DNA of 63,846 nt, filler included, from Collodictyon triciliatum (lineage: Eukaryota), in the NCBI GenBank assembly GCA_043381765.1. It is 30 parts of 30 records of this genome, joined end to end, with 100 filler letters (N's around TTAATTAATTAA, not from the genome) between each part and the next. Parts side by side here need not be neighbours in the genome. Positions count along the whole stretch, not along the records: positions 21,476 to 23,520 come from JBHJMP010009651.1; 29 more parts are not named here. The stretch is one strand, 5' to 3'. The notes beneath the pieces are model-generated. The model was not told the origin of the DNA. It worked only from the letters and a program-made list of their open reading frames with translations, and made no database searches. The position numbers were made by a program, and so were the translations under genes. Every line of letters begins with the position of its first letter. Position 1 is the stretch's first letter. Below, piece after piece: positions 1 to 63,846 of this stretch.

Positions 1-200
1 TATTTCTATTTCTATTTCTATTTCTATTTCTATTTCTATTTCTATTTCTATTTCTATTTCTATTTCTATTTCTATTTCTATTTCTATTTCTATTTCTATT
101 TCTATTTCTATTTCTATTTCTTTTTCTATTTCTATTTCTATTTCTATTTCTATTTCTATTTCTATTTCTATTTCTATTTCTATTTCTTTTTCTATTTCTT
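1..200. repeat. (TATTTC)n microsatellite at contig start
   Basis: Directly visible hexamer tandem array that decays into T/C-rich sequence. Confidence 0.95.
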
Positions 201-318
201 TTTCTTTTTCTATTTCTTTTTCTTTTGTTTTCTTTTCCTTTTCTTGTCTTTTCTTTTCCTTTCCTTTTCTTTTCTTGTCTTTTCTTTTCATATCGGTACT
301 AATTACTTTAGAATATAG

Positions 319-687
319 GTATCAATTACGCTACAAAACCGGTATGAGCCCTACTTATTGGATTCTGATGACTCTATGTCTATCAACTGTTGGCTCCTGC
401 TCTACATTTCGTTCTTTGCTGCTCTAGTCCAGCAGCTTGTACCAGGAAACGATTGGATTGCATTTGCCATCATAGCACTCAATGGCATTTTTATTGCGGC
501 CTTCTTGGTGCCGTTGGCATGGAAAATGCTGAAGGCTACACTTAAAAATCTTATTCCGGTGCTGGAAAAGATTGGATTGAGTCAAGATAAGCTCACCATT
601 ATGAAAGAAAAGGCTACGACTTTCATGGATAAAGCTGTGGATTTAATGGAAAATATGCTAAACATCATTTTGAACATGACCATTTAA
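319..687 (+). CDS. Terminal exon of a multi-pass membrane protein (unknown family)
   Basis: AG acceptor at ~317-318, then open frame VSITLQNRYEPYLLDSDDSMSINCWLLLYISFFAAL...IAFAIIALNGIFIAAFLVPLAW with two hydrophobic helices, ending TAA at 687. Confidence 0.55.
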   Translation, partial: VSITLQNRYEPYLLDSDDSMSINCWLLLYISFFAALVQQLVPGNDWIAFAIIALNGIFIAAFLVPLAWKMLKATLKNLIPVLEKIGLSQDKLTIMKEKATTFMDKAVDLMENMLNIILNMTI

Positions 688-1519
688 CCATGGACTGATT
701 CAAAACAGAATAAACATATAATCACCAAAACCCTTCGATCGACCAGCTTTATATACAAAATATGTCGTGCATTAGATTTTTCTATTATTCTGGTTCATAA
801 GTATGTATTTCCATGCAGCTCACGACTGGGCCCGAAAGAATCATCCGGGGACTGAGAAAGTTATTTGTCCACAATTCAGCTTCTTGTCTGGCCATTTTAT
901 TAGCGAGTATGTTTTTATGGATTTTCCCATTTTCCTCTATCTTTTCTCGTGTTTTTCTGAAAACTATGAGAAGAATCATCATAATTGCTATTTGAATAGA
1001 CACATGTACTTTTCCAAATATGCCTTATGTGCGTCTGATGTCTGCATAATTCTTTTTTTTTTGGTTTGGTCTCTTCTCTGAGCTTCATCATTATTAACTT
1101 TCTCCTGTTTCTTTTCGGCTTGGTTTCCGGTCATCAAGACTGCCGCATCGGTTGCTTTTATGGTTTTGTGCGTTTTATCTTGAACTATCAGGTTTAATCT
1201 TAAAGATGAGGTCTGGACTTCAGGGTCAAAGAAACAGCTTGGGTGTATTATGGCGTGCTGATTTGCGATTAGCATATCTGTGTCTTTTGAGCCTTGTGTC
1301 TTGCAAGTTTTATTTGAGGCAAAGGTATTTGTGTGTACATCGCACTGTTTCGTTGCGGCACTTGTGTGGTATTCTAGGGTTTAGATGCCGATACCCGTTG
1401 TGGAGGGGAGTCTTTCTTGGCTGGCAGGTGTTGGCTTTGGGCATGTTATGAAAATTGTTCCAAAGTTCTTTTAATGAAAAAAGGAAACGATAAAGAAAGC
1501 GAGTAAATGAGAAATGAAA

Positions 1520-2050
1520 AAATCATTTATTCGATGCAAAGTTTAAGAAAGTTATGCCATACAAAGGGGCGGGATGGAAGCGCATGGTAGAGAGCAAACG
1601 CGAGTAGGAGAAGACACTACCGTGGAGAGGGTAGCACTGGAAAGAAATCAGTGATAGCGAGTTGGTCAGGTTGGCGACCCAACTGGTTGATTGGTTGCGT
1701 GGGTAGCAGGGGCTGGATATGCTGTGGGAGATATCTTACGACACATTCCCACATCTCTCTTCGCTTGCGGTCAGAGTAGCGAAGAAATGCGAGCGTGTTT
1801 CAGCAGGCTGTTCAGGAAGCTGTATTGCACGAGGCTCTCAAGCATGGATACATTGATTTCTCGTTCGGGTGAATCATTAGAGCGAGAGAATGCGCGCACA
1901 CTCCATAAGGACCACAGCATATGTCCCCTTGTGACTGTCCAGAGTATTCCAGAGTCGTGGGTCATTTGGTATTGTGGGCCAAACAGGATGTCAGACGCGC
2001 TGAGTCGGTTGGGAGCATAATCAAGCTCAGAGAGCATCTTGTGGGTAGAC
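1520..2050 (-). mobile_element. 3' end of an L1/Tx1-like non-LTR retrotransposon (ORF2 C-terminus and 3' UTR)
   Basis: Minus-strand peptide ...DILFG...ILWTVTRGHMLWSLWSVR resembles the post-zf-RVT 'ILFG...W..IW..R' tail of L1-clade ORF2. Minus-strand AATAAA near 1527-1532. Intronless. Confidence 0.5.
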
Positions 2051-2150
2051 NNNNNNNNNNNNNNNNNNNNNNNNNNNNNNNNNNNNNNNNNNNNTTAATT
2101 AATTAANNNNNNNNNNNNNNNNNNNNNNNNNNNNNNNNNNNNNNNNNNNN
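2051..2150. other. Artificial contig spacer N44-TTAATTAATTAA-N44 (first of 29, recurring about every 2.14-2.15 kb up to 62060-62159)
   Basis: Identical 100-nt spacer carrying stops in all six frames, repeated at near-constant intervals. Confidence 0.99.
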
Positions 2151-4031
2151 TGAGAAAGAGTTTCAACCTCGCCTTGTATCTCTCATGCAAGCACAAGACC
2201 CAGGCTACAGGCCAAACCGCAGGATGCAATTCCTGATTACCGACTACTTCTCCGCCACCCGGCCACCAAGTAGCGCCCATGCAAACGATGGCTAGCGAAC
2301 CAAAGCCAACATCCCCACGGTCCTGCACAAAATTGAAAGGAAGGGATAAAAATATTGAATATCCACCCACAAATAAATCTATCACATAGACTGCGGCCAT
2401 GTGATGCACAGAACAGCACACCTTAACAAACCACAGCAAAGCAAACCACAGCAAAGCAAAGGTACACCACCATCATTATACCTCGCCAAAATTATCGCCG
2501 TCTTTTCGCTATCGCCCATGCAAGTTGACTCTTCGGGTAAAACACTGTCGATTACAGCTAATAGCCGGACTTTAAAATTGACTAATGAACAGATAAAAAC
2601 ACAAGAAAATACAAAAGCATTCTGAAAAATAAACGCACCCATGGATTTTATTTTGTTGACAGAAAGTATTATGCATAAGCGGCTTTCCTACCAACAACAA
2701 CTGCGCCGCTTCACAATGGCTTGGTTCATACACGCACGTCCAATACACCAATCACTAATGATTTTATCTTGCTGATACCCCCATCGCAAAGAAAATGACC
2801 ACCATAACAGACAAACAAACCGACGCATCAGAGTCGAGGGTCGCGACGAGCATAAAAGAGGAGGGAAACGAGGCGCCAATTCAAATACTTGTATCTCGAA
2901 TCGAGTCCGCGGACTTCATGACATCTGGCACACGCCGCAGCCGCATACGTGATGCATTGCAACATGACATCCCGCCGAGCTCCTATGTCCGTCAAAAGAT
3001 ATATGAAAACTCGATGGCCATGAGGACATATGTAAGAAGTCATGGCAAATACTCACACAAATCTTTTGATTGAGTATGTATCGAGTTTACAAGCACCCTG
3101 GGTTTTACATCGCGTTTACAGAGGCATTAGCCACCACTCCAAACATCCCCACCCACTTATACCACACTCCGTCGTTCATAAGGTCTTTGAGCAGCCATTA
3201 ATCTTGGGGAGACCTACTTCCCGCAGCAATCCGCTGATTAAGGAGATTGTGCAAGAATACATGTGCAGATGTTGGGGGAGTGATGTACGCAGGGATACGC
3301 CAAAAAGCGAAGACATGCAGATGGAGGCCATGGTTGAAGAAGAGCGGGAATCACATGAGGCAAGAGATGGGGCACATGAAGTATCGAAGCGGAAGGGGAG
3401 GGCAAGACTTCGGGCTTCGAAGCGAGAGGGAATGGTGAAGAAGACAGCAGCAACAGCAGCAGCAGCAGCAGGTGGGATGCAAAAACAAGTAGTGGGAAAG
3501 ATTGAGGATGAAGCCAACAATCGCAAGGAGTAGATTTGTGGCACTGGCCTTGATTGCGCCTATATAATAAAAAAATGAAATAAATTAAATGAATCATGTT
3601 TAAGAAATAAAACAAAACTAAACAAAACTAAACAAAACTAAACAAAATAAAATAAAATAATACCACATGAAACGGGCAAATGATGCAGATTACAAAATCC
3701 AAGCACTGCGCACGCGCGGTGTTGCACGCTCTCTTTTTCTTTTACTCATCATTTCTGTTCTCTTTCCTCTCTTCTCTTCTTGTCTCGGCTTTATAGATTT
3801 CCTCTTCTCCTTATTCATTTAGTTCCTACTATGATTTTCCTCAAAGCCAACACAAGCATATGTCCCGTGAATCCTCGGGCAGAATCAAGCTTGCCCAAGA
3901 CTCGCGTCCTAAACGACGTTTGTTGAAAAGCCGATAGTTTGCTCCTTCGAAACAGAGTTTACCAGTTCTTATAGTTCTGTTTACATTCCTTTTCTATTAC
4001 CTCGAGTCTGCTGCCGCAGGAATATCCACGA

Positions 4032-4079
4032 ATGATCGACTACCACAACAAGCTTGTTCTCGCACCAATGGTTCGCGTT
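4032..4079 (+). CDS. DUS2: tRNA-dihydrouridine(20) synthase DUS2, first coding exon
   Basis: MIDYHNKLVLAPMVRV matches the DUS2 N-terminal motif (YxNKLILAPMVRVG). GTAAGT donor follows at 4080. Confidence 0.85.
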
Positions 4080-4096
4080 GTAAGTAGAGCCACAGG

Positions 4097-4144
<48 letters not shown>

Positions 4145-5669
4145 AGGAAAAAGGCCCCCTTTTGATTTTTTTGTTTTTGGGTTTGGTTATATCCTTTTTT
4201 NNNNNNNNNNNNNNNNNNNNNNNNNNNNNNNNNNNNNNNNNNNNTTAATTAATTAANNNNNNNNNNNNNNNNNNNNNNNNNNNNNNNNNNNNNNNNNNNN
4301 TTTTCTCTTTTTCTCTTTTTCTCTTTTTCTCTTTTTTTCTTTTTTTCTTTTTTTTCTTTTTTTTTCTTTTTTTTCTTTTTTTTTCTTTCTTCTTTTTCCT
4401 TGTCCAAGGAGGCGAGCTTCACAGAATTTTTTTTGATTCCCTGTCGACAAGTACAAATTCATGTTTATTTTTTCATACCTTGAACTTAAATTTATATAGG
4501 CAAATATATCCGGCTCGATTGGGTATGTACCTCGTGCGTATATCCCAATCACAGATATTCCTGATGCAGATGCCTCAACAGACGTCATTGCAATACGCGA
4601 TTACACAGCTCAAAACTCGGGTCAGAAATGTTTTTATTTATGCGGATTATTTCCTCTGCTTTAGTCGATTTAACAGAGGAGGTTTATGTATGATGTGGTT
4701 GTTTTATTCTTTTCCTTCTTATTTGATTAAGATGAGATATTTGTATGTGTGTTGTTTTTCTTACTATTCAAATAGTTCATAATAAACTTTACTGCATATG
4801 CATTTATTGCTTTGAAGAAAAGAAAAAAGAGAATAGGCTTGTAACCTCCTGAGATAAATACTTTTATGTATGTGTATAATCCATGCTATTATGTTGATTG
4901 TTTCATATACATATTACTCAGACGAGCTAAGTTTCCCAAAGTTTGCTGTCATCACACTACTGGATAAGAGTGGGAAAACACATTGGAAAGGGCGCTATGA
5001 TGGAAAAGTTTTTTCTTTGTTTTCATATACTGCGAAAAAAAAATCGAATTTTGCTCAATGTTCTACCTTTTTTTCATATTATCCTTCTTTTTTTTAAAAA
5101 AAAAAAATGAAAGAGATGAAATCTATTAACACGTCCCTTCTTAAACCAGGTAGGCTTCTTCCCACGCCACCTCGTCGAGCCACTCCTAGGCCAGAGGCTC
5201 CAAGATAAGTAATATATTTATATGTACACATATGGGAAATGGATGGATCTAATTTGTTTTCGAACTGGGCATCGAGTCAAAGTCAAGTGAATGTCACAGC
5301 TACATGATTGATTTCAGAACTCAATAGACCCCTTTACAACAAGCATTTGTATGTTCATTTATTTCTTTTCCATCTATTTTAATTAATTTTTATTTATTTA
5401 GTGCCCTTGCCAACTTTTTCAAAGATAGAAAAGTGTTTAACAGGGAAGAGGTAATCGAGTTTGAGTATGCTGCAGTGAAGAATTTTTTCATGGAAAGGGC
5501 AGGTTGGTACATGAATTGATGCAGTTGCTATCACACATACCTTTATAATATTCTCTGGCCTCTTCATATCCATTTTATTCTGAAGGCGTATCATTCATCC
5601 AATTTTATTTTTCTACTTTGATATATCAAGGAATTTTATTTTTCAAATAGTATTATCCTAAATTACTAG

Positions 5670-6205
5670 GCTATACGAAAAATTTATACAGTTATTATTC
5701 TACTGTTAATGTTGTTGGTTATGCTGATGTCGATACCATGAGCAACGCACAATTTATATCGTTTGCCAAAGAATGCAAGCTTATTACGCCTCAATTAAGA
5801 CCCGGTGAGATGGAACTATCAATTAAACTTGAGACACATTCATATTGATCCCCGGCTCTTTTGCTTTTGCTTTTGCTTTTGCTTTTTCTTGTTTGAATTA
5901 ATAAGAATGCGCTAATATATGAATGGATATTTCATCTTTAGATAAAAGTGTCCGAACACGTTCCTTCCTTAATTATTTATACCTTGTTTCGATGCATTCA
6001 GCCTTATTTTCATTTATTCAAATGCAGCTGACCTGGATATCATCTTCGTGGCCTCTCACGCAAAGGTTTTGGATCCAGACGAGGTTTAAATTTCATCGAT
6101 GAACTGTTAAGATTTAAAATATATGCATATGACAAATTTTGAATTTGCCAACCCACCAGAAAAAAGAATCTGAGAAAACCATGTCCATACAAGAGTTTCT
6201 AGCAG
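5670..6205 (+). CDS. Exons of an EF-hand-like/p25-alpha-like protein (partial)
   Basis: GT-AG spliced peptide YTKNLYSYYSTV...DTMSNAQFISFAKECKLITPQLRPADLDIIFVAS...KTMSIQEFLA, a pattern typical of EF-hand-like flagellar/TPPP-related proteins. Confidence 0.5.
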
Positions 6206-6449
6206 GTATCACACAGTTTTGTAATGATGCTTATATTACTTTTTGTTTTTGTTTTTATTTTTTGTTTTTATTTTTTGTTTTTATTTTTTGTTTTTATTTT
6301 TTGTTTTTATTTTTTGTTTTTATTTTTTGTTTTTATTTTTTGTTTTTATNNNNNNNNNNNNNNNNNNNNNNNNNNNNNNNNNNNNNNNNNNNNTTAATTA
6401 ATTAANNNNNNNNNNNNNNNNNNNNNNNNNNNNNNNNNNNNNNNNNNNN

Positions 6450-7195
6450 TTCACTGTCTGAAAAAGTATCACGAGAAGCTACTTCAGTGTTCCTGTGATT
6501 GTCACATTGTGGTTGTAGGAACCAGATGTGCGTTTTTTTTATTCAGATATCGGTTATAGAGCATTTTCAGTTAAACATGATCTGTTGTTACTTTAGTATT
6601 TCTTAATTTTAGTATATCCCAGCTGATTTTTTTTCTCCTTCTAACTGCATTCATAGTGGATTTGGTGAAAGAGAATTCAGAAAACCGTGCTATAAACCCG
6701 AAAGTGGCACAGGCATACGCATCATCAATAGGTTGTCCACTCTTTATATCACTAACCACAGTTCAGACTCCTTCTGGGTGGGTTGTACTATATCTAAATA
6801 TTGTAAGTATCTTTTCTGTCATGAAAGATGTCTTTTTCATTTAGGAGGAAGCTTCTTTGAAACCTCATCGAAGGAATATATTAATGTTGATGATATATTT
6901 CGGGATATAATCCAGTCTTACAAAAAAAATCGGTATAACGTCGTGTCCAAATGAAACAAATCACAATATTGTATGCTTCTTCTACTTGGATATACTCCTA
7001 TTCAACTCTCCGCAACGTAACACTTTCATATGAATATATATAGTTAATATAATGAAATATAGGAGTACGGCTAGTGCTAGCGCAGCCCCGGCTTCAGAGG
7101 CACCCAATTCAACCACAAAAGTTACTATCATCAATTCTGACCAAATAGGTGCAAAGTCACAAAACACACCTCCGACAAAAACGTGCGAGTGTTGA
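6450..7195 (+). CDS. Rab-family small GTPase, Rab24-like, C-terminal four exons
   Basis: Exons 6450-6527, 6657-6731, 6845-6932 and 7063-7195 give ...CHIVVVGTRLDLVKE...AYASSIGGSFFETSSKEYINVDDIF...KTCEC*, with a G5 box (FETSSK) and a CxC prenylation motif. Confidence 0.8.
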
Positions 7196-7463
7196 GATTA
7201 GCTATATGAAGGCTTTTAAACAAATATGATACAGTTACGCTACTTCTTTTTTTCTTGTCTCAGAGCAAGATGCGTGGTCATGCTTACAGCTAAGCGTCTT
7301 AGCCATAACCAAACACCGCAATTATTTTCCTTAAGGCAATCGTAAAGATAAATGAAATTACAGTATTTGAATATTTATGTATAATAGAAAACACACTCCA
7401 TAATGTGGCATAATAACTTTACATCAGAATGATTAGTCGATAGTACCCTTTATATTTAATTAT

Positions 7464-8363
7464 CTATATAATTGTTATGATATTTCTTGCGACCCGCTTG
7501 AGTGTTATTCCGATTGGGGGGTGAATCACGATGTTTTGGTGTCTCCCTTTGTTGCAAAGTATTGCTTTGTGTATCAGAGTAACTGCGCGATGGTGAATCT
7601 CTTTGTTGCAAAGTATTTCTTTGTGTATCCGAGTAGCTGCGTGGAGGTGTTTCCCTTTGTTGCGCAGTATTCCTTTGTGCATCAGAGTAACTGCGCGATG
7701 GTGAATCCCTTTGTTGCACAGTAATCCCCTGGCCACCAAACTCAGCACCCGAAGACACACGACCTTCATCCTCGAGCCCAGCACCCAGGCTGCTAAGGAG
7801 CGCGTCAGAGCAAAATACTCGCGAATGATGTTCTTCTCCCTGGGGCCACGCTTGACCTGGGGCAGCCACCTGAGCGCAAGCGCAACCTCGTCGAGCGGCA
7901 CAAAGACATGGGCCGAGTTCCGCTGCTGATGGCCGGGCGCTTTGCACCCGCGATCGTTTCTTCCCTGACTCCGCGAAAGCACCGCAAACCCGCAGTGCGT
8001 GCAGACCCGTAACTCACCAGCCTTGACGAGACTCAGAAAGCCCGGACGCACAGCGCCTTCTTCCTCGGCCTCGCGCTCTTCAGGCGGCGGCACAGAGAGC
8101 AGCTTCTTCAGCACAGGATCTGGATCGCGCGCTGGGACAATTGCTCGGCGCTTTTGCGGCGTGCGCCTCCACTGAGTAAGAGCAGAGCTCGGCGTTTGGG
8201 CAGGGCTGATCGGCTTCCACGGCGGGCGCTGGCTTGGGAGTGAGCGGTGTTGAACGAAGATCGCCGGGCGGAGAAGGCGCAGAGAGAAGAGCATAGAAGA
8301 AAACAGGCTGCGCTCTTTTGTGGGTGTGTGTTGGTGTGGGTGTGAGTGTGTGCGTGTCGGCAA
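7464..8363 (-). CDS. Intronless GC-rich ORF with CxxC...C...H motif and C-terminal 18-aa repeats; function unknown, possibly mobile-element derived
   Basis: 299-aa ORF containing CTHC...GCKAPGH...H. Its 3' part is a ~54-bp tandem repeat. Confidence 0.3.
   Translation of the reverse strand: MPTRTHSHPHQHTPTKERSLFSSMLFSLRLLRPAIFVQHRSLPSQRPPWKPISPAQTPSSALTQWRRTPQKRRAIVPARDPDPVLKKLLSVPPPEEREAEEEGAVRPGFLSLVKAGELRVCTHCGFAVLSRSQGRNDRGCKAPGHQQRNSAHVFVPLDEVALALRWLPQVKRGPREKNIIREYFALTRSLAAWVLGSRMKVVCLRVLSLVARGLLCNKGIHHRAVTLMHKGILRNKGKHLHAATRIHKEILCNKEIHHRAVTLIHKAILCNKGRHQNIVIHPPIGITLKRVARNIITII
7545..7725. repeat. ~54-bp tandem repeat, about 3.3 copies
   Basis: Unit like ctttgttgcaaagtattgctttgtgtatcagagtaactgcgcgatggtgaatct recurs at ~7547, 7601, 7655 and 7709. 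Confidence 0.85.
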
Positions 8364-8862
8364 GTTGGCAGGTGGGGGGAGTTTGCTTGTGTTCTCGGCC
8401 GGGTTTCTTTATGCTCGGTGGAGCGCTTCGAGCCTGCGGGTGAGTTGCTGTGAGCGGCGCTTCTGCCAGTACTCTGACCGGATGGTGTCTGTGTCGGCNN
8501 NNNNNNNNNNNNNNNNNNNNNNNNNNNNNNNNNNNNNNNNNNTTAATTAATTAANNNNNNNNNNNNNNNNNNNNNNNNNNNNNNNNNNNNNNNNNNNNAT
8601 TTTTTATTCTATTTTTTATTCTATTTTTTATTCTATTTTTTATTCTATTTTTTATCCTATTTTTTATTCTATTTTTTATTCTATTTTTATTCTATTTTTA
8701 TTCTATTTTTATTCTATTTTTATTCTATTTTTATTCTATTTTTTATTCTATTTTTTATTCTATTTTTTATTCTATTTTTATTCCACACTTCCTTTATGTT
8801 TACTTAATGCTTACTTAATACTTACATGATGCCTCATTCTTTTCTGTTTAATCAAACCATAG

Positions 8863-10430
8863 TATAAATCACGAGTGCTTCGTCAATTAATTCTGCTTCA
8901 AACATCCCCAAAACAACGCAGTTCTTTCTCCAAAGCCGGGCGCACTGCACCAACTAACCCCACACTACGCCCGCATCCGCCCAACTCGTCCCCGTCGCAC
9001 TCATCATCTACACCACTATTATCAGTGGGGGAATCTGCATCTCCAAAGCAGCGCCCTGCGTCAATAAGTGCAAGTAGAATCGCCTCAATCGGCCAACTTG
9101 GACGCCAAGAATTGGGCCTCATAGACAAAGCTGCCATCCCCCTGAGCGATAGAGCATCACCCATCGACATACAGTCAATCGCATCTCTCATAGATGCGAA
9201 AACAAGAGGGTCTAAAACACATCAGTCTTTGTCGGATGGAAAGAACATAATCCTGTCCGATACCGTTAGGCTTGAACTACCTTCGTCGAACTCAGGGGAC
9301 GCAAACTCCCCAATAATGCCCCATAAACATGCACAACTTCTCAGAAGCACATCTTTTAAAGCCGATGCTCCGATATCCCCAAAGACACCTGTTCCTCGCC
9401 ATTCGGTCAGCATCAGAGTCACGTCAGAGCCAAGTGGCCAAATGGAAAAGTAACTCTTTTTACCCATAAAAACATATCTGCGTAATATTTTTCTCACATA
9501 TCTTACAGTTTGAGTGCATGTAATGTAGGGAATATTTCTTCAATTTTCTTTAAAATAATAATAATAATAATAATCCAAGGTGTCCTCCTCCTTTACAAAT
9601 CCCAAAAATACAAGACTTTGAGTAAGTTTAAGATGCATGAAGCACTTGTATTGAGAACACTTTCTTAATGATGATAAATTTGACTGCTATGTTTTTGTAA
9701 CTATTTGGTTCATTCAAATATTTCATTATCATTATTCTGGTCATCTATAAAGAGAATACGATGAAGAGGTTAGACGCCACTTTCGTCGTGAAAATGTCGT
9801 AACTCCATGTAATGCTAGATATATGTATTATTATCTTAATGATAAAATAAAAAATCAGACACTACTTTTATTTCGTTTCATGCCAGAACATTCTTACATT
9901 CAAAAGATATACTATTTGTTTTCTATCATCTAAAAAAAAGTTGAAAACTGGTATGTATAGCTCGCCGAATAAAGTTTGTCGAGTTGAACACAAATGTATT
10001 CCCTATGGACTCCCCGTATTTTGAGGCCCTTAAACAATACCAAGAGAAGGCATCATATACACCACCGGCCCAGTCTACCATAGTTCGATCCCCGTCGAAT
10101 ACATCTTTTGTTCCTCCCGTGTTTCCAAAGTCGCCCAGCCTATACTCCAACAGGTCCTCGGAAAATGAGGCTACCGAAAAGGCTGTAAGAGTAACGATAA
10201 TTTCCTGATTACATTATTAGACCGTTTTTTATTCGCTTTACAGATGAATTTGATAATCCCACAACACAATTACACGAGATTTTGGATGATTAAATCTAAA
10301 GTCAACATTATGACAATATTCTATGTATTGTACCTAGGGCCAAGAGTTTCCGGAATCAACAGACGAAGATGAGAACCAAGGCATAAACTCCCAGGAAGAC
10401 GAAGAAAAAGTCGATTTCAAAAGCTGCCAG
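8863..10430 (+). CDS. Multi-exon Ser/Pro-rich protein fragment, unknown function
   Basis: Long low-complexity exon 8863-9450 ending at a GTAA donor, plus further AG/GT-bounded open segments near 9961-10184 and 10338-10430. Confidence 0.45.
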
Positions 10431-10604
10431 GTAATCTCAACTACAAAGCAAACCTTTTATTTATTTATTTTATTCCCTTTTTATTATTGGTACCGATATT
10501 CATGGTTAATTGAAAAAAAATATTTGAAAGAGATAACACTGGTATTTAATCGTAAAAAAAAAAAAAAAAAAAAAAAAAGCGGGAGGGTAAAAAGTGGAGA
10601 ATGT

Positions 10605-10646
<42 letters not shown>

Positions 10647-10746
10647 NNNNNNNNNNNNNNNNNNNNNNNNNNNNNNNNNNNNNNNNNNNNTTAATTAATT
10701 AANNNNNNNNNNNNNNNNNNNNNNNNNNNNNNNNNNNNNNNNNNNN

Positions 10747-10884
10747 AAGAAGAAAAGAAAAGAAAAGAAAAGAAAAAAAGAAAAGAAAAGAAAAGAAAAG
10801 AAAAGAAAAGAAAAGAAAAGAAAAGAAAAGAAAAGAAAAGAAAAGAAAAGAAAAGAAAAGAAAAGAAAAGAAAAGAAAAGAAAA
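10747..10884. repeat. (AAAAG)n microsatellite
   Basis: Directly visible. Confidence 0.95.
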
Positions 10885-10946
10885 GGGGGAAGAGAGTTGA
10901 GTTAGATCAATCAAAACAAACTGAAATGTAATGTTTCTCAACCAAC

Positions 10947-12540
10947 CTGCGGATTCGCATATCCATTTGTGTCATGACTTCAGCGATGGCTGTTTTGACA
11001 TTTAGGTCGTCTTGAATTGTTTCCAACTGAGGATATAATTTTTTTCAACGATTAATCAATAAGCACAAATGTAAATTCCTCAAAAATAAATAGGTCATCT
11101 ACAATCGTTTATGCGCTATCTCAAGCATGAAATCTTGAAACCATACTCTCCCAAAACTATGGTAGTATGCACATTCGATCAGCTTGTCTTGCACCAAAAC
11201 TTTTGCCTAATCAAACGAAAGTGTTTTTGTCTCAGTATACAAGGCAATAAACACAAAACATGGAATGTCTTAATCTACTGTATTGCAGAGAAATCGTATT
11301 TGTTGGGGTTTAATTTAGGATGAATGATACATAAACGCAGAGCATTATAAATAAAATACCACAGAGGAGTTTGCTAATATCTTCGAGTGCAGGAATGAAG
11401 AGGGATGCATTGCATCTAAAAGGCGGGCAACCATTCGAAGGCACATGGTCGTACTTGTCATCAGAATATCTTGAAGGCCGTCCGATATCTGCAAAAAAAA
11501 ATCATTTATGTTTACTTGTTTTCTTCGATCCAAAAAAAAAATCATCAACGGAAAAAAAACATCAAAAATATACTTCAGTATAGAGCACTTGTATATTTTT
11601 GTTTATGGAAAGAGTAAAGAGGGGACGAAACCATCTTTCTTAGCAGCCTTTTTTCTGAGCTGTGCAACTTCCAGGGCCCATCTGTGGCTTTCACCATGCC
11701 CCATGCAGGCTTCACAGAAATTAAGTTGTTGTAAGGGAAGCGAAATATATACCATTGATTTATCTTCATAAAAATAAAAAAGAGAGAAGAAAGTACAATT
11801 GGGGAGGGTGAGTCTGTGTGCGTCACGTTGGAATCCCCACTGGACAAACTTAGACAAGTAGACATATCAATAGGACTTAAGATGACCTACACATCAAGCA
11901 ATATGAATTTTTACGCAAGATTGGGTTACATGCCAACACATAGAATATGAGTTCAATGTAAAGGCAAAGCTATCAACCTTTTTATTTATATTACGAGCAT
12001 AATTCAGAGAAACAGGTTTTCCAAGGACCGATGCTTCCCCATGCAAACTGAAAGATGTAGCTTTTTTTCTGTCCTTCACATGGAGTGCATTTCCAGGACA
12101 AATAAATAAACAGTCCATATGATTTTAATTCATTCTTAGAGACATATGAAAACAAACCAAACTAATAATGAAAAATTGCAGAACAGACCAGTTCACTGAT
12201 TCCATATAAAAATGCAAAAGAAATCGAAATATACGAGGATAACTCTCTTGCTAGATTTACTGAGAAGTCCACCAAACTTTGTGATGGTCAACGGTCTGTA
12301 TAGGAAAATATTATTGCACAATCTAGCTCAATTATCATCGATACATACTTTTAATTATTGTTTCGTCAAAAATTAGGCAACGAATTTCTGAGAAGTAAGC
12401 AATTGATAAGCGTTTCATTAACTGCACGACAGAATATACTAACCCGCCCTGAAAGCTGGAATTCAAGCTATTCGTTCGGTCTATTCCCCTTTGTATATAC
12501 CCATATGCGATACTTTGTCTAGAATACTTTACATTTTCAA
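10947..12540 (-). CDS. Probable Slo/BK-type K+ channel cytoplasmic RCK2 region (multi-exon, partial)
   Basis: Peptides LFICPGNALHVKD, DILMTSTTMCLRMVARLL and QDKLIECAYYHSFGRVWFQDF occur in the order and style of BK RCK2 motifs (GxPLxxxDL; DxxTI; LDSLMxxxYFN). Divergent. Confidence 0.45.
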
Positions 12541-12693
12541 ATAATCCTATTGAATGAAGGGAAAAGAGGATAAACCGGCGATTTTTTCCTCGTTATTTTG
12601 GGTGAATTGATATTGGAGTCCAACACTTGAAAAATAAATAAATTGTGATACCACTAAAAAAAACAATCAAATATTGATAGTAACCTTGTGTAT

Positions 12694-12793
12694 TAAAACC
12701 ATAAAACCATAAAACCATAAAACCATAAAACCATAAAACCATAAAACCATAAAACCATAAAACCATAAAACCATAAAACCATAAAACCATAAA
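12694..12793. repeat. (TAAAACCA)n octamer array
   Basis: Directly visible. Confidence 0.95.
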
Positions 12794-12893
12794 NNNNNNN
12801 NNNNNNNNNNNNNNNNNNNNNNNNNNNNNNNNNNNNNTTAATTAATTAANNNNNNNNNNNNNNNNNNNNNNNNNNNNNNNNNNNNNNNNNNNN

Positions 12894-14939
12894 GCTGTTT
12901 CATCAGCTGCTGCTTCGTTGCCTGCTGTCTCGTTGAGTGCTGCTTCATTAGCTGCTGCTTCATTGGCTGCTGCTTCGATGACTGTTGTCTCGTTGACTGC
13001 TGTCTCATTACCTGTTGTTTCGTTGACTGCTGCTTCGTTGACTGCTGCTTCATTGGCTGCTGCTTCATTGGCTGCTGTCTCGTTGACTGTTGTCTCGTTG
13101 ACTGTTGTCTCATCGGCTGTTGTTTCGTTGGCCATTGTTTCATCAGCTGCTGCTTCATCGCCTGCTGCTTCATAGGCTGTTGTCTCGTTGACTGTTGTCT
13201 CATCGGCTGTTGTTTCGTTGGCCATTGTTTCATCAGCTGCTGCTTCATCGCCTGCTGCTTCATGGGCTGTTGTTTCGTTGACTGTTGTCTCATCGGCTGT
13301 TGCTTCATCAGCTGTTGCTTCATCGGCTGCTGTTTCATCGGCTGCTGTCTCGTTGCCTGCTGTTTCATTGATGGCTGTTTCATTGACTGTTGTCTCGTTG
13401 CCTGCTGTCTCGTTGCCTGCTGTCTCGTTGCCTGCTGTCTCATTACCTGTTGTTTCGTTGACTGTTGTCTCATCGGCTGCTGCTTCATCGACTATTGCTT
13501 CATTGACGGCTGCTTCATTGGCTGTTACTTCATCGGCTGCTGTTTCATCGGCTGCTGTTTCATTGACGGTTGCTTCGTTGGTTGCTGTCTCGTTGCCTGC
13601 TGTCTCGTTGCCTGCTGTCTCGTTGGCTGCTGCTTCATCGGCTGTTGCTTCATTGACTGTTGTTTCATCAACTGCTGTTTCATCAGCTGCTATCTCGTTG
13701 CCTGCTGCTTCATCGGCTGTTGTTTCATCGGCTGCTGTCTCGTTGCCTGCTGCTTCGTTGCCTGTTGTTTCATCGGCTGCTGTTTCATCGGCTGTTGCTT
13801 CATTGACTGTTGTTTCATCAACTGCTGCTTCATCGACTGTTGTTTCATCGGCTGTTGCTTCATTGACTGTTGTTTCATCAACTGCTGCTTCATCGGCTGT
13901 TGTTTCATCGGCTGCTGTTTCATTGACGGTTGCTTCGTCGACTGCTGTCTCGTTGCCTGCTGCTTCATCGGCTGTTGTTTCATCAGCTGCTGTCTCGTTG
14001 CCTGCTGTCTCGTTGCCTGCTGTCTCGTTGACTGCTGCTTCGTTGCCTGCTGCTTCATCGGCTGTTGTTTCATCGGCTGCTGTCTCGTTGCCTGCTGCTT
14101 CATCGGCTGTTGCTTCATCGGCTGCTGTTTCATCGGCTGTTGCTTCATTGACTGTTGCTTCATTGACTGTTGTTTCATCAACTGCTGCTTCATCGGCTGT
14201 TGTTTCATCGGCTGCTGTCTCGTTGACTGCTGCTTCGTTGCCTGCTGCTTCGTTGCGTGCTGCTTCATTGACTGTTTCTTCATTGACTGTTGTTTCATCA
14301 GCTGCTGTTTCATCGGCTGTTGCTTCATTGACTGTTGTTTCATCAGCTGCTGTCTCGTTGACTGTTGCTTCATCGGCTGTTGTTTCATCAACTGCTGCTT
14401 CATCGGCTGTTGCTTCATCGGCTGTTGTTTCATCAGCTGCTGTCTCGTTGCCTACTGTCTCATTACCTGCTGTTTCATCAGCTGTTGTCTCATTGGCTGC
14501 TGCTTCGTTGCCTGCTGTCTCGTTGACTGCTGCTTCATCGGCTGTTGTTTCATCGGCTGCTGTCTCGTTGACTGCTGCTTCGTTGCCTGTTGCTTCGTTG
14601 CCTGCTGCTTCGTTGCCTGCTGCTTCGTTGCCTGCTGCTTCGTTGCCTGCTGCTTCGTTGCCTGCTGCTTCATTGACTGTTGCTTCATTGACTGTTGCTT
14701 CATTGACTGTTGCTTCATTGACTGCTGCTTCATTGACTGCTGCTTCATCGGCTGTTGTCTCATTACCTGTTGTTTCTTTGACTGCTGCTTCATTGACTGT
14801 TGTTTCATCGGCTGTTGTTTCATCGGCTGCTGTCTCGTTGACTGCTGCTTCGTTGCCTGCTGCTTCGTTGCCTGCTGCTTCATCGGCTGTTGTTTCATCG
14901 CCTGCTGTTTCATCGGCTGTTGCTTCATTGACTGTTGTT
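12894..14939 (-). CDS. Pentapeptide-repeat acidic glycoprotein segment, (A/T)(A/T)(A/V/G)(N/D)E, from a 15-bp tandem repeat filling the contig
   Basis: The minus frame reading NETAANEAAADET appears open across the contig. Glu is near-invariant with GAA/GAG synonymous variation. The alternative plus SSAAV frame has TAG at 13173-13175. Confidence 0.6.
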
Positions 14940-15040
14940 NNNNNNNNNNNNNNNNNNNNNNNNNNNNNNNNNNNNNNNNNNNNTTAATTAATTAANNNNN
15001 NNNNNNNNNNNNNNNNNNNNNNNNNNNNNNNNNNNNNNNG

Positions 15041-17085
15041 TCCACGTCTGCTTCTATCACTGTTCCTGGGTCGATATCCGCCTCCTCCTCAAACACTGAA
15101 CTGAATGATGACGTGTCTGGCTCTAGTGCTTCGAGTCGCATGGAGTCAGTTGTGACTGCTCCTCACTCAGAATTACAGGATACTCAATCCATCTCGAATG
15201 TTGCCTCTCTCACTACATCCAGCCCACACTCTGCCTCATTTTCAGTGACCGAATCATCCAGTGAATCGGAGAGCTCATCGCCAACTGCGACATTCTTTCC
15301 ATCAGAATCCGCAACTAGCTCCCTCCTCGACCAAGCCTCGCCCTCGGATGCCCGTCCCTCGAAAGAGGTGACTACAACCGCTAAAAGGTCTCCTGCTTCA
15401 CCTTCTCAGCCTCCTTCGTCATCGAGTGCAGTGCATCCATCGACATCAGAATCTAATTCTAGACTCATGTCTCAAGTTATCACCAACCAGCACACATCCA
15501 GTGGTGGTGTTTCTGTTACAAAACCCAACAGTCCATCTGAAACAAACCTGATTTCACCATCCCCCTTGCATTCTTCGTCGAGATTGACCTCACAATCGCA
15601 TTCTGAATCCATGTCTGAGTCTGCCACTATCTCATCTCAAGCTTCAGACTCTGTAACGCCTCTGGGTGCCACTTATGAGTCTACCTATGTTTCGGTCTCA
15701 GCTGCCACACATATCATCGCATCTACTAGTTCTCACTCAAGAGATGCAACCGTCGCAGCCTCTAGTAGCAAATCAAACTCTTATTCTTACCATTCTGACA
15801 TGCCCTCAGCTTTGCCTTCAGATATACCTACGGATGTGCCCTCAGCTTTGCCATCAAATTTAAATTCTGATCTATCATCTGGTATACCCTCGGATCTGAT
15901 ATCTGATTCTGCCTACTCTACAGCCTCAAAATCAGCGATAACAGCTAATTCAGATTTCAAGTCAACGTATAGTGACACCCGATCGGTGATATCCACTGGA
16001 AACACAGAGACAAAATCTTTTGCTCATCTTACTGAGACGGCTGTGGCATCTGATTCCGTTTCTCCTCTAGACTCCGGTATCTCTCAATCTGCATCCAGCT
16101 CTGAGTCCGAAACCGTAATGAAGCCAACCACTACACTTACACCTCACAATAGCTCAAAAACAAAGGTATCTCACTCGGCTTCAGAGGAAAATCAATATGT
16201 ATCTGCCACTCACATGCAAACCCAAACCCATTTGCGTACGTCTCAAGCTCAGGCTCACACCCAGTCCCAGCCTCAAAATCTTCCTCAGACCCAGACTGGA
16301 GCTGCAAGCCATAGCTCGGCTCATTCCCTTTTGAATCCTACTACCAGTCATTCAGGGTCTGTTTCTATGATTCATTCGCAGTCCTCCTCGAATGATGTGA
16401 ATATGGCCACTGATTCCGTAAGTATGAGTCAAATCCAGTCGTCAGACACTGAACCCCCTTCCTACACTGGAACTACCGGTAACGAGAAGTCAAACTCGAA
16501 GTCCCCTGGTGGAGTGAACTCTGTTTCTGAACCTCCATCACACTCTAAAACCATGTCTCACTCCGAATCCATGTCGGAGTCAAAGTATCAGACTTTGGAT
16601 CGACCGGAAACTGAGCCCAATTCTAATGCTGAAACGCAAACGCAAACTATAGACAGTAATCCTGCATCAAATTCGGCTGGTCGTACTACATCTTCAACTG
16701 TTAAAAATCTCACACCATCTACCTCCTCAACAGGTACAACAGCAAAAATAGCGACCCAGTCTTATATAACTCACCAATTTGATACAGCTACACCAGCCAG
16801 TAATGACTCTAAAACATATTCCTTGGCCCCTTCGGAACTTAATACTTCTAAACAGAATGAGACGAAAACGCAATCTCAAGTGAACAATCAATCACAGAGT
16901 AGCCACCAATCAGACTTTGAATCTCAGTTGCCAACAGGATCGTTGGTCATTGGAGAGTCCCCGTCTATGTCTCGGAGCCTTCCGCTGGACTGCCCTCCCG
17001 GTACGTACCCCAATGAGTGTCGGCAGTGTGGCCCAAAGAAACCTGCAGTTCCCATTGAATTTTCTGTCATCCCCAGTGACGCTGG
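15041..17085 (+). CDS. Ser/Thr-rich mucin-like extracellular protein segment with a Cys-rich module at its end (partial at both ends)
   Basis: Frame open across the whole contig (~680 aa), strongly S/T/P/H biased, ending CPPGTYPNECRQCGPK. Confidence 0.75.
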
Positions 17086-17185
17086 NNNNNNNNNNNNNNN
17101 NNNNNNNNNNNNNNNNNNNNNNNNNNNNNTTAATTAATTAANNNNNNNNNNNNNNNNNNNNNNNNNNNNNNNNNNNNNNNNNNNN

Positions 17186-19195
17186 AACTTCAGCATAAGT
17201 GTGAATAATGACAGCCAGCAATAGGTACGATAAGCAATCTATAAAGAATTAATTTTATGCACGATGTCGCCGATATAAATTCTACATTAACATTCTGTTA
17301 TTTATTTTTCTCTCAATAAACTGTTGAAAAGAAACCAAAAAAAACATTCTGGTATTTATTAAGATGATGCATACATTTTCCAATCATTATTATTGATAAA
17401 AAGTAGAAGAAGGCCCCATAATTTGTTTGGTTCATGACCTCATATGCCATTTCTGTCCATCCAAAGGAAAAAAATATCTGATAATAAGTAAACATATTTT
17501 TACAAAAAAACACGCTGTTATGTACATTTGCACGAATTAAATGAAAACAAATTAAATGAAATAAATCCCATACTTGAAGTACAGAGAGAATGGAATCTGG
17601 GAAATTTGAAAAGCTCAATCTATATGCATCGGTTGTGACTGTAACTGTTTCAAAGTACTGAACTCCGATAAGAGCGAATATGCTCTAATTTATTATGAGA
17701 AATTTAAATCGGACTAGTGTTGAAGTATTAAAATATTGTCAATTAAATTATTGCATAATTAAATTTACCATGAAAAAAATAACTATTAGACCCATGGATA
17801 AAACGCTGAAAAAATTCTTGGCCATGACTTTAGCAACCAAACGGATAAATATGAACCTCCTATTCATGGCGCATCATTTAAAAAATATCACGTGGTTCAA
17901 TTTTTCCATAATAATAATATCAGATAAGTAACTTTTTGTGATATATGAGTAATTAATTTAGAAAATTACGTTGATAGATTCATGGTTCCTATAATTGATA
18001 TTAATCTAAAAACTCTCAATGAAGCCACATTAATTTGTCCATATTTGATAATTTCTACTACGGTCATAGCTGTTATGAAAACATCCATAACGTTTTCCTG
18101 AAGAATTATTTGATAATTAGATGAAAATGAAAAAATTTCTTGTTTCGATTTTTTACACAAATATTACAGCAAATGTAACATTATAATTAATTTTATTACG
18201 TAATTTTTAGAAAACTTGACAGGACCAACAGCAACAAACTTTACAGCAGACATCAGGATGAACAAAAAAGTTGTCACAAATTTCATATAATCTGTTTGTT
18301 GATTTACTTACAATAAAAACTTACGAATGAACCAGTATAAATATATATTGAAAATTTTGAGAGAATTACCAGATAAAGAGCCCATGAAATTTTCGTTTAT
18401 GATTGTTAGAGACAAAACAAAGAGGGTGAAGAGTATTGAAACCCATTCGAATAAAATCCAAAAATGACTCGTAACCATCTGTGAGTACATCAGGTTAAGT
18501 AAATAATTCATTAACATGTTTTCGATCGATTCAAATGATCAATATTCTACATTTAGAGACTCTTAAACCTTAAAAGAGACCATCGACCAGTTTTTCTCCT
18601 TCCAAGGCTTCGGTTGACAGTCCAAGCTACTTTCAGAATTTTGCGAAATTATTGCGTTTTCTTTTTATTATGATATTTAATCCTTTTTATAGCAAACCTG
18701 AATAAGTGTGATAAACACCTCTCATATTCGGCTGTTATGATGGAAATTTTTGAGTATCCAAAAAATTTGGCTTCGATTTTATGCATTAAAATAACGAGAT
18801 GTCATATAATATAAAAATAATTCTTCTTACAAATTTAAAATGAGCTAAATGTTACTTGGTTTCTTTTGCTTTTCATATGAGTGATACATGATAACGAGTA
18901 TGATATTCTGTAAGAAAAATGCTGTTGAAATCAATAGCGTGATAAAAAATGCTGTTGCCACCAGAGGATATCGGTCTGATGTCTAAAGTAACCGATATAT
19001 TTGAAATTATAAGAATTATTTTAGATAATTACAAAAAAATTGGAAGAATAAAAGAAGGCACCTGATACATTATTGTACTCCAGTTGTCCAGAGATGCTAC
19101 GCGAGATATTGTAGCAAAAGTAGACGAAGGAGATTGAAATCCTACAAATCCATAGTTTGGCAACTTATCTGTTTTCATGCATTCATATCCTAGGG
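17186..19195 (-). CDS. Four-domain voltage-gated Ca/Na-type cation channel: domain I pore-S6 and domain II (multi-exon, partial)
   Basis: PNYGFVGF...RVASLDNWSTIMYQ (domain I pore), ASLRVFRLI (S4), SIFALIGVQYF (S5), FSNFPDSILSVLQ/IFFSFGWTEMAYEVM (domain II pore), YFLSIIMIG (S6). Confidence 0.8.
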
Positions 19196-19330
19196 TTGAA
19201 AATTGAAGCAAAAAATGTGCAAATGAATTANNNNNNNNNNNNNNNNNNNNNNNNNNNNNNNNNNNNNNNNNNNNTTAATTAATTAANNNNNNNNNNNNNN
19301 NNNNNNNNNNNNNNNNNNNNNNNNNNNNNN

Positions 19331-19605
19331 ATAACATAACATAACATAACATAACATAACATAACATAACATAACATAACATAACATAACATAACATAAC
19401 ATAACATAACATAACATAACATAACATAACATAACATAACATAACATAACAAAACATAACAAAACATAACAAAACATAACAAAACATAACAAAACATAAC
19501 AAAACATAACAAAACATAACAAAACATAACATAACATAACAAAACAAAACAAAACAAAACAAAACAAAACAAAACAAAACAAAACAAAACAAAACAAAAC
19601 AAAAA
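19331..19605. repeat. (ATAAC)n grading into (AAAAC)n compound microsatellite
   Basis: Directly visible. Confidence 0.95.
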
Positions 19606-19616
19606 CATATGTCGAA

Positions 19617-21185
19617 CCTTAGTCTGATAGCCTCGTATCAATGGGAGTCTGTTTTGGGGGCTGTTGACTAAAATACGAGGAGATAGATGAGAAGAAGTTG
19701 ACGATGATGCTGTCACAAACGATTTTTTCCCTGTAAGCTCTGTCCTGTCATCATCATCCTAAAAATAATAAACGAAAAGACAAGAAAAGTCAGATATAAT
19801 TAGCCTAAAAATTATAATCAGAAAACATTCGTCATATAGCCAACAACAAAAACGAATCAATTCCATTGTCGATTTCTTTCTTGATAAAGGAAAAGAAAAG
19901 ATAAGTAATTACATAATATTCATCACTGTCAGGTTCTGAGTCACTGGTGTCTGTCTCACTATTGTCTGAACCAGAGAATGACACGTGGGTATTGGCATCA
20001 TAATACCCTTCTGTTCCAGTATCTGTTGCAGTCGATAGAGACCTGAAAGTGGGATGATAACAATTAAAGTTACATAAAAAAATATTGCAGTATTATTCTT
20101 TTATGGCTATTTACAGAGATGCTTGCTTGTGGGTGTATTTCTGATGGGTTCAGGGTAGAACTCATAGACTAATCATACCTTATGCGTCGTACTTCGGCAT
20201 TAGATGTACTCTCCCTACTTTTACTACGATAACTCTCAGGGTTTGATATCTGTTTGTTTAAATAGTGTTTGAGATATTCTAAAGAGGCCTTTAAATACAC
20301 ACAATCCTGTAATATGATTTATGACAAAATATGTTTAAAATAACTTTTTTCAATGAATAAAATACACAAGAACGATAGAGAATATGAACTATTACCAAAC
20401 TTGAATCAACCAGCTGTCCATGATTCGATGGAGGCAGTTCAGCATTCAATCCACGGACAATAAGGTCTTCCATTTCAATTATCTGATTCATCGCAGCTGA
20501 TAATCCCTGTGTGTTGATATGAGCTTTACGTTAAAATGCCTATAGTATTGTTATTTTGCTTGTAATTTTTTAGGATGTAGTGAGACAGTTCATTTCGAAA
20601 AGGGGACCGCATACGGATAATAAGCTTTGACCATAGCGGTGTACTTCTGCTCCATCTCTGACAACATCATAAGCTAGTGTCTCCTCGATTCCATCCGAAC
20701 TTTTCTTTTTCTTCTTTTCTTTTTCCTTCTTATCTATATGGAGTTGGTTTTTTTTATAATTAGTGTAATTAATTAAGAAAACAATTTTTCTTTATGCATA
20801 TTGAAAATGATGGAATAAGTATTCATATTTGATGCATTTATCCCATCGAAATGATTAACACCTCCTGATGTAAGTGGGGAATCCAGGCGATTGGCCAGAA
20901 CTTGCAAGGAATCCTGATACAAAGTTGGAATTCACGACATATAAAAATGATTTTTATTCTAATAAATTGAAAGATTTATTTCACCTATATATTGACCTCA
21001 CATTATTTTGAACGATCATAGTAATGGTTGCAAACCTGAAGTTTCTTTTCGAGTAAGATACATTGGTCGAGCTGATGTTGAATATTGAGGAATCGTACAG
21101 CATCCGGTACCTCGCTATCCATTGGATTTGACAGGGGAATATTCGACGACATGTGTGGTTCTAGAAAAGCACTATACGTATCTCT
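19617..21185 (-). CDS. Multi-exon protein fragment of unknown function
   Basis: Several GT-AG bounded open segments (e.g. RDTYSAFLEPHM...LLEKKLQ; MNQIIEMEDLIVRGLNAELP; acidic Ser-rich exons). No family recognised. Confidence 0.4.
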
Positions 21186-21336
21186 GCGATAATAGAAGAG
21201 AGAGAGAAAAAAAAAAGGCGTATACATGTAAATTATAAGGATAGATAGACTGGAAATAAATGAAGATTTTATAAACCTGAACACAACCACAACCACAATC
21301 ATAACAATAGAAATAGTAATATTGGCAAGGGCGATG

Positions 21337-21368
<32 letters not shown>

Positions 21369-21475
21369 GGGGGGGNNNNNNNNNNNNNNNNNNNNNNNNN
21401 NNNNNNNNNNNNNNNNNNNTTAATTAATTAANNNNNNNNNNNNNNNNNNNNNNNNNNNNNNNNNNNNNNNNNNNN

Positions 21476-21572
21476 TTGTTTGTTTGTTTGTTTGTTTGTT
21501 TGTTTGTTTGTTTGTTTGTTTGTTTGTTTGTTTGTTTGTTTGTTTGTTTGTTTGTTTGTTTGTTTGTTTGTT
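21476..21572. repeat. (TTTG)n microsatellite
   Basis: Directly visible. Confidence 0.95.
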
Positions 21573-21648
21573 CGAGGTTAAGCGAAGATGACAAGTTTTA
21601 TCCAATCCAAGTCTAATGTGCCTCTCGAGCCGCCTCATTCTAAAGCAT

Positions 21649-21933
21649 GAAAAAAAAAAAAAAAAACAAACACGCGAGCGATGGGAAAGAGCAATTCTGA
21701 GAAGGGCGAGACCGCCAACCAGGATATCAGCGTCATAGCCCTGCCCCATGGAGCGCCTACTGACTAAACGCGAACGAGGAGGCCGACGAAGCCAACCCAG
21801 AGAGGGAATAGGTCACTTTACCACATCTCTTGCAACACAGATTATGCACCGAGGCACACCGACGAACAAGACGGCAGCTGCCATTAACCCGTGATTACGA
21901 CAACCTACTTATAAGACGGAGCAAGCTCTTTGA
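21649..21933 (-). repeat. Dispersed ~262-bp GC-rich element, copy B (candidate Pol III ncRNA or SINE)
   Basis: Collinear with 24725-24995, roughly 75-80% identical by eye, with both ends shared and an oligo-T at the minus-strand 3' end. Confidence 0.8.
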
Positions 21934-22981
21934 TGGAGCGAGGCAGAAGCGAAGTGATAGTCTTTTGCACACAGAGCATGAGCATGCAACGCGCAATGAG
22001 CACACCTCTGTGGCATGGACGACTGCAACGCTCCTAGCCTGCTGTCACAGGGAGATCTCAAAACATACAATATAGCAACCCATAGGACAATAAAACAAAT
22101 ATCATCTATTCTTTTGTAAAGATTATGCGTAAAATGAAGAATCAAGTAAAGTTAAACATCCCCCACAATGAAGTGGGTCAAAACAATTACGTAAAAAACA
22201 GTGAATTTTTTGTGTCATTTGAAAGGATTGAGGTAATTTATTGGCGGCTTTTTACGATAATAAATGATGTTTTAAGAAGTTTGAATATTGAATGGTATAT
22301 GTTGGTATAAAAACTATATAGTTCGATTTGACGGAGCAAGAAGATAAGCAAAAGGTCATTTTATCGCGCCCAATCGGCATGAGCGACGTTCAGGTTTCCA
22401 AATACTTGGGTAAAAAATAATATAAGAAAAGCGGCTGCAAGATGAAGCAAAAAATAAAATAAAAATAAAGCGAGAGAAAATGTGGTCTTGCAAAAGTCCA
22501 GAGGCAAAATGAGACGCCCGAAGAAATGGAGGATGACTAGCAAAGATGTGGGTTTACGATAGACAAAGATGACAAAGGGAGATACTCCAGCAAAGAGATG
22601 GAAGCCTCCATTACCAAGGGATCCGCGCAAGTAATCGAAGAGAACAAGAGACTCTGGAGGAAGGGTTAGTAGGATTCAAACTCAAGCTATCGACTCATGA
22701 TCAGCAAGATAAATATGAATATAATGCTCAGTATTGGTTGCTCTGATTCATACAACCGTTTCTTTTTTTCTTTTTCGTTTACATTCCCGTTGCGAAGCAC
22801 GTGTACTATTACAAATCACTCGTAAAAAAACTTTGTGTCTTTTTTTCACAATGCCCACATTTTGAGGGTCTCGGTAGATGCTTAATTTTACATAAATTGA
22901 TTTTATGCAGATATATTGATTAATTGACTAGTAGAGTAAAATTTTTATTAAAATTGAAAACTCTGTAGTTTTCTAAAGGAA

Positions 22982-23520
22982 ATAGTAAAACAAAGACTAT
23001 CAGATACAGAAAAGAAAACGTCTTGAGTCTGAGAATATAAAGTCTGTAAAACCGGACTATCAAAATGTGAAAACATCTCTAAAGTCGATTGTAAAGAATG
23101 CGGATGACTATGACAAAATCAACGATACAGGTTAGTGTCATAATTTGGTTACCGACACTTATCTGTTTGCAGCATGTTACATATTGAAATCACAACAACT
23201 CCCAAGAATCGAGAAATGTTTTTTTCGTACGCTTTAAAGACAGTCGGAATAGTTTCATAAGATAGACCAGCAATTTTTTTTTTTAAAAAAACTATAAATG
23301 AGAAATGACATGATAACATTTTATCTCAATGATTTTCGATTCCTCTTGTCCCGAGAAGAACGCTTTCCGTTGGTTGGACTGTCTCATGTATTACCGTACT
23401 TGGCGAAGCAAATGCTAACATCTTATCATAATAACATTAAGGAGCATTGGTAAAGAGGTTACTGCGCTTTACATATCAAACAGTTCCTAAAGATGAGAAT
23501 ATCACGGAAGCTATTAAAAG
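22982..23520 (+). pseudogene. Fanzor1 (eukaryotic TnpB-like) pseudogene, N-terminal region, cut by the contig end
   Basis: Frameshift-corrected translation KPDYQNVKTSLKSIVKNADDYDKINDT/CHNLVTDTYLFAACYILKSQQLPRIEKCFF/SYALKTVG...LSHVLPYLAKQMLTSYHNNIKEH/VKRLLRFTY follows the Fanzor1 N-terminal motif order. Several frameshifts and a stop at 23258-23260. Confidence 0.7.
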
Positions 23521-24724
23521 NNNNNNNNNNNNNNNNNNNNNNNNNNNNNNNNNNNNNNNNNNNNTTAATTAATTAANNNNNNNNNNNNNNNNNNNNNNNN
23601 NNNNNNNNNNNNNNNNNNNNAAATAGTTGGTGAAATAAAAGAAAAATGTAAAAAAAAAAAACTAGGGGGGTTGGCTTCGTTGGGGAGGTGATGGCGCCAG
23701 GTGTATTTGCAGGCTCCTTTGGGGCCCGGCCATTAGGATATCCGATGAGAGACATTCTAATGGAAAGTCTGTGCAGGACAATGTCGCAGAGAAGGATTCA
23801 CCAGAGCTAAGACGATTAGCATGCAACCAATCCCAGTTGGAGACACGCATTATGAGGATTTTCTTGGCAAACAAGCGAATGTAGGAACCGTCAATTTGAC
23901 AAGTACCGTACATCGCCCTCTGCGACGCCCACACAGACGAAGAGTGGGATTGCTCCCAGCTAAGTATCCTAACGGACCGACACGTTGGCGGACGTGTTAA
24001 CATAGCATTGAACTTGTAAATCGAGTGTTGAATGAAGTAACACATCAGCATAGCACCTTTGTCCCAAGAACTTAAGACCCCCTCCTCTGTCAACGTGTCT
24101 TTACGTTTATAAACTTTTCCTAGTGTACGTAAAATGATATTGTGGGTTATGTTGACATATTTTATCCTTTTCTGTTTTTAAAGCCCTCAGAGGCAAATTC
24201 CCTGCGCACAATTGTGATAGCTTGTTCATCATTTTTTTTAAATTAAAATGGAGGCGGCGATCGCAGGATGATGAAATGAAGTTGCTTAGGCTGTAATTTT
24301 ATTTCTATTCTTTTTATTCTTTCGTTTTCTATTCTCCTCGTGACTAAAACCCAATAGACGACGGTGATGATGATGATGATGATGATGATGATTATCTAGT
24401 CTAGTGTATACTATATGGACAGTTTGTGGGTTTGTTTGTAAGGTGCGCCGATGGACAAATTCCCAAAGATCGATATATTATATACCTCACAACGCGAATA
24501 AATGTGATGATCACACCAAGAGAGATAGACTTCAGGAGAACAATAAAAAAAACCATAACTAATAGGAAAAGTCTGTTTTGCTGAGAAACAAGTACACTGG
24601 GAGGGAAAAAAAAACACTCTGAAAAATAATACTATTACACTGGCGTTACTTTGAATCGAATAAAGGAAAAAACTATTACACTGGCGTTCTTTCTTTCTCC
24701 CAACCCGCTGCGTTCTGTAGCCGG

Positions 24725-24995
24725 AAAAAAAAACACGCAAGCGATCGAAAGAACGATCCCGAGAAGGACGAGACCGCCCTCTAGGAGACTGGCGCCACAG
24801 CCCTGCCCCATGGAACGCCTACTGACCGTACGCAAACCGAGAAGGCCGACGCAGCCAACCCAGAGAGCGAAAAGGTCGCTTGACCACTTCCCTCGCAGCG
24901 CAGGTTATGCATCGAGACACACCGACGATCAAGACACCAGCTGCACCGACCCGTGAGTACAACAACCTACGAATAAGACGGAGCGAGCTCTTTGA
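24725..24995 (-). repeat. Dispersed ~262-bp GC-rich element, copy A (candidate Pol III ncRNA or SINE)
   Basis: Homologous to 21649-21933. The minus strand can form an 11-bp stem (cgctctctggg/cctagagggcg) and ends in a T-run. Confidence 0.8.
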
Positions 24996-25765
24996 AACAA
25001 ATAAATAATAATATAATAAGGAGGAATAAAAAAGACCTATCGGGCTCAAGTCATCAACCCGCGGGTAGCAAGATAAGTATGAATATAGTGCTCAGTGTTA
25101 GTTGCCCTGTTTCATTCATCCGTTTCTTTTTTCCTTTTCTTTCTCGTTTTCTTTCTCTTCAGTCTCATTCAGCCTGTAAATGGATAAATTTCATCACAAA
25201 GGCTGTGACGAACTTGTTTTTATCCCTTTCAAGACACAACACTTTTTATGTGACGAAAGTCCAAGACATATGGCAGTTTATTGCACAGACAATTATTAAA
25301 TTAAATCTGGATTGATGAAAGCTAGTTTTGATGAATCCAACAAACAACCTGAATAATAGATTTGTATAATTAGTACTATAATACGATTAAAAATACTTAA
25401 TAATCTCATTTTATTCCTATAATCAATTTATATTTTATTTTCCATTATCTTATTAAAATCCAAAAACTACAAAGAGGCCCTTGCGTTGGCCCGGACAGAA
25501 CCCACCCTATAAAGCTGCCACCAAACATGCATTTCAAAAAAGCATACTATCCACACTTGCGGCGGCAATCATATTGTTTGGGGTCGATATGTTGACTTTC
25601 AGTCGCAATGACTACACGGCTGTCCTTTCGAACTCGCCGAATCGGCTCTCAGCGTTTTGTCTCAANNNNNNNNNNNNNNNNNNNNNNNNNNNNNNNNNNN
25701 NNNNNNNNNTTAATTAATTAANNNNNNNNNNNNNNNNNNNNNNNNNNNNNNNNNNNNNNNNNNNN

Positions 25766-27346
25766 TGATTCACCACGAATACCATTATCCTTGGTGACAA
25801 TCTCTTTCTCAAGCGGGACAGGGATTACATCCTTGAGCAGTTTCTCAGCTGTAGCCTATTGATAGTATGTTTTTTTTTTTTAATGCGTTCAACGATGGAA
25901 CGACCGGTAAGCCAAACTATACAATTTTCCTTGCAATGTTTAATAGTGGCCTTATCTTCAATATTATTAATATATAAAAAAAAAGTCGTTAGATTTTGTG
26001 GGTTTGAGTTAGTAAATCGTTACCTTGGCCGCACTTTGATGAGAGCGAACGGCAAAAAGATCGCTGTCTTCTCTGGAGACGCCCCACTTGGACGCAAGGC
26101 GGTCTGCACTCTTGCCCATTGTTTCGCCGGTGGAAAACTCCGCTACAGCCGGGGCCTCAGGGGCGAGATGGCCCAGAGAAATTCCTGTGTTATGCATGAA
26201 GTACCAAGAATGCGTGAGCTAAATAAAATGAATGAAAAAGAAATAAGAATGAATGCAGTTTTAGTGTGGTATGATTAAGTGCCTTTAACAAGCTTCAGGT
26301 ATCCAGGAAGCCCTCCTTTGACTTTGCTTGCTCCAATAAGAGCCTTGCGTACAGGGCGTTGGAAACGAATAGGGACATCACTCATTGTTTCGACCCCTAA
26401 TATTTGCACACGAGGCAAAATGATAAATAGCATGCATCAAGTCGGGCTGTTGTGCGAGCAAAGAAGTAATATTTGAGTCTCATGAGGCAACACATGTGTG
26501 ATATGGAACATAATTAAAAAGAAACCTCCAGCGATGATGGCATCAGCTTGGCCAGTGCGGATAAGTTCAGCAGCGTTTGTGATGGCGACATTGGAAGATA
26601 TGCAAGCGAGGGTCACCGTGTTGGCTGGCACCTGATGATCACCCATTGAGTAAGGGTTTATGCTAAAGCCTTTGTAAAGGCCTCAATCGCTGTCATGTTG
26701 TATTAACAGGGTATAGAATAAAAAGTAAAACAGAACAACAGTCTATTTCGATTGATATTAGAATGATGCGAAGAGGCTTATACGAAAACAGGCTGATAAG
26801 CATTCAAAGCAAAAATGTGAGCCAGTTGGGTTATCTGTGTGATCCATACGCGATCGGAGATTCCAGCGCCGAGAGCAGCCTCACGAGCAATGTTTGATGT
26901 CTTCACCTCCTGGATGACTGTGCCCATCAGAACGCGCTGCACAGCGTCCGGCTTGATACCAGTGCTAGGGATCGGGTTGATCAGTTAGTTGCAACCATGA
27001 GTACAAGAAAAAAGAAAAAAAAAGGAAAAAAGAAAAAAACGAAGCAAAAAAGGAAAAGTTTGAGCCAGGCAGCTGGGGTATTGACCGTGACTCTAAAAAA
27101 AAAAAAAAAAAAACATTATTGCGCAACTCTGACTCACCGATTGACCAGGCCCTGAATTGCGTGGCGAGCAAGGTCATAGGCCATCAGGTCAGTGTAAGCA
27201 GAGCCCGAGGTGAGAAACGGTGTGCGCACAGCATCCACCACAACAACGTTCTTCAGATTCGGCGTGGTTGGAGAGTTTGCCAGGGAGGCATAGCCTCGGC
27301 GAATCGTCTCGGTTCCAAGGTTCTTCACGGCTCTGTGTGCGTTCAT
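25766..27346 (-). CDS. HADHB: Mitochondrial trifunctional enzyme beta subunit (3-ketoacyl-CoA thiolase), 5' exons
   Basis: [50 protein letters not shown] (catalytic Cys), [11 protein letters not shown] and [17 protein letters not shown] are HADHB-type motifs. N-terminus resembles a transit peptide. Confidence 0.93.
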
Positions 27347-27910
27347 TTCTGGAGAGAGAGAGAGAGAGAGAGGAATTAGTTGGCTTTTCAGCGTTCTTGT
27401 GTGCCTCAGAATTGTGTGTTTGTGGGTTTGCGTACTTTGTTGATGTGTATATCGTGATTCCGCTTGGGACAAAAAGCAGCAGCGAACCCGCAAAAGCTGA
27501 TTGAAACTGGTTGGGAGCGAATGCGCTTTTGGCGGATCAGTGCGCAATTCGATGACGCAATGCAAGAAAAGGTATCGTACTTATTTTGTAGAATCTGTAC
27601 ATAAGAGTGTAAATTTCGGCACCAAAACCATCGTATTTTGCTGACTCGAACCATTGCGTCACCAGCTTTGGCATAATTTACCAGCTGGAAGGGTATACCA
27701 ACTTTCAATTAGTAAACCTGGTGCGCTGGTATCCAAGGTCTCGCCACCTTTTTTCACAAAGGTCGTGTAGTGGTGATGAGTGCCAGGAAAGACCCAACAG
27801 TCTGTTTTTTNNNNNNNNNNNNNNNNNNNNNNNNNNNNNNNNNNNNNNNNNNNNTTAATTAATTAANNNNNNNNNNNNNNNNNNNNNNNNNNNNNNNNNN
27901 NNNNNNNNNN

Positions 27911-29409
27911 TCAGTCTCAGTCTCAGTCTCAGTCTCAGTCTCAGTCTCAGTCTCAGTCTCAGTCTCAGTCTCAGTCTCAGTCTCAGTCTCAGTCTCAGTC
28001 TCAGTCTCAGTCTCAGTCTCAGTCTCAGTCTCAATCTCAGTCTCAATCTCAGTCTCAATCTCAGTCTCAGTCTCAGTCTCAGTCTCAGTCTCAGTCTCAG
28101 TCTCAATCTCAGTCTCAATCTCAATCTCAGTCTCAGTCTCAATCATCGTCTCCAAGAATCATATCAGCCGATTGGTTTAGTAATAAGAAATCAGAAAGAT
28201 TTGGATACAAAGTTGCCGTTATGGGTATCATTGCTGCAATATCTGCCCCTTTTTGTGTTACACCAGAGTTACCGAATACTTGTGATGGAGGACATATTTT
28301 GACCTACAAAAAAGACGATTCTAGTGGAGAATGGAACAATCACAAGAAAATCAGGAACCCTTATTTCAATCGTGACAATATGTTTGGTCATAATATGATT
28401 CTAAATCCGCACTATCTCATCATATCTACGCCCAGATCGAATTACGCCGGGACTGACATCGGTATTGTGGTATTTTTCAAGTGGAACGAAGATGGAGACA
28501 CCTTCTTGAAGGATTCAAACATCCGGTATAGGAAGAGGACAAAAAATTTTGACTTGGGAAGCTCTATCTCAAACATCGACGCCATCACTGCCATCGGAAT
28601 GCCTACTCACGATTTTTCGTCTCAAGTGTCCAACTCTGGATGCACACATATTTACAGAAAGAAGGAGAATCGCAGGTGGGGTATGAGGATTACCATCACA
28701 TCACCAAGCCCAAGCCCGAATGACCGTTTTGGGCATTCCGTATCGCTCGGAAGCTCGACTAGTCTGGCAGTCTCCAATAATCCAGAATACAGCTCTGACC
28801 AAGCTGTATACGTCTACGAATACGAAGGAAATCAGTGGAATCTTTTGCAAACCCTATCGGACTATAACAGACCCGGTTTTGGGTGGGCTGTGGGGTTCTG
28901 TGGGAATGCGCTCTATGTCTCCGCAGTGAACGATAACTCGAACGCAGGGTCAGTCTTAGAGTTCCTTGTTGGTCCAAATGGTGAATATAATTCTGCGTCT
29001 GTAATAGAGCCGGATAGCGGGGCGAGTGGAAAACAATTTGGGTTTAGCTTCGCCTTCTCCAGTGATGGTTCAAGACTTGTTGCGGGTGCGAAGCCATGTC
29101 CTGACATGGAGGCATGCGACATCAAAGGTGTCAAATAAGAATGAATGAATGAAATTAGAGAAGGAAGCAATGTTTTGTATTATACATAGACTCTGATTAT
29201 TAACTTCTTGTTTGACTCTAGGCTCTGTGCATGTTTTCACGAGAGATTCATCATCTTGGGGTGAATTCTATTTCGTCGAATCGTCTGTTGTGGATGGATC
29301 TGATGCTTTTGGGTTTGATGTCGCTGTTGATGGAAGCACAGTTTTAGTTTCTGCTCCGTTTGATTCAACAACTGACCAAATTGGAAAAACTTACTTTATC
29401 ACAAAATAA
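27911..29409 (+). CDS. FG-GAP/integrin-alpha-like beta-propeller protein preceded by an in-frame poly(Ser-Gln) linker; one intron at ~29129-29221
   Basis: Repeated FGxxVA...GAP-like blades (FGYKVAV, FGHSVSL, FGWAVG, FGFSFAFS, FGFDVAVDG..VSAP). (TCTCAG)n reads SQSQ in the same frame. Stop at 29409. Confidence 0.8.
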
Positions 29410-30785
29410 ACACTTTTCCATCGCCCTCGCCTGATGCCCTCTCGCCTCACCTACCAGTCACCGAATCATGCACACGCAGTTGAAAAATTATAATAAAAAA
29501 AAAAGAAAAAAGCCCCAAAAGAAAAAGTCGAGACCCTTGCTCCTGCTCTTTCTACTTCAAGCCCAGGCTGCAAACAGGAATATATATTAAAAAAAATAAT
29601 CTGACTGAAACCATTCCTAAGGAGCATGTGTAGAACCAAACCCATCAGACATCATAAATGAACAGATTTTAAGGGACTTAGTCATTCATCAGATTATCAT
29701 TTATGCCAAGACACAGCAGGTCATCTTTCCCGCCATTTATCAATCTTAAGTGTGCGACCAGCCCAAAACATCTTGTTATTTTTATTTTTGTTTTTATTTT
29801 TATTTTTGTTTTATTTTTATTTTTGTTTTATTTTTATTTTTATTTTTATTTTTATTTTTATTTTTGTTTTATTTTTGTTTTATTTTTGTTTTATTTTTGT
29901 TTTATTTTTGTTTTATTTTTGTTTTATTTTTGTTTTATTTTTGTTTTATTTTTGNNNNNNNNNNNNNNNNNNNNNNNNNNNNNNNNNNNNNNNNNNNNTT
30001 AATTAATTAANNNNNNNNNNNNNNNNNNNNNNNNNNNNNNNNNNNNNNNNNNNNAAAAAAAAAAAAAAAAAAAAAAAATCTGGACATTACTGACGGATGG
30101 GATGAAAATAGAGTCCGACAGATTTATTCCTATGTTTTTGGAATAAATAAGGAACGACTGTTTTTTTTTCTTTCTCATTTCTTCACTTAATTTTATTGAA
30201 GCCCCAATAAATCAACCCTTCCGCACCCAGAAAACCTGCACCTCTAAACCCTAGTGCAGCCGTTGCTCCCGACTGCGCTGTCGATTTCGTAAAACAAGAA
30301 GGGAAGAAAATAAAAGCCCTGCGTGCAGAACAAACACCAAAATAATCCTTTCTTTATATAACCATCCAAGAAGCAGCCCATAAATGCCCAAATGCACAGG
30401 CTCCAAGTCAGACGAAAGTGACAACAAGAAAGCAACAAAAACCAACAAAACCAATAAAAACAACTAAACTCGAAGGCCGCGATCACAACCCTTCTCTGCC
30501 ATGATCAGTGATCGGACACCCGCCCCACACAACACCACAACCCAACCTCTTGATCCACCCCACTACCACCACCACGCGTCATGACGCACACACGCCTCAT
30601 CGCCACGACCCCCAACTCACCCAAACACCAAACCAAACCAAACCAAACCAAAGCACACACCACCTCCCCAACTGCCCTACATAGATATATATATATATAA
30701 TCCTTTTTGTTATCACTCCTGCCGAAGCCCAAAAGCAAACATAACACAAACACATACACATACACATACACACATAAAACGGGAA

Positions 30786-31937
30786 ATGAAGAAGCGCACC
30801 GCATCCGCCTGGGCCATGGACTCGCTGCCGGAGGCGCCGACGTACCACCCGACGCGGGAGGAGTTTGCGGACCCGCTGGGGTACATCGAGCGGCTGGGGC
30901 GGCGGGACAGCGCAGCATTTGCGGCGGGGCTGTGCAAGATCGTGCCGCCGGCGGGGGTGTTTGAGCCGCGCTTTGTGCGGGACTGGGACGCGTTTGCCTT
31001 CCGCCCGCGGCGGCAGATGCTGAGCGAGCTGAGCGCGCAGGGCCGCACGCGGTCGCAGTACCTGGACGGGCTGCAGACGTTCTGGACGCTGCGCGGCGTG
31101 GACCTGGATGCGCGTGCGCGGCCCCCGGTCGTGGATCGCCGCCCCCTGGACCTGTACCTGCTGCGCAACGCCGTCCGCGACATGGGCGGCCCCGACGCCG
31201 TCACGCGCCACAAGCACTGGGCCACCATCGGCCGCAGGCTGCGCCTCGACTCCCGCACCTGCACCTCCATCTCCTCCACCCTGCGCCTCCACTACGACCG
31301 CTGGGTGGCCCCCTACGAGGCCTTCGTCGCCGCCATCGCTCCCGCTTCGGCTTCGGCTTCGGCTTCGGCTTCGGCGTCGGCTTCGGCTTCGGCACGCCCT
31401 GGCATCAATATGCACGCCCTCCCTGACTCGCCCCCGAAGCGCCCGCGGCTGGCCGAGGCTCCTGATGAGAACCACAACGACGACGACGTCGACGACGAGG
31501 TCCCGTTCCACCTCTTGTTGCTATATATGTTTTTGGTTTTTGGTTTTTGGATTTTGGATTTTGGATTTTGGATTTTGGATTTTGGATTTTGGATTTTGGA
31601 TTTTGGATTTTGGATTTTGGATTTTGGATTTTGGATTTTGGATTTTGGTTGGTCTATCTATTTGCTGTTATGGTGTGTCTAAATGCTATCATGGTGTGTC
31701 TGCTGTCATGGTGTGTCTAAATGCTGTCATGGTGTGTCCTCATCTGCATGTATGGCTGTGTGGCTGTTACAGGAGTCCGGCTGCATCTGTGGGCCGTGTG
31801 GGGCATCGTTAGATGGCGACGTTGTGGCGTGTGTGCAGTGCCGCGGCAGATGGCACGTGGCGTGTGCTGACCCGCCTGTGCTGGAGCCGCATGTGCAGAC
31901 TCTTCCCTTGTGGCATTGTGCTCGGTGTATTGCCTTG
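30786..31937 (+). CDS. KDM5/Lid-like histone demethylase N-terminus (JmjN, ARID, PHD), partial
   Basis: JmjN (EAPTYHPTREEFADPLGYI...GLCKIVPP), ARID (LDLYLLRNAVRDMGG...WATIGRRL...LRLHYDRW), intron ~31500-31772, then a PHD finger (CGPC...CVQC...HVAC...WHCARC). Confidence 0.88.
31545..31647. repeat. (TTTTGGA)n intronic heptamer array
   Basis: Directly visible inside the KDM5-like intron. Confidence 0.95.
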
Positions 31938-32221
31938 GTGAGTTGGAAGCAGGGGAAGGAATTCGTTCCTTTCCCTTTCCCTCTCCTTTCCCTCTTTTTT
32001 TCTCTCTTCTTTCTCTCTTCTTTCTCTCTTCTTTCTCTCTTCTTTCTCTCTTCTTTCTCTCTTCTTTCTCTCTTCTTTCTCTCTTCTTTCTCTCTTCNNN
32101 NNNNNNNNNNNNNNNNNNNNNNNNNNNNNNNNNNNNNNNNNTTAATTAATTAANNNNNNNNNNNNNNNNNNNNNNNNNNNNNNNNNNNNNNNNNNNNGAG
32201 CGAGAAGGCAAAAGTGATAGT

Positions 32222-32294
32222 TGCTCACAGCAGGGATCGAACCTACGACCTTGGCGTTATTAGCACCACGCTCTACCAACTAAGCTATGCGAGC
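32222..32294 (-). tRNA. tRNA-Ile(AAT)
   Basis: 73 nt on the minus strand, GCTCGCA...TGTGAGCA: D-arm AGTTGGTAGAGC, anticodon arm TGGTG-CTAATAA-CGCCA, T-loop GGTTCGATCC, with TTTT shortly downstream. Confidence 0.96.
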
Positions 32295-33039
32295 TCCTTC
32301 ATGCTGATGGTGGGCCCAATATATGTATATATAATACAGATAAGCTTCCCTGCATCATTTTTCGTTTTTCTTTGTCTTCTCCCCTAAAATACATCTAATC
32401 TATATCCTTCAATTTTCTAATCACAACTTGGACTGATGCACATATAAAACCATAAATATAGTAGCTTCTAGCGTAGTTTTCTGTATCACCGCCCCATACA
32501 AAACTTAACGTCCAGTGGCGATGAAGGATGCTCCATTCGTTTTCTTTTTATGCCTATTTATTTGATTCTGCACGTATCTCGTCGCTTACATATAATTTTT
32601 AATTGGATATGAAAACATCAAGAACCTCAATTTTTTCTTCGATAGCGACCCCAATACGACATCCCGCCCCGAATCATAATTCCCGTTTACTTGCACTTTA
32701 TATCTTGGACATTTCGTTTGTCTGCTGCGACGTCGTATACCACAATGTTATTTTTCTAGGTGATGTCATCATCTTCATCATAGAAGAAAATGCCGTGATG
32801 CCAGACCTTTGTTGCTTCACGTGAAACCATATTTTTATGACCAACATAAAGATATAGGACATAGACAATATCATATCATAGCAGCAATCGGCCTCGTGTG
32901 GAGTCGAATATGTATCGGAAAACGGAATCTACCGACCGAGTATTTATGGCTGACATACCACAACAAAAAAACATCGCGATTGAAAAGGGCTCTACAAAGA
33001 CGAAGATTGCTTTGTCCGTCTTCGGGACAACAATGACCT

Positions 33040-34241
33040 GTCCTCTCTTTCGCAAACCGTAGCAATATGCGCAAGCAACTGCGTGCTGTAATGGAAGCCC
33101 GAAAGTGTGACGAAGAGGACATGAAAATTATAGCGGGCAACCCCGCCCTCAGCCTCAGGCTCGATTTCCCAAGAAAAAAATGATGCACTTGTAACATTTG
33201 GCGAACAAGAGGAAATTGGGAAGCGAGATACTTGCGAGACTTTGAACAGATGGAGAAATGGTTCTTTGGACTAGGAAAGGAAAAAGAAAAGACCTTGTAT
33301 CCGTTCTGTACACCATCTGCAGACATGCAGCATTTATTACCTCGCAACAACAAAAAGAACACCCACGACTTCTTCTCAAAGATGTGGTCAAGGCGAGACT
33401 ATGATGCTGCTACTCTCGAGCTTATTACCACAAACTGCTCCAAGGCTTCACCCTCGCAAGCAGCCAGCATGATAGCACCTATACATGCAGGCGAATTGTG
33501 GAAAGCGGTCAAGTCGCTACACAACTGAAAGGCGCCAGCCCAGATAGGCTGCACAACGGAATATACTCTGCTTTCTATAATGAGGTCAAGGCATCCTTAG
33601 TGACTTTTCTGAATGGAATCATGTCTGGTGGCGACCTACCGCAAGGATTTACAGAGGCCATGGTGCGGCTGATACCAAAGAAAGGAAACTCGAGCAATCT
33701 TGCAGACTGGCGACCAATATTGCTGTTGAATAATGACTACAAGATATTTACGACGCTACTCAGAAATCGCATATCACCCATCGCTGACAAACTCATATCC
33801 AAAGAGCAGATTGGTTTCATGAACGGAAGGAACATCGACACAAACATCTGGGTCGTCAACAAAGAATACATGGAATATCAAGTAAGCGGGACACCCCGCG
33901 CCATGATTTTCTACAACCTGGAGAAAGCATATGACTATGTGAACCACGAAGCACTGGAAACCATCCTATACAAAAGAGGCTTCTGTACCGGATTCACCAG
34001 TCTTATCAAGAAACTGCACGAAAACGCAACAGCGAGGGTACTCCCGGCACATGGACACGGATGCAATTCAAAGACAGAGCGGTGTGTATCAAGGCAGCCC
34101 ACTTGCACCACTGCTCTTCAACTTTGTTGCTGACTGCCTTGCAAACCACTTCCGAAACGAAAACAAGGTATGCAACCAACTGCTACTTCAATATGCAGAC
34201 GACACAGCATTCATCTTGCGGTCTCCCGAAGGCGTCACACT
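33040..34241 (+). mobile_element. Degraded L1/Tx1-clade non-LTR retrotransposon ORF2 reverse transcriptase
   Basis: LIPKKG...WRPILLLNNDYKI, QIGFMNGRNI, NLEKAYDYVNH, GVYQGSPLAPLLF and QYADDT motifs. Stop at ~33526-33528 and a frameshift near 34045. Confidence 0.93.
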
Positions 34242-36484
34242 NNNNNNNNNNNNNNNNNNNNNNNNNNNNNNNNNNNNNNNNNNNNTTAATTAATTAANNN
34301 NNNNNNNNNNNNNNNNNNNNNNNNNNNNNNNNNNNNNNNNNAAAAAAATTTTGGAAAAATCCAAAAAAAAAAAAAAAAAAAAAAAAAAGGTGTTTTTAAT
34401 AAGAAAAAAAAAACACATACAAATACAACAGGGAAGATTGTTGCCTCAACTAGTAGAGGGAGACGCCGATGGTAGTGAAAAAACAGATGAAGACGATTAT
34501 ATCAACCGCGATACTGGCGCCAATGCAGAGACAGAAACTGATTTTACTGCGGAGATATCTTTGAATGAGATGTTCAAGGTCATAACTTAGGATGTTTAGC
34601 CAACTTAGCTCAAAAAGGCTTACAGTAAAAGCACAATTAATTTTTCATATTGATGACATAATTTCCTTTAAGGTATGGCAAAAAGGTAGTGCGGAGTCCA
34701 TATGTCGAACAAATAAGGAAACATTATGCCCTAGTCAAGATTTAACAATTGATGACATTTTTTCCACCGAAACTCGCATCACAAGAGAGCAATTGAGGGG
34801 AATGGAGGTCCAGTTCATTTTTTGTCTTATGCAATATATAGTAATAATGGTATATTTACAAGGCGGTATAGTGTACTCAATACTTCACTTGGTCATGGTA
34901 TATCCATTTCAGGTTCTCTGTCAAGTTGATAAAAAATTCATATTTACTAAGCACGGGACGTCGATGTAAATGATTCACCGTCCAAAATTGTATTAAAAAT
35001 AGAGATTGCAATATGGCTTAATTTAGATCAATTGCCTTGTTAGTTACGTAATGGACCAGCATGCAGTTCACGAAAGAATTTGTCTAGAAAGAATACAAGT
35101 AATATTTAATGGTTGTGTTCACTCAAATTATTTTCTATGGCACGTATAAAATTCATGCATGTTANNNNNNNNNNNNNNNNNNNNNNNNNNNNNNNNNNNN
35201 NNNNNNNNNNNNNNNNNNNNNNNNNNNNNNNNNNNNNNNNNNNNNNNNNNNNNNNNNNNNNNNNNNNNNNNNNNNNNNNNNNNNNNNNNNNNNNNNNNNN
35301 NNNNNNNNNNNNNNNNNNNNNNNNNNNNNNNNNNNNNNNNNNNNNNNNNNNNNNNNNNNNNNNNNNNNNNNNNNNNNNNNNNNNNNNNNNNNNNNNNNNN
35401 NNNNNNNNNNNNNNNNNNNNNNNNNNNNNNNNNNNNNNNNNNNNNNNNNNNNNNNNNNNNNNNNNNNNNNNNNNNNNNNNNNNNNNNNNNNNNNNNNNNN
35501 NNNNNNNNNNNNNNNNNNNNNNNNNNNNNNNNNNNNNNNNNNNNNNNNNNNNNNNNNNNTTTTTTTTCTGTGACGGAATTGAATTATTATGAAATGTCTT
35601 GCTATGTTGTCAACTATATAAATTATAAATGCCAAATAACTATAGTAGTCAATGTGCTCCTTGTAGCATCTTTTCTCATCCAATTATTTTAGGGATACCA
35701 AAGCCAGTTTTTAGCTTGGGGATACGGTCTACGTTTTCCGCGTCAAGTTGGATATGGAGAGTTTGTATTCGACACTTTAGTAAAGTTTTTAAAAACGGAG
35801 AATATATCGATTGGAATGTATCTCATTTTTTATTTAATTTTTTTTATATCCAGGAACGAATCAACGCATGCGATGATAATTCAATCGAGACCAACAGTCC
35901 TGGTCGATCAATACTGCACCTCAAAAGGTTTGATGAAGTCGATACGCAATTATCTCCAGCAGTTGCAAAAAGTGGGGTAAGTTCATTCCTTTACAATCTA
36001 CCCAAGGCCTTGATGACGTCAATGTCATGGTGATTGCCGTATCACTGATATATTGAAGTTCCATTCCTGCGATATATAGCAGCTATAATAATTGAAAATA
36101 TATTGTTTTGCCACGATGGAGATAAATCCTTGCACCCACTTTCTTTCATTTAAGGGGGGCCAGGACGTCCATACCTCAGGATATAATTCGGTCGCTAAAT
36201 CAAAAAGCATGCAAAGGTTGATATTTGTCAACAAATCTGCCTTTGTGTAGTGCATGATTATGCGAATATTTAACGATTCTTATCATTTTATTTTGTTTTT
36301 ATTTTGTTTTTATTTTGTTTTTATTTTGTTTTTATTTTGTTTTTATTTTGTTTTTATTTTGTTTTTATTTTGTTTTTATTTTGTNNNNNNNNNNNNNNNN
36401 NNNNNNNNNNNNNNNNNNNNNNNNNNNNTTAATTAATTAANNNNNNNNNNNNNNNNNNNNNNNNNNNNNNNNNNNNNNNNNNNN

Positions 36485-37332
36485 TGACGCTGCTCTGGGG
36501 TGTTCCTGATGCAGTCCCTGCCTCTTGGGACGCAGGTGAGAGATGGAACGAGTCGTTGCTGGAGTTTGCTTCTTTAGGGCTATTCGATTTTTGCATGTGC
36601 TTTGCTGGGGTCACATCGGGGCTCTTATGGAGCATGAAGCTGGCTATGTTTGGTTGTCTTGACGAGTTGGATTGGGGCGCTGATGAAGGTCTTTCTACTC
36701 TCGGTGGTTTAGATTGGTGTTTGGAGCTCAGGTTTACTGTTGGTGTATTAGGTGTAGTCGTCTTCCTCTCAGGGGTTCTTCCAGGCGAAGAAGCCGAGCC
36801 TTGCTCCATTTGTTCGGTTGGTTTCAGGATGACGCGCATTTCCAAAGTCTCATTTGCTTTCTTTGGGAGTTCCTTGCGAGAGATAAGTTTCTTGATTGGG
36901 TGACAGCGATGACGAACCAAGAAAATATCAGCAAAGCCAAAAGCAACGAACACCAAAAAGGCTCGCAGCAGATTGGCTGAAGAAAAAGCTGACGAAGCGC
37001 AATGAAGAACCCAAGAACGTAATCACTCACCAACCCGCTTCTCTCGCAGGCTTTTCCTGCTGCTCGTCACGTACCGCAGCCCCATATCAGCCTGCCAAGT
37101 TCCTCTGACACCCCAGGATCAAAGCAGCTCCGCGCCGATCACGATCTTCGGCTTTGGCTTGAGTCTCGGTCGCCGAAGGCTGCTTTCTTCTTGCTGCCTG
37201 TTGGCCATGGCTTCGTCCATTCTCCAGCTTAAGCGAAAGGGACTTTTACCCTCCCAGCTACCAGCCGAGCAACAGCAGCAAGCAGGCTCCGTGCAAGGTA
37301 GAGCTTCATTCCTGTCCGGTCCGATTTCTGGC
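36485..37332 (-). mobile_element. Degraded ORF1-like region of a non-LTR element (tentative)
   Basis: Intronless and frameshifted. KLISRKELPKK...MRVILK followed by an S/P/T-rich tail parallels the ORF at 60936-61613. Confidence 0.35.
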
Positions 37333-37789
37333 NNNNNNNNNNNNNNNNNNNNNNNNNNNNNNNNNNNNNNNNNNNNNNNNNNNNNNNNNNNNNNNNNNNN
37401 NNNNNNNNNNNNNNNNNNNNNNNNNNNNNNNNNNNNNNNNNNNNNNNNNNNNNNNNNNNNNNNNNNNNNNNNNNNNNNNNNNNNNNNNNNNNNNNNNNNN
37501 NNNNNNNNNNNNNNNNNNNNNNNNNNNNNNNNNNNNNNNNNNNNNNNNNNNNNNNNNNNNNNNNNNNNNNNNNNNNNNNNNNNNNNNNNNNNNNNNNNNN
37601 NNNNNNNNNNNNNNNNNNNNNNNNNNNNNNNNNNNNNNNNNNNNNNNNNNNNNNNNNNNNNNNNNNNNNNNNNNNNNNNNNNNNNNNNNNNNNNNNNNNN
37701 NNNNNNNNNNNNNNNNNNNNNNNNNNNNNNNNNNNNNNNNNNNNNNNNNNNNNNNNNNNNNNNNNNNNNNNNNNNNNNNNTTGTCACAG

Positions 37790-38370
37790 GATTATTCCAG
37801 AAAGTAGAGCAAATATCAGAGTTATTTGATATTCACATGATCAAAACAGACCAGAACAAATGCGTGGTGAGACGCTCGTTTGCCTTCGAAATACAATTAA
37901 AATTTATCTCGACCTAATGAATTTCACCATTCCCTAACTTTGTTTAATTCTTTCCTCGTACATTAGCTTCTGTACAAAAAGAAGACATCTTCTTTCCATA
38001 AGCACGCAGAGGAAGCCCTTAATTTCGTCTTCGAGGTGAGATTTGAAGACTTCTTAGGTTTATTCCAACCATACCCAACTATTCACCATTTTAAATTTTG
38101 CTATCTCGAACAAACTTGTTAGGTTTACCGTCGACTGGATTCTTTGTACGAAGATATGATGAATGAATCCTTATGCATCCAATCTGGTCTTGCCATGGGC
38201 GATTGTCTGACAGGAATATTAAGTAAGTATTCCCTGTCAAAGAGAAATTTGCCAGTTTCCCAACGTTCTGGGGGTATTATTTTCATGTGCTTTTTTTGTG
38301 AGTATATTTCGTTAACTGATATACATAATAGGCTCCAATCAGTTCGTCTACGATCTTATCGGAAGGATAG
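37790..38370 (+). CDS. Class III adenylate/guanylate cyclase-like domain, degenerate (exons)
   Basis: LFQKVEQISELFDIHMIKTDQN...LCIQSGLAMGDCLTGIL/SSNQFVYDLIG parallels the cyclase consensus LFxxFD...IKTIGD...RIGIHxGxVxAGVIG...YDLWG. Confidence 0.7.
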
Positions 38371-38420
38371 GTACCTATTTCTATTCAGCCCTTATTCAAT
38401 ACAATCTACTGTAATGCGGT

Positions 38421-38526
38421 GTATGTATGTATGTATGTATGTATGTATGTATGTATGTATGTATGTATGTATGTATGTATGTATGTATGTATGTATGTAT
38501 GTATGTATGTATGTATGTATGTATGT
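38421..38526. repeat. (GTAT)n microsatellite
   Basis: Directly visible. Confidence 0.95.
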
Positions 38527-38626
38527 NNNNNNNNNNNNNNNNNNNNNNNNNNNNNNNNNNNNNNNNNNNNTTAATTAATTAANNNNNNNNNNNNNNNNNN
38601 NNNNNNNNNNNNNNNNNNNNNNNNNN

Positions 38627-38672
<46 letters not shown>

Positions 38673-38741
38673 CTTTTTTTTCTTTTTTTTTTTTTTTTCT
38701 TTTTTTTTCTTTTTTTCATTCTTCTTTAAAGTGGAGTAAAC

Positions 38742-40558
38742 CTGTCATGTCGAACTTCAGTGTCATTAGTACGAGCAAAGAATCCTCATGGACGGGTAGG
38801 TTTTGAAATGACTCGATTTGCTCAATAAATGCCCTAGATATTTAAGATTGTTGGATAATTTTAAATATTTTAAATAAGTGAAAAATATTAAAAGGGAGAA
38901 TGTGGAAGTGGTCACCTTGTGATATCGATGGAAAGAGACGGTGTGTATTTTGAAACAGATGCTGAAGTAAGATGTTGTCCAAATATCAATGGTCCATATA
39001 TTTGAGCCTAAACATTGATGATAGTTTCTATCAAATATCTATAGCACATACAAATAGAAAAGATTGGAATGGTTCGACAATCATCTATGTATAAATAGTG
39101 AGAGCTAAAAAAGAAATTATAAAATGCTCCTATGTATTTCATTATTAGTTCACTAGTATTTAAATTATCACTCTGTCATATATATATATATTGATTCGAA
39201 GGAATGAACCCATACCAGCGAGATAGAGTCTACGAGATCTTGCGAAACACGTTTGAGAATGCTTTTGAAAAACTTTACAATGTGATACAGAGTGTCTCGA
39301 AAAGGGTTTGGTATTCGGACATAAATATCTTTGAACTTTTCGATGTCACTTCTACGGTCTATGTCATAAAGGAAGCCAAAGCTGAATTAAAAATTGGAAT
39401 AGATATAATTAGAGTGTTTTCTTTGATTATTTTCATTTGCACTTGTTGAAGAAAGAGGAAAAGCTTAAGAATCAATATTGTATCCGTAACACATGAAAAT
39501 GGCATAGATTTCGACTTATACCCGCCTCCCAAGTACCCAGTCGAGAGTGTAAGGCAATAGGAATTAGAGGTTCAGGTATTTGTTCGACGAATGTTTTCAT
39601 CAATCCGATGATTATAGCTGGGTCTGTTGAAGAGGAGAACTTTGGAGGGGTTCCTTTTGAAATAAGTAGATATATATATATCATGCAAATTGAGAGGAGT
39701 ATTGAGTGAAATGTTATTAATTTAAGGTTCGGTGTCTGAATTTGAATAAAAGGAAATAATTTTTGAATTAATATACATATTTTTTTAATATTAAAAACAC
39801 CTGAATAAACCTACCTTTGTCGTAACATTGAATAAACGATGTGAGATCGTGTCTGGAACTAGGTAAAAGAAAGGCTTCCCCGATCTCGGATGCTAAGTTG
39901 GAAAGAGGGAAAGGAAGTTAAACCGACAATGGTCCCCATAAATAAACAAATAAATATATAAATTTACAAGTAGTAATAAAGTTTAAGATATTCTAGTATG
40001 AATGAAAAAACTGGAGAAAAAGAAATAGTGTATTGAGGTAGAAGTCATGAGAGCTGAGAAGGGTATTAAATTGCATAATGATAAATAATAGTAAAAAAAA
40101 AAAAAAGTTGATTGTTTTCGTGCTGAGGAAGATGAGGACAATGAAAATGATCGAAATTATTATTCGAATAAGTGAAAAGATAAATATAATGATATAAAAG
40201 AATACGACATTATAATGTCAGTAGAAGAGGGAACAGTTAACTAGAAGAAAGAAAGAGAGGAGTAAAGCGTGAACAATTATATTTTTGAAGGTTTTTTTTT
40301 CCTTTATTCGATTCAAAGTGTAGATATTTTTGAAGGTTAAAAAAAAAAACGACCGTTAGGAGAAAAAGGGGGAGAGGTTATGCAAAGAGGGTAAGCAAAC
40401 CATGTTCCTTTAAGTGTTTTGTCCACTCTCGGAGTACAGAAGGAACGTTGTTTTTATCACCAGAGGCGTTTTGTTGAGCGATCAGATCGAGTAGGCGCAC
40501 TCCAAATATCTTTACCGGCTGGCTTGCCTTTGCTTGAGTTTGATGTATTAGAGGCTAC
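38742..40558 (-). CDS. RhoGAP-domain protein (multi-exon, partial)
   Basis: GKDIFGVRL...NVPSVLREWTKHLKEH/ASEIGEAFLLPSS...YDK/GTPP...DPAIIIGLMKTFVEQIPEPLIP, the RhoGAP motif order. Confidence 0.8.
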
Positions 40559-42357
40559 TGAGTAAGTTTTTAAACAAAATGGAAGGGTAAAAAAAAAAAA
40601 GCGTGTGAGTGAGTGAGTGAGTGAGGGAGGGAGGGAGGGAGGGAGGGAGGGAGGGAGGGGGGGGGGGNNNNNNNNNNNNNNNNNNNNNNNNNNNNNNNNN
40701 NNNNNNNNNNNTTAATTAATTAANNNNNNNNNNNNNNNNNNNNNNNNNNNNNNNNNNNNNNNNNNNNATTTACCAACCCTCTCAATCGCAATAGAGCATC
40801 TTCGAGAACCAGTTTAGGCACAGAAAGTGCTGCAGGTATTCCTCGAGAGTGGTAGGATGCCCGAACCACGGAAGAGATCTTTGCTGTCGAGAGTGCAGTT
40901 CTTCGGCTTCGGAGGATTGCGAACCCAACGGAAACCAGAGAATGGATGAAGTCTTGGACAAAAATACCAAATTCGAAAAAACCAAGTGACAGATTCTATC
41001 CACATTTGCATAAAGGATTTTATATGAAGATTATATAAAAATGGAAATGAATTCAAAAGGAATTATACGAATGTGGGATATATATCATACCAACTTTCTA
41101 ACCGCTTGGATACAGTATTAATTTCATACAGATGATGCAATGAATGTACTTACACAATTTACACCGATTCTATAATAATATTCAGTATAAACAGACTAAA
41201 CTTAAGGGCTGCAGTGGATATGTGGCAGACGAATTATTTCGCCTGCGTCGACCTTTCCTTTTTCGGCAATTCGTTTCTTTGTTACTGTGATAATGCAAAC
41301 TCTAAAGGAAATCATATACTGGAAAGCCCTCAACACACACACACAGCAAAGAAAAAAACCCAATAAACAAACCCTTAAAACCCACTCACGCACACAGAAT
41401 CTGCAGCCACACCCACCTTCCGGTCCGACGGCTCTGTGCTATCCTCTGCCTCTGCTTCGCTTGTCTGCCCCGCCTCAGAATGCGCTGTTGTTGTGCGACT
41501 TAACACGTCCTTCCCAATCGGTAGGTGCAGTGACCTTTTCCTTTTCCTTTTTCCTTTTCCTTGTCGTTTAATTCAATATTCTTTTTATTTTTCTTTTTAA
41601 TTCAATTTTCCTTTTATTATTTGTTCGTCGTCTCATAACTAATATTTTTGTAGTCCGTTTGCCCTTCTAATCAGTTTAATTACGCTTCTGCATTGATATC
41701 TGAATTACATGAAATTATTCATATTATGCTTTCCTTTCTGCATGTCGATTAATCTCGGCAATAAAATACAATTTTTAGAGGGTTCATTTGTTGTTGTGAT
41801 TAATACCGAATCGCTCATACGCATGCAATCCTAGCCTGTCACTTTACTAACTGCGCATCAACGCCCAGCCGGCACTTATGCTTCAATTTGGCTCCACATT
41901 TTTTTTGGATTCGGGAATCGATAATCCCGTTGGGAAATATCAAAAACACATAAATCAGTATATATGATGAATTATCCACGATTTATGATTAAGTATCTAA
42001 TTCAAACGTTTATTAATAGAAGTTTTCTTCTTTTTTTGGATTATGATTAGTTGTTTCAAATGTGTACTATTTCAAAGGACGTAATGCTGCTTTGGGATAT
42101 ACTCTGAACCCCATACACACGTTTGTTATGCTTAATTATGTTATGTTATCTTATGGGCATTTTCCTATTTTCTTTTGTTAATTTTGAGTTTTTTTTTCAT
42201 AGAAAACACAGTATCATCCAACAATTTGATTTCTTTTCTATCATTATTATTGTTTTTGTTTTTATTGTTTACAAAGTTGATACACAATTGCATCCCATTT
42301 CACGGGTTGTGGTGATGCATCCTTCATAACATTCGACCCAACCGGAACCTTTGTCAG

Positions 42358-42808
42358 ACTGGCCGCTGATACTACGTTTGACATCTTTCAAGTTTCGGTA
42401 GACCTTGTATTTATTTTATTTTTTAAAAAAAAATTGATTTATTTATCCGTCAGAAAATTCTCTTTTTCATTGGTATTGAATTCCTTGTTATATGTTTCTT
42501 AATCCAAAACTCAGGGAGTGAAAAGTCTTTATCTGTCTATATCTCGCTACAAATGAATCTGATTCATATTTTTAGACAAAAAAAAAGCATATTATCCCTC
42601 TTGAGGTTCATGAACGAATAATCACATGCGCTGCGTTTGGCGCCAAAAAGGACGAGTTTCTAGTGACCTGCAGCGAAGATAGAAGCTTCAAAGTATGGAA
42701 TCTCCTTCAGAAACAGCTTGTTTACCAAAGTGGTATTCTGTCCACATCACCGTTGTTGTCCTTGGCTACTGACCCAGACAATGAGCGATTTGTGGTGAGC
42801 TCAGCTGA
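42358..42808 (+). CDS. WDR27: WD40-repeat protein WDR27-like (exons, partial)
   Basis: LVTCSEDRSFKVWNLLQKQLVYQSGILSTSPLLSLATD matches the WDR27-type segment SEDRxFKVW...LIYxSxxLSxxPLLSL. Confidence 0.7.
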
Positions 42809-43719
42809 NNNNNNNNNNNNNNNNNNNNNNNNNNNNNNNNNNNNNNNNNNNNTTAATTAATTAANNNNNNNNNNNNNNNNNNNNNNNNNNNNNNNNNNNN
42901 NNNNNNNNAAAAAAAAAAAAAAAAAGAAAAAAAAAAAAAAGGAATAAAGAAAAAGGAAATAAAAAAAGGAATAAAGAAAAAGGAAATAAAAAAAGGAATA
43001 AAGAAAAAGGAAATAAAAAAAGGAATAAAGAAAAAGAAAAAGAAAAGGAATAAAGAAAAGGAAAAAGGAAAAAGGAAAAAGGAAAAAGGAAAAAGGAAAA
43101 AGGAAAAAGGAAAAAGGAAAAAGGAAAAAGGAAAAAGGAAAAAGGAAAACGAAAAACGAAAAACGAAAACGAAAAGGAAAAGGAAAAAGGAAAAGGGAAA
43201 ATGACTGGATATTGTTGCAGTTACTGCGTTTTCCGACATGCGAGTGATCTGGAATGATGATTTGGCCACGACTTTTGTCTTTGGAGCCGTGCCCCGGTGT
43301 GATGAATCATGCGTCTGTGTGATGATGGGGTTTTAATACCCAGTTGGGGTGTGCGGGAAAGGTGGATGCTGTGGGCGTTTTATTTGGAGGAGAAGCGACT
43401 CTCTTTATGACTTGGGCGCGGTTATCCGCGTCAGGTAGGAGTCTATCGTTTCTCTGCTTCGAACGGTGACGTTTCTCCAGTCGCTTGAAAGAAACCAACA
43501 ACTGTCGTTCTTCATCACTTCGATCTTGTCTTTCACAAGGTTGTGGCAGTTTGTGTGGACAAAGACGGCGGTGTCTCTGTGATGGGATGGGATGGGATGG
43601 GATGGGATGTTGATTAATGTGGGATGTGATGTGATGTGATGTGATGTGATGTGATGTAATATGATATGCCGAATCCAAAGTGGTTTTCGAGTAATTTTTT
43701 TTTACGAAACTGTTAGACT

Positions 43720-43889
43720 TACAATCCTGCCGGTGCTTTTGTATCGTTTGTGCAACCGTGTCTGTAATGTTTATATGCCAGCAGCTTTACTCGCATGTTT
43801 CCTGCACGTCCGTAATGAAAGTCTCCATTCTTATTGTAGTCTAAAACAAGGTCTGCATCTCCTTCCAGTGAGTATTGAGTTGGGAAAAA

Positions 43890-43925
<36 letters not shown>

Positions 43926-44840
43926 AAAAAAAAAAAAAAAAAAAAAAAAAAGGTTTAAAAAGCAGCTCAAGATATAGATGCTATGTCTATTGATTCTACA
44001 ATTCCGTGGTAATTAAATAACTTACTCATCCTTTCAAGCTGCCGAGATACAGCACCTTGTGCAAACCCAGGGTCGCACATGTGCGATAAAGAGTCTCCAA
44101 GTATTCGCGGAAAGAAATCATATTTGATGGCGTCACTTGCACGAACATAAGCTATGTCCAGAAGAATTCAAATTAGACATAGAATCATGGTTCTAAGATT
44201 TTTATGAACATGAAAAATGTAGGATTCATGAGAACTTTAAACTTGATGATTCCTATGACAACAAGACACATATATGTTCGAAGCTGGTGTTGCTTTAATG
44301 GTATTGGGGGTGTATGGATTAAATTCATAAAAAAAAAATCTAAACATTGTGCGCGGTTCTTGTCATTATATATAAACAAGTGAAATTAAATAGCAGCACA
44401 CCTATTCCTGGATTAACTCTGATATACGTATCATCGTTCCTCACAAACTTTTTGGAAAAATCAGGAAGCCGAATGTAACCATGGTGTGCTGCAAAGATGG
44501 CATCGTAGAGGGGGTCCTCAAAGGCCTCTTCAGGGCGTCTGAGCCAACATGTGTCCACATCCATCATGAAAATGTCATGTCCCTAGGGGTTTTATCATCA
44601 CTATTTGATGGACTCAATCGTTTTACAAGAATTTGTAACCGGAATTTCATCTCGTTAAAAGGCACAAAAAAAAAAATAATAAAAACCTCGGCGGAATAAG
44701 TATTTGTTGTTTAGATAAGCCGCAACCAACAAAGAATGTTTGCAATTGAATGCATGTGAATGCCTGTTTTTGTAGATATAAAATACCTGTTCAAGTAATC
44801 TCTTATACATCTCTAGGCGTGTGAACATGATGTATGACCT
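43720..44840 (-). CDS. Nucleotide-diphospho-sugar transferase (GT77-like GT-A glycosyltransferase), partial
   Basis: Spliced KRLLEQ/GHDIFMMDVDTCWLRRP...RVNPG matches LLxxGYxVLFSDxDxxWLRxP...NxG. Confidence 0.65.
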
Positions 44841-45173
44841 GACTTTCTGATGATTGTGCTTAAAAATACAGTATAATACAGTCTTCTTCCATGCAATTTT
44901 TCCTTCTTTTTTTTTTTTTTTTTTTTTTTTTATTTTTTCGGTTAAAAATNNNNNNNNNNNNNNNNNNNNNNNNNNNNNNNNNNNNNNNNNNNNTTAATTA
45001 ATTAANNNNNNNNNNNNNNNNNNNNNNNNNNNNNNNNNNNNNNNNNNNNAACTCTGATATTCTGATATTATGTATGGTTTGTGAAGACTAAATTTTCAAT
45101 GCTTTTGCTTGGTAACTTTCCCTTCATTATTTTCGTGTATAATTGCTTTGGTACATTTATATACTTTCTTCAC

Positions 45174-46877
45174 CTTTTAATGCAGATGGAGTCCGAGTGC
45201 TCAGAGCAAAATTGGCCATCGATATAGTCCCCTCGTTCGATGTAGTACATGATGGATGAAGACAAGACGAGTACGATGGGGAGGATAAATAGGAGGAGGA
45301 AAATTTCCCTTCTTGATTTGTTCACGGTTTTAATCATTATCTGTTGTAAAGGTAAGTATCGATATAAATATTGCCAAATCTTAGAAGGTTTACTAATCCA
45401 CGAAACGGCTCTAGGTCCAAAATTTTATATTTTTTATTTGAGTTGTAAAGCTTGAGGTACATCTCCTAGAAAAAAACCTTCAATCCTTTGGAGTACTTCC
45501 CTAGTCTCAAAACTCGTAAAACTTTTATGTGTCGAAGGATTCGGAGAATAACCAACCATCTCGCGTTCTATTTTTATAATAAAAAAAAAGGAGTGTTATA
45601 GTACTGATGGGACCATTAATTCGGATTGCATGATTATTCAGATAAAATACGGAGAAAATTTAAAGTGCTCCGACTATCAACATTCATTTGAATTATTCTT
45701 TTAAATTCAAATTACTTTTGTTGTTACAACATCCAGCAAGTATGGGATAATCGTGAGTAAATCAATGACGTTATAACCGTCTAAGTACAAAATTTCACAT
45801 AAGCATTTTATCGATATTACTTTCAGTATAATAATTTATCATCATCTTGAGTAAAATAAAAAAAAAGTCAACCCTTCAAGAAGGCCAAGCGATTATCTGA
45901 AGTTGATAATCGAACGATGTAGTCGAGAACAAAAATTGAAGCAATTATCGAATCCAAAACGAAACTGTGATAAGGTGATATATTAACTACATGCATACAT
46001 CGACTACATCTTAAATATATGAAACGCAATTACATAGATTTCTCATGCTGTGTGCGAAAAGTTTCAACAGTGCTTGCAAGGTAGAGTAATATCGAAGCAA
46101 CAACCGTCAAAAACATAAATCCACTTATCCCCAACGCCTTATTTTAATTAAAGCAGATATGACTGTAGATTACATGGACAAACTACAAAACCAACACATT
46201 CGCATAAACAGAATCTACATAATTTTTCATTATTCTCACTATATTTGACGAGTTTGGGTAAGAGAATAGCAGGAATATCCTCTTCTTTAATGTTGTATCC
46301 TATTAAATTTTTGTTCTGGAATTTATTTCAATCTCATTTTTGCGTAAATAAAACAAGAGTATGAAGCTAAATTCATGGCATATTTTGTGCTTAATATAAT
46401 CAAAAAAATATGTTAGAATTTATGTTGCTGGATTAAACTTGCTGTCTAATCACTAATGTAAAACATTTGTCACATTTTCGTTTTTTGGAGATGCAATATT
46501 CACAGATCGTGTCCGTTCCTTTGGTTTCTTATTATTCTGCTGTATTTTAAATCATATGTAAGCTATTCATCAAAGCTGCAATCATGTTGGAAAATACTTT
46601 TCTATATTGCCTCAAATTACTCCATTCTCTGGTAAAATTCGAGCTAATGATTGTTATAGTAAATCCAACGCCCTATCAGCAGGTTAATTTGAAGAGAGAA
46701 ATCAGAAATCAAGATTTGATTAATTTCTCATCTATATAATAAAATAAATCACTGATTTTACATCATTCCTACGTAAAAGTGCTATAAAGTAGCTTATAAT
46801 CAAACAAACGATTGTCCCTAGAAAAATTGCTATGGATGAAAGGATTCTTCCTGCCAAAGTCTTTGGAATTATGTCAC
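45174..46877 (-). CDS. Voltage-gated K+ (Kv-like) channel fragment: pore/S6 of one unit followed by pre-S1 to S5 of a second unit
   Basis: GDIIPKTLAGRI...GVGFTITIISSNF, then KRIFLLFSYPNSS, FVLDYIVRL, NVIDLLTIIPY, LRILRHIKVLRVLRLGKYSKGL, LSSSIMYYIERG. Confidence 0.85.
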
Positions 46878-46954
46878 CTAAAATAATACGATTGTGTATT
46901 GTAAGTTGGTCTTTGTTTGACCCCATACTTCAAAAATATTGATTAAACCGACAC

Positions 46955-47089
<135 letters not shown>

Positions 47090-47189
47090 NNNNNNNNNNN
47101 NNNNNNNNNNNNNNNNNNNNNNNNNNNNNNNNNTTAATTAATTAANNNNNNNNNNNNNNNNNNNNNNNNNNNNNNNNNNNNNNNNNNNN

Positions 47190-47359
47190 GAAAACAAGAG
47201 AAAACAAGAGAAAACAAGAGAAAACAAGAGAAAACAAGAGAAAACAAGAGAAAACAAGAGAAAACAAGAGAAAACAAGAGAAAACAAGAGAAAACAAGAG
47301 AAAACAAGAGAAAACAAGAGAAAACAAGAGAAAACAAGAGAAAACAAGAGAAAACAAGA
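47190..47359. repeat. (GAAAACAAGA)n decamer array
   Basis: Directly visible. Confidence 0.95.
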
Positions 47360-47502
47360 GGAAGCAGGAGAAAACAAGAGAAAAAGAGAAAAAAAGGAAA
47401 AGGAAAAGGAAAAGGAAAAGAAAAATATAGGAAATGAAGATGAAGTCATACCAAATGATGTATGGATATAATATGATAGTGTGATTACGAAACATCACGG
47501 AC

Positions 47503-48933
<1,431 letters not shown>

Positions 48934-49168
48934 GATTGGCTGCTTGTGAGGCTAAAAGTCGGGCTGTTTGTAAGGTTTTTTTGTTTTTGTTTCTGTTTTT
49001 GTTTTTTCTGTTCGGGGATGTCAGTGTTGAAGCAAGGCTTCTCGAGATATGGATCTGATTCGATTGCTGCAGCTTTTATTTATCGTCAGCATTGCATAGA
49101 ATAAAAAAAAAAAGAAACAGGACAGCACGAAAACATAAACGATTCTGTTGAGTTGATATTATTGTCGT

Positions 49169-49228
<60 letters not shown>

Positions 49229-49453
49229 NNNNNNNNNNNNNNNNNNNNNNNNNNNNNNNNNNNNNNNNNNNNTTAATTAATTAANNNNNNNNNNNNNNNN
49301 NNNNNNNNNNNNNNNNNNNNNNNNNNNNAGCAAGCCAGGCTGTATATTTTTTATTTTTACTTTGCGATATCTTGACAACGTAAGTCTGGCCCTTGACCTT
49401 GATTTCTTTTTTAAATTCGCTCATACCCTTTCTGGAAAATATTTTATTGTCGT

Positions 49454-49650
49454 GCCAAATGCGGAATTTATAATAATTAAAATTACAAATGCGGATGGAA
49501 TATTCTAGAATATTATATTACCAAATGCGGAATTTAAAATAATAAATTTTCCAAATGTGGAATTTATAATAATTAAAATCCAAATATGGTTATAGAATCT
49601 TCTAGAACCTTCCTTTTCTGGATATAGAACCTTCTAGAACCTTCCTTTCC
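49454..49650. repeat. ~31-bp tandem repeats (CCAAATGCGGAATTTATAATAATTAAAAT-like, about 4 copies) plus duplicated TAGAAYCTTCTAGAACCTTCC upstream of the capsid gene
   Basis: Units start at ~49455, 49486, 49521 and 49551. The second motif occurs at ~49593 and ~49625. Confidence 0.85.
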
Positions 49651-49700
49651 AAATCTGGAATTCCACATTAGGAAGGTAAAGGGGTATATAAAGGATGAAC

Positions 49701-49744
49701 TCTTGTACCCAAATTATATATACCTAGATAATTTGGGTACAAGA
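49701..49744. repeat. Perfect 17-bp inverted repeat (hairpin, 10-nt loop)
   Basis: tcttgtacccaaattat (49701-49717) and ataatttgggtacaaga (49728-49744). Confidence 0.97.
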
Positions 49745-49767
49745 AAAGATACAGCTACCTTGAGTCT

Positions 49768-51060
49768 ATGTTTATGAATTACTTGGCAAAAGATTACAAT
49801 GAATGTGTTGGTCAAGCTGTGTTGGGTATAGGTCCTTTTTTCACAAGAGTGCAACGAGTAGATGCAACTGCAGGAGCTGCAACCACTACTACACGAAAGT
49901 TTTGTGTTCCTTTTAGATTGTCTGGTATTTCAAACTACTCGGGTCTAATATCAACTTCACTAATTGATACCGTTTCGGCTTTTCAGATTGAGATTGAACT
50001 GGCGCCTGCTACCGACGCGTGTCAAATTAATAATGTAACTGGAGGGGCTCCTCTTACTAATGCTACATATCAACTCAGTACGTCCTACCTAACATATGAT
50101 GTTGTTCGTATGGCTCCAGAATATCATCAACAATTACAGTCAAGTATTCAACGAGGCATTCCCCTGCAAATTCCTTACAAGACATGGAGAACGTCTATGT
50201 ACAGCTTACCAAACGGCCAACAAACGCTGCATGTTTTCAATATCTACGATACAGTTAAATCACTGAATGCTGTGTACATCGCGTTTTTTAAGCAGCGAGA
50301 GCAAAGTACATTTTTGGTTCCTGGCAAAGATAGAAAGCACAAGCCCCCAACACTTGTTGATGCCCAACTTCAACTCGGCTCATTCTACTACCCCTTGCGG
50401 CCAATGGACTGTGAAGGAAATGCACCCCAAGCATTCCTGGAGCTGCAAAAGGCGCTGGGTCTAACTCACGTTCGAAGTGAATACACCGGGCCGTTTGGTT
50501 TTGATGGCCGAAATTTTGTTGGAAATTATTTAAATAGTAGACAGAATTTGCAGACTGCAGAATTTTCCACCACAATACCTCAACAAGCTGGTGGTGCTGC
50601 TGGTGTTGCACAATCTGTAAATAATACATTTACACCTATAGTCAATGATAATGGTCAAACTGTTAATGGACCATCATTAACTCTAACTCGAGGTGCGAAT
50701 CCTGGTAATGCAAGAGTCGCGTACACTACTACTGTTCGTGCAAATCCAAATCATAGCGCTTTTGAATACACTGCTGACGTTGGCGTTTCTATAGTCCCCA
50801 GAAATTATTATGGAGGCGTTTGCCAGGGCCCATGCACTGAATTTATGATTGGCTTCAATCTCCGCAAAGTCCTCGATGCAGTTGAAGGGGAGATCGTGGG
50901 AACAGACATCCAGTCATCCGGCAGCGGCTTGATGTCATTGCGATTAAATTTCAATGCTCCTATTGGTGATACTGACGGGCCATACAATATTATTGTTGCA
51001 TCGCTGTACGACGCCGTCCTTGAAATTCAATCCAACCAACAGACTTTCCGCGTAGAATAA
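49768..51060 (+). CDS. Polinton-like virus/virophage-type double jelly-roll major capsid protein, probably N-terminally truncated
   Basis: Intronless 430-aa ORF with PLV-MCP-like motifs: FCVPFRLSG...FQIEIELAP, YQLSTSYLTYDVV, IPYKTW, VKSLNAVY, QLQLGSFYYP...QAFLELQKALG, FMIGFNL, LYDAVLEI. Confidence 0.8.
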   Translation: MFMNYLAKDYNECVGQAVLGIGPFFTRVQRVDATAGAATTTTRKFCVPFRLSGISNYSGLISTSLIDTVSAFQIEIELAPATDACQINNVTGGAPLTNATYQLSTSYLTYDVVRMAPEYHQQLQSSIQRGIPLQIPYKTWRTSMYSLPNGQQTLHVFNIYDTVKSLNAVYIAFFKQREQSTFLVPGKDRKHKPPTLVDAQLQLGSFYYPLRPMDCEGNAPQAFLELQKALGLTHVRSEYTGPFGFDGRNFVGNYLNSRQNLQTAEFSTTIPQQAGGAAGVAQSVNNTFTPIVNDNGQTVNGPSLTLTRGANPGNARVAYTTTVRANPNHSAFEYTADVGVSIVPRNYYGGVCQGPCTEFMIGFNLRKVLDAVEGEIVGTDIQSSGSGLMSLRLNFNAPIGDTDGPYNIIVASLYDAVLEIQSNQQTFRVE

Positions 51061-51076
51061 AATATTTATATAAGTA

Positions 51077-51232
51077 ATGGAACCGATTACAATAATCTCA
51101 TTACTTATGACTTGTGTGCTCGTGATAGAGCAAGTCTGGAAATATACCGTCGACCATCTCAAGCGCAGTTCGTGTTATGGTGGCACTGTCGAATTTAAAA
51201 GTGAAAAGGATTTGTTACATAACGCGTCTTGA
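51077..51232 (+). CDS. Small 51-aa hydrophobic viral-type protein downstream of the capsid gene
   Basis: MEPITIISLLMTCVLVIEQVWKYTVDHLKRSSCYGGTVEFKSEKDLLHNAS*, starting 16 nt after the MCP stop. Below the ORF-track size cutoff. Confidence 0.6.
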   Translation: MEPITIISLLMTCVLVIEQVWKYTVDHLKRSSCYGGTVEFKSEKDLLHNAS

Positions 51233-51324
51233 AATTTTAAAATGGGCCGCCCGCCCCCAGCACCAAACCGCATGAAATCATTTTCCGGCTAAGGTCAATC
51301 GCTGGTTAATTGGGCTTTTTACCT

Positions 51325-51355
<31 letters not shown>

Positions 51356-51826
51356 AATTTTTTTTTNNNNNNNNNNNNNNNNNNNNNNNNNNNNNNNNNN
51401 NNNNNNNNNNTTAATTAATTAANNNNNNNNNNNNNNNNNNNNNNNNNNNNNNNNNNNNNNNNNNNNTTCTTTTTTTTCTTTTTTTCTTTTTTTTTTTAAA
51501 GTGAGCTAATATGTCCGCGGCCCCACATAACCTGACATATTCTTTTGACTGCAAAGGACTTTCACTCTCAAGCAGCAAGCGAAGGACTCAACTTTCACCA
51601 TGGTCTGTTCTGTTTTCTTTTCTTTTTTTTTTATTTGGTTCATTCTCTGTCCTGCATTTTCTGTTCGTTATTCTATTATTATGTCGCGAAAGCACACACA
51701 ACTAGTTTTATTTGCCAACTCGCCGCTTTTTGGGTACTTAAGGGACATTCAGCTTTACTCGTCTTGTTCCGATCCAAACAACTGAGCTGCTGGTGAATAA
51801 CGATGTTTATATTTCACAACGCATAG

Positions 51827-53381
51827 TCTGCCAAACAAGCAAAAGGCTCCGGGAAGATCATACTTGTGACAGGAGGCTGTGGTTTCCTTGGACGCTATAT
51901 TGTCGAGAAGCTTCTTGAGTGAGCCTTTTTCTTTTCTTCTTTTTTTTTTTTTTTGTTTTCTTTTGCTTTGCTACATCTTTTTATCTTTTGATTAGAAAGG
52001 TATATTTCGTGCAATTTAACTAGTTGCACGCCATTTCAGGAAAGGTTTCCAGCCCAGAATCTTTGATCGCATCAAGACTTTTGAGGACGAGAAAGTCCAG
52101 TTCTTCACCGGCGATCTCCAAAAGGTGTCCTCTTGCTCAACTTATTGTGAAACTGGAGCAGTTTTAATGGATATGTTTGAGCCACCCATTGAATTAAATA
52201 TGTTAACTCCTTTCCTTCTGAACCAAAAGGAAACCCCTATCATAGCTTATCCGTAGTTTGCAACACAAATACTAACCGATATTTCAAACAAACAAACTAA
52301 AAGCCCTCTGATGTGGAGGAAGCTTGCAAGGGTGCCGCAGGAGTAATTCACACGGCCTCTCTGACTGAAACATCTGGCGTGAAAGACGCCTTTTATGCAA
52401 TCAATGTTGGAGTAAGTTGTTACGCAAAATACACTAGCCATGTCATCATGCAGAATTACAAACAAAAAAAGAAAAGAAAAGCGAGATATAACGAACCAAC
52501 AGAAGAAAGAAAGAATCAGATCAGGATAAACCCCCTTGCAGTCATGACAAAGTCTAACTTATCCTACCATAGGGAACCAAACACATCATTCAAGCCTGTC
52601 AAAAGCTCAACATTGAGGCTCTTGTCTACACAAGTTCTCCCTCCGTTGGTTAGTTATTTTCATGTGGAATCAAATGTCACATTGAAACCTACATCTTGAT
52701 AAACACACCAAACCGAACAGGTTGAAAAGAAACGGAAATTGATTCGAGAATGAAACATTCTTGGGCTAATCTATTTACCTGTCTTAGTCTTTAATGGGCA
52801 AAACATCGTCAATGGTAACGAAAGCCTGCCAATCCCTGACTATCACCTGGACTACTACTGCGAAACCAAGGTTTTACTCTATCCAAGCAACAGTTTCATT
52901 CTTACGTATTGTTGTGAAATTCGAAAACAAATCTTTATGCCTCCAATCGAATACATGCGCAGGCCATCGCTGAGAAACTCGTTACCAAGGCGAACGGCTC
53001 CTTGTTGTCCAATGGGAAGGCATTTTTCACTTGCTCGCTTCGTCCCCATGCGATGTTTGGTCCTCGGTCTGTTGTTATCACTGTCATTTTATTTATAGGT
53101 TCATTCATCCATTTTTCTTTGCCGTGCGTTTCTTCACCAAAGGCGGATTGTTGCTTATGTGTAACTTGTTTCGCTGCTTGATTTTTTTTATCCAATTCAT
53201 GCTGAATAAATCTATCATATCAATATTTAGCGATAACCACATGATGCCCGGAATACTCAAGAACGCAAAGACTTCATTCTCGAGAGTTTACATCGGCGGA
53301 GGAGAAAATATTGTGGACTTTACGTATGTCGGTAATGCTGCCGATGCGCATGTCCTGGCTCTAGAAAAGCTCCTAGCCAAG
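51827..53381 (+). CDS. NSDHL: Sterol-4-alpha-carboxylate 3-dehydrogenase (NSDHL/ERG26-like 3-beta-HSD), partial
   Basis: ILVTGGCGFLG, VIHTAS, INVG/GTKHIIQAC, LVYTSSPSV, YCETK (YxxxK), SLRPHAMFGP, VDFTYVGNAADAHVLA. Confidence 0.88.
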
Positions 53382-53409
53382 GTTATCTCTGAACATAGAC
53401 TGACTTATT

Positions 53410-53461
<52 letters not shown>

Positions 53462-56400
53462 TTTTTTTTATTTTTTTTTTATATTTTTCTTTTTTTATTT
53501 TTTTTNNNNNNNNNNNNNNNNNNNNNNNNNNNNNNNNNNNNNNNNNNNNTTAATTAATTAANNNNNNNNNNNNNNNNNNNNNNNNNNNNNNNNNNNNNNN
53601 NNNNNATTTTATTTTATTTTATTTTATTTTATTTTATTTTATTTTATTTTATTTTATTTTATTTTATTTTATTTTATTTTATTTTATTTTATTTTATTTT
53701 ATTGTTGCAGCACTTTAATGGTTTAATCGGTTAATTTACCTTAAATTCATGTAATACCAAACAGAGCTTCTGGACCTTTGCAATAAGAGTACTGAACTTC
53801 ATTTTGATCCATTTGAAGTACAGATCAACCGCATTCAAGATCTGTATGGAAGTAATCCATTGCTAACAGGTACATATCTTATTAATCCTTCAAAATTGTT
53901 ATTGAAACTATACAACAGAATCTACATTATCCCTAGGTGATTTCTTCACTACTAGACATTCAAACATAACTGGCGCACATGTAATTTTTCACTTAGTGAT
54001 TAATCCTCGTCAGGGTAATTTTTTTCAAATTCATCCTTTTTTTTAATGCTCTACTTGTTTAATATTGAATATCTAACCCAATTGTTGGTAGTTTTGTTCT
54101 GTAGACTAAACACTGGTATAAATTCAAGTTTATTTTTAGAATTTTTTTTGAGTTTCTCTAATTTTGTAGCGGTATCAACACCTGTTGACGCATTAGTTCA
54201 GTCTGTACTAGCAGGATTTCAAAATATTTTGCATGCTTGTACAAAATGCTTTGTGAACCATTTATCATTTCCCATGGACTTGGTTAGCATCCCCTCATCC
54301 GAACTTCACACCGTTTCATCAGGTTATCATAAAAAGGATTACATATGATGTGTTATAATTTTAGATTTCCAGCGCTCAAAGATATGAAACGACATTTTGG
54401 ATTTTGTAGGTTTGAGCTCGGTAAATCGGTCTCAGAAAATAATGAGACTTGTTAAAGGACATCTGCATGATTCTTGTACGAATCATCGCTCAGGGGGAGA
54501 CATTGGTATTTTAAGCATGAAAGATGAAGATAAGCGCATGTCGATGAACGATAAACATGAAGGAGAAACACAGAAGCCCAGTAAAAGAGTGATTTTAATT
54601 TTACCCACACTACCCTAGTTAATCCACAAAACATCGAGTTTGTCGTTTGTGATAACATGTGGGAGAAGTATCGTCAAAACATGCTTTCTGTGTTCAATTG
54701 TGCATGAAAGGTGATTCCTACCTTTATGCGGCCGTCGCTTTCGTAGGTTTTAAATTCATCTATGCTCCAGTTTTCAAATAGAACATATATACCGCGAGTT
54801 GGCTGGTAATTTGTGTACAAAATCTATCCTCGCTATCATATGCTGCGTTTCCAGGTATTATGTTTTATCTGATCGAATAACAAGCCCTGCAATCACCTCT
54901 ATTGATTGTTATTATTATTGTTATTTTTACAACATATGACACCATTTGGAATCATTACTTGCCGGAATCAGCAAATTCTACGACGAGTCACATAACTAAA
55001 TGGATAAGCCATCTGCCTCCGCTTCGAATGAGCATGCCAAATACTTTTCGACCGAGTAGATAAACACCGATAATAAATAAGTAGCCAAATCCGCTTTTCT
55101 TTTCTTCTTTTTTTCTCTTGCCTGTATGTGCTTACAGGCCCTGTGACAAGTAATAGCAAAATGAAAATCGAATCATGGCTCAATTTTACATCGCTGCATC
55201 AGAGATGTGTAGATTAGAAGAACAATGATTATCACGAATGCTTTTTTTATGATGCCATCGCACTGAATCTCTCGTAACTCGCTTCATCACACGAGCGGCT
55301 TGTGGTGTTGTGTTCAGTGAATTTTGTCGAATATGGAAGCATTCTTTGAATCTAAGGACACATTTGTCCCCGACTTCGCTGGCCAAAGAAAAAGGCCGTG
55401 AGCGATCAAACAGGCTGCAAACTCGATCGGCCGAACTGGCGCTCGCTTCTGGCCTGCTGTGTGGCCGGGGATTTGTTCGCCTTTATTTTAATTTTTATTC
55501 TTTATTGTGTTATTATGTTTACTCTATTTTTACTCTATTTTTACTCTATTTTTACTCTATTTTTACTCTATTTTTACTCTATTTTTACTCTATTTTTACT
55601 CTATTTTTACTCTATTTTTACTCTATTTTTACTCTATTTTTACTNNNNNNNNNNNNNNNNNNNNNNNNNNNNNNNNNNNNNNNNNNNNTTAATTAATTAA
55701 NNNNNNNNNNNNNNNNNNNNNNNNNNNNNNNNNNNNNNNNNNNNGTCAAATACGATATTTCAGAGGGTATTGATCTAATCTCATAACGACTTTTGTTTAA
55801 TTAAGTAAGGTTCGTTAGGCGTGATATCTGTGGATGTATGAACGATATTTGATTGAATTCGAGACAAAAGGTTCTTCAAGCCAGTAAATAAATAGTCTCC
55901 GAGAAGGATGGTAGTCAATTTTTTTGACTTCAAATTGATTTTCGAGTATGTTCGGAGCGCATTGAGAACCGTATGTCTTGTAAAAGTTTTCGTAACTCTT
56001 CGAGATAGACCAGGTCGTCGGACATGGCGATGGTCGAAGACGGCGCACGTTTTGTGAATTATTCTGGGAAAGTGCCACTAAGTATAGGCCTCTAGATAAT
56101 TGTTTCTTAAATGCTTTTTTTTTTTTTTTATTGTTCTTGTGTTTTTGTTTTTCGTTTTTCCGAGATAGAAAAAGGTGACGTTTTTTCAAGCCCAAGCCAA
56201 AATATCGGTTGGTGTAACTCCGAAAAAAAAACGGGATATTCCCGCAAAGGAGATAAAAAATAGTGCGATGGCAAAATTTGTAAATCAGTACAAATCTTGG
56301 TTTATCTCAAGCAAGTGCTTCTGCCTTGATTTATATCTTTCACTTCATCAGCATTTCAAGAGTCAATAGAGGCAGAGCTAACTCAGCCAGATAGTCACTC

Positions 56401-58418
56401 GCGCGATTAGAAAACCATTATCCTTCTGATTTCTCTAAAGCGGAGGAGCATTTGACCAGCTTCGCTTAAAGCCCCCCAAAAACAAACAATTAGAATTTTG
56501 CTGAGTTATCCGCAGGGTGGTTGCACAACTTTATCATCCAAAATGATGAAAAAATAAACTTATACAAGGAAACCTCACAAAACATATGCAGGTGTACTAA
56601 TGTTCTATGAAAAGGAGGCCTCAAGGAAACTACTTCCCCTTTACTTTACATTTGAGTATCTTACAAAAATAGGGTTGATAAAAGATAAAAGAGTTCATAG
56701 CCAACCCAGCTTTATATCTGGTTTGAAGGCACACGAAATATTCATAACTTTACCAGGAGATGAGTTAATACAGGTGTGAATATATTTTAAAAAAAAGTAG
56801 ATGTCTCATTTGGAACTTTACTTTTAAATCAATGAATTATGGCTTTATAAATCTTTTTAAATATTCGAAGATTATTTTTAAACACAGAATTTATAGATTT
56901 AGGAATAATCCACAAGAAGGAGAGAATAGAAATGAACTCAATTTAATTATTTATGTTTCTTCAAAAGAGTATTATAGGATTCATCATATATAATTGAGCA
57001 AACGATTAAATTATTGCTTTTGAGTGACGTTTATTTGGTGATATTATTTCGGTGAGAATATTCAAATCAATCGTGCACAAACACAAATTTATTTGATGTA
57101 TGATTTATCAGTAATGCAGGCCTTATCTTTTAATGACTCATAAAGAAAAAATAATCAAAAAAGCATGTATAGAATGATGGACTCTGATGGGTTGATGTAC
57201 CCACACTAACTACATAGTTGCCCTTTTCCTGAAAATGTAACACATACATAAAATTATCATTAATGGGCAAACAAGAATGTTTAATTCTCTATCTTTTTTA
57301 AAAATAAAAGTATGCACTGGGCGGTCAGCAGAAAACTTTTCTTGCGAGATAGAAAGTCACTATCGGCTCGGCATCCAAGTGCACCGTTTTTTTATTTCTT
57401 TTTTTCAAACTGTGTTTTGAACAATGTTTGAATCAAAGCGAGCTATCTGTTTCACTTAAAAAAAAACTTTTGCTATAGAGGATACCAGCAGATGTATATT
57501 CTTTCAGGTCGGTATATCTGAAAACCATTCCGGCTCAACCACCGCACAAAGTTTTTAAAAAAAACAAATAAATCAGTGTTGCTGGTGAAACACATTCACC
57601 AGATTCTGCCTTGCAATCCAGAATAAAATACACTAATTCAAATACTTTGGATGTAATAAAGGGAAAACGACCCCACGGATTCAAATGAAACGGAAAGATG
57701 TATGTTTGCTTGTGGTATGACGTCAAACGGACTTCCCCCCTCTTGACAGCAAAGAGAAGCGCGGCAGAGACAGACAAAAAAAANNNNNNNNNNNNNNNNN
57801 NNNNNNNNNNNNNNNNNNNNNNNNNNNTTAATTAATTAANNNNNNNNNNNNNNNNNNNNNNNNNNNNNNNNNNNNNNNNNNNNACAGCCATACTATGAAA
57901 CGCCCATCATAAGATAAAAAAGAGCCAACAGATTCCATAAATCGATGAAATAATATCAGACAAAATATCGTTCTTTGAAAACGGTTGTATTTTTGCGCAT
58001 ATGATGATTCATTATTATTATTTTTTTTCCTTTGCCTCATGGAGCGTGAAGTTTTCAGGGATTCTCTTTCTTTGCAAATGAACTGATGGTCTAGTATCTA
58101 AATCTGCATATAAAAAGCCAGAAGTGTGAAAGAATAATTCGAAATATCATATATGAATGCGATGCTCATTTTTTGTCTGAATGTAAGCCAATTCTCTTAA
58201 AATCGGGTCATCCCACGAAAAAGAAAAGATTAAAATTTGAGAATTATTGTATAATAACAAAAAAAAACTTCAAAATAAGTCGTCTAATTTTTCTTAAAAG
58301 ACCCACCGATTTTGTGTTTATACCATGCAAGGACTCCAGTTTTATTGAATTTTGCAGATATGCTGGAGATATCACACATTTTTTTTCCTTCATTCCGAGA
58401 AACTACACCTTTGAGCCT

Positions 58419-59920
58419 TCAATTATCGGGCCAGTCTATTGTGTCCAGGCGATAAGGCGCGAATGCCAGGTAAGCAGCCATTAATATTGTGGCTGTGTAT
58501 TGTAGCAGCACATGTGATTTCATATTATACTTCCATGATTTTGATATCGAAATCTCAACCCCGTAAAGATAGTTTTCGAAAAATAGAATGGATGTTTGGG
58601 TGATTATCTCGAAAGGGAGCTGAATGGAGATACTATAAATCATTTCATCAACACTTGAAAGTGTTTGTAATCTGTAATAATATCGTATCGGATGTAATAA
58701 GAACAGAATCAGTGGAACGGTACTGGTCAACTGAATCTCACTCATTGATAAGTAGTAAAAACGATTCGCTCGATATCTTAATATCCAGTCTGTCCATTCG
58801 TCCTTTTGATTCATCTCGTTCAGCTTATTTCGTAATGCATGCAAATTCCAGACAGAGTTTTTGTCAATAGAGCCGTTTCTATTAGAGGTGCCTTTGTTGC
58901 TTCGACTTTGTATATGCTCTGGTGGTGATATGGCATCTAAATTGTGTATCCTTTTGTTTGTGAAAAAAGCCAGCCAGCTTTGAAAACGAAAATGACCCGC
59001 AATCTTTTTCAGATAAATTGCTCTCGGGATTAATGTTACAGCAAGCAAAACCTCGAAAAGAGCAGATGAAAGAGACATTAGAGCTGTTTCCTTCAAACTA
59101 TTCGATGTATTTATCATTAATCGAAGGATTGATATAGATATAAGTGTTATAATATTCCCAGCAATCATGCGATATTTCATGTGCTCTTTTGATTTTTGCA
59201 TTATGGAATGTTGTGTGAAGGACTCCGAAAACCAAAATAGTGCAGGAAAAACAACAACTCGTCCTAATATCTTATAAAATATACCCAAGCCCATGAAATA
59301 AGGAATCATAAACATGGCTATTGCAAGATAAGGGATTAAAAACATGAAGTAGATTTTGAAAATCATTATCGGAGTTCCGTCAGAACAGAGAATAAGACAT
59401 CGGTCTTGATGTTGATTTGGCTGGTGATTTTGTGCTTCTTTTTTTATCTGAATGTTTTTGAGAAACAGAAACATATAACTCAGAAAAATGACATAGTTTA
59501 AACATTCCTATGATTGGAATTAGGTAGACTGAGCTTATGACAAAAATGAGAACGTTTGTACTAAATATTGGAAGAGCTATTTTATAAACTAGAGCTATGA
59601 CATTCTCCTTCCCAAATATATAAAAAGCTATCAAAATAATTGTTATGTAAAGAATTGATAAGAAAAATATAGTTGTAATCAAAAAATGAATTATCATGCT
59701 TTTGTTACTGATTTCGAAAAACCAAGTTGATCCATATATTATTGTCGCAGTGAGTAAGGGAAAAAAGCTCAAGACCGATGAATGATATAATAGCCATGCA
59801 ATACTGGTAAGTGCATACACTGATGATTTTTTTAAGCCTGGTGCATTTTCGGGTCTTATAAACGATTTTCTTCTCTTCAAATTCTCGGAAGCGTTCCTTA
59901 AGTTCAGTCGTTCCATGTTT
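58419..59920 (-). CDS. Multi-pass membrane protein of unknown family (two overlapping long frames, probably joined by a short intron)
   Basis: ORFs 59380-59916 and 58419-59474 contain many hydrophobic helices. Confidence 0.6.
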
Positions 59921-60020
59921 NNNNNNNNNNNNNNNNNNNNNNNNNNNNNNNNNNNNNNNNNNNNTTAATTAATTAANNNNNNNNNNNNNNNNNNNNNNNN
60001 NNNNNNNNNNNNNNNNNNNN

Positions 60021-60082
<62 letters not shown>

Positions 60083-60719
60083 CTTTTTTTTCTTTTTTTT
60101 CTTTTTTTTTTCTTGTTTCTTTTAGCATTTGCAGTGACTCCCGATGACTAGGACCCAGCAATGTCCGGTCGTATTCCTACCCCTGAGCCCTACCACGAGT
60201 TTGAGCCCCTATTTGGAGAGCTTCCTGGTAAATCAACGGAGTTTAGCTGGTCAGTATTCCATCTTAACGCTCTGCAATGTACACAAACGAGACAGAGAAA
60301 ACCGGAAGAAAACTTGGAATGTAACAGAGCAACTTCGAGACGACGTGAGAATGACTATGGCGCCACCTCATATTAGGATCGAAAAACATCTTCCAAGCGG
60401 GAAAACAGCGACGTATGTGATTTCTGCGATTGCGATTGCGATAGTTGCTGTTGGACTTCGACATCTGCAGCTTGGTGGCAAGTGATTTGCAGCGCAGCCC
60501 ACGAATAAACGAACGAACGAACGGGGCCGCGAAAAGAAGAGTTAAGGAATCCGCTGTCATATTAGACGTATACCTCGGCAAAACAATTCAAGGACTCGCA
60601 TGAGGCGTGCCGGTCCGAAGAAGTGGCAGGAAAGCTGTTGGTGAGAATTGGTGCCATTCGCCGAGGGCCAGCGAGTCTTTCGCTTCCCCGCCAAAAGGGA
60701 AAAAAAAAAAAAACAAGGA

Positions 60720-61613
60720 TTCAACAATTAGTATACGGCATCGTAAGCAGCAGCGAGTTCTTCTGGTATCCAACACTGGTGCAGAAAAACCACGAGTTTC
60801 ACGGAAGTCTAGGAAGATCCGTGCAAGGAAGCTGTCTGCAAGTCTGTCTGAGCAGACGGTATTTTTGAACGGGTCGAGCGAGTCGTTTATAACAAGAACA
60901 AGGCTCGCAGACTCACAGATGCGCTCGCCCCCCTCTTGAAAGCGAACAAACTTTGGGAAGAGCCCATCCAACTGCGCTTACTGGACAGCGAAGACCTTTG
61001 CCTGATCGCCTTTCGCACTGCAGAGAATGCCCGAAAGCTTCTGGAGCTGAAGCAGGAAAGTTTGATAGATATTACGATCGGCTTCAGCAGAAGTAAACCA
61101 ACAGAGACCTTGGTGATGCTCTACCAACTGCCGCTAGACGTGTGGCTGCAAATCGTTCGTGAGGAGCTGAAGCCGTTCAGACCGACCCACGTGGACATAA
61201 AAAGGGACAAAGGTTTATTTACAGACGCGGCTGTGGTGAAGCTTCTTTGTGACAAAAATCAGCTCCCTGCAAAGTTTACGGTCATGGGTAAAAAGTGTCC
61301 GAAGCGCATCCTCAAAGAACGTCCGCCAGCCGCGAACAACGAGCGACAAGTAAAAACCCCGCAAAAGAATATACCTGCCAAGCAGACAGGCAGCAACGGA
61401 TCCAAGGAAGCCAAGGCCAGGCAACAACAGAGTCTACAAGACTCACAGCAGATATGCGCATTCAGCGACAGCGACGATGACATGGAAGGAAATCCCGGTT
61501 CCTCTTCAGCATCTTTGCATCCAAGCACTTCACCGCCAATGTCGGACGAGCCCACACACCGCAAGACACAAGAGCTGCGCATCTCCTCAACTATCGGTCT
61601 CGAATACAGATAG
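60720..61613 (+). mobile_element. Degraded ORF1 (RRM-like/gag-like) of an L1/Tx1-type element
   Basis: Intronless VMLYQLPLDVWLQIVREELKPF...GLFTDAAVVKL...QLPAKFTVMG followed by a disordered tail resembles Tx1/L1 ORF1. The upstream part is interrupted by stops. Confidence 0.5.
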
Positions 61614-62159
61614 CAAGCGCCACAGTGTTCGACGCTCATTTATAGTTTTTTTTTTGTTGGGGAACATGTATCTCTCCTTGCCATCCAAACATGCACTTTC
61701 TTTTAATATCATTTATCCTCAATATTTCCACTTGCGAAGCACAAATAATCCAGGCATCTAAAAAATGATCCTTTTTCTCTTTTTTTTTTTTTAACAATAG
61801 AATGCCGCAAAGCTAAGCAATTAAACAGAAAGTAAAAGAAAACAACCAAATACTATTCTGCATTCTTTTTTCTGTGCTCATGTTGTGCTCAAGATGAAAA
61901 AAATGAAAACAAACGGCCCATATTATAATGTTTGGGTAGTGGATTACTTCTGAAGAAGTAGAAATAGGTTCTTCCTTTCATCAAGTGCTTTACTATCATT
62001 TGTAATCAAAACAAAACCAAACAAAAACAAAAACACAGAAACTGTGAGTTCTTGGCTTCNNNNNNNNNNNNNNNNNNNNNNNNNNNNNNNNNNNNNNNNN
62101 NNNTTAATTAATTAANNNNNNNNNNNNNNNNNNNNNNNNNNNNNNNNNNNNNNNNNNNN

Positions 62160-62336
62160 TGTATCTTTCTATCTTTCTATCTTTGTATCTTTGTATCTTT
62201 GTATCTTTGTATCTTTGTATCTTTGTATCTTTGTATCTTTGTATCTTTGTATCTTTGTATATTTGTATCTTTGTATCTTTGTATCTTTGTATCTTTGTAT
62301 CTTTGTATCTTTGTATCTTTGTATCTTTGTATCTTT
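62160..62336. repeat. (TATCTTTG)n octamer array
   Basis: Directly visible. Confidence 0.95.
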
Positions 62337-62600
62337 TTCTGTTATCATTAATTTAATTTCAGTGATTAAAATATTAAATGAAGATGTAGGAAAAAAATAA
62401 AAAAGGAAAAAAAATGAAGTAAGATGTAATCTTCTATTCGACAATATGTAGGAAAATTAATTGGCTAAAATGATACGAGCATCAGTATTATTCTATTTTA
62501 ACACGCTATAACGTGACGCAGTGTTTTTGATTAACAATCCTCCTAATATCGTGTATGTATTCATATGTTTCAACACACACAAGATTGGATATCAAGACTT

Positions 62601-63735
62601 ACATGTATGGATTTATATGACCCCTCAAATAAGTCGTAGGACCCAAGAATACTTTTAATCTTTTGAAATTCTGCTGTGTTAGGTGTGATTACTAGAACAG
62701 GGAAATATATGCAAGGTTTTTGTTGAAGAAACTCTGAATCCCCAAAAGATATTGCCCCGCTGCCCTCCATACTCATACCAGCTGGAGTACCAGACTAGTC
62801 GTAGTAATAGTAACATATTTTGGCAAGTGATTTCAAGTATCCAATTAGAATAAAAAAATGAAATATATTATTCAGTGAATAATCAAGGCTTTGTAATTTA
62901 AGTCATTCTATCGAGAATGGACATCGGTGTAAATCAGAAAGCCTCGTTTTCATAGCAATTTCAATTATCTCTTTATGTGTAATACAATTACAACTTTTTT
63001 GAATGTAAATCTATATTGGTGGTGTAGATATATTCAAATATTTTTACCATAAATAGGTCATCCATGTTGTTTGATATCACCAATTTGTTATCCAAAATGA
63101 CTGCTTTCCTATATTCAACAAGCTCCCATGCCCATACTTTGATAAATTCATCCATTGAAACTAAGAATCCTTCCAAGCTTGTCGTATCATTCTTTTCTTT
63201 AGTGAGTGCTTCAATAGATTTCATATACGAATTTGCAGACAACTCGTACTCTGGAATTTTCTTTGTTCTGACAGATGACTCATGTAAAACTTGGATTACA
63301 TTATCTGGAAAGGTAAATGAATGTAATACTATCTTGTCATAGGTTGTGTTCATCTCCCTATTAATAGTGGACTTATATACACACTACACATTTAATCACA
63401 AAAGACACAATCCTGAGATGGCTAGATAATATGATTTGTTTCATTTTTTTTTCCATTCTTCATTTTGGTTAGAAGTATGATTAGACGAGCGTGATAAAGG
63501 AATTAGGAATGGTAGCCCGGGTAATGATATTGGAAAGAAACAAAAGTGACATAAGTAGAATGATAGAGTATAATTCACACCTTAACCCTTGAATCGTTAC
63601 TAGAAGGCCAGGTATGCTTGTTGGATTTGTTGCTACTAAGACATAAGCCATGTCAGACTTTTGTCCCACTGCTTTATGAAACTGTCCCTCGGGGCTAAAG
63701 AGTACTTCGGGTGAAACTGGCGATGGCTAGAATCA
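62601..63735 (-). CDS. Glycosyltransferase family 8 (glycogenin-like) protein, partial
   Basis: AYVLVATN...GLLVTIQGLR; EFIKVWAWELVEYRKAVILDNKLVISNNMDDLF; VLVITPN. Compare GT8 consensus FTKLxxWxLxEYxKxVxxDADxLVxxNIDxLF. Confidence 0.75.
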
Positions 63736-63846
63736 TAAAAGAAGGGAACCAATTCATAGATTAAAGGAATTGGGGGGGGGGGGGGGGGGGGAAAAAAAAA
63801 AAAAAATTATATAAAAAAAATTTTTTTTTTTAAAAAAAACAACTTT

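Follow-up and report, generated by a model that had tools for sequence, protein, structure and literature searches.

A probable Fanzor1 pseudogene fragment at the 3' end of a short contig from an apparent freshwater protist

Positions 23004-23518 of the DNA analyzed here represent, with a probability of about 90%, a fragment of a Fanzor1 pseudogene. Fanzor1 proteins are eukaryotic, TnpB-like, ωRNA-guided RuvC endonucleases that are carried on compact (~2 kb) mobile elements, and the 3' end of the element encodes the ωRNA, whose guide begins at the right-end border. The window, i.e., the whole stretch of DNA that was analyzed (63,846 nt), consisted of 30 unrelated contigs of ~2 kb that were chained by N44-TTAATTAATTAA-N44 spacers, and the source organism is apparently a freshwater protist. 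The visible remnant comprised the 5' ~27% of the gene (about 173 of ~650 codons). Because its contig ends at 23520, the RuvC, zinc-finger, and ωRNA parts, if still present, are located outside the window, and the original prediction had rightly placed the 3' parts beyond the contig end. The remnant and its surroundings were composed of the following features:

21476-23520 (2045 nt), no strand: host contig, with the Fanzor1 remnant abutting its 3' end.
21662-22774, no strand: dispersed repeat upstream of the remnant and separate from the Fanzor unit.
22968-23003, + strand: short 5' leader, where the depth of related contigs rises.
23004-23006, + strand: former start codon, now ATA, aligned to Met-1 of the relatives P0001 and P0002.
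23004-23132, + strand: coding remnant 1 in frame 0, equivalent to P0002 residues 1-43, with a KRKR cluster and the PDYQNVKTSLKSI motif.
23133-23135, + strand: in-frame TAG, with one codon fewer than in the homologs, which read V-L-L.
23136 to ~23222, + strand: coding remnant 2 in frame 0 (CHNLVTDTYLFAACYIL…), equivalent to P0002 residues ~46-76.
23212-23226, + strand: -1 frameshift (frame 0 to 2), located at the T7 run 23219-23225 or shortly before it.
~23225 to 23257, + strand: coding remnant 3 in frame 2, SYALKTVGIVS vs. LYALKTVGIVS in P0002.
23258-23260, + strand: TAA stop in the coding frame, where P0002 has R and the close copy P0003 has Q.
23261-23297, + strand: scrambled stretch with a T11 run (23274-23284) and an A7 run (23285-23291), net +1 shift back to frame 0.
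23298-23447, + strand: coding remnant 4 in frame 0 (…FYLNDFRFLLSREERFPLVGLSHVLPYLAKQMLTSYHNNIKEH), the sole clean ORF (51 aa), corresponding to a REC-domain helix.
23446-23449, + strand: -1 frameshift from frame 0 to frame 2, beside a T-run.
23450-23518, + strand: coding remnant 5 in frame 2 (VKRLLRFTYQTVPKDENITEAIK), equivalent to P0002 residues ~151-173.

The best ORF in this region was at most 51 aa long, and no longer one spanned the remnant. A frameshift-aware protein-to-DNA alignment matched 23004-23518 on the + strand to residues 1-173 of P0002, with 103 of 176 columns identical. The alignment score was 447 (P0002 residues 1-175), compared to a mean of 36.1 (sd 5.3) and a maximum of 50 for 30 mononucleotide shuffles of the DNA, and frame 0 alone was matched at an E value of 7e-39 in a tblastn search with P0002. 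This score, together with the presence of every string quoted from it, indicates that the multi-frame peptide assembled in the original prediction is real. Its extent had to be trimmed at the 5' side, where homology begins at 23004, the Met-1 codon, and not at 22982 as had been proposed.

Intact relatives of the remnant were detected by a word-indexed search of 5.8 billion proteins that was restricted to sequences of 311-2000 residues. P0001 (331 aa) and P0002 (648 aa, intact) matched 84% of the frame-0 read-through from their own Met-1, with an E value of ~1e-38 and 53-54% identity. At E<=0.01, P0002 in turn matched three distinct PDB sequences and no others, and each of these was a Fanzor1 protein, namely GtFz1 (2.1e-28), PpFz1 (2.7e-24), and SpuFz1 (3.7e-23). 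The frame-0 read-through itself, compared with the PDB using phmmer (177,635 distinct sequences), had GtFz1 as its top match (E 0.015), and LSHVLPYLAKQMLTSYHNNIKEHW and LSHVLAYSIDNLLTAYKNNIEAHF line up between the two; its second match, a 21-residue peptide with an E value of 1.1, was noise. No PDB match was obtained by phmmer with the short pieces 23441-23518 and 23144-23257. Furthermore, an exhaustive HMMER scan of 1.84 billion representatives recovered 44 relatives at E<=1e-3, including two at E<=1e-10. In all ten relatives that were 597-777 aa in length, the match began at residues 2-27, i.e., at their own N-terminus.

An alignment of 11 full-length relatives (A1) served as the source of a family profile. 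This profile matched SpuFz1 end to end as well as PpFz1 (5e-80) and GtFz1 (1.2e-54), and the next PDB matches began at E 0.11 with the glucocorticoid receptor. Comparison of A1 with the frame-0 read-through by hhalign gave a probability of 99.5 and an E value of 6e-23. The A1 consensus was VKTSLKSI … LY.L … P … L.YL…M.T…NNIKEHF..RL.RF.N, and both this consensus and the HMMER alignment to SpuFz1 reproduced the series of motifs that the original prediction had given for Fanzor1, so that the series given there was reliable. Pfam and PHROGs searches with the five pieces and the frame-0 read-through returned nothing meaningful (best E 0.087-0.2) because the N-terminus of Fanzor1 is not modelled in those libraries. 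By sequence and profile comparison, the fragment is thus specifically homologous to Fanzor1 proteins, which form one clade apart from Fanzor2 and TnpB (Bao and Jurka, 2013; PMC3627910). Neither the word search of 5.8 billion proteins nor the HMMER scan recovered a full-length protein that was >54% identical; therefore, relatives at 50-54% identity, along with remoter ones, are the basis of the family assignment.

The residues of the remnant could be placed on the structure of SpuFz1, for which the numbering used here is the chain index minus 394, as verified on D383 (the D of IDPNK). In PDYQNVKTS of the window, Y corresponds to H21, Q to T22, and K to K25 in the WED domain; in LSHVLPYL, S corresponds to Q129, H to Q130, and P to N133; the K of NIKEH corresponds to Q148, and the second R of KRLLRF to R157. 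In SpuFz1, the equivalent residues are involved in stacking on, or contacts with, the first base pair between guide and target, in recognition of the CATA TAM, and in holding the backbone of the heteroduplex, and Q129, Q130, N133, and Q148 are the TAM-reading residues in a REC-domain helix (PMC10432273). According to this mapping, what is left of the gene comprises the N-terminal tail together with the first WED strand and the first REC helices. At 23010-23021, the KRKR cluster resembles a nuclear localization signal and may have functioned as such; N-terminal signals of this type have been reported for about 60% of Fanzor ORFs (PMC10530073).

The family profile and SpuFz1 (Spizellomyces punctatus, SPu-1 element, PDB 8GKH) were aligned from profile position 5-616 to SpuFz1 4-633 (E 4.6e-89), and both share the same order of a WED strand (with K25 as the K of KTS), REC helices, RuvC residues D383 and E541, and a zinc finger. 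SpuFz1 and the window family also both represent compact multi-copy elements of ~2.1 kb, of which many copies are partial (PMC3627910; PMC10432273). On the other hand, Q129, Q130, and N133 of SpuFz1, which read the CATA TAM, are replaced by S, H, and P in the window family, and GtFz1 also has S and H; the TAM of this family was therefore probably different. GtFz1 (Guillardia theta; PDB 9CER/9CES/9CET) shares with the window the REC-helix string LSHVL.Y…LT.Y.NNI..H, whereas the similarity over the visible part amounts to just ~30-40% of residues. Moreover, GtFz1 is intact and biochemically active with an ωRNA (PMC10432273), whereas the window copy is broken and truncated.

The catalytic region was accessible through the full-length relatives. 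In A1, D364 (DPGK) was invariant, and E555, R603, and D604 were near-invariant. The Fanzor/TnpB motif of Bao and Jurka, D-X(125,275)-[TS][TS]-X-X-[C4]-X(5,50)-RD, spans the RuvC domain and the zinc ribbon (PMC3627910), and it was complete in 8 of the 11 full-length relatives; two others retained D…E..TS…RD without the C4 finger, and one was C-terminally broken. Pfam PF07282 (Cas12f1-like_TNB) was detected at E<=0.01 in 6 of 10 full-length relatives, in two cases above the gathering score. The longer relatives thus possess a zinc finger and the D/E/D positions of RuvC; the absence of a RuvC domain from extended copies had been named in the original prediction as an observation that would speak against Fanzor1. 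Fanzor2, IS607-type TnpB, and Cas12 share a distant common ancestry with this family through RuvC and the zinc ribbon. However, no Fanzor2, TnpB, or Cas12 chain was matched by the A1 profile at E<0.1, and LaTranC chains appeared at noise level (E 0.24-0.3). In agreement, Pfam searches revealed no HTH_OrfB_IS605 domain, which would have been expected of Fanzor2 or TnpB, in the fragment, P0001, P0002, or 10 relatives. The credible best matches were all Fanzor1 rather than Fanzor2, TnpB, or Cas12, which bears out the identity that had been predicted.

Relative to P0001, P0002, P0003, and P0004, the window copy has accumulated six lesions within 515 nt, namely the ATA start, the TAG, the TAA, and three frame changes, so that it can be regarded as a pseudogene that yields no protein, as originally proposed. 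It lacks the open reading frame of a functional Fanzor1 member. The lesions were compared with public sequencing runs over 22000-23520. Pieces of 151 nt from a drinking-water metagenome (X1) covered 22870-23020 and 23023-23173 with 0 differences, and a 151-nt piece from a lake-water metagenome of a different study (X2) covered 22983-23133, also with 0 differences. The ATA codon is contained in the X1 and X2 pieces, and the TAG and the unique upstream flank are contained in the X1 pieces; X1 may be the sample behind the window assembly. The TAA at 23258 lies outside the identical-read support that is available for the start loss and the TAG.

Two organism-labelled runs (X3 and X4) contained related contigs in which the same sites were open. 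Position 23006 was G in 9 of 9 listed X3 contigs and in 7 listed X4 contigs, and most contigs covering the site had G at 23006 and A at 23007, which restores ATG AAG. Most covering contigs in these runs also carried T insertions at 23130/23131 and TT after 23134, so that D-T-V-L-L-C-H-N can be read as in the homologs. They likewise had an extra T after 23446 (three contigs in X3 and three in X4) and a T at 23449, by which the E-H-F-V-K common to all homologs is restored. In a minority of the covering contigs (two in X3 and three in X4), one more T was present after 23212. Overall, five of the six lesion sites were open in the majority of contigs covering them. The scrambled stretch at 23261-23297 was ~7 nt longer than its counterpart in P0003, as counted by hand.

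These related copies bear on the question of whether the gene is intact in the organism and its breaks arose from faulty sequencing or assembly, the assembly being fragmentary and of low quality. Such errors could account for the three frame changes, because all of these are located at or beside homopolymers (T7 at 23219-25, T11/A7 at 23274-91, and the T-run at 23446-9) and lie outside the identical independent reads; the assembly is made of ~2-kb contigs, and related copies are open at the frame-change sites. The remaining lesions are of a different kind. The ATA and the TAG with its 3-nt deletion are substitution or deletion lesions rather than homopolymer slips; identical pieces from two separate studies (X1 and X2) contain the ATA, and those of X1 also the TAG; and the TAA at 23258 is a substitution at a position that encodes Q in P0003. 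Even with the frameshifts set aside, the copy is without a start codon and has two stops. Homopolymer assembly error cannot explain the start loss and the two stops, and an intact gene disguised by errors is accordingly very unlikely.

The probability of a functional gene that is decoded by way of short introns, of a ciliate-type genetic code (TAA/TAG=Q), or of programmed frameshifting is practically negligible. The idea draws on the fact that frame 0 from 22920 to the contig end contains 10 TAA/TAG stops and no TGA, that the TAA at 23258 is aligned to Q in P0003, and that 23131-23172 starts with GT and ends with AG, resembling a 42-nt intron. The putative intron, however, is coding in the homologs, which match CHNLVTD.YLF residue for residue, and the alignment with P0002 is colinear with no inserted blocks. 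A ciliate code is contradicted by the TAG, which aligns to L beside a missing codon, by relatives such as P0002 that are open under the standard code, and by other contigs of the window that hold ORFs of 362-713 aa under the standard code. Reassignment of the stops would also be no rescue, because homologous residues lie in frame 2 at 23225-57 and 23450-518. Since related copies are without the frameshifts, the shifts are not a conserved recoding signal, and programmed frameshifting was rejected. A decayed Fanzor1 copy therefore remains the preferred reading of the fragment.

The Fanzor1 family to which the fragment belongs is multi-copy, as the original prediction had suggested in proposing that the protist hosts or hosted such a family. 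X3 and X4 each contained 106 related contigs that were 85-99% alike; in the likeness classes of 99+, 95-99, 90-95, and under 90, there were 10, 26, 40, and 30 contigs in X3 and 9, 25, 50, and 22 contigs in X4, respectively. In tblastn comparisons, the window copy was 82-84% identical to P0003 and P0004, 50-53% to P0001 and P0002, and 28-34% to viral ORFs. P0003 (139 aa, on a 714-nt contig) was identical to the window in 104 of 141 columns, and P0004 was identical in 54 of 69 positions. The first ~37 residues of P0003 correspond to the frame-1 translation of the window, after which it continues in the correct frame; hence, P0003 is a gene predicted on a further copy with a frameshift. To date, the sub-lineage of the window copy is represented by fragments only. 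X3, X4, P0003, and P0004 together indicate membership in a multi-copy mobile element of a eukaryote or large DNA virus. A scan of metagenome contigs with P0002 yielded a single distant locus (L001) at 21% identity, and the other 29 contigs of the window contained no further Fanzor piece in a tblastn search with P0002, in which the remaining matches all had E>1.

The left side of the repeated unit could be approximated from the related contigs. Their depth rose from 9.75/42.4 to 149/196 between adjacent bins at 22968/9, and in three listed contigs the alignment began exactly at 22968 and was preceded by 122-215 nt of unlike sequence. We infer that the repeated unit probably has its left border at ~22968, 36 nt upstream of the former start codon; the border is approximate because one listed contig aligns from 22953. 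X3 and X4 may be RNA, and if this is the case, 22968 could instead be a splice acceptor after 'ctctgtag'. No RNA run containing the remnant was present among the sequencing runs listed. A search for terminal inverted repeats in 22775-23520 returned just an inverted pair of 15 nt (87%; 22856-70 / 23055-69) along with two short direct repeats, all of which are probably due to chance. At the other end, related copies continue past the contig end, with loose ends behind 23519 in 6 and 11 records.

The flank upstream of this border contained a different repeat. Positions 21662-21933 were 82% alike to 24725-24995, and 22703-22774 were 87.5% alike to 25067-25138, both in the next contig of the window, which shares the dispersed repeat and is without a Fanzor piece. 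A microsatellite also flanks the Fanzor1 remnant. Pfam and PDB sequence searches with a 442-aa ORF were blank. Overall, the remnant is most probably a dead copy from a diverged, high-copy repeat family that was cut by the end of a 2-kb contig. Judging from its homologs, the ancestral element may have worked like SpuFz1 or GtFz1, with an ωRNA produced from its 3' end and TAM-dependent cleavage of double-stranded DNA.

Giant viruses also carry Fanzor1 genes related to this family. In IMG/VR, 225 of 261 candidate stretches encoded relatives, and 76 loci (L002-L077) were kept. These had the same full-length architecture as P0002 and were 31-47% identical to it, with the best relatives at 44-47% over the full length. 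Many were located on contigs whose names bear the tag GVMAG, which we take to denote giant-virus metagenome-assembled genomes. The giant-virus Fanzor1 genes were viral, intact, and 28-34% identical to the window copy by tblastn, whereas the window copy was decayed and located among eukaryote-type repeats. In one well-sampled viral subfamily (13 of the 76 loci), the copies were alike from ~75-110 nt upstream of the ATG to a razor-sharp common 3' border (…CTTCAAGGGTGTAAA), after which the flanks were unrelated. By eye, the ORF in these 13 loci apparently ended ~65 nt before the 3' border, at a TGA inside a conserved stem, and the stem halves at the border varied jointly between copies in the alignment, as would be expected of an ωRNA scaffold. 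This viral subfamily displays the downstream parts that a complete element would need and is silent on the window copy itself.

The abundance of the family in giant-virus contigs raises the possibility that the fragment derives from a giant virus, either as viral DNA itself or as a viral segment that was endogenised recently, which would be compatible with a Fanzor1 pseudogene. As a further lead only, the window contig at 49732-51057 pointed to viral clusters, some of which had an NCLDV-capsid/DJR annotation. However, the nearest kin were found outside the viral collection, with P0003/P0004 at 82-84% and P0001/P0002 at 50-53% identity, compared to 28-34% for the viral ORFs. Each organism-labelled run contained 106 diverged contigs (85-99%), as would suit a repeat family in a genome; in addition, the copy shows heavy decay, and its flanks consist of a microsatellite and a dispersed repeat that is common to a non-Fanzor contig. 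A viral origin of the fragment is therefore improbable, and a decayed Fanzor1 copy within a eukaryotic genome fits these observations better.

Among the RNA-guided nucleases of the TnpB/Cas12 group, Fanzors form the eukaryotic branch, and they attract interest as compact tools for genome editing. The fragment adds one decayed locus to a family whose wide distribution among protists, fungi, and giant viruses was already known, and Fanzor was later shown to be an ωRNA-guided, TAM-dependent endonuclease acting on double-stranded DNA (PMC10432273; PMC10530073). In S. punctatus, 42 loci with full-length (19) or partial genes were described, in addition to 134 'ghost' loci (PMC10432273). Partial and decayed Fanzor loci are thus common in Fanzor-bearing genomes, and a decayed copy in a protist is of the expected kind. 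The nearest intact protein in about 5.8 billion database sequences was ~54% identical, and giant-virus Fz1 proteins were 28-47% identical. The practical value of the fragment is that of a pointer, in that the source organism and the two related runs hold a large family of this lineage. As this family is large and its closest intact protein is just ~54% identical, a complete assembly could yield a new Fanzor1 together with its ωRNA. It is conceivable, if doubtful, that active or intact members of an uncharacterised Fanzor1 lineage, with an ωRNA and a TAM of another kind, persist in the source organism. If such an intact copy exists together with its ωRNA, it would represent a new natural RNA-guided nuclease, probably with a different TAM, and would be one more data point on giant virus-host exchange. 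The lineage or its host may already figure in the Fanzor locus tables of PMC10530073.

Three listed contigs from X3 and X4, two public, organism-labelled sequencing runs, started to align with the Fanzor contig exactly at position 22968, just past the sequence 'ctctgtag', and carried 122-215 nt upstream of this point that were unlike the Fanzor contig. Position 22968 may be either the left end of the Fanzor1 element or a splice acceptor. Copies of a giant-virus Fanzor1 subfamily (IMG/VR loci L026, L030, L031, L033, L036, L045, L061, L065, L072, L070, L053, L052, and L067) had an exact 3' border in common (…CTTCAAGGGTGTAAA), which was followed by unrelated flanks. These copies also contained an internal stem, the two halves of which varied jointly from copy to copy (CCTTTC…GAAAGG in contrast to GTGGG…CCCA). 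This stem is probably the ωRNA scaffold of the subfamily and overlaps the end of the ORF.

The Fanzor contig and a neighbouring contig of the window harbored the same dispersed repeat, which consisted of two parts:

21662-21933 and 24725-24995: dispersed repeat, part 1, 82% identity
22703-22774 and 25067-25138: dispersed repeat, part 2, 87.5% identity

The two parts were separated by approximately 770 nt in the Fanzor contig, whereas the gap was only approximately 72 nt in the other contig.

Candidate coding sequences were also identified in the window:

33405-34130, + strand: reverse-transcriptase fragment (Pfam RVT_1, E 2.5e-13)
49732-51057, + strand: 442-aa open frame (contig 49329-51366)
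30585-31679, + strand: JmjN + ARID protein fragment (contig 30055-32097; Pfam E 6.7e-11 and 2.3e-19)

The first of these looks like the remnant of a non-LTR retrotransposon. The 442-aa frame had no match in Pfam and, by sequence search, none in PDB. Its closest clusters in the protein atlas were viral (score 0.96, with 202 of 256 features in common), at a recognition value of 1583, which is below the 2300 mark, and a minority of the members of these clusters carried Capsid_N, Capsid_NCLDV or DJR-like domains. As a lead only, this frame may represent a double-jelly-roll capsid gene that belongs either to a virus or to an endogenous viral element. The 2-kb bin of the JmjN + ARID contig reached 53% G+C, in contrast to 27-44% in most bins of the window, indicating either a strongly heterogeneous base composition or a mixture of organisms in the assembly.

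Two further contigs, placed directly one after the other in the window, had the following content:

12894-14939: trinucleotide-type repeat that fills the entire contig, open in several frames
15040-17085: S/T-rich open frame of 713 aa (including 31 spacer X), spanning its contig end to end

The frames of the former translated as A/T/E/N/V-rich and Q/K/M-rich sequences.

Follow-up and report, generated by a model that had tools for sequence, protein, structure and literature searches.

Double jelly-roll major capsid proteins, of the vertical type found in Bamfordvirae, are composed of two consecutive eight-stranded barrels per chain. Polinton-like viruses (PLVs) have genomes of roughly 14-40 kb, in which the Tlr6f gene is frequent, not universal. 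Both free and endogenous PLVs of protists are already well described (PMC7805220, PMC10120064, PMC12220804). Their core comprises the capsid, the penton and the packaging ATPase, and their capsids are distantly homologous to that of PBCV-1, according to PMC7805220. The Pfam family PF19058 (DUF5754) corresponds to Tlr6f and is conserved across PLVs and other DNA viruses, as stated in PMC12220804. For virophages, PMC9952930 requires a virophage-type capsid, an ATPase and a cysteine protease before an assignment is made.

Here, we describe a 2038-bp contig from the Collodictyon triciliatum assembly GCA_043381765.1, which is probably a fragment of a small element of the PLV type, belonging to a eukaryote. 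It lies in a window of 63,846 nucleotides, by which we mean the whole stretch of DNA that was analysed. The window is a size-sorted chain of leftover contigs and no chromosome segment. Its 30 unlinked contigs descend in size from 2050 to 2037 bp, the last one being clipped at the window end, and they are joined by 29 identical 100-bp linkers, each made of 44 N, TTAATTAATTAA and another 44 N. The capsid ORF has its own contig, at 49329-51366, and physical linkage is limited to that piece (Table 1). Other contigs of the window look eukaryotic, with a JmjN+ARID exon, a reverse transcriptase and FG-GAP repeats, and none of these 29 carries genes of the capsid-bearing element. Because the window is a chain of unlinked contigs, the neighbouring pieces are no guide to the genomic context of the ORF, and the earlier placement of the ORF "in an intron-rich genome" is not borne out. 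Among public sequencing runs, none contained half of the words of this contig.

Table 1. Features of the capsid-bearing contig and its boundaries, in window positions. X1 to X3 are freshwater metagenome runs (X1 and X2 from one study, X3 from another), X20 is a further run, L003 is the locus of a relative, P0002 is a full-length relative, and A3 and A5 are alignments.
Feature	Position	Strand	Basis
Artificial linker, left contig boundary	49229..49328		Same linker 29 times in the window
First 32 codons of a Tlr6f/DUF5754-family gene, running off the left end of the contig	49329..49424	-	Start ATG at 49422-49424; match to L003, alignment A3
AT-rich spacer	49425..49743		Collinear with the right end of L003 (matches 6147-6228) and with the 1308-nt X20 record
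Breakpoint, displaced segment to the left, capsid from about residue 107 to the right	49743..49744		tblastn starts; divergence of X20 and of X1-X3
5'-truncated double jelly-roll major capsid gene	49744..51060	+	Equals residues 107-552 of P0002; ORF from the internal Met at 49768
Hypervariable Gly/Asn/Thr/Ala-rich stretch, second jelly roll	50551..50817	+	Composition and per-block identity; ORF residues 262-350
AATAAA overlapping the capsid stop codon	51056..51061	+	Read from sequence
Conserved 51-codon gene	51077..51232	+	tblastn in 6 loci; alignment A5, 7 sequences
Downstream stretch	51233..51311		X1 and X2 contigs carry the same sequence (bin 51233-51300 with depth)
Homopolymer tail, C run, then A and T runs	51312..51366		Read from sequence
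Artificial linker, right contig boundary	51367..51466		One of the 29 identical linkers

The initial annotation described a beta-strand-rich ORF of 430 aa with seven capsid motifs, a Gly/Asn/Thr-rich insertion in its second half and a small ORF 16 nt downstream, and in these respects it was borne out. The ORF, at 49768..51060 on the + strand, is ATG-started. All seven motifs, from IEIELAP to YDAVL.I, are found in its translation, where they sit on invariant or near-invariant columns of the 38-sequence family alignment, and the structural model of the full-length relative P0002 is rich in beta-strands. Gly, Asn and Thr make up 36% of residues 262-350, compared with 20.8% of the remainder. This part coincides with the hypervariable, least conserved stretch of the family: per-block identity to the family is 13-21% in residues 271-360, versus 47-83% elsewhere. 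The stretch has no counterpart in the profile of the distant relatives and is probably a surface-exposed elaboration. Where the other 37 family members show no variation at all (66 columns), the window copy agrees with them in 65, and it keeps 93 of the 97 columns conserved at 90% or more (a fraction of 0.959, for a range of 0.97-1.0 in close relatives and 0.879-1.0 in the family). The retained capsid part is thus hardly degraded, and these counts, like a Tyr in the small ORF described below, hint at relaxed constraint only faintly. As a side observation on the end of the gene, record 20 of X20 stops at 51082 and then continues with 18 A, which gives a weak hint only, the RNA label of X20 being a guess.

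In a large protein collection, 41 of 6313 candidates were relatives of the ORF at E ≤ 1e-3. The best of them, P0002 (552 aa, 74% identity), matched with an E-value of 2.1e-200, and therefore the relationship is far beyond chance. All 41 are unnamed or annotated as 'hypothetical protein', and they originate from metagenomes and run assemblies. An exhaustive search of representatives gave 43 matches, four of them below 1e-30. The family alignment of 38 sequences includes the window ORF and the 37 relatives of 507-597 aa, with the partial matches P0007, P0012, P0028 and P0036 left out. Homologous over their full length are 38 further, distant relatives (profile-profile probability 100%, E 1.1e-77), one of which has a sub-threshold match to Capsid_N (E 0.0088), the distant set being otherwise outside Pfam. 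Sequence searches of Pfam, PHROGs and PDB with the capsid ORF gave nothing meaningful, profile searches of PDB with the family alignments A1 and A6 gave nothing, and the capsid family itself contains none of the Pfam NCLDV capsid domains. In IMG/VR, none of 98 candidate stretches encodes a relative, by both single-protein and family-profile scans. Phage records, searched by tblastn, and a prokaryote genome set were likewise devoid of relatives, which, together with the Pfam result, supports a viral over a cellular origin, as first proposed. The longest contigs carrying P0002, P0008, P0091 and P0016 measure 17215, 17173, 17175 and 16905 bp, and further longest contigs with family members reach 14837 and 14300 bp. 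The 41-member family may already bear a group name among the listed PLV groups.

To represent the family, P0002 was modelled by AF2 on the 38-sequence alignment (pLDDT 78.2, pTM 0.79). Foldseek against PDB returned 239 matches at E ≤ 1e-3 for this model, and the best 24 of these are all double jelly-roll capsid, coat or scaffold proteins, the top matches including iridovirus (3.0e-14), Sputnik (1.4e-12), PBCV-1, faustovirus, poxvirus D13 and mavirus. Among the viral predicted structures in BFVD there were 155 matches at E ≤ 1e-3, and the best 50 of these are mostly capsids of giant viruses, virophages and adintoviruses. In the VIA comparison, 50 of 50 rows are double jelly-roll entries with Z-scores of 23.3-12.4, and the aligned span runs from about residue 14 to 552. 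The capsids of faustovirus (Z 23.3, rmsd 3.2, 356 residues aligned), PBCV-1 (23.2) and African swine fever virus (ASFV p72, 22.0) scored highest, ahead of iridovirus and D13 (about 20), Sputnik (17.9), PRD1-type phages (about 16), mavirus (16.0) and the adenovirus hexon (13). The highest scores belong to giant-virus capsids and not to any solved capsid of a small virus, which counts against a PLV. PBCV-1-type capsids thus outrank virophage capsids, in a comparison that may be lopsided, as the PDB rows were returned without any PLV capsid structure. On the predicted structure, the capsid family is one of double jelly-roll major capsid proteins. The agreement between the best 24 of 239 Foldseek matches and the 50 VIA rows upholds the double jelly-roll assignment of the initial annotation; a different fold, or best matches to cellular proteins, would have spoken against it, and the fold search brought up neither.

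The small ORF downstream of the capsid gene (51 codons, 51077-51232) is conserved in all six loci that were aligned, with identities of 90, 86, 81, 58, 54 and 37-38% in L001, L003, L005, L004, L007 and L009, respectively. Its product has an N-terminal hydrophobic helix followed by a basic, Cys-rich tail, and in the window a Tyr replaces the second Cys of a CC pair seen in six relatives. These features suggest a membrane-type protein, which may sit in an internal membrane. The sequence that follows, up to 51311, is also present in metagenome contigs from X1 and X2, and therefore it is element sequence and not host. The homopolymer tail that closes the contig is likely a read or assembly artefact. 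Several other contigs of the window end likewise in homopolymers.

At the opposite end, the contig carries the start of a Tlr6f/DUF5754-family gene. Positions 49335-49425 are 79% identical at the nucleotide level to L003 5982-6072 (E 2.7e-17), and the encoded N-terminus is 79-81% identical to the product of L003 5745-6113 on the minus strand (79% over 33 aa, E 1.2e-13). Nine homologues of the Tlr6f-like protein were found. When six relatives were scanned with PF19058 (cut-off 27.4 bits), two scored above it (P0104 with 34.3 and P0105 with 34.8 bits), and P0101 was just below (25.1 bits). In the related loci L003, L008 and L009, the order is capsid gene, small ORF and then the Tlr6f gene, which is convergent to them, whereas in the window it comes before the truncated capsid gene and is divergent from it. 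Because the Tlr6f gene stands downstream of the capsid gene in the relatives, we judge the upstream 415 bp to come from an element of this same kind and to be out of place here. The spacer between the Tlr6f start and the capsid sequence contains direct repeats at 49445-49664 (repeat families D1-D3), a TATA-like box, TATATAAA, at 49685-49692, which faces right and is common to L003, and a palindrome at 49701-49744 with 20-nt arms (inverted pair I2), which ends at 49744. The spacer is promoter-like.

The initial annotation had taken the frame to be uninterrupted and intact, and had seen in this a sign of recent activity. Neither statement holds: about 106 N-terminal codons are missing, as 37 of the 41 relatives have 507-597 aa, and the 5'-truncated gene is fused to the displaced segment. 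In P0002, the counterpart of the window ORF is residues 115-552. In tblastn with three full-length queries, homology opens at 49744 (residue 106-107) in three of three cases, and the same searches found no trace of capsid residues 1-106 anywhere in the window. Considering that homology starts at 49744, with an in-frame TAG just upstream, the ATG at 49768 is an internal Met. The missing part corresponds to six strands that the model predicts within the first jelly roll (residues 21-27, 43-49, 54-73, 76-82, 90-97 and 101-106), and the window copy does not encode a complete two-barrel chain. With these six strands absent, this copy cannot make a normal capsomer. An intron ending at the AG of 49742-49743 was considered and rejected, since the relatives are continuous there and the intron would contain the start and promoter of another gene. 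The truncation is recent or artefactual.

Except for the homopolymer tail, the contig matches element sequence from elsewhere, end to end. No virus-host junction is present on its 2038 bp, which is absence of evidence and not evidence against integration. As for terminal inverted repeats, the only candidate is a pair of 17 nt and 88% identity at 49403/51190, judged to be at chance level. The contig could thus stem from free virus particles, or from the element of another microbe, that were sequenced together with the protist, and we give this origin somewhat less than an even chance. It would explain that no host sequence is found on a contig with artificial neighbours, and that the genes of the element are missing from the other window contigs. 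Freshwater metagenome runs from two studies contain pieces that are at least 99% alike (11 of 55 in X1, 8 of 43 in X2 and 2 of 13 in X3), as would be expected for a free virus, but cells of the same host species would explain them equally well. Deletion and rearrangement are what one expects of integrated copies in decay more than of a replicating virus population, though defective virus genomes occur as well. Furthermore, PMC10120064 reports that lone capsid contigs in protist assemblies usually proved to belong to insertions.

The breakpoint itself can be followed in other data sets. Contigs from X1, X2 and X3 continue, to the left of 49756/49765, into normal capsid sequence, read as FLLEDIQRYS. 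Record 17 of X20 (1308 nt, from a named organism, coded A) covers 49330-49742 and then departs from the window. Because both flanks continue differently elsewhere, the joint links segments that are not adjacent in relatives. Little or no cover was seen for 50553-50620 in all four runs, and for 50621-50824 in X2, X3 and X20. Among the metagenome and X20 pieces listed (90 others are outside this listing), none crosses the joint or covers the whole of this thinly covered part.

The balance tips slightly towards the joint being a real rearrangement, by deletion or recombination, and this is favoured over a k-mer mis-join because the break is clean: the X20 match stops exactly at 49742 and capsid homology begins at 49744, as in a real deletion or recombination. 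To judge by the visible loose ends, compared by eye, the overlap of the two parental sequences at the joint amounts to a few bases, whereas a k-mer assembler would require a much longer one. More tentatively, the genes could be full-length in the organism or virus, and several related copies could have been run together at the joint, either during assembly or in a chimeric library molecule. Such an origin would agree with the nearly undamaged state of the coding remainder, with its 65 of 66 invariant columns, and with the lack of listed pieces crossing the joint. It would also agree with the nature of the contig, one of many leftovers of about 2 kb that end in simple repeats or homopolymers. 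PMC10120064 reports that short-read assemblies of multi-copy endogenous elements yield lone capsid contigs and false consensus sequences.

With regard to the kind of virus, a PLV origin, as suggested by the initial annotation, remains the best fit, given the structure nearer to PBCV-1, the family contigs of about 17 kb and the Tlr6f/DUF5754 gene on the same contig. The resemblance to PLV-type capsids is structural and indirect (VIA Z-scores of 23.2 for PBCV-1, compared with 17.9 for Sputnik and 16.0 for mavirus). Like PLVs, the window family has a double jelly-roll capsid with a distant likeness to PBCV-1, a Tlr6f/DUF5754 gene adjoining the capsid module, and probably a small genome class, the contigs of the relatives, which may be incomplete, reaching 17.2 kb. 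The near-identical pieces in freshwater metagenomes are another shared trait, and so is the occurrence as a short orphan contig in a draft eukaryote assembly, which applies to 17% of the capsid matches in protist assemblies according to PMC10120064. Unlike in described PLVs, the capsid family is without a Pfam model and without a relative among the 98 IMG/VR candidate stretches, and the window copy is 5'-truncated and rearranged. A further difference is that neither a packaging ATPase nor a penton was identified in the loci of the relatives, which cover at most 6.3 kb of elements that may measure about 17 kb. The ten neighbour proteins of L003, L007 and L009 gave no Pfam match above the cut-off, the only match to the Walker-A pattern in the relatives' loci is a 119-aa protein of L002, and an Atlas search with a 467-aa neighbour protein gave no usable match. 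A candidate penton at L007 284-1081 (265 aa) has only two homologues, a model too poor to be of use (pLDDT 41.7), and no Pfam match. The Atlas clusters nearest to this candidate are viral, a lead only.

A virophage (Maveriviricetes) capsid gene is improbable. Virophages are also small protist viruses with a double jelly-roll capsid of similar size, and Sputnik (3j26) and mavirus (6g44) are clear structural matches by their VIA scores. Moreover, the capsids of Qinghai Lake virophage, Sissi and mavirus are among the BFVD matches listed, and contigs of about 17 kb fit the virophage range of 15-45 kb given in PMC9952930. However, both virophage structures score below giant-virus-type capsids, by 2-7 Z units, and neither the cysteine protease nor the ATPase of the virophage core was seen in the relatives' loci, which extend only up to 6.3 kb.

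Similarly improbable is that the fragment stems from a giant virus (Nucleocytoviricota), or from a small virus related to the giant ones. The faustovirus, PBCV-1 and ASFV capsids do have the top VIA scores, and the whole-chain fold is shared with Nucleocytoviricota capsids, including PBCV-1 Vp54 (8h2i, 5j7u, 6ku9, 8hif), at Z 20-23 and rmsd 3.0-4.2 over 331-362 aligned residues. In favour of this origin, one in 38 distant relatives has a sub-threshold Capsid_N match, and DUF5754 is described from giant viruses too. Yet the identity is only 8-10%, with no match at the sequence level or in Pfam, and the NCLDV capsid domains of Pfam are absent from the family. Giant-virus genomes are also far larger than the contigs that bear the family, the longest of which, for four of its proteins, all stop near 17 kb, and the short contigs of the relatives have a compact neighbourhood in common.

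For a PLV-type element, the contig would read from left to right as the minus-strand start of a Tlr6f/DUF5754 gene, a repeat-rich spacer with a TATA-like box, a fused and truncated capsid gene, and a gene for a small membrane protein. In the intact virus, if its fold and the general knowledge of capsids of this type are a guide, a capsid protein of about 540 aa would form trimeric, pseudo-hexagonal capsomers and build an icosahedral shell. The outer face of this shell would bear the variable Gly/Asn/Thr-rich stretch, and the small hydrophobic protein may sit in an internal membrane. As the strands of the first jelly roll are missing, the copy described here would be a deleted, rearranged (defective) element, or else a mis-joined assembly of several copies. 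In animals, capsid-derived restriction genes act against viruses, and it is by analogy conceivable, if very improbable, that the truncated capsid is a retained and expressed host gene, a dominant-negative antiviral that poisons the capsomer assembly of incoming relatives, in which case the deletion would have set capsid codon 107 about 50 nt behind the TATA-like promoter of another gene, and the first ATG past the expected transcript start would be that of the ORF, at 49768.

Overall, this viral fragment is ordinary and its kind is known; it is truncated and rearranged, and in the assembly it stands as an orphan. Its value is modest, in that the eukaryote assemblies with Polinton-like virus sequence are increased by one. 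Two cautions for the scanning of genomes follow from it: the genomic context is false in windows of concatenated leftover contigs, and a truncated gene can be masked where a long ORF opens at an internal Met. Of wider use is the capsid family itself, with its 41 close and about 38 distant members, no Pfam model, and a conserved core of three genes, for the capsid, the small membrane protein and Tlr6f. With the source organism in hand, these three genes could be of help in assigning a host to PLVs from freshwater metagenomes.

The window (1-63846) is a chain of 30 leftover contigs, ordered by length and separated by 100-bp spacers with a six-frame stop word inside. Inferences from gene neighbourhood that cross any spacer are unsafe throughout the window. 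At the ends of several contigs, long homopolymers of G or C adjoin runs of A/T, for example at 21348-21375, 40637-40667 and 51312-51366; this has the look of an artefact of the sequencing chemistry that passed into the assembly. On other contigs, an exon of a KDM5-like histone demethylase, a reverse transcriptase and a protein with FG-GAP repeats are ordinary eukaryotic content. Two adjacent contigs (12842-14995 and 14996-17137; GC 0.47-0.50) contain stop-free stretches of about 680-715 codons, and in one of the two this holds for several frames on both strands. These open stretches had no Pfam match and are probably low-complexity repeat sequence, not genes.

In four relatives with related capsid genes, a conserved protein of 114-119 aa is encoded directly upstream of the capsid gene. 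Farther upstream lies a divergent gene whose length varies (436-1015 aa in complete ORFs) and whose product has a conserved C-terminus. Neither product was assigned to a Pfam family. One of these relatives, L007, also carries three consecutive ORFs, and the first two, with C-terminal ends that are alike, may be paralogues resembling the penton, the minor capsid protein. The nearest Atlas protein clusters of the second product (265 aa) are viral, but the structure predicted for it was too poor to use (pLDDT 41.7). Downstream of the capsid gene in the window lies a small membrane-protein gene. In three more distant relatives its weak matches oppose the capsid gene in strand, which suggests, from sequence matches, that the gene is inverted in that branch.

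Coordinates of features in the window and in the loci of relatives
Feature	Location	Positions	Strand	E
JmjN+ARID exon	window	30585-31679	+	
Retroelement reverse transcriptase	window	33405-34130	+	
FG-GAP repeat protein	window	27912-29135	+	
Spacers	window	2051-2150, 4201-4300, ..., 62060-62159		
114-119-aa upstream protein	L002	365-724		
114-119-aa upstream protein	L004	620-979		
114-119-aa upstream protein	L006	1157-1501		
114-119-aa upstream protein	L007	3677-4021		
Three consecutive ORFs	L007	1-267; 284-1081; 1131-2210		
Small membrane-protein gene match	L008	1424-1531	opposite to capsid gene	0.006
Small membrane-protein gene match	L010	525-638	opposite to capsid gene	1.8e-8
Small membrane-protein gene match	L011	261-353	opposite to capsid gene	0.001

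A possible end of a relative's capsid transcript lies in X20, a public sequencing run from organism A. A short record of this run spans window positions 51015-51082, with 8 differences in 68 letters (~88% identity), and then terminates in 18 A. The tail begins about 20 nt past an AATAAA (51056-51061) that overlaps the capsid stop codon. The label of X20 as RNA is a guess; should it be right, the record would represent a polyadenylated transcript of the capsid gene from a relative with ~88% identity.
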